From Rozella allomycis CSF55 (lineage: Eukaryota): a stretch of DNA of 20,000 bases. The number at the start of each line of letters is the position of its first letter. Positions within the stretch are counted from its first letter, which is position 1. A program made the position numbers and the translations under genes. The notes under the pieces are model-generated. The model saw only the letters and a list, made by a program, of their open reading frames with translations. It made no database searches and was not told the origin of the DNA. Location: contig KE560384.1 of NCBI GenBank assembly GCA_000442015.1, positions 109,189-129,188 on the forward strand, given 5' to 3'. Positions 1-20,000 of this stretch are shown one piece after another.

Positions 1-24
1 TTAAAAGTTAGATAATAAATTTAC

Positions 25-115
25 CTATCGGGTGAGTAATCGCTCTTGATATCAATCCGCTGAACGATGATGCGATCGCCACATTCCAAAAATCGGCATC
101 ATCTGCATTAGGCAT
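25..115 (-). CDS. Mitochondrial carrier (SLC25) family protein, first exon; gene runs off the window start
   Basis: ATG at 115 gives MPNADDADFWNVAIASSFSGLISRAITHPI plus the first G of a D/E codon, matching helix 1 and the start of the Px[DE]xx[KR] carrier motif. It is followed by a GTAAAT donor at 24 with a CTAAC branch-like site. Not in the ORF track. Confidence 0.75.
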
Positions 116-268
116 TAAAATATGATACTAAGCCACGAATATAAATGGATCTAATAAAAAATAGCAATAAACTGGTACTCTAATGCTTTATTGAACCAAT
201 GTGTATTCCATCAGATGGCCCTGGCCAGACAGCATCCTTGCACTACGCCACTAGATAAGAGAATCAAG

Positions 269-694
269 ATGGCAAAGATTAACCTTGGTCATTTATTTCA
301 TTTTTTGAATTTTGTTGTTAGTATACTAACAGCGTATTGCGGAGTAATGTTTGTCCTGAATTTCACTTTTCGTGATGTAATACTTGGAGTGTATGCTGTG
401 TAAATTGTATGTTTCTCTACCATTTAGAATATTTGGTGCCCTTCTTTTTGTGTCAGACTTGAAAGGAATATCTGCTATAAAGTCACAGTTGGCCTTTTTA
501 AGCAATATGCTCGGGAGAGGTTTGACTTATCTATTGTAATGTTGTTGATAATTTTATATAGCCTGGGATGCTTTGTACTTGGAAGCCAAGGATACTCGCT
601 GATAGTTGGAGCTGTCATACTAGCGATTGCATTCCTTACAATTATATGCTCCTTTATTGCTGGATTTGATGCATATCCAGAGCCAATAATCTAA
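269..694 (+). CDS. TVP15: TVP15/COPI-associated Golgi membrane protein; join(269..399,428..535,562..694), 123 aa
   Basis: Two GT-AG introns (28 and 26 nt) give a small multi-TM protein containing FLSNMLGRGLTYLFLG, the family F..GRG.Y.F.G motif. Confidence 0.75.
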
Positions 695-731
695 TTTCAT
701 AAAGAATTAATTTATAGATAATGAATTATGT

Positions 732-2472
732 TTATTTCCATTGACGGTTATCGGACCCTTTGTTATTCTTTTGCTTTACATAATGCTCTTTTCCGGTCAT
801 TTTCGCTTTCTTGGCACCCTTGTAGATTTTATCTTTGCAGCTAGCGCCGATTGTTAGTTGAACTGTTGGAGGTACAGTAAATCCAAACGCTTTTGCAACT
901 TGTTGTAAATCTAATTGATTAACGTTGAAAATTTTCTTCAATCCATGAGACGCATAAGCAAGCAAGTAACTTCTATAGCCATCTTTTGCAGATTTGTTCA
1001 AATAAAAGTTTTTGGAAATCAATTTTTCAAGCTAACATTAGAATGACTAGTTAGGTTTACTTGTATTTGAACGTTAGCAATTTTGTTTGTTGGAAATTGA
1101 TACTCATTTAGTGGAACTTTGGCATTTTTCAAAAAGCGAAGAAAGCCAAGTTCTGAAGGCAAAAGGAACAATAGAGCTTTGCCACTAGCGTTTTCACCAC
1201 GAGCAGTTCTACCGACACGGTGAATATATTCCTAGAATTATATAAAAATGATTAAGCTACTCTTGGATCATCTGGAGGATCATATTGAATGATCCAATCT
1301 ACGGCGGGAATGTCTAAGCCTCTAGCAGCAACATCGGTACACAAAAGAATACCCTTTTCAGCATTAATGAATTCAAAAAAGGTTGAAGTTCTCTTTGTTT
1401 GTTTTTGTTTACCATGTAACTCGAGTACTGGAATGTCAATGTAGTTTAACAATTCAGCATGGTACTTTACACTGTTGCATGAAGAAAAGAAAACAATGAC
1501 TTTCTTTTTAAGATTTTTCTTAAGAAAAGTAAACAACAAAAGAAAGCGTTGTTCAGATGGGCAAACCACGTAGCCTTGTTCCAATTTGTCATTTGTGGCG
1601 GCTTCTTTATTTTCATCAACGTTGATGTACAATGGAGCTCTCTTTAAAGACAATCGTGCAAGATCTTCGACTTTGGTGGTTTGAGTTGCAGAGAACAACA
1701 TTGTTTGTCTCTCTTTTGGAAGAATATTCAAGATTTGTTTCATTTCTTGTTCAAAACCAACTTCAAGGATTCGATCAGCTTCGTCAATGATTAACATTTG
1801 TAAATTCTTGAAAAGAAATCCTTTCGTATTTTGTAAATGATCTAATAAACGACCAGGGGTAGCTACGAGTAAACTAACTCCCTTTGTAAGTTTTTCAGCT
1901 TCACCTCTTCTGTTAGCACCACCCATAACGACACCAAATGTTTGATTGTGATATTTGAATAGTTCTTTTGCGACACTAAAAATTTGCAATGCCAATTCTC
2001 TAGTTGGAGTTATAATGATCACACCAGTTCCATTTCTTGGCTTGAATTTGGTTCTCGACAATAATTCAACAGCAGGCAACAAAAAAGCCAGAGTCTTTCC
2101 AGATCCTGTCTTTGCAGCCCCAAGAATATCTCTTCCCGTTAACGCAGGTGGAATACATCTAGCTTGCACTTGGGTCATGTACTCAAATTTCATATCCTCA
2201 ATCGCTTTCATGGTAGATTCAGTAAAATCTACAGCAGAAAATTTCTTCTTTTCATAATCTTCGAAATCCTTGGCACTTTCCAATTGTAATTCTTTGGATT
2301 CTTTGGAAAAATCACCAACCACTTGAACGGTTTCATCATCTTGTTTGGTTTGTGACTCCCCGTCGTTGGAATTTTCTAAATATTCGTCGTTGTCAGAAAA
2401 GCAAGTTTCAGAAATATTTCCCTCGGAATTAGAGTCTACTTGTTCTTCCTCTTTGAATTTTCTCTTTCCCAT
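732..2472 (-). CDS. HAS1: DEAD-box RNA helicase Has1/DDX18; complement(join(732..1031,1061..1231,1261..2472)), 560 aa
   Basis: [21 protein letters not shown] and DVAARGLD motifs. Splicing restores [19 protein letters not shown]. Has1-type C-terminus [11 protein letters not shown]. Two 29-nt introns. Confidence 0.96.
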
Positions 2473-2770
2473 TCTCGCTACCGGGGTGACGACTGTGCCA
2501 CAACTCGTTTAACATGAATCAAATTAGAACATTATAACAAATTATAATAAATAATATTCAAACTCTTTGAATTTTTTTGTTCAGAGTATCCGTCACAGAC
2601 TCACGGTGTCATTCCATAGAGTGTAGGATTCCAATTTACAAACAGTCTGTACTCTTTAGAATGCATAGTTTATTTTTGAAACTCTTACTTAAAATTTCAT
2701 CTCATTCAGTTGCTTGTTTTCTTTGGTATTCTATTATCTACAAGAGCAATCTGAAATTTCAGAAATAAAA

Positions 2771-5067
2771 ATGCGTTGGACTCTTTTGGAGCCTGTACAT
2801 TTTAAAAAGGAAGAAATAACTGCCAGACATGGTCACTCTTGCATTTTTGCTAGTAAGAAGGGACGTGGAGAAGCGGTTGTTCCAGCAATGTATAGTTTCT
2901 TTGGCGCAGTTGAAAATGCCCTATTTAACGAAGTAGTATTGTATGATATCAGTAAACTAAATCTGATAAAAATATAGATAAAAATAATGCAGATATTATT
3001 TTGGAGATAGCTGAAGATGATAAAGTCGTGTTTCCTGTGTCTTGTTGTGCGATTTGCAAAGATGATAATGAGGTTATATATTTGTTTGGAGGTATTTCGT
3101 CTACAGAGGAACGAGATGAGATTGTGCGTCAGGTATGAAATTGAAGGTTGCATGAATAGTTTGTGCAGTTTGATATTGAAACGAAGAGTTTTAAGAGTGT
3201 TGAATGGACAGGAGAATGCCCGCCACATCTTTTGGGTGCAAAGATGAATTTTGTTAAAGAAGAGAGAAAGATTTATTTGTTTGGAGGATATCGCGATGAT
3301 TTCAAATTTTCGAATGATTTGTATTCTTTTGATTTGGAGACTAATAAATGGGAGCTGGTAGAATGCAATGGAATGAAGCCAAGAGAAAGAGAATCGCATT
3401 CTATGGAGTATTGGGAGTGTTCGAAGCCAATTACCCTTTTAAAGGACAATGAAGAAGAGGAAATTGAGAATGGGAAATTTTTGGTAGTTTTTGGCGGATT
3501 GACTGAAGGCCATCGATTAAACGACGTTCAATTTTATAATCTAAGTAAGAAATAAATAATGAGAAAATAAAGATAATAAAACTTGGTATCAAGCAAGAAC
3601 GCCCACTGCGAATGAAGTTACGGGCAGAAGTCAACATTCTGCATTTATTTACAAGGATAAAATTTACATTTTATTTGGATGGGAATATTCCACAGAAGCT
3701 CAATCGATGCCGTTAAGAGAATTGAATGAAGAGAGAACTGTTGCTGAGAGCAAGAATGTGTATTCAAAACTGAAAACACATTCTAAATTTGCCAAATCTA
3801 TTTTAATGTATGATATATTTTCAAACGAATGGACGAAAAAGGAATTCCATGGTGGCATAGTTCCAACGCCCAGGGTTGGTCATGGGGCCGCCCAATTTGA
3901 AGATAAAATTTATGTCTTTGGTGGAAGAGATGGACCAAAGAGACAACATTGTTTGTCTGATTTTTGGATGTTAGAGTTGGAAGCGACACAAGATGAGAAA
4001 CCAAGACTTGAATACATTGGCAAAAGAAAATGTGCTAGTGAAGCACCAATAGCTGTTTCGAATGATGCTAATGAAAATGAAGTTCCAGAAAAGAAAAAGA
4101 GAAAATCAACAGCGACAGCTCCAAGTACGCCTGCAAAGAAGAGGAGATCTGTGGTACCAACGATTGCTGTTGTTACTCCTCGACAAAAGGACAAGTTGAA
4201 TGTGATTGATTATGATGAAAACATTAGAATTGATTTTAATAAATGCTATGATCCAAATAATTTCCATAAATCATTAGATGAATTGACGATTGGACAACGA
4301 GTAGAAATTGTAAGAATTATTTTGTAAATTTCAAAAGTTTGATGAAGCGTCAGGAAAATTTTATTATGGAAGATTTATTTGTAGAAAAGAAGGCAAAACA
4401 AAGAAAACTTCTGGATTATTTCATTATGAAGGTTGGGCTCATACAATGGATGAATCTATTTCGTTGAATGACATTCCAAGAAGAGTTAGAAAGTTATCAG
4501 AGAGATATCAAGAATGGCTTCAAGAGAATTTGAATAAACAAAAAGAAGGAAATTTTCACGAAATTTTGGATGTCGCAGATTTTTCTGATAAAATTTTTGA
4601 TGAACGGCCATATTTTGGAAATAAAGTAAATTTTAAACTTTCAATTGAAACAATAGGGACCTGAACCTGAAGAAAATTATACTTTGGAATCTTTAGCGAA
4701 ATCTAAACATTACAAGAATCTTTTTCAAACTAAGAAAGAAGAAAGTAGTGAAGGAAGCGTTTTAAGCGACATCCCATCAATGAAAGAAGATGAAGTGAAA
4801 GATATTTCATTATCAACAGTTGAAATCGAAGAAATTGAAGTAAGCGAAGCAAAAGAGAGCATTGAAAGCGCTCAAAGTGAACAAGAGGAAAATATTCAAA
4901 TTATTGAGAGTGTTCAAGAGGAAACTATAAATGATATTTCTATTTCTGAACAACAATCAAACGAATCAAATAAAGAAAATCAAGAAATCGTAGAAATGAA
5001 GAATGAAGATGCTAATGATATTACAAATGATATTACAACAATAACAACTGCAATGGATGTTGAATAA
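2771..5067 (+). CDS. Kelch-repeat protein with basic NLS-like linker, Tudor-knot/chromo-barrel-like domain and acidic tail; join(2771..2951,2978..3132,3160..3544,3573..4309,4338..4625,4657..5067), 718 aa
   Basis: Kelch signatures RHGHS, IYLFGG (x2), RESHS, VVFGG, RSQHS, PRVGHG and IYVFGG. Five GTA-AG introns of 26-31 nt keep the frame. Spliced segment GQRVEIFD...LFHYEGWAHTMDESI. Confidence 0.85.
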
Positions 5068-5068
5068 A

Positions 5069-5821
5069 TTAATCTTTCATTTTATTTTTGTTCATTTTGT
5101 CCATCCATTCATTATACAGAATTGCAAGTTCAGGTGAACCCCCAATTGCTTCCTTTGTCAATTGCAACTCTTCTAATCTTCTATTTATATCTTCAAAATC
5201 TTTCGTTATCTTCTTATGAAATGGTGACTCAATTTCAGTTGTTTCTACAGCCTTTGATTCCACCAGTATCCTCTGACTGTTCTTCAAACAGTGAATAGCC
5301 TCATTGTACAATTGGACTTGCTGAAGAAGACTCCCGATATATTTCCATCCTTGATAACATGTTCTTCTTTCATCTAAATAGCCAGTTATATACATCAATG
5401 CATCTTATGATTAAACTCAATCTATATTTACTCTTGTAATCTTTAATCTTATGAAACGCTTGGAAAAGAAGTAACAAACTACCTGCATCTCTCGTCTTTA
5501 GTGAAATCTATAATCAAACTCAATACACATTACAAGCTCATTCGCAACCAACTTTATATTCTCACACTCTTCAAGTTTCATAAAACACCTCAATCTTAAA
5601 TCCACAATTTCCTTCTTCCCTTTTATATTCTCGCATTCCAAAAGGCATTTCCTATACTCTCCTCTATAATAATACTCATCTGCCCGGTATTTCGCCATCG
5701 GCAGTGTCTTGCAATACTCTTTATCATCAAAAGACGAATCCTTAAACCACTGCTACACATATTTATATATTCTTACATTTTCTGTACGGTAAAAGAATGA
5801 ATACTCTGAATCTTGTGGCAT
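5069..5821 (-). CDS. TPR-like protein resembling C8orf76; complement(join(5069..5403,5432..5507,5534..5752,5777..5821)), 224 aa
   Basis: Three GTA-AG introns (24 or 27, 26, 28 nt) join the fragments. QWF...KYRADEYYYRGEYRKCL...RC resembles the C8orf76 N-terminus as I recall it; not searched. Confidence 0.65.
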
Positions 5822-7328
5822 GGGCGAAAAACTTTACTTGGTTCGTTTCGTACAACGACATGCTGAATTTCGATTAGCTGAATTTGAAGCTCTGTGCAAA
5901 TTATTTGATATAAAATACAAGGCGCACACGGAATACACTGATCTTGTATAGTTATTTTTTGAAAATGATGTAGAGTCCGTTTTGGATTGTTTCTTTCAGA
6001 TCTGAAGATGATATTAGAAAAATATTGTCGAGGTCTTTTTTGATAAAGTATATAGATATGGTTTGAACTAGTAGATGTGTGTTGGAGCATTATGCGTGCA
6101 GCGAACAATCGTTAGATCATTTGGCAGAATTAGTTAAAGATATACCGCAAGATGTTTTCGTAAGATTATTTGGTTCAATCGAGTCAGGAAGTTTATAGAA
6201 ACGATACATTTAAATTTGTTATAGACACTTTTGCTACCTCAATGTCTGGCAAGGAAAAGATTGACACTATAGAAAAGTTTGCTTATCTGCCATTTGACGG
6301 GGACATTGACTTGAAAAATCCAAAGAATACTTTTCACGTGATAATCGATAACAGACACACAATAGAAAAGGAACCAAGAGCGTTCTATTTTGGAAGATGG
6401 ATTGGAGATGGAAATAGAGAGTTTATCGATATCTATAATGTCAAAAAGAGAAAATACATTGGCACTACAACAATGGACGCTGAGCTGTCGCTGATAATGT
6501 CAAATATGGCACTAGTCAAGAAGGGGTCTCTGGTTTACGATCCATTTGTTGGCACTGGTAATTTATAATAATTGATATTGTGGGCAGCTTTCTAGTTACT
6601 TCATCTTGCTTTGGGTCTTATTCATTCGGTTCAGATATTGATGGGCGGCAGATTAGAGGCAAAGATGGAAGTATGTTTAATGATTCACATTTAATAGAAA
6701 AATCTTTGAAATCTAATATAGCACAGTACAAGCTACAAAATAGAATTCTGGGTACAGTTGTTTGTGATATTACTCAACATCCATTTAGGCCCGATGGTTT
6801 CCGTTTCGATGCAATTATCACTGATCGTAAGTATTATTTTTTCTATTCAAAAGCTCCTTACGGTGTTAGAGCAGGCGCGAAAAAGATTATGATGAAGGAG
6901 GGCGGTTTCTTCAAAAATACTGAAGAGTAAAAATGAAATATTTTCTATTAAATAGCGGTAAAAGTTTTTATCCTGCAACCATTCCTTACGAACTGCCAGA
7001 TGTTATTTACGATTTACTAAATTTTTCTTCAGTATATCTTGAAATTGGTGGCAGGCTGGTGTACTGGTTACCAGTAATTGATGATGAAGAGTAAATTTAT
7101 TGCAATGGGTGTAATAGGGAAAATGATTTAAAAGAGCCTCCTAATCATCCATGTTTTGACATGATCTCAAAATGCCCTCAAATATTCGGCGGCTGGCGAA
7201 GGATTCTTGTTACAATGGAGAAAAAGTGCGATCCTGAATCTATAGACTTTAATATCAAAAAAGATCATTTGGTGGAACCTTTTAGAAATCGGTTTTTCAC
7301 GAAAATGAAATTAAACAGCGAAGCATAA
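5820..7328 (+). CDS. TRM11: tRNA m2G10 methyltransferase catalytic subunit; join(5820..5945,5974..6047,6075..6159,6188..6557,6584..6670,6698..6826,6854..6926,6956..7090,7118..7328), 429 aa
   Basis: N-terminus YLVRFVQRHAEFR, RKYIGTTTMDAELSL, DPFVGTGS, GSDID, spliced DAIITDPPYGVR, and GGRLVYWLP. Eight introns of 26-29 nt, one non-canonical. Confidence 0.93.
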
Positions 7329-7340
7329 TATAAATAAATT

Positions 7341-7405
7341 GATTAAATTAAATGATTAAGTTAAGTGATTAAAGTAAATGATTAAATTGAATTATTGAAT
7401 GAAAT
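7341..7405. repeat. Imperfect 13-bp tandem repeat, about 5 units (GATTAAATTAAAT-like)
   Basis: Consecutive units gattaaattaaat, gattaagttaagt, gattaaagtaaat, gattaaattgaat, tattgaatgaaat. Confidence 0.75.
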
Positions 7406-7432
7406 TTATGACTCGCGATAAAAACAATATGT

Positions 7433-8539
7433 TCAAAAGTCTGGCACTGTATTGATGAATTGTGGCGATTTTAATCTAAAATACACCATTGTTAACAAAC
7501 CTAGGAGAATAACACCACCGACAAACGAATAGATAATTTTTGGCATTAAGTTTGACACATCCTCGCGATGAGCCAGTTCTTTCATGTCTAAATATGTTCT
7601 CTTCATAAATTCTGGATAATTTTCGTTGACTTCATACTCATAAATGCTGCTTTTGAGATCGTCAGGAGTTATATCATATAAAAGAGAATTTACATAGTTC
7701 TGGAACGTTGTTGCAAAACTTAATGAGGCGAATAGAGTATTCACAGTTAACTGGTTTTGAAAATAGTAATTTACGTATTCAATTACTGAAGAAAGTACTT
7801 CTTTTTCTATCTTTCCAGCCGATTCTTCAACGGACAATTTAAGCATAAGAACAAATGTACTTTCGACTATATCGCACACTGATGAAATGAAGGGACTTTC
7901 GGGTACTTCTGAATATGCTGGAGGTTTTATTAAAGCATTCTTAAGAATCTTATGCTCGTATACAGCTTTTAAAAGATGAACAAATGGTAATTCTTTAGTG
8001 TTGCGTAAAATATCAAAAACTGAATTGTATTCATAATCTTTCGCGTGTCTTTTCACCATAATTGGTATGAGCTTCGAGTTATCTGTCATCATAGAAGCAA
8101 GCAGCATAATATCATCATTGCTAATTTTTTCTTTTTTGGACAAAGTTCCACTGGGTACTTTATACGACCCGTTATCTTTCAATCCCAATAAATTTAGATG
8201 ATTTCGAGAATTTTCATTAGGTGCAATCGCAAACAAAAAGTCGACAAAAAGATTCTTATTTGCCTCACTCAGCGAACTCTTCAGTATCACTTTCAAAGTC
8301 GAAGCAGACGAAATAAACTTAAATACGTGCTCTTCAATTTCATAATTCTTGGTTAGTTCATTAAATGCTTTATGAAACGCAAAATCAGATAATCTTGAAA
8401 TCAAGTTGTCGTTTAAATATTCGATGTTCAGATTATCTATCCTTGACATAAGATTTACACCGAGTTCATTATATCGTGCTGTATCACATAAATACAACGA
8501 AAAAAACCAAAAGAAAAGTAGTGCACTTGAAAATTTCAT
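7433..8539 (-). CDS. Orphan single-pass type-I membrane protein, 368 aa, apparently intronless
   Basis: Long ORF with signal-peptide-like MKFSSALLFFWFFSLYLC from ATG 8539 and C-terminal TM IIYSFVGGVILLGLLTMVYF plus a short tail. No family recognised. Confidence 0.75.
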   Translation of the reverse strand: MKFSSALLFFWFFSLYLCDTARYNELGVNLMSRIDNLNIEYLNDNLISRLSDFAFHKAFNELTKNYEIEEHVFKFISSASTLKVILKSSLSEANKNLFVDFLFAIAPNENSRNHLNLLGLKDNGSYKVPSGTLSKKEKISNDDIMLLASMMTDNSKLIPIMVKRHAKDYEYNSVFDILRNTKELPFVHLLKAVYEHKILKNALIKPPAYSEVPESPFISSVCDIVESTFVLMLKLSVEESAGKIEKEVLSSVIEYVNYYFQNQLTVNTLFASLSFATTFQNYVNSLLYDITPDDLKSSIYEYEVNENYPEFMKRTYLDMKELAHREDVSNLMPKIIYSFVGGVILLGLLTMVYFRLKSPQFINTVPDF

Positions 8540-8832
8540 CAGTGGCTCCAATGGTGGCTGTGTATAGCTATATTTAAAATGTCGCGTTTTTGATGTATTA
8601 ATAGTATTCTTCATAACAAACTTATTAAAGTATTTTCTGCAATTACCTTGGTATATTTCACAGCCTTTATTTGCACCTTCTGAATTGAGACTTGCCTTGG
8701 CATTTCCTGCTTCATTGTACCAAATATAAGTACGAATATTGAAATATTTCAAATATTTTCTTCCTTTCCTTTACATTTTCATTTGTTGCAAGTTTCTTTC
8801 CTGTGTTTTTTTACGAAAAATCAAATTTTGTG

Positions 8833-9503
8833 ATGTCAAGAAATACAGCATTAAAAAGGCTCATGACAGAGTACAAAGGTAAATAGCTTCAAAATTCATA
8901 TATTTTAAAGAACTTACATTACACGCTCCTGATGGAATAACTGCCGGTAATAAGCATATCATCTGGTGATAGGGCCCGTTTCTGAAAATAACTTTTTTGT
9001 GTGGGAAGCTTTAATAGCGTACCTTTTGATTGAAATATAAAGTAGAGGACCTGAAGATACACCATTCGAAGGGGGTGTTTTTGTTGCAAAACTTACATTT
9101 CCAACTGATTACCCGTTATCTCCTCCAGAAATGAGATTTACGAGTGAAATATTCCACCCCAATATCTATTCGGATGGAAGAGTGTGCATTAGTATCCTGC
9201 ACGCACCAGGGGATGATCCTAATCAATATGAAAGTAGTTGTGAAAGGTGGAGGTAAAAAAAATAGTGCGATTTATTACTAGTCCTGTACAATGTGTTGAG
9301 AAAATACTTCTTTCTGTTGTATCGATGCTCGCAGGTAAGTAATGAATTATATTTGTGATAGAACCAAACGTAGAGAGTGGAGCGAACATAGATGCTTGCG
9401 TAATAATTTATTGTCGTCTTTAATGAAGAAAATTTATAGAAACGATATAAATGAATATAATAGAATAGTTAGGGAATGTGTGAAGAAAAGTCTCGGCTTA
9501 TAG
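8833..9503 (+). CDS. UBC7: E2 ubiquitin-conjugating enzyme Ubc7/UBE2G2; join(8833..8878,8911..8946,8973..9018,9046..9252,9282..9334,9362..9399,9429..9503), 166 aa
   Basis: [32 protein letters not shown] and [33 protein letters not shown] (catalytic Cys plus acidic loop). Six introns. Entirely absent from the ORF track. Confidence 0.95.
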
Positions 9504-9548
9504 TCAATTCAAAATTGCATCATAAAGAATATGTAAATTTTAATTTTA

Positions 9549-12514
9549 TTATTTCTGTACTTCGTAGCCAGCATAGCCATGGGGATTTGCTTCTCTTATG
9601 ATACGAAGAAAAACATCTTCCAATGTTGAATGAGAAATACCCCACGCTTTAATTAGTCCTAATCAATACTATCAATCTTCTTATACCGTCTGGATTGGTT
9701 TCAAGATAATCTACAAATTTGGGAATATATGGAACTTCATTCGGTGAGATGTTGTAAATTAATGATCCTGCTGTTTCATCTTCTAATTTGGCTTCTCTCA
9801 TCCTTGCAGATACCTGATCTTTAACTTTATTTGAGTTTTTAGGGGAAATAACTAGAGAAATTCGGTACCCTGAACCAAACCTTGCCTTGAGATTTATAGA
9901 TGACCCTAAAGCCCGGATACGACCATGAGCCATGATCGCAATTTTATCACCCAAAACATCGGCTTCTTCCATTGAATGTGTAGTTAAAATTACAGCCCTG
10001 TCTTTTTTAAACTCTTCAATGAATGTCCAAACATGTCGTCTATTTAATGGATCCATTCCAGTTGTGGGTTCATCCTACAGAATTGTTAATTATCATTAAA
10101 TACCATGTAAACAACGTGAGGATCACCTAGCGTACTTAATATCAAAGATAATCGTCGTTTCATTCCTCCGCTGAAAGTTTTAACATGAGCGTTCACAACC
10201 TATTAAAATATTTACTACAAAAATACTTTATCCAGTTTGACCATGCTTATCCTTTCTTTCATCGTTTTTCTAACTTTGCTCAAAGAAAGGTTCTTTATTC
10301 CCGCGTAAAGCTCAACATGTTCCCAGGGTGTTAAATCTTCAAACAAAATATCAAACTTGGTTATCAAATTTGTTTGAATGATTACTTGAGGACAAACTCC
10401 CATAATTTCACGTATTTTATGCATTTCAAATCTAACACTAAAGCCAAAAATAAATGCATCCCCGTCTGTTAGTCGAACCGCCCCTGCAAGAATGTTTTGG
10501 AGAGTGCTCTCTTAATATCAATCAGTAAGATTTACTTTGCCAGCTCCATTTTGTCCCAAAAGAGCCAATAATTTCCCATTTTCAAGAGTTAAACAAACAT
10601 GATTCACAGCTAGTTTGGATTTAACCGATGAAAATATTCCAGATGAATAAACTTTCTTCAAATTTGTTATTCTTATTGCAAATAGCTTTCTCAAGTCAAA
10701 TGCCTCGTCTCGTTCTTTTTCAACGTCAACATCCTCGTTGTATGGCTATATTTTGGCTTTAACGATTATACTATTTTTATTTTTTGACTATTTTTTAATT
10801 GTCTCATTGCTCTGGAATGGGTGAATGCATGAAATCCATAATAAGCTGGGTTCAAGAAAAACAGCGGACCTTTTCTATTTCCGATCGCATCAGGGAAAAC
10901 TCTATCAAAATATCTATCAAAATTCTGTCATGAAATTACAATGCGAGAATAAAATAAATGCCTGACAATACAAATAGACATACAAGTGACTCTATTGTTG
11001 GAGGAATGTATGGTGAGTCTCCATAATTCGGGATATAAACTTCAGGCAAAGGAATAAAAAGATCTTTCATCCTGAATCCAGGTCCAGCTACTATCATTTC
11101 ACTAATTGAGTATTTGAACAATCTATTACGTCACTGGATCTAACGGTCCCTGAGCCAATTGTTTTATATCTGTAGTTATTTTTCCAAAGTGAAAAAATGG
11201 AATGGCGTAGAAAAGGTACTTAATGATACTTGGAGTTATTTTTGACCACCATAGGTATGCCAAGTATGTTTCAGAGAATATTATGGACGTGAAAATCAAC
11301 CCCACAATGAAAACTCCAATCCCACAAAGCAAAGCTGTTTTAATTTTTAAGCAGAAAGTAGTTATCAAATAGCCCAAATTTATCATGGCTAAATTGAATG
11401 CAAAGAGTGTAACAAAAATAACCTATCTTATACGCAGAAATATAGTACTATAAAATCTGTATTTCTGATTAAATCAAATTTAAAAATGTATCCCAATGCA
11501 ATAGTGACTAGTCCGTTAATCGCCGCCAAGGTTGAATGGAAAAGCAGCCAACTCAGCCAGTAAGAAATGGACTATATCTATTATAACGTAAACCGCTACC
11601 TTCAGTCCCATCATGTCCATACTAACTCTTGTCTTTCTATCTTTATCAAGCATGACATGGTTTATCAAAGCCATAAAAATAAACATAGATGCACTGTATG
11701 TAAACGATAGGATAAATCTGGAAACAACTTGATCGGAATAACCCAAAGAGGGAATAACCGGCCAATCACGAACGGTCACATCGATATTCAATGGGTTGGA
11801 ATTACCATCTCCACTAGTTAGGACAGTAATGATTGCCTCATCTATTCCTCTGATCAAGGAGTGAAGAGATGATCCAAAAGAATCAATTGCATGTCCATCC
11901 GAACTCTTTTGGCGGACTAGTGTAGAGTTATACCAAATTAAATATTGAAAATTGGAACTATCTTGACTAAACGTAATTCCGAATTGGGTAATGTTCGGAT
12001 TCACTAGAACGTATTGGTAAAGAAATTGTTCATTTGGTACAGCCACAGCNNNNNNNNNNNNNNNNNNNNNNNNNNNNNNNNTCTATGAAAATTATGTATT
12101 TAATCTACTTGTCAATGGCGATGAATACAGCGATGTCGGGTTACCGCCAATACTCTGAAGTCTTGCGTTGTTCTTGGTTATGAAGGTTTGTATTATGTTG
12201 TCGTTTATTGAAGATTTTGGTGTGTACATTATGTCAATGCAGTTCCCCTTTTTCATAATCATTTAGGTTTTTACTGGACAGCTAATCAATGGGCTCAAAG
12301 AGCTCGAAGGCGGATTGTAATTGTATGTTTTAATCGCGTTACTTTCAATTGATTGTAATGACCAAAGAATGATGTATATTAGTGTGGGAGCTATAACCAA
12401 TTGTACAATAGTGGCTTTCCAATGCCTCATCTAATATAAATTTGAATAAATATGTACAGCCAATATTATATTCTTTTTGAATAATACATATGTTTGCAAA
12501 AAATAGAGAAACAT
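9549..12514 (-). CDS. Half-size ABCA transporter (one TMD, one NBD), ~870 aa. Introns: 9659-9686, 10075-10103, 10200-10226, 10356-10385, 10509-10535, 10746-10771, 10914-10939, 11102-11129, 11423-11448, 11572-11599, 12083-12108, 12248-12274, 12431-12457
   Basis: N-terminus QTYVLFKKNIILA|MRHWK, MMGLK|SISYWLSW, GQNGAGK|ST, CPQ|FD, FSGGMKRRLS, YM|DEPTTGMDP, LTTHSMEEAD and STLEDVFL. Spans a 32-N gap. Confidence 0.9.
12050..12081. other. Assembly gap (32 N) inside the ABCA gene
   Basis: Run of N. Confidence 0.99.
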
Positions 12515-12643
12515 TGTATGTTTGGACTAATGAAATTTTGGATTTCGCTATTTGCAAGTTTCTTTCTCAGCGCAATAATATGTATCAGGTTCATTGAATT
12601 GAATTCGGCTTTGCCATACATGTTTTCTTGCTCAATAATTGAC

Positions 12644-12702
12644 AATGAAGATTTTCGACTTCAAAAATAAATNAATGAAGATTTTCGACATCAAAAATAA
12701 AT
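12644..12702. other. 29-bp duplication around a single N (assembly artefact)
   Basis: 12644-12672 and 12674-12702 are identical except T12660/A12690. Confidence 0.9.
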
Positions 12703-12705
12703 TTC

Positions 12706-15415
12706 ATGGATTTGTTGAGACTCGATTTTCAAAAGGAAATAGCTATAGATATATCAGATAATGATGCACTTTTTGTATTAGCCAAGGGAATAGGTCACGA
12801 TTCAATAATATCAACGTTGTTAAAAGCGTTTGCGTCACCACAGGTCCTTGTGTTCCTTGTACACGCATCATCTGAACAGGAACAATCATTTATTTCTATT
12901 TTTAAAGCGCAGGGATGGGATTTAAATAATTTCAAATGTGTTAATTCTGACCTTACTTCCAAGGCAAGGTAAAGATCATTAGCCTTAATCAAAGATCTCA
13001 AATGTATGAAAAGGGTGGTGTTTTTAGTATAACATCGAGAATTCTAGTCATGGATTTGTTGAAAGAGCATATTCCCATTGAAAAAACCACAGGGATGTTG
13101 ATATTGAATGCACATACAATTACTGATGAAACATTAGAAGCATTCGCTATGAGGTTATATCGGCAAAAGAATAAGAATGGATTTATTAAAGCGGTTACTG
13201 AAAAAGCGGAAGGATTGACTATTGGATTTGCAAGGTTGGAAAAAACTCTGAAATGTTTGTATTTAACAGATGTAAAGTTTTATCCACGATATGAAGTTCG
13301 AATCGCTCAGCAGTTGGAAGAAAAAGAGACAGAATTGATAGAAATAAATATTGGAATGACTGATAAGATGAAAGACATTCAATTGGCTTTGATAGAAGTT
13401 ATGGATAAATGTATAAAAGAATTAGCCAAGATGCACAAAGAACTAAATATTGAAGAAATGAATGTAGAAAATGGATATTTTAAACATTTTGATGCAATAA
13501 TTAAACGACAACTGGATCCAATATGGCACACAGTTGGTTTGCGTTCCAAACAATTAATGTCAGATTTGGTCGATTTAAGGAATTTAATACAGTAATATTA
13601 AAATAATTTCATTTAAATAGCTATTTGAATAGTACAGACTGCGTAACATTTTACTCGTATTTGGAAACGATTCTAACGAGCCAAAAAATGAATGAAATGG
13701 GAACGAGTTGGGTTTATTTTGATGCTGCAAATGTTGTGTTTGAGCTTGCCAAAGAAAGAATAGTAGAAAAGAGCCAAGGAAAGCTTAAGCTGACTTTAGA
13801 GAAGAATCCTAAATGGGATGTTTTGAATCAAGTTTTAGATGAAATTAAACAAGAAACTGCAAATTTAGATCAACAAAGAATATTGATTTTAACTCAAGAT
13901 TCCAAACATTGTAGACAGCTGAAGAAATTACTTGTTGATGGGCCGAATAAACTTTTGCGTGAAGTGATACAAGAAAATGAGAATCTTAAAAGCCAATTGA
14001 GGCCCATTCTGGATGTTGGGTTGATTAAAGAACCTTTGGAAAAGAAACGGAAGCGAGAACTTCGAATGCCTGAAATGAACAATGTTGATTTGGTGTAAAT
14101 TTACATTTAAATTATTTTTAGTAAATTGCTGGTTGAGGAGCCAATTGATTATGAAAGTTCTGTTCAAACTGAAGACAAGGAGTTTAAAATCATTGATGAG
14201 CCGATTATAAGAATTCAAACATTTTCAGATATAAAGTTTGGCTCAATATTGAATGAATTTATGCCTGATTTTATTATTCTAATGGAACCCCATTTAGAAA
14301 CAATTCGATTCATTGAAGTAAATAGCTGAAATCAAAGTCATTAGACTTTCAATGCTACATTCAAAGAACATTCTTTAAGAATTTATTTATTTTCTTATGA
14401 ATATTCTGCAGAAGAGCAAAAATATCTTACATCAGTTAGACGTGAGAAAGATGCATTTCAACGTTTAATTAGAGAAAAATCTGTACATATTTAACTCTTT
14501 ATATTCATAGGTTATGGCTGTCGGTAAAGAACAAGATGGAAAAGTTCAGCTCATTGATGACGATGACTTGACAAATGTTAACACTAGAATAGCTGGCGGA
14601 AAAGTTGAATTTGAAGCACATAAAGTAAAATTTCATTGTTTGTTAAAAACTTGATAATTATTGATTCGAGAGAATTTCGAAGCTCTCTTCCTTCAATCCT
14701 GCACAAGAAGAACATTGACATTGAGCCGGTCACTATCGAAGTTGGAGATTATATTCTCACACCCAAAATATGTGTAGAAAGAAAATCTATTCCTGATTTA
14801 ATATCATCATTGAATACTGGACGGCTGTATACCCAAGTGGAAGCGATGTGTAGATATTATGATCATCCTATAGTCCTAATTGAATTCGATCACCAAAAAG
14901 CATTTTCTTTACAAGTAGTTTAATTTTTATCTATAATTATTAGTCACAAGAGTTTTATTCCTCTGAAATCAATTCTACTAGCGTATCGTCTAAACTCGCC
15001 TTGCTAATACTTCATTTCCCAAAATTAAGACTGATTTGGTCTTCAGGAGTTTACGAAACTGTTGAAATCTTTATGGATCTCAAAAAAGGTCAAGAACAGC
15101 CAGATTTAAATAAAGTTTTACTCACAGGTGGAGATTCTTCAATAGAAAATGATGAATCGACTAACTTTCTCTTCAAAGTATAAAATCATGAATCAAATTG
15201 ATAGGATATTTTGCTAACTACGCCAGGTGTTACNGGATATTTTGCTAACTATGCCAGGTGTTACCATTTACAATGTTAGGACAATTTTGCAATCAGTCAA
15301 GAATTTGAAAGATTTGTCTAACAAAGATTTGAAGTCTTTAAAAGCCTTAATAGGGGATGGCCCTGGAGAAAAGTTACATTCATTTATACATAAAAACTGG
15401 ACAAACAAGAATTAA
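12706..15415 (+). CDS. RAD1: XPF/Rad1/ERCC4 endonuclease, ~818 aa; exons 12706-12968, 12995-13591, 13621-14094, 14122-14317, 14345-14482, 14511-14624, 14654-14914, 14944-15177, 15205-15415 (minus a 31-nt artefact)
   Basis: [63 protein letters not shown] (ERKxxxD nuclease motif) and C-terminal HhH MPGV...IG. Confidence 0.95.
15204..15264. other. 30-bp duplication around a single N (assembly artefact, false frameshift in XPF)
   Basis: 15204-15233 and 15235-15264 differ only at C15221/T15252. Confidence 0.9.
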
Positions 15416-15486
15416 GTATTAAAGAATAAAAGATTTCTTCATTATTTAAAAGTGTTCCCTTCATATTTGTTTTTCTTAACAACCTC

Positions 15487-16452
15487 ATGATCAATGAAAA
15501 TGTAAACTTTCATATAAACCTAAACAAGGTCAATTATGAGAGACTAAAGACCTGGTCCAAATATTTAAACTTAGAATGGCACCCGTTTCTAGCAAAGAAA
15601 TATTTTGAAATAGTGCAAAATAAAAGGGAATGTGCCTACCATCACAAAATTATCAATGATTCTCATAGAACTCTAAAGACTTGTACCGATTTCAAACAGA
15701 AGGTATCAGATACATCAATTACCCGCGTTTTAAATGCTTCGGTGCATTTATTAGAAGAAGTTAACAAGCATGGTAATAATTTACACAAAGAGACACCTTA
15801 GACGACTATAAATTCACGTACGTCCAGGGAATGAATGTTTTACTTGCGCCTTTCATATTTGAGTTTGGCGAAGCACCATCATTATTCATGTTTTCCAAAT
15901 TCATTCACATTGTATGCCCCACATATGTTCAACCGCAGTTGCAGGGTGTCCATGCATCAATTAAAGTATAAATGTAACTATAATGTACCTAGTTGTTTGA
16001 CGAGATATTTAAAAGATGTGATGAAGAACTGTACAATTATTTAAAGAGTAAAAATATTTCTAGCCAGATCTTGGCTTTTGCTCGTAATTAACTGCTTTTT
16101 ATAAGTACAGCATTAATGACTTTTTCAGCGTGCCTATCTCCTTTTGACGAAGTTATTAAATTATGGGATTACTTTATGACCTATGGGTTCCATTTACATA
16201 TTATTTCATTCGTTTGCAACATTGTAAAACATAGAGAGGAATTATTGGCGACAAAAACGTAAATATATTTTTCAGTCAGTTAATCATAGTCCTAGCAATT
16301 TACTAAGAGCAAATTGGCCAACCGTAGATGCTAGCTTTTTGATAAAGGCAACATCGGCTTGTGCGATGACAATTTCAGGCCAGTTTATGAATTTGCTTAA
16401 ATCTCACATGATCGATATGAAGGTATGTGCAGAAATAAATAACGAATGTTAA
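15487..16452 (+). CDS. BUB2: Bub2/Cdc16 TBC-domain GAP; join(15487..15501,15529..15772,15802..15965,15993..16083,16111..16258,16290..16452), 274 aa
   Basis: KIINDSHRT (Arg finger), RVLNA, YVQGMNVLLAPF (Gln finger), CPTYV..LQGVH and EVIKLWDYFMTYGFHL. The first intron is less certain. Confidence 0.88.
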
Positions 16453-16531
16453 TGAATAATTCATGTAATGTTCCCATAACACTGAACACTCCTCAGTTGT
16501 CACAATTTTAGGCTAAATATACCCATCGTTA

Positions 16532-16680
16532 TGTCATGTATTTGTGTACATGACACCAAAAATATTCAGATCAAATCGGGAATTCAGGGGTCAGCCATTC
16601 GCTCCCATCTAGGAGTTTCATCGGAACGGTCGATTTTGGAATTCGCACATAATCACCTTGTACCCAAAACCAATTTATTG
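16532..16680 (-). ncRNA. Candidate Sm-class snRNA-like RNA, class unassigned
   Basis: Two stem-loops, then AATATTTTTGG (16566-16556), then a perfect 9-bp terminal hairpin (16555-16532). Lies in an unusually long tail-to-tail gap. Confidence 0.35.
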
Positions 16681-16716
16681 AAAATTGATGATATATAATT
16701 GCTCGTTTTGCTAGAT

Positions 16717-17153
16717 CTATGATATTCTTTGATAAATTCTTTGACTCTGTATCCTTTGGTTCCTGTTTTTTCTCCAATTTACGATCACCAATGCAAAAAT
16801 ACCAAACATCAAATTCACAAGATGGAATGTCCAAAAATGTATTTTCTTTGCATCGGGCATTGCGCATTCTTTAAAAGAATCAACTAGCAATGTTTTGTTT
16901 GCGCTCGCAAATATTTCTTCTAACAACTTTTTATCATTCTCATCAACTGGCTTATTATATGGCAAGCATTGAACAGGATATCTGTATTTCGTTGAAATGC
17001 AAGAAGGCTTTCTTAAATCCTGTCGGTTTGGAATGTGATTCTTACCTCATCATTACAGGCACTGCAAGGGCCAGTCTTTTTGCACAAGTAAAAAGTATCC
17101 GCACATTGTGTTGCTATTGTAAAGAGCAATACTATCAATAAAAACAACCGCAT
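16717..17153 (-). CDS. JTB-like small type-I membrane protein; complement(join(16717..17019,17046..17153)), 136 aa
   Basis: Signal peptide MRLFLLIVLLFTIATQC, six-Cys ectodomain, FWTF-led TM helix and basic tail WRKNRNQRIQSQRIYQRIS. One 26-nt intron. Family assigned from remembered JTB architecture. Confidence 0.7.
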
Positions 17154-17168
17154 GCGCCACACCCGTAA

Positions 17169-19979
17169 ATGGCTGAAAACAATATTCCTCGAGAAGAAAA
17201 ACCAAAAGAGTCAAAGAAAAGAAGATTTTATCGGCGCAAGAATAATAATGCAAAGAAAGATGCTGCCAACGATCCGCTGGACGCATCTACCGATACTGTT
17301 GCCTCGGTTGAAACTAAGAGCATGAAAATGACAAGAGAATCTAAATACTCAAAACCTCCTAAATCTATTTACATACCAAAAATCGACATTCAACAGTACG
17401 AAGGATCGGGACTAACTAGTACGATGTGTAAATCGCTTGCCGAACATTCTTATGAATGTCCGATCTGTTATTCGGAATTAAACTCTAAAAAAGATAAGAT
17501 CTTTTCATGCAAGACTTGCTATTCCCTATTCCATATACCGTGCCTTGAAAGCTGGCGACAAAGTTCAGAAGGAGATAGCTGGAGATGTCCCAAATGCAAT
17601 TGTCAATATCCAAAGAACTTAAAGTTGCTATTTTTCTGTTACTGTGGTCGAATTAAGAATCCAAGGCCTAATGATATGCTGTTACCGTTTTCATGTGGTA
17701 AGATGTGTGGGAAAAAGCGAGGAGAGAGATGCAGGCATTTATGCACACTTCAATGTCATCCCGGGTAAGCTAAGTTAAGTTTCGTAATGTAGACCCTGCC
17801 CTCCTTGTACTTCGATGGGCCCCCTTTCGTTTTGTGGATGTGGAAAACAAGCATTTCAGAAACTTTGTGTAGATACAACGACATTTGAAAGTTGCGGACA
17901 AGTTTGTGAGAAAGTGTTGAATTGTGGAATACATAAATGTGCAAGGGTATGTCATTCTGGGGAATGCGAGCCATGTGATATAAAAGTTCAAGTGGAATGT
18001 TACTGCGGAAAAGAAAATTGTTTAAAGAATTGTCAAAAGTTTAAAGAAAAACGTGAAGAGTCTCGTGTTGGATCTTATTCGTGCCATCAGAAATGTGAAA
18101 GGCCCTTGGGATGTGGTGTTCATAAATGCCAATTGATATGTCATTGTGGAGACTGCCAAAGTGAATGTTCATTTTCTCCAAAATTTGTGAAAACATGCCC
18201 ATGTGGGAAGAAAACTGTAGAGTCTATTTTGGGGCATTCCAGAACAGCATGTACAGATCCAATTCCAGTCTGTGAATCGTTGTGTAATAAAACCTTGGAG
18301 TGTGGACATAAATGTCAATCAAATTGTCATTTAGGAGAATGCTCACCATGTGCTGTTACGGTTACCAGAAAGTGCCGATGTGGACGAAGCGAAAAGACTA
18401 CGTTATGTTCAGATTCAATTGAAGAATATTTGTGTGATTTTCCATGCAGACAATTTAAGATTTGTGGACGTCATCATTGTAAACTAAATTGTTGCCCACT
18501 TTCATTCAAAAACAAAAAGGGTCGAAAGGTTATTCAAGAGAATGACGAGGCTTTGGAAATATTTTATCATTCGTGTGAGTTGACTTGTAATAAATTGCTA
18601 CCTTGTGGCAATCATTACTGCAAAGANAATTGCTAACTTGTGGCAATCATTACTGCAAAGAAAAATGTCATAGAGGGCCATGCGGTACTTGTTTAGAAGC
18701 GTCTTTTGTTGAGTATGTTTGTCCATGTGGTGGAACAGTAGTGCATCCGCCACTGCCATGTGGATTTAAACCACCTTCATGTCCTCTTCCATGTCATCGG
18801 TTCTTAAATTGCGGTCACATTCCATCACCTCATCCCTGCCACCCTGACGAAATTCAGTGTCCTCCTTGTAATGTGCTTGTTAATAAGGAATGCTTATGTG
18901 GTCAGAAGAAGGATTGTTTGGTTCCTTGTTATCGCCAACTTAACATTGCATGCACAAATACATGTCCATTCATTTATTCACTGTGTGGTCATAGATGCAC
19001 CAAATTGTGTCATCCAAGAAATGAGCATTACAGATGCGAACAAAAGTGTGATAAACTCCTGCCCTGTGGTCACACGTGTAACATGCAGTGCCATGTTGGC
19101 GAAGCATGTCAAGAAAGTTGTGAAACATTAATAGAGAATCAATGTCCATGTGGAAGAATTAAGACTTTGTTTAAATGCTCTGAATTGGTGCCAATAGAGT
19201 GTGACAGTGAATGCAAAAGATTGATTAGAAATGCAATTCTAGCAAAGGCACTATCAATCAAAGAAAAGGATGCACCTGAATGTGATCAGAAACCCTTCCA
19301 AGATTCATTTATTTCTTACGCTCAAAGAAACATAAATTTCATTCTTGAAATCGAAGAGGCATTTGAACAATTCATACAGTCGAATAGTTTTGAATTCAGA
19401 TTCAAGCCAATGAAGGCGGGCTATAGACAGGCTATCCATGAGTTATCAGAATATTATAATCTATTGTGTTACAGCGTAGATGCAGAGCCAAAGAGAAGTT
19501 GCATCATCGCTAGAAACCCTAAACTAAACCCCTGCATTCCAACATTTAAATTATCAGAAGTTTCAAAAAATCCAGAATTGAATCCCGCCAAAAAAGAAGA
19601 AAGTTTAGATCCTTGTCCTTATAATTCAATAGTGCTGGCAATCTCTTCAATTGATGAAGAGATGATATTGAACACATTAAAAGAGATTGATGATAGTGTG
19701 GAATGGTCCATCAAGTAATAATTTGCTTTAAATGCTAATTAAAGAAATCACGCTAATGTTAATTTTGTTTACGCGGCCAAAACGACACATGATGTTACAA
19801 TGAAAAGAATCAAGAGGAAATTGTCAAAAAGGATCGGCTGCAGATGCTACTTTGCAAATTGTAAGCATTTTATTTTACTTTTAATAGTCATGGAAAATAA
19901 TCTGGTTTTTGATGTTGAACTATTGAAACCGCGCAATGTGGAATTACCGGATCAAATGAGTCAATTGTCAATGCTATAA
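17169..19979 (+). CDS. NFX1: NFX1/FAP1 RING + NF-X1 zinc-finger + R3H protein, ~896 aa; join(17169..17764,17793..19714 minus a 35-nt artefact,19745..19860,19888..19979)
   Basis: YECPIC...SCKTCYSLFHIPC..W...WRCPKC RING, many CGxHxCxxxCHxGxC repeats, R3H FKPMKAGYRQAIHELSEYY. The last two exons are inferred from intron pattern only. Confidence 0.92.
18593..18661. other. 34-bp duplication around a single N (assembly artefact, false frameshift in NFX1)
   Basis: 18593-18626 and 18628-18661 differ only at C18601/A18636. Confidence 0.9.
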
Positions 19980-20000
19980 TAAAAAATTATACAAATTAAC

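Follow-up and report, generated by a model that had tools for sequence, protein, structure and literature searches.

Whether an intron can still be excised when the base before its terminal G is not A is a question raised by the fourth intron of the TRM11 gene in Rozella allomycis, a parasite and early-diverging fungus. The window, by which we mean the whole 20,000-nt stretch of Rozella DNA analyzed here, is AT-rich (32% to 40% GC) and carries many very short introns that begin with GTA and end with AG. The original prediction, made from the letters of the window, placed a 26-nt intron with the termini GT and GG inside the SAM-binding motif of the encoded methyltransferase.

TRM11 gene structure

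With intron 4 taken as 6558–6583, TRM11 consists of eight exons that form an open coding sequence of 438 codons, with a TAA stop at 7326–7328 (Table 1). The product is homologous to fungal Trm11 over its full length and scores 502 bits against a profile of orthologs. When the translation of exon 4 was used to search a protein database, 113 matches were obtained. The R. allomycis CSF55 protein RKP19237.1 (P0003) was 100% identical over this exon, and the next matches after Rozella were fungal Trm11 proteins, with 45% to 56% identity over exon 4.

Domain assignments were made with Pfam. The RMKL-like methyltransferase domain (PF01170) matched the public Rozella model EPZ36996.1 (P0116) with 32.4 bits against a cut-off of 22.3. 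The N-terminal THUMP-like domain (PF25904) is a precomputed label of RKP19237.1, and the Pfam search performed here gave no match to PF25904. Motif IV (DPPYG) is intact and is read as ITDPPYGVRAG across the junction of exons 5 and 6. Among the archaeal Trm11 structures (5E71/5E72 and 6ZXV/6ZXW), 5E71 aligns to both motif I and motif IV of the Rozella protein. Apart from intron 4, the gene has six canonical introns, exons free of stop codons, and motif IV in place.

Table 1. Positions in the window of TRM11, its introns and the sequence elements at the proposed intron 4.
Feature	Position	Strand	Remarks
TRM11 / TRMT11 (tRNA guanine-10 N2-methyltransferase)	5820..7328	+	Homology, CDS translation, Pfam PF01170
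Intron 1	5946..5973	+	28 nt, GT-AG
Intron 2	6048..6074	+	27 nt, GT-AG
Intron 3	6160..6187	+	28 nt, GT-AG; an AG at 24 nt is passed over, as judged by reading frame
Exon 4	6188..6557	+	Ends ...DPFVGT plus first base of a Gly codon (phase 1)
Proposed intron 4	6558..6583	+	26 nt, GTAATT...TTGTGG, GT-GG; splicing predicted, DNA confirmed
Two in-frame TAA	6566..6571	+	Met if the intron is retained (reading frame)
TTGAT	6572..6576	+	Possible branch-site-like motif; weakly suggested by sequence
GG where other introns carry AG	6582..6583	+	6582 is the presumed A-to-G change
Exon 5	6584..6826	+	Opens GC AGC TTT CTA (completes G, then S F L); ends ...DAIITD plus C of the next Pro codon
Competing canonical acceptor CAG	6586..6587	+	30-nt intron; frameshift, TAG at 6593-95, 220 aa
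Acceptor of both public gene models	6594..6595	+	38-nt intron, in frame, GSFL deleted
Intron 5	6827..6853	+	27 nt, GT-AG
Intron 6	6927..6955	+	29 nt, GT-AG
Intron 7	7091..7117	+	27 nt, GT-AG

Introns of the window

To set a local standard, 42 other introns were picked by hand from the window. Each begins with GTA, ends with AG, connects open frames of recognisable genes and, if left in, would disrupt the reading frame. Note that the set was drawn up on these open-frame criteria and not from RNA. The introns lie on both strands and have lengths of 26 nt (6 introns), 27 nt (15), 28 nt (10), 29 nt (8), 30 nt (1) and 31 nt (2), with a mode of 27 nt; none is 38 nt. Due to this narrow class, a 26-nt intron 4 fits well and one of 38 nt does not fit at all. 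The donor starts with GTA in 42/42 introns and the acceptor is AG in 42/42, most often TAG (32) and less often AAG (7), CAG (2) or GAG (1).

In all 42 introns the acceptor used is the first AG that lies at least 26 nt from the donor. AG dinucleotides at 22 to 25 nt are skipped, and the reading frame decides this in three cases: the intron with its donor at 6160 and two on the minus strand, 10509–10535 and 11423–11448. Applied to intron 4, the rule predicts use of the frameshifting AG at 6586–87. No clear position-specific signal for a branch site was found across the 42 introns, and due to this the distance from branch to acceptor does not discriminate between a 26-nt and a 30-nt intron 4. Literature searches, with supplements outside their scope, found no paper on the intron length class of Rozella or on its non-canonical splicing; James et al. 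(2013) may describe intron lengths.

Candidate junctions for intron 4

Exon 4 closes with ...GGC ACT G at 6557, and GTAATT comes directly after it. Read-through would add GNL and then meet stops. The in-frame stop after the donor had been said to make an intron necessary, and the consecutive TAA codons at 6566–6571 bear this out; an intron at the 6558 donor is accordingly well placed as a requirement of the reading frame, and we regard the need for it as supported. Two other ways around these codons were considered and rejected. A reassigned stop code of the ciliate type was set aside since Rozella is fungal and the exons hold no in-frame TAA or TAG, and an excised DNA element like those of Paramecium was dismissed because no TA...TA pair at a spacing of 26 nt gives the same product. 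Nothing of note was seen on the opposite strand at 6558–6583.

Removal of 6558–6583 joins G to GC AGC TTT CTA and yields DPFVGTGSFLV, in agreement with the expectation that motif I would be regained only through loss of these 26 nt. Downstream of the GG, the sequence offers a frameshifting CAG 4 nt on and an in-frame TAG 12 nt on. The nearest AG was expected to shift the frame into a TAG, and it does so at 6593–95, with a product of 220 amino acids. Likewise, the 38-nt intron had been described as longer than any other and as dropping GSFL; it lies beyond the 26 to 31 nt of 42/42 other introns of the window, and its product lacks those four residues. The A at 6575, within TTGAT, precedes the end at GG by 8 nt, the AG at 6587 by 12 nt and the AG at 6595 by 20 nt.

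The CAG is the basis of an alternative in which the acceptor of intron 4 is dead or crippled. Splicing would then move to 6586–87, giving a 30-nt intron and a frameshift, and TRM11, in this reduced parasite, would have become a pseudogene or hypomorph only very recently. The outcome would be either the 220-residue protein, which ends within motif I and has almost none of the methyltransferase domain, or degradation of the transcript. Local practice speaks for this reading, in that AG is invariant and the first AG at 26 nt or more is chosen in 42/42 other introns, and lengths of 30 to 31 nt do exist in the window (one intron of 30 nt and two of 31 nt). TRM11 is also not essential in yeast, and relatives of Rozella have lost many genes. 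Decay fits poorly, however, with the state of the rest of the gene, which keeps its 438 codons and its six canonical introns, and with the 12 nt after the GG, which still encode exactly GSFL and remain good coding sequence. The acceptor A alone would moreover be a small target among all possible disabling changes. Taking these points together with the DNA evidence given below, we consider decay of the gene the main alternative, serious but rather unlikely.

Protein conservation and isoform scoring

Conservation of motif I was assessed in 114 database proteins. In 111 of them DPFxG is followed by a segment of the form G[TS][GA][SG] and then a hydrophobic residue; the other three are the two Rozella models and a fragment without the region. 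Serine follows GTG in 110 of the 111 proteins that bear the motif, and asparagine in none. The complete 11-residue string DPFVGTGSFLV is present in nine homologs. A PDB search with the single sequence gave no match; the archaeal Trm11 was obtained with a profile search, in which the motif I segment aligns to DPFMGAGGIL of 5E71. The alignment to Trm11 orthologs that the original prediction proposed as a check therefore favors the junction 6557/6584, with GSFL or close variants kept in 111/114 proteins.

Both public Rozella models, EPZ36996.1 and RKP19237.1, use a 38-nt GT-AG intron, read DPFVGTVTSS and are without GSFL, so that, relative to the Trm11 family, they lack four motif I residues owing to the intron call. 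The first equals the translation of the window minus these four residues, and the second carries three further substitutions. As judged from the translations, motif I (DPFxGTGS) would be complete in TRM11 only with 6558–6583 removed, and it is absent from both models.

Isoforms were scored against a profile built from 66 of 112 homologs. The 26-nt GT-GG form received 502.4 bits, a 26-nt TT-AG form 498.5, a 29-nt TA-AG form 491.5, the annotated 38-nt GT-AG form 479.7 and the 30-nt GT-AG form, cut to 220 residues, 268.9. Because of the motif conservation, these scores and the alignment to 5E71, 6557/6584 is judged to be the ancestral exon junction.

These data bear on the possibility that the annotated models are right, the intron being 6558–6595 and the protein working without GSFL. 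Such an intron has canonical dinucleotides and an in-frame product, and it was chosen in both public annotations; this choice is not evidence, because gene predictors allow canonical sites only. To use this acceptor, the splicing machinery would have to skip the AG at 30 nt and cut at a length outside the range of 42/42 introns. The protein would lose four residues of the SAM-binding motif that are kept in 111/114 proteins and aligned to 5E71, its profile score falls 22.7 bits below that of the GT-GG form, and PF01170 matches only its residues 250–306 and not the motif I region. We find this model improbable.

The second and third scores belong to another alternative, in which the AG at 6586–87 is paired with a donor other than GT, as TT-AG (6562–6587, 26 nt, giving GTGNFL) or TA-AG (6559–6587, 29 nt, giving GTG-FL). 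Both are in frame, have local intron lengths and come near the best score. They would nevertheless set aside a perfect GTAATT donor right at the conserved junction in a window where 42/42 other introns have a GTA donor, and the TT-AG form would put asparagine at the serine position, as 0/111 motif-bearing homologs do. A non-GT donor is for these reasons very improbable.

Metagenomes were scanned for relatives that might carry the same intron position. No close relative of Rozella came up with exon 4 as the query, and a scan with an alignment of 24 proteins found 80 loci at 29% to 46% identity, none close to Rozella. Motif I is uninterrupted in 79 of these 80 distant TRM11 loci, and one locus gave no match. 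Being uninterrupted, the distant loci give neither an example of an intron at this position nor its age.

DNA support for the GG terminus

A single A-to-G error at 6582 would account for everything, and an assembly error, with A as the true base, had been named as a possible refutation. Logan contigs of three DNA runs (X1, X2 and X5) were compared with the window from 3000 to 11000. Record 2 of X1 covers 6420–6914 at a depth of 264 with 0 differences from the window, and record 11 of X2 covers 5975–6901 at a depth of 536 with 7 differences, all at 6025–6235. Both contigs have the letters of the window throughout 6558–6595. They are not merely the source of the window, because both differ from it at other nearby sites. 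The gene model of the second assembly (RKP19237.1) likewise avoids a 26-nt intron, which is indirect evidence that this assembly is also without AG at 6582–6583. With G read in contigs from two other studies (X1 and X2), an assembly or sequencing error is excluded for practical purposes; as an explanation it is largely refuted, and we hold it to be extremely improbable.

Between 5820 and 7240, X1 and the window differ at six positions of the coding sequence, of which five are synonymous and one (K88N) is non-synonymous. At most one non-synonymous change among six has a probability of about 0.005, by a hand calculation that assumes about three quarters of random changes to be non-synonymous. 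The 5:1 bias is suggestive of purifying selection on the versions compared, all of which have GG, and the sharing of GG by the window, X1 and X2 in this setting argues against decay. The argument is weakened by the 819 nt around intron 4 (6236–7054), which are free of differences among the window, X1 and X2, so that the change to GG could postdate the synonymous differences elsewhere.

Two further observations were made on these contigs. X1 and X2 differ from the window at at least 8 positions in 5864–6235 and then at none over the 819 nt; this pattern could stem from haplotypes that recently lost heterozygosity, or from a sweep, round the methyltransferase exons of TRM11. X1 also has one extra T at 5951, in intron 1 of TRM11, which makes that intron 29 nt rather than 28 nt and leaves it within the class of 26 to 31 nt.

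Proposed processing of intron 4

Our best explanation, held with about even confidence, is that intron 4 of TRM11 is a former GT-AG mini-intron which has become GT-GG and which would, in some transcripts at least, still be removed at the old junction. It starts from the DNA sequence itself, from the protein-level need to remove exactly 6558–6583 and from a length of 26 nt that lies within the local class. Under this proposal, intron 4 would be an ordinary U2-type mini-intron of the 26 to 31 nt class, whose acceptor was changed from TAG to TGG by A to G at 6582. Functional mRNA would still be made from the junction 6557/6584, with at least a useful share of transcripts encoding a complete Trm11 with DPFVGTGSFLV. 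Ligation at GG would presumably depend on the retained terminal G and on a site that lies as close as usual to the donor and branch region.

In favor of the proposal, the donor GTAATT is a normal U2-type donor like the local ones that start with GTA, and the absence of GSFL from both independent public models is what one would predict if a canonical 26-nt intron were available in neither assembly. Against it stand the invariance of AG in 42/42 other introns and the first-AG rule, which gives the CAG at 6586–87 and a frameshift. The A at position −2 of an acceptor is important for exon ligation, and a change of A to G there usually cripples the site.

A stronger form of the idea, which we offer as a speculation and rather doubt, is that 3' splice sites of the 26 to 31 nt introns in Rozella are set in a ruler-like mode, mainly by a fixed distance from the donor and branch region rather than by AG. 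GG at the minimal distance of 26 nt would then be preferred to a good CAG 4 nt on.

Comparison with known introns

U12-type introns have the donor consensus RTATCCTT and the branch site consensus TCCTTAAC. Assignment of intron 4 to this type was rejected, since its donor is GTAATTTA and not RTATCCTT and no branch site like TCCTTAAC occurs in 6558–6583. It does have the same terminal dinucleotides as U12-type GT-GG introns, eight of which, including those of ARAF and SLC12A7, have been tabulated from human and mouse (Sheth et al. 2006, PMC1557818).

Other GT-GG introns have been reported. An intron of human BANP has the termini GT-GG, which most vertebrates share, while fishes have GT-AG (PMC4176328), and of about 92,000 manually curated introns in the basidiomycete Ganoderma lingzhi, 38 are GT-GG (PMC11590231). 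A non-AG acceptor is not new in kind, and intron 4 of TRM11 would join a rare but documented class. The BANP and Ganoderma introns resemble it in having a normal GT donor, a GG at a junction fixed by protein conservation, an old junction that is kept and a terminus most simply reached from AG by one A-to-G change. Those cases are based on RNA, whereas intron 4 is known from DNA and protein conservation. It differs from them further in having only 26 nt, the local minimum, and a competing canonical CAG 4 nt downstream.

Ultra-short introns are known from Paramecium (about 25 nt) and also from Nyctotherus, dicyemids and myxozoans. The Rozella class is similar in being narrow, at 26 to 31 nt, and in having a choice of splice site that is seemingly tied to distance. 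Unlike those organisms, Rozella belongs to an early-diverging fungal lineage.

Implications

A real GT-GG splice would mean that EPZ36996.1 and RKP19237.1 wrongly omit four residues of a SAM-binding motif, and that gene models restricted to canonical sites will miss such cases across the Rozella genome. On the protein alignments, an annotation error in these two models is likely. The locus is also a clean natural experiment on acceptor choice among introns of 26 to 31 nt, with GG at the expected distance, CAG at +4 nt and TAG at +12 nt; if the ruler-like reading were true, Rozella would offer a natural setting in which to test how ultra-short introns select their acceptor. Without such a splice, the finding would instead be a tRNA-modification gene that has only just begun to decay, in a relative of the gene-poor Microsporidia. 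Note that a single locus is concerned, with an exception of a known kind, and that the case has modest weight either way.

Other observations in the window

The neighbors of TRM11 encode a DEAD-box helicase, a Kelch protein, an E2 ubiquitin-conjugating enzyme, an ERCC4 nuclease and an NF-X1 zinc-finger protein. A search of the window against Rfam matched no family. The longest uninterrupted open reading frame, at 7436–8770 on the minus strand, encodes 445 amino acids and has no Pfam match. Within it, both alleles are present at 7930–7990 in X1 and X2, with about one third of the depth on the other letter, and a dense cluster of at least 13 differences is found at 8129–8249 in X1 only. From these two regions the sample appears to be heterozygous or mixed.

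X5 gave a 7-kb contig with 126 differences from the window. This contig joins opposite strands at 3519/3702, and the join is most likely a chimera of this low-depth run rather than a feature of the genome. A screen of sequencing runs listed no RNA run that contains TRM11. From the RNA run X13, one contig could be placed, which is unrelated and partial (4372–4604) and lies outside TRM11; it has no bearing on expression or splicing of the gene. The window contains a run of 32 N at 12050–12081 and single N bases at 12673, 15234 and 18627, in or near the ABC-transporter, ERCC4 and NF-X1 genes.

What the first reader, a model, noticed from the sequence alone, without database searches (positions are those of the whole stretch)
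14625..14653. Second non-AG acceptor: GT-TG (or GT-AC) intron just before the XPF nuclease domain
Seen: after TRIAGG...HK the GTAAAA donor leads to a stop, and [13 protein letters not shown] lies in another frame, so the intron length must be 3n+2. There is no AG before 14669, and both AGs there are out of phase and would delete the conserved Asp. Best fits are 29 nt ending TTG or 26 nt ending AAC. Two of 56 introns non-AG, both in conserved genes, is far above usual eukaryotic rates. Inference: a relaxed 3' splice-site system, possibly undescribed.
Basis: partly seen in the sequence, partly recalled or inferred. Interest (0 to 1): 0.8.

Follow-up and report, generated by a model that had tools for sequence, protein, structure and literature searches.

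The report
Probable non-AG intron in Rozella XPF
A tiny 29-base intron in the DNA-repair gene XPF of the fungal parasite Rozella allomycis seems to end in TG instead of the near-universal AG, and a second gene nearby shows the same oddity, but no RNA data were available to prove how it is spliced.

Summary
The window is Rozella allomycis CSF55 nuclear DNA. At 14625-14653 a GTAAAA-led 29-nt segment separates two frames of the XPF/ERCC4 gene. No AG occurs before 14669, and the AGs at 14669 and 14671 are out of phase. The deposited gene models use an 83-nt GT-AG intron that deletes [18 protein letters not shown], the start of the nuclease domain. Forty-eight confident introns in the window are 24-32 nt and all start GTA. 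Sixteen of 34 environmental XPF loci have an AG acceptor at exactly this position, which favours the 29-nt GT..TG version. Contigs of two other sequencing runs show no indel here. The second case is in TRM11 (6558-6583, GT..GG), which restores the near-invariant GSFL. Both non-AG ends lie just upstream of an AG, as do the known TG and GG acceptors of human and C. elegans. Only DNA runs were found, so no junction was seen, and the base at 14652 could not be re-read. A haplotype-specific splice-site lesion therefore stays open. Verdict: probably real, a new variant of a known kind, unproven.

The parts
12706..15415 (+). XPF/ERCC4 gene of Rozella allomycis. My model has 8 introns, gives 819 aa without internal stops and ends at TAA 15413-15415. 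The assembly duplication 15204-15234 has to be skipped.
   Evidence: Exact mapping of EPZ37000.1 (P0123) exons. The model was built and translated. Pfam ERCC4 match. Human XPF residues 683-769 align.
14511..14624 (+). Exon ending ...[15 protein letters not shown].
   Evidence: The NTRIAGG motif is shared with the intron-less environmental loci L008-L011 and L013.
14625..14653 (+). Proposed 29-nt intron, GTAAAA...CTTG (GT..TG), phase 0. If it is retained, TGA at 14652-54 ends the frame.
   Evidence: Frames. Length and donor fit the 48 local introns. Conserved intron position. HMM score 832.4 bits.
14625..14650 (+). Alternative 26-nt version ending AAC (GT..AC), which adds one Leu before IIID.
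   Evidence: HMM score 834.1 bits, not distinguishable from the 29-nt version. It is one codon off the conserved intron position.
14654..14914 (+). Exon encoding the start of the ERCC4 nuclease domain ([33 protein letters not shown]...ERK...).
   Evidence: Pfam profile positions 1-91.
14669..14672 (+). Two overlapping AGs (14669-70, 14671-72), 17 and 19 nt downstream of the TG. They are out of phase from donor 14625 and may serve as the AG partner of a TG-AG tandem.
   Evidence: The tandem rule comes from PMC2374985, section 12.
14642..14670 (+). Rival canonical intron GTT..GAG, 29 nt and in frame. It removes IIIDSR and adds VKFHCL.
   Evidence: 816.9 bits. A GTT donor occurs in 0 of 48 local introns and a GAG acceptor in 1 of 48.
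14625..14707 (+). The 83-nt GT-AG intron used by both deposited protein models. It deletes 18 residues of the nuclease domain.
   Evidence: 773.5 bits. The longest of the 48 local introns is 32 nt.
6558..6583 (+). Second non-AG intron, in TRM11: GTAATTTATAATAATTGATATTGTGG (GT..GG, 26 nt), joining DPFVGT|GSFLVT. CAG ends at 6587 and TAG at 6595 downstream.
   Evidence: 508.4 against 486.0 bits; the 30-nt CAG version frameshifts and gives 12 stops.

Best explanation
14625-14653 is a real ultrashort (29-nt) U2-type spliceosomal intron of the Rozella allomycis XPF gene. It sits at an ancient, widely conserved intron position, and its 3' end reads TTG where relatives have YAG or AAG. Productive mRNA joins 14624 to 14654 and so keeps the catalytic start of the ERCC4 nuclease domain. 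The likely mechanism is inferred, not shown. The intron is defined by its strong GTAAAA donor and by the very narrow length window of Rozella introns (24-32 nt). The second catalytic step accepts a G-terminated site with T at -3 although position -2 is not A, possibly helped by the AGs 17-19 nt downstream, as in the TG-AG tandems of human and worm. The same tolerance explains the GT..GG intron in TRM11. Shown: frames, absence of AG, homology, conserved position, absence of an indel. Inferred: that the RNA is actually cut at TG, and how efficiently.
For: (1) The frames and the lack of any AG are facts of the sequence. (2) All 48 confident introns of the window start GTA and are 24-32 nt long, and TAG is the acceptor in 31 of 48. 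The candidate is 29 nt, starts GTAAAA and ends TTG, one change from TAG. (3) Homology starts exactly at the junction. Human XPF 683-769 aligns from residue 10 of the 99-residue ORF, and D, R, E and F of IIIDSREF are invariant in alignment A1 of 8 sequences. (4) A profile of 77 full-length homologues gives 832.4 bits (TG, 29 nt) and 834.1 bits (AC, 26 nt), against 816.9 bits (canonical GTT..GAG) and 773.5 bits (deposited 83-nt model). (5) In 16 of the 34 environmental XPF loci I examined (77 were fetched), an AG lies directly before the codon aligned to the first Ile, and 15 of these have an in-frame stop just upstream. That is the same intron position and phase. Five loci have no intron and read NTRIAGG + 11 residues + IIVD. 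(6) Contigs of run X1 (14135-14865) and run X5 (14100-14844) lie on the window with 0 gaps, and no DNA joint skips the segment. (7) There is an independent parallel in TRM11. GT..GG restores GSFL, which is present in 9 of 10 aligned homologues (the tenth has ASLL) and is missing from the deposited Rozella protein. The profile score rises by 22.4 bits. (8) My own estimate: a random stretch matches [IVL][IV][IV]D.R with a chance of about 1e-5, so the skipped DNA has been coding until at least very recently. (9) Precedent: TG and GG acceptors close upstream of an AG.
Against: No RNA evidence of any kind was obtained. No RNA holder was listed, and the laid runs were DNA contigs, which cannot show splicing. 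The base at 14652 could not be re-read, because only 40 of 429 'other letter' rows were printed. The genome is strongly heterozygous: contigs of run X1 differ from the window at 249 places in 20 kb. The other haplotype may therefore carry TAG. In human, TG acceptors were never found as the sole 3' site, and AG>TG mutations activated neighbouring AGs rather than the TG. Here the neighbouring AGs are out of frame. A canonical in-frame alternative of typical length exists (14642-14670). The 26-nt and 29-nt versions cannot be separated by protein score.
Confidence: 0.58

Rival explanations
1. Haplotype- or strain-specific splice-site lesion. The assembled copy carries a derived A>T change at position -2 (TAG>TTG), so it splices poorly or not at all. 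The other haplotype has a normal TAG and supplies XPF. The same would hold for TRM11 (TAG>TGG).
For: Contigs of other runs differ from the window at about 1.2% of positions (249 places for X1). The two copies at the single-N join 15204-15265 differ (ACG against ATG), which fits a two-haplotype mosaic assembly. Each case is a single substitution away from the commonest acceptor. Human AG>TG mutations abolish use of the site.
Against: Both hits fall on the same one of the four critical splice positions. None of the 48 other introns has a damaged GT or AG. No exon of XPF (819 aa) or TRM11 (430 aa) carries a stop or frameshift. By my estimate, relaxed selection that allowed 2 splice-site hits would give about 5-6 nonsense changes in about 14 kb of coding DNA, and 0 were seen. 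The protein from a second assembly (RKP19690.1) differs from EPZ37000.1 at 5 residues yet has the same 83-nt model. This is only weak evidence that a TAG is absent there too, because the model may have been transferred.
Confidence: 0.17
2. Canonical splicing after all. The cell uses GTT(14642)..GAG(14670) or the deposited 83-nt GT..AG intron, and Rozella XPF lacks the catalytic Asp and Arg, making it a nuclease-dead or decaying protein.
For: Both introns obey GT-AG and keep the frame open. The first has a typical length of 29 nt. Both public annotations chose the 83-nt version.
Against: The profile scores are 15.5 and 58.9 bits lower than for the TG model. A GTT donor occurs in 0 of 48 introns, a GAG acceptor in 1 of 48, and 83 nt is far outside the 24-32 nt range. 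The removed DNA encodes IIIDSR([12 protein letters not shown]) in frame and matches invariant columns, which non-coding DNA would not keep. Pfam ERCC4 starts at profile position 10 in the deposited protein but at position 1 in the exon translation.
Confidence: 0.12
3. Same intron, but the 3' cut is after 14650 (GT..AC, 26 nt), giving ...EAHK-L-IIID.
For: Highest profile score, 834.1 against 832.4 bits. 26 nt is a common length, seen in 8 of 48 introns.
Against: It is one codon off the conserved intron position. It loses the terminal G, which all 48 local introns and the TRM11 case keep. The 1.7-bit difference is negligible.
Confidence: 0.07
4. Base-call or consensus error in the assembly: the true base at 14652 is A, so the intron is an ordinary GT..TAG.
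For: The assembly is a draft with N gaps and three duplicated joins.
Against: The listed mean word depths of the contigs in X1-X3 are in the hundreds, and those runs hold 75-80% of the stretch's sampled words. Two independent errors would both have to fall on position -2 of an acceptor, in XPF and in TRM11. The base itself was not printed, so this rival is not excluded.
Confidence: 0.04
5. No intron at all: a 1-base indel error in the assembly, or a ribosomal or transcriptional frameshift, joins the two frames inside 14624-14651.
For: Both frames are open across 14624-14651, and an A5 run lies at 14645-49.
Against: Contigs of X1 and X5 cover the place with 0 gaps. I saw no X XXY YYZ slippery heptamer in frame (my reading). 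The read-through peptide [10 protein letters not shown] has no counterpart in homologues, whose alignment starts at residue 10. The segment looks like every other local intron.
Confidence: 0.02

Closest known systems
TG-AG tandem 3' splice sites of human U2-type introns (Szafranski et al. 2007, PMC2374985; abstract and section 12 read)
   Same: GT donor, TG acceptor, pyrimidine at -3 and purine at +1 (T and A here). An AG lies within 28 nt downstream (17 and 19 nt here).
   Different: In human the TG is always an alternative to a used, in-frame or tolerated AG. Here the nearby AGs are out of frame, so TG would have to be the only productive site. The intron is 29 nt with no polypyrimidine tract. 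Use of the site is not shown here.
Germline-preferred proximal non-AG acceptors (TG, AT, GG) of C. elegans (Ragle et al. 2015, PMC4484395; abstract and passages read)
   Same: Short introns. TG and GG acceptors a few to 18 nt upstream of a consensus AG site, as in XPF (TG) and TRM11 (GG, 4 nt upstream of CAG).
   Different: Only three cases were found in a whole genome, and they are tissue-specific alternatives. Here there are two cases in about 50 introns of one 20-kb window, in the catalytic cores of conserved enzymes.
Genome-wide non-canonical introns of tunicates with divergent U2AF (Fritillaria/Oikopleura; PMC13326754, seen only as search listing and abstract start)
   Same: A spliceosome that tolerates departures from the GT/AG rule at many introns.
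   Different: There most introns are affected, at both ends. In this window 48 of 50 introns are strict GTA..AG.
U12-type (minor) introns, which more often have non-AG ends (recalled knowledge; no call tested the rule itself)
   Same: Non-AG 3' termini occur.
   Different: The recalled defining donor RTATCCTT and the TCCTTAAC branch site are absent. The donor here is GTAAAATT.
Ultrashort introns of Rozella and microsporidia (Whelan et al. 2019, PMC6349667; passages read)
   Same: That paper notes about 30-nt putative introns in R. allomycis S23. The window's introns are 24-32 nt.
   Different: The passages I read say nothing about non-AG ends.

Membership tests
U2-type GT-AG spliceosomal intron | GT (here GTA) at the 5' end | tested here: met
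   GTAAAA at 14625. All 48 local introns start GTA, and 2 of them share the GTAAAA hexamer.
U2-type GT-AG spliceosomal intron | AG at the 3' end | tested here: not met
   The 3' end is TTG (or AAC). No AG starts between 14625 and 14668.
U2-type GT-AG spliceosomal intron | Length and composition like the organism's other introns | tested here: met
   29 nt against a range of 24-32 nt. GC is 0.21, against 0.37 for the next 54 nt.
U2-type GT-AG spliceosomal intron | Removed from the mature mRNA at the stated junction | not testable with these tools
   No RNA holder was listed.
U2-type GT-AG spliceosomal intron | Intron position shared with orthologues | tested here: met
   16 of 34 examined environmental XPF loci have an AG acceptor in phase 0 directly before the aligned V/I codon.
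TG-AG tandem alternative 3' splice site | TG acceptor with an AG no more than 28 nt downstream | tested here: met
   TG at 14652-53; AG at 14669-70 and 14671-72.
TG-AG tandem alternative 3' splice site | Both the TG and the AG isoform are made | not testable with these tools
   No RNA data.
U12-type intron | Donor /RTATCCTT and branch site TCCTTAAC (consensus recalled) | tested here: not met
   The donor is GTAAAATT, and no TCCTTAAC lies in 14625-14653.
XPF/ERCC4 nuclease (the host gene) | ERCC4 domain with the D-x-R-E...GDY...ERK motif | tested here: met
   Pfam PF02732, E = 7e-25, profile positions 1-91 on the exon translation. Human XPF 683-769 aligns at E = 1e-35. The motif is complete only with the non-AG junction.

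The most novel reading that the evidence does not exclude
Rozella allomycis splices a few percent of its roughly 27-nt introns at G-terminated non-AG acceptors (T-N-G: TG, GG) as the sole productive 3' site. The choice would be set by intron length or branch distance rather than by AG recognition. Public gene models, which force GT-AG, would then systematically clip conserved residues from such genes, as they do in XPF and TRM11.
Probability: 0.4. Interest if true: 0.75.

Novelty: new variant of a known kind. Interest (0 to 1): 0.58.

Why it matters
If the junction is real, a lineage at the base of the microsporidia, whose members have reduced spliceosomes, would use non-AG acceptors constitutively in essential enzymes. 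That would give a natural system for asking how the second step of splicing picks its site when introns are barely longer than the spliceosome's own footprint. There is also a practical lesson whichever way splicing turns out. The deposited Rozella proteins for XPF and TRM11 lack catalytic or cofactor-binding residues only because the predictors insisted on GT-AG. Comparative studies that score 'loss of active sites' in this genome are therefore at risk.

Tried and rejected
- Whole genome of the window: none is held, so no genome-wide census of acceptors and no search for U2AF1, Slu7, Prp18 or Prp22 was possible.
- RNA evidence: no RNA holder was listed for 13000-15200. The four runs laid (X1, X2, X3, X5) are DNA contigs and show no intron-skipping joint anywhere in the window.
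- Re-reading base 14652: the 'other letters' table printed 40 of 429 rows, none beyond 9265, so it gives no answer.
- Search for short near-identical proteins that would reveal the codon at 14651-53 in other data: of the 134 hits with E<=1e-20 (120 listed), none is near-identical to Rozella; the best is 73% identical.
- Close relatives in metagenomes: 77 loci were fetched, and the best is 75% identical over part of the exon. No Rozella-like orthologue was found, so I could not see whether the TG is conserved.
Supplementary files were not requested.
- My first two gene-parsing scripts over-merged genes and invented introns. Only the stricter parse plus hand checks were used.
[quoted passage not shown] Frey & Pucker 2020 does not mention Rozella, GT-TG or GT-GG.
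- AT-AC and GC-AG pairings around the site were listed. All of them delete conserved sequence, and none has a U12-like donor.

Full report
**What the window is.** The exon after the feature is 100% identical to two deposited proteins of Rozella allomycis CSF55, RKP19690.1 (P0004) and EPZ37000.1 (P0123). P0123 maps exon by exon, letter for letter, onto 12706-16449. The window is therefore nuclear DNA of this cryptomycotan parasite, about 32-36% G+C. It is a draft assembly with an N run and three single-N joins.

**The observation.** Positions 14625-14653 read GTAAAATTTCATTGTTTGTTAAAAACTTG.
- The exon frame before it ends ...[15 protein letters not shown] and runs into TGA at 14652-54.
- The frame after it is open from 14624 and reads [33 protein letters not shown]... 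from 14654.
- The frames differ, so an intron must be 3n+2 long.
- AG starts only at 14624, 14669, 14671, 14681, 14706 and 14709 in this neighbourhood.
- From donor 14625 the two nearest AGs give 46 and 48 nt, both out of phase. The nearest stop-free GT-AG solution is 83 nt.

It swaps IIIDSR for VKFHCL.

**What public annotation did.** Both deposited proteins read ...[13 protein letters not shown]. They therefore use the 83-nt intron 14625-14707 and drop 18 residues. They also fuse XPF to the next gene, a RabGAP-TBC protein, through a 254-nt 'intron'.

**The local intron population.** A strict parse plus hand checks gave 48 confident GT-AG introns on both strands.
- Lengths run from 24 to 32 nt, with the mode at 27.
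- All 48 start GTA.
- The acceptors are TAG 31, AAG 11, CAG 5 and GAG 1.

One or two members of the set, for example 15502-15528, are less certain than the rest. The candidate is 29 nt long, starts GTAAAA and ends TTG, so it is an ordinary member of this population except at position -2. The 83-nt intron is far outside the range. The GTT..GAG alternative uses a donor seen in 0 of 48 introns and an acceptor seen in 1 of 48.

**Homology.**
- Human XPF residues 683-769 align to residues 10-96 of the 99-residue open frame. Similarity therefore begins at the proposed junction and not before it.
- In alignment A1 the D, R, E and F of IIIDSREF are invariant.
- Pfam ERCC4 starts at profile position 1 on the exon translation, but at position 10 on the deposited protein.
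- I built four complete gene models inside a script and scored them against a profile of 77 full-length homologues: GT..AC (26 nt) 834.1 bits, GT..TG (29 nt) 832.4, GTT..GAG 816.9, deposited 83-nt model 773.5.
- With the non-AG junction, and with the assembly duplication skipped, the gene gives 819 residues without a stop and ends at TAA 15413-15415.

**Conserved intron position.** A metagenome scan returned 77 XPF-like loci. I examined 34 of them: L001-L033 and L049, all of which match from residue 1 of the exon.
- In 16 loci an AG lies directly before the codon aligned to the first Ile, and 15 of these have an in-frame stop within the 20 codons upstream.
- Several of the 16 are near-duplicates, so they represent about ten distinct sequences.
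- Two more loci (L003, L014) also have AG there but look continuously coding, and I did not count them.
- Five loci (L008-L011, L013) have no intron and read NTRIAGG, eleven residues, then IIVD or VVVD.

The Rozella intron therefore sits at an old, shared position in phase 0. That position puts its 3' end at 14653/14654, which favours the 29-nt TG version over the 26-nt AC version. Short open-frame 'proteins' from other organisms read through their acceptor as K (AAG) or Q (CAG) at the place where Rozella has L (TTG).

**Is the DNA right?** No RNA run held the stretch. The four runs laid are DNA contigs.
- None skips the segment.
- A contig of X1 covers 14135-14865 and one of X5 covers 14100-14844, both with 0 gaps. 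An indel explanation is therefore very unlikely.
- The base at 14652 was not among the 40 of 429 difference rows printed, so it stays unverified.
- The same call shows that contigs of X1 differ from the window at 249 places. It also shows that the three single-N joins are duplicated overlaps, because contigs skip 30, 31 and 35 nt there. The assembly is thus a mosaic of two diverged haplotypes.

**The second case.** In TRM11 the exon ...YDPFVGT(G) is followed by GTAATTTATAATAATTGATATTGTGG, and then by GC AGC TTT CTA GTT..., which encodes (G)SFLV.
- The deposited Rozella protein P0242 lacks GSFL. Nine of ten aligned homologues have it, and the tenth has ASLL.
- The CAG at 6585-87 gives a 30-nt intron that shifts the frame and produces 12 stops.
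- The 38-nt TAG solution deletes GSFL and scores 486.0 bits. The 26-nt GT..GG model scores 508.4 bits against a profile of 64 homologues.

Again T sits at -3 and G at -1, only position -2 is changed, and an AG follows 4 nt downstream.

**Weighing the rivals.** The estimates in this paragraph are my own, not tool results.
- A random stretch matches [IVL][IV][IV]D.R or GSFL with a chance of about 1e-5 each. Both 'intronic' pieces have therefore been coding until at least very recently.
- If one haplotype were simply decaying, two splice-site hits should come with about five or six nonsense changes in the roughly 14 kb of coding DNA. None is seen.
- Both hits fall on the same one of four critical splice positions.

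These points favour tolerance of a non-A at -2 over a null allele, but they do not exclude a leaky, heterozygous lesion. The literature cuts both ways.
- TG acceptors in human, and TG, AT and GG acceptors in the C. elegans germline, are real and lie close upstream of an AG, as here.
- In human they were never the sole site, and AG>TG mutations did not splice at the TG.

**Novelty.** My searches found no report of non-AG introns in Rozella. One paper notes putative introns of about 30 nt there. I could not see supplementary files, and the original genome paper was not among the hits. I rate this a new variant of a known kind. It is probably real (about 0.65 for the TG and AC versions together), with splicing itself unproven.

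Noticed in passing
window 6558-6583 (+), TRM11 gene 5820-7328: Second non-AG intron (GT..GG, 26 nt). The deposited protein P0242 uses a 38-nt GT..TAG intron instead and so loses the near-invariant GSFL of the SAM-binding motif DPFVGTGSFL.
   Followed up: yes
window 6671-6697 (+): An in-frame 27-nt GTA..TAG intron is kept as coding in the deposited TRM11 protein, which reads ...SMFNDSHLIE... there. Homologues have no such insert, and my spliced model aligns cleanly.
   Followed up: partly
window 15374-15627 (+): The deposited proteins fuse XPF to the downstream RabGAP-TBC gene through a 254-nt 'intron'. The XPF frame actually runs on to TAA at 15413-15415.
   Followed up: partly
window 12644-12673, 15204-15234, 18593-18627: Each single N marks a duplicated overlap left by the assembler. 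Contigs of other runs skip 30, 31 and 35 nt there. The two copies at 15204-15265 differ by one base (ACG against ATG), which looks like two alleles.
   Followed up: partly
whole window: Contigs of other runs differ from the window at about 1.2% of positions (249 places for X1). The X5 contig over 14100-14844 differs at 24 of 745 bases, while the two deposited proteins differ by only one residue in that stretch. This looks like diverged haplotypes under purifying selection.
   Followed up: no
window 14801 (+), inside the XPF nuclease exon: In runs X1, X2 and X3 a contig follows the window up to 14801 and then continues for 255 nt or more with unrelated sequence (loose end). It may be a structural variant of one haplotype or an assembly-graph artefact.
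   Followed up: no
whole window, 48 introns: All 48 confident introns start GTA and are 24-32 nt long. 19 of the 48 have lengths divisible by three, so 3n introns are not depleted. Many contain internal AGs that are not used, which suggests the 3' site is chosen by distance.
   Followed up: partly
window 16749-16756 (+) and 588-595 (-): Two GTATCCTT strings occur, which is the recalled consensus donor of U12-type introns. By my estimate about 0.8 are expected by chance in 40 kb, so this is probably nothing.
   Followed up: no
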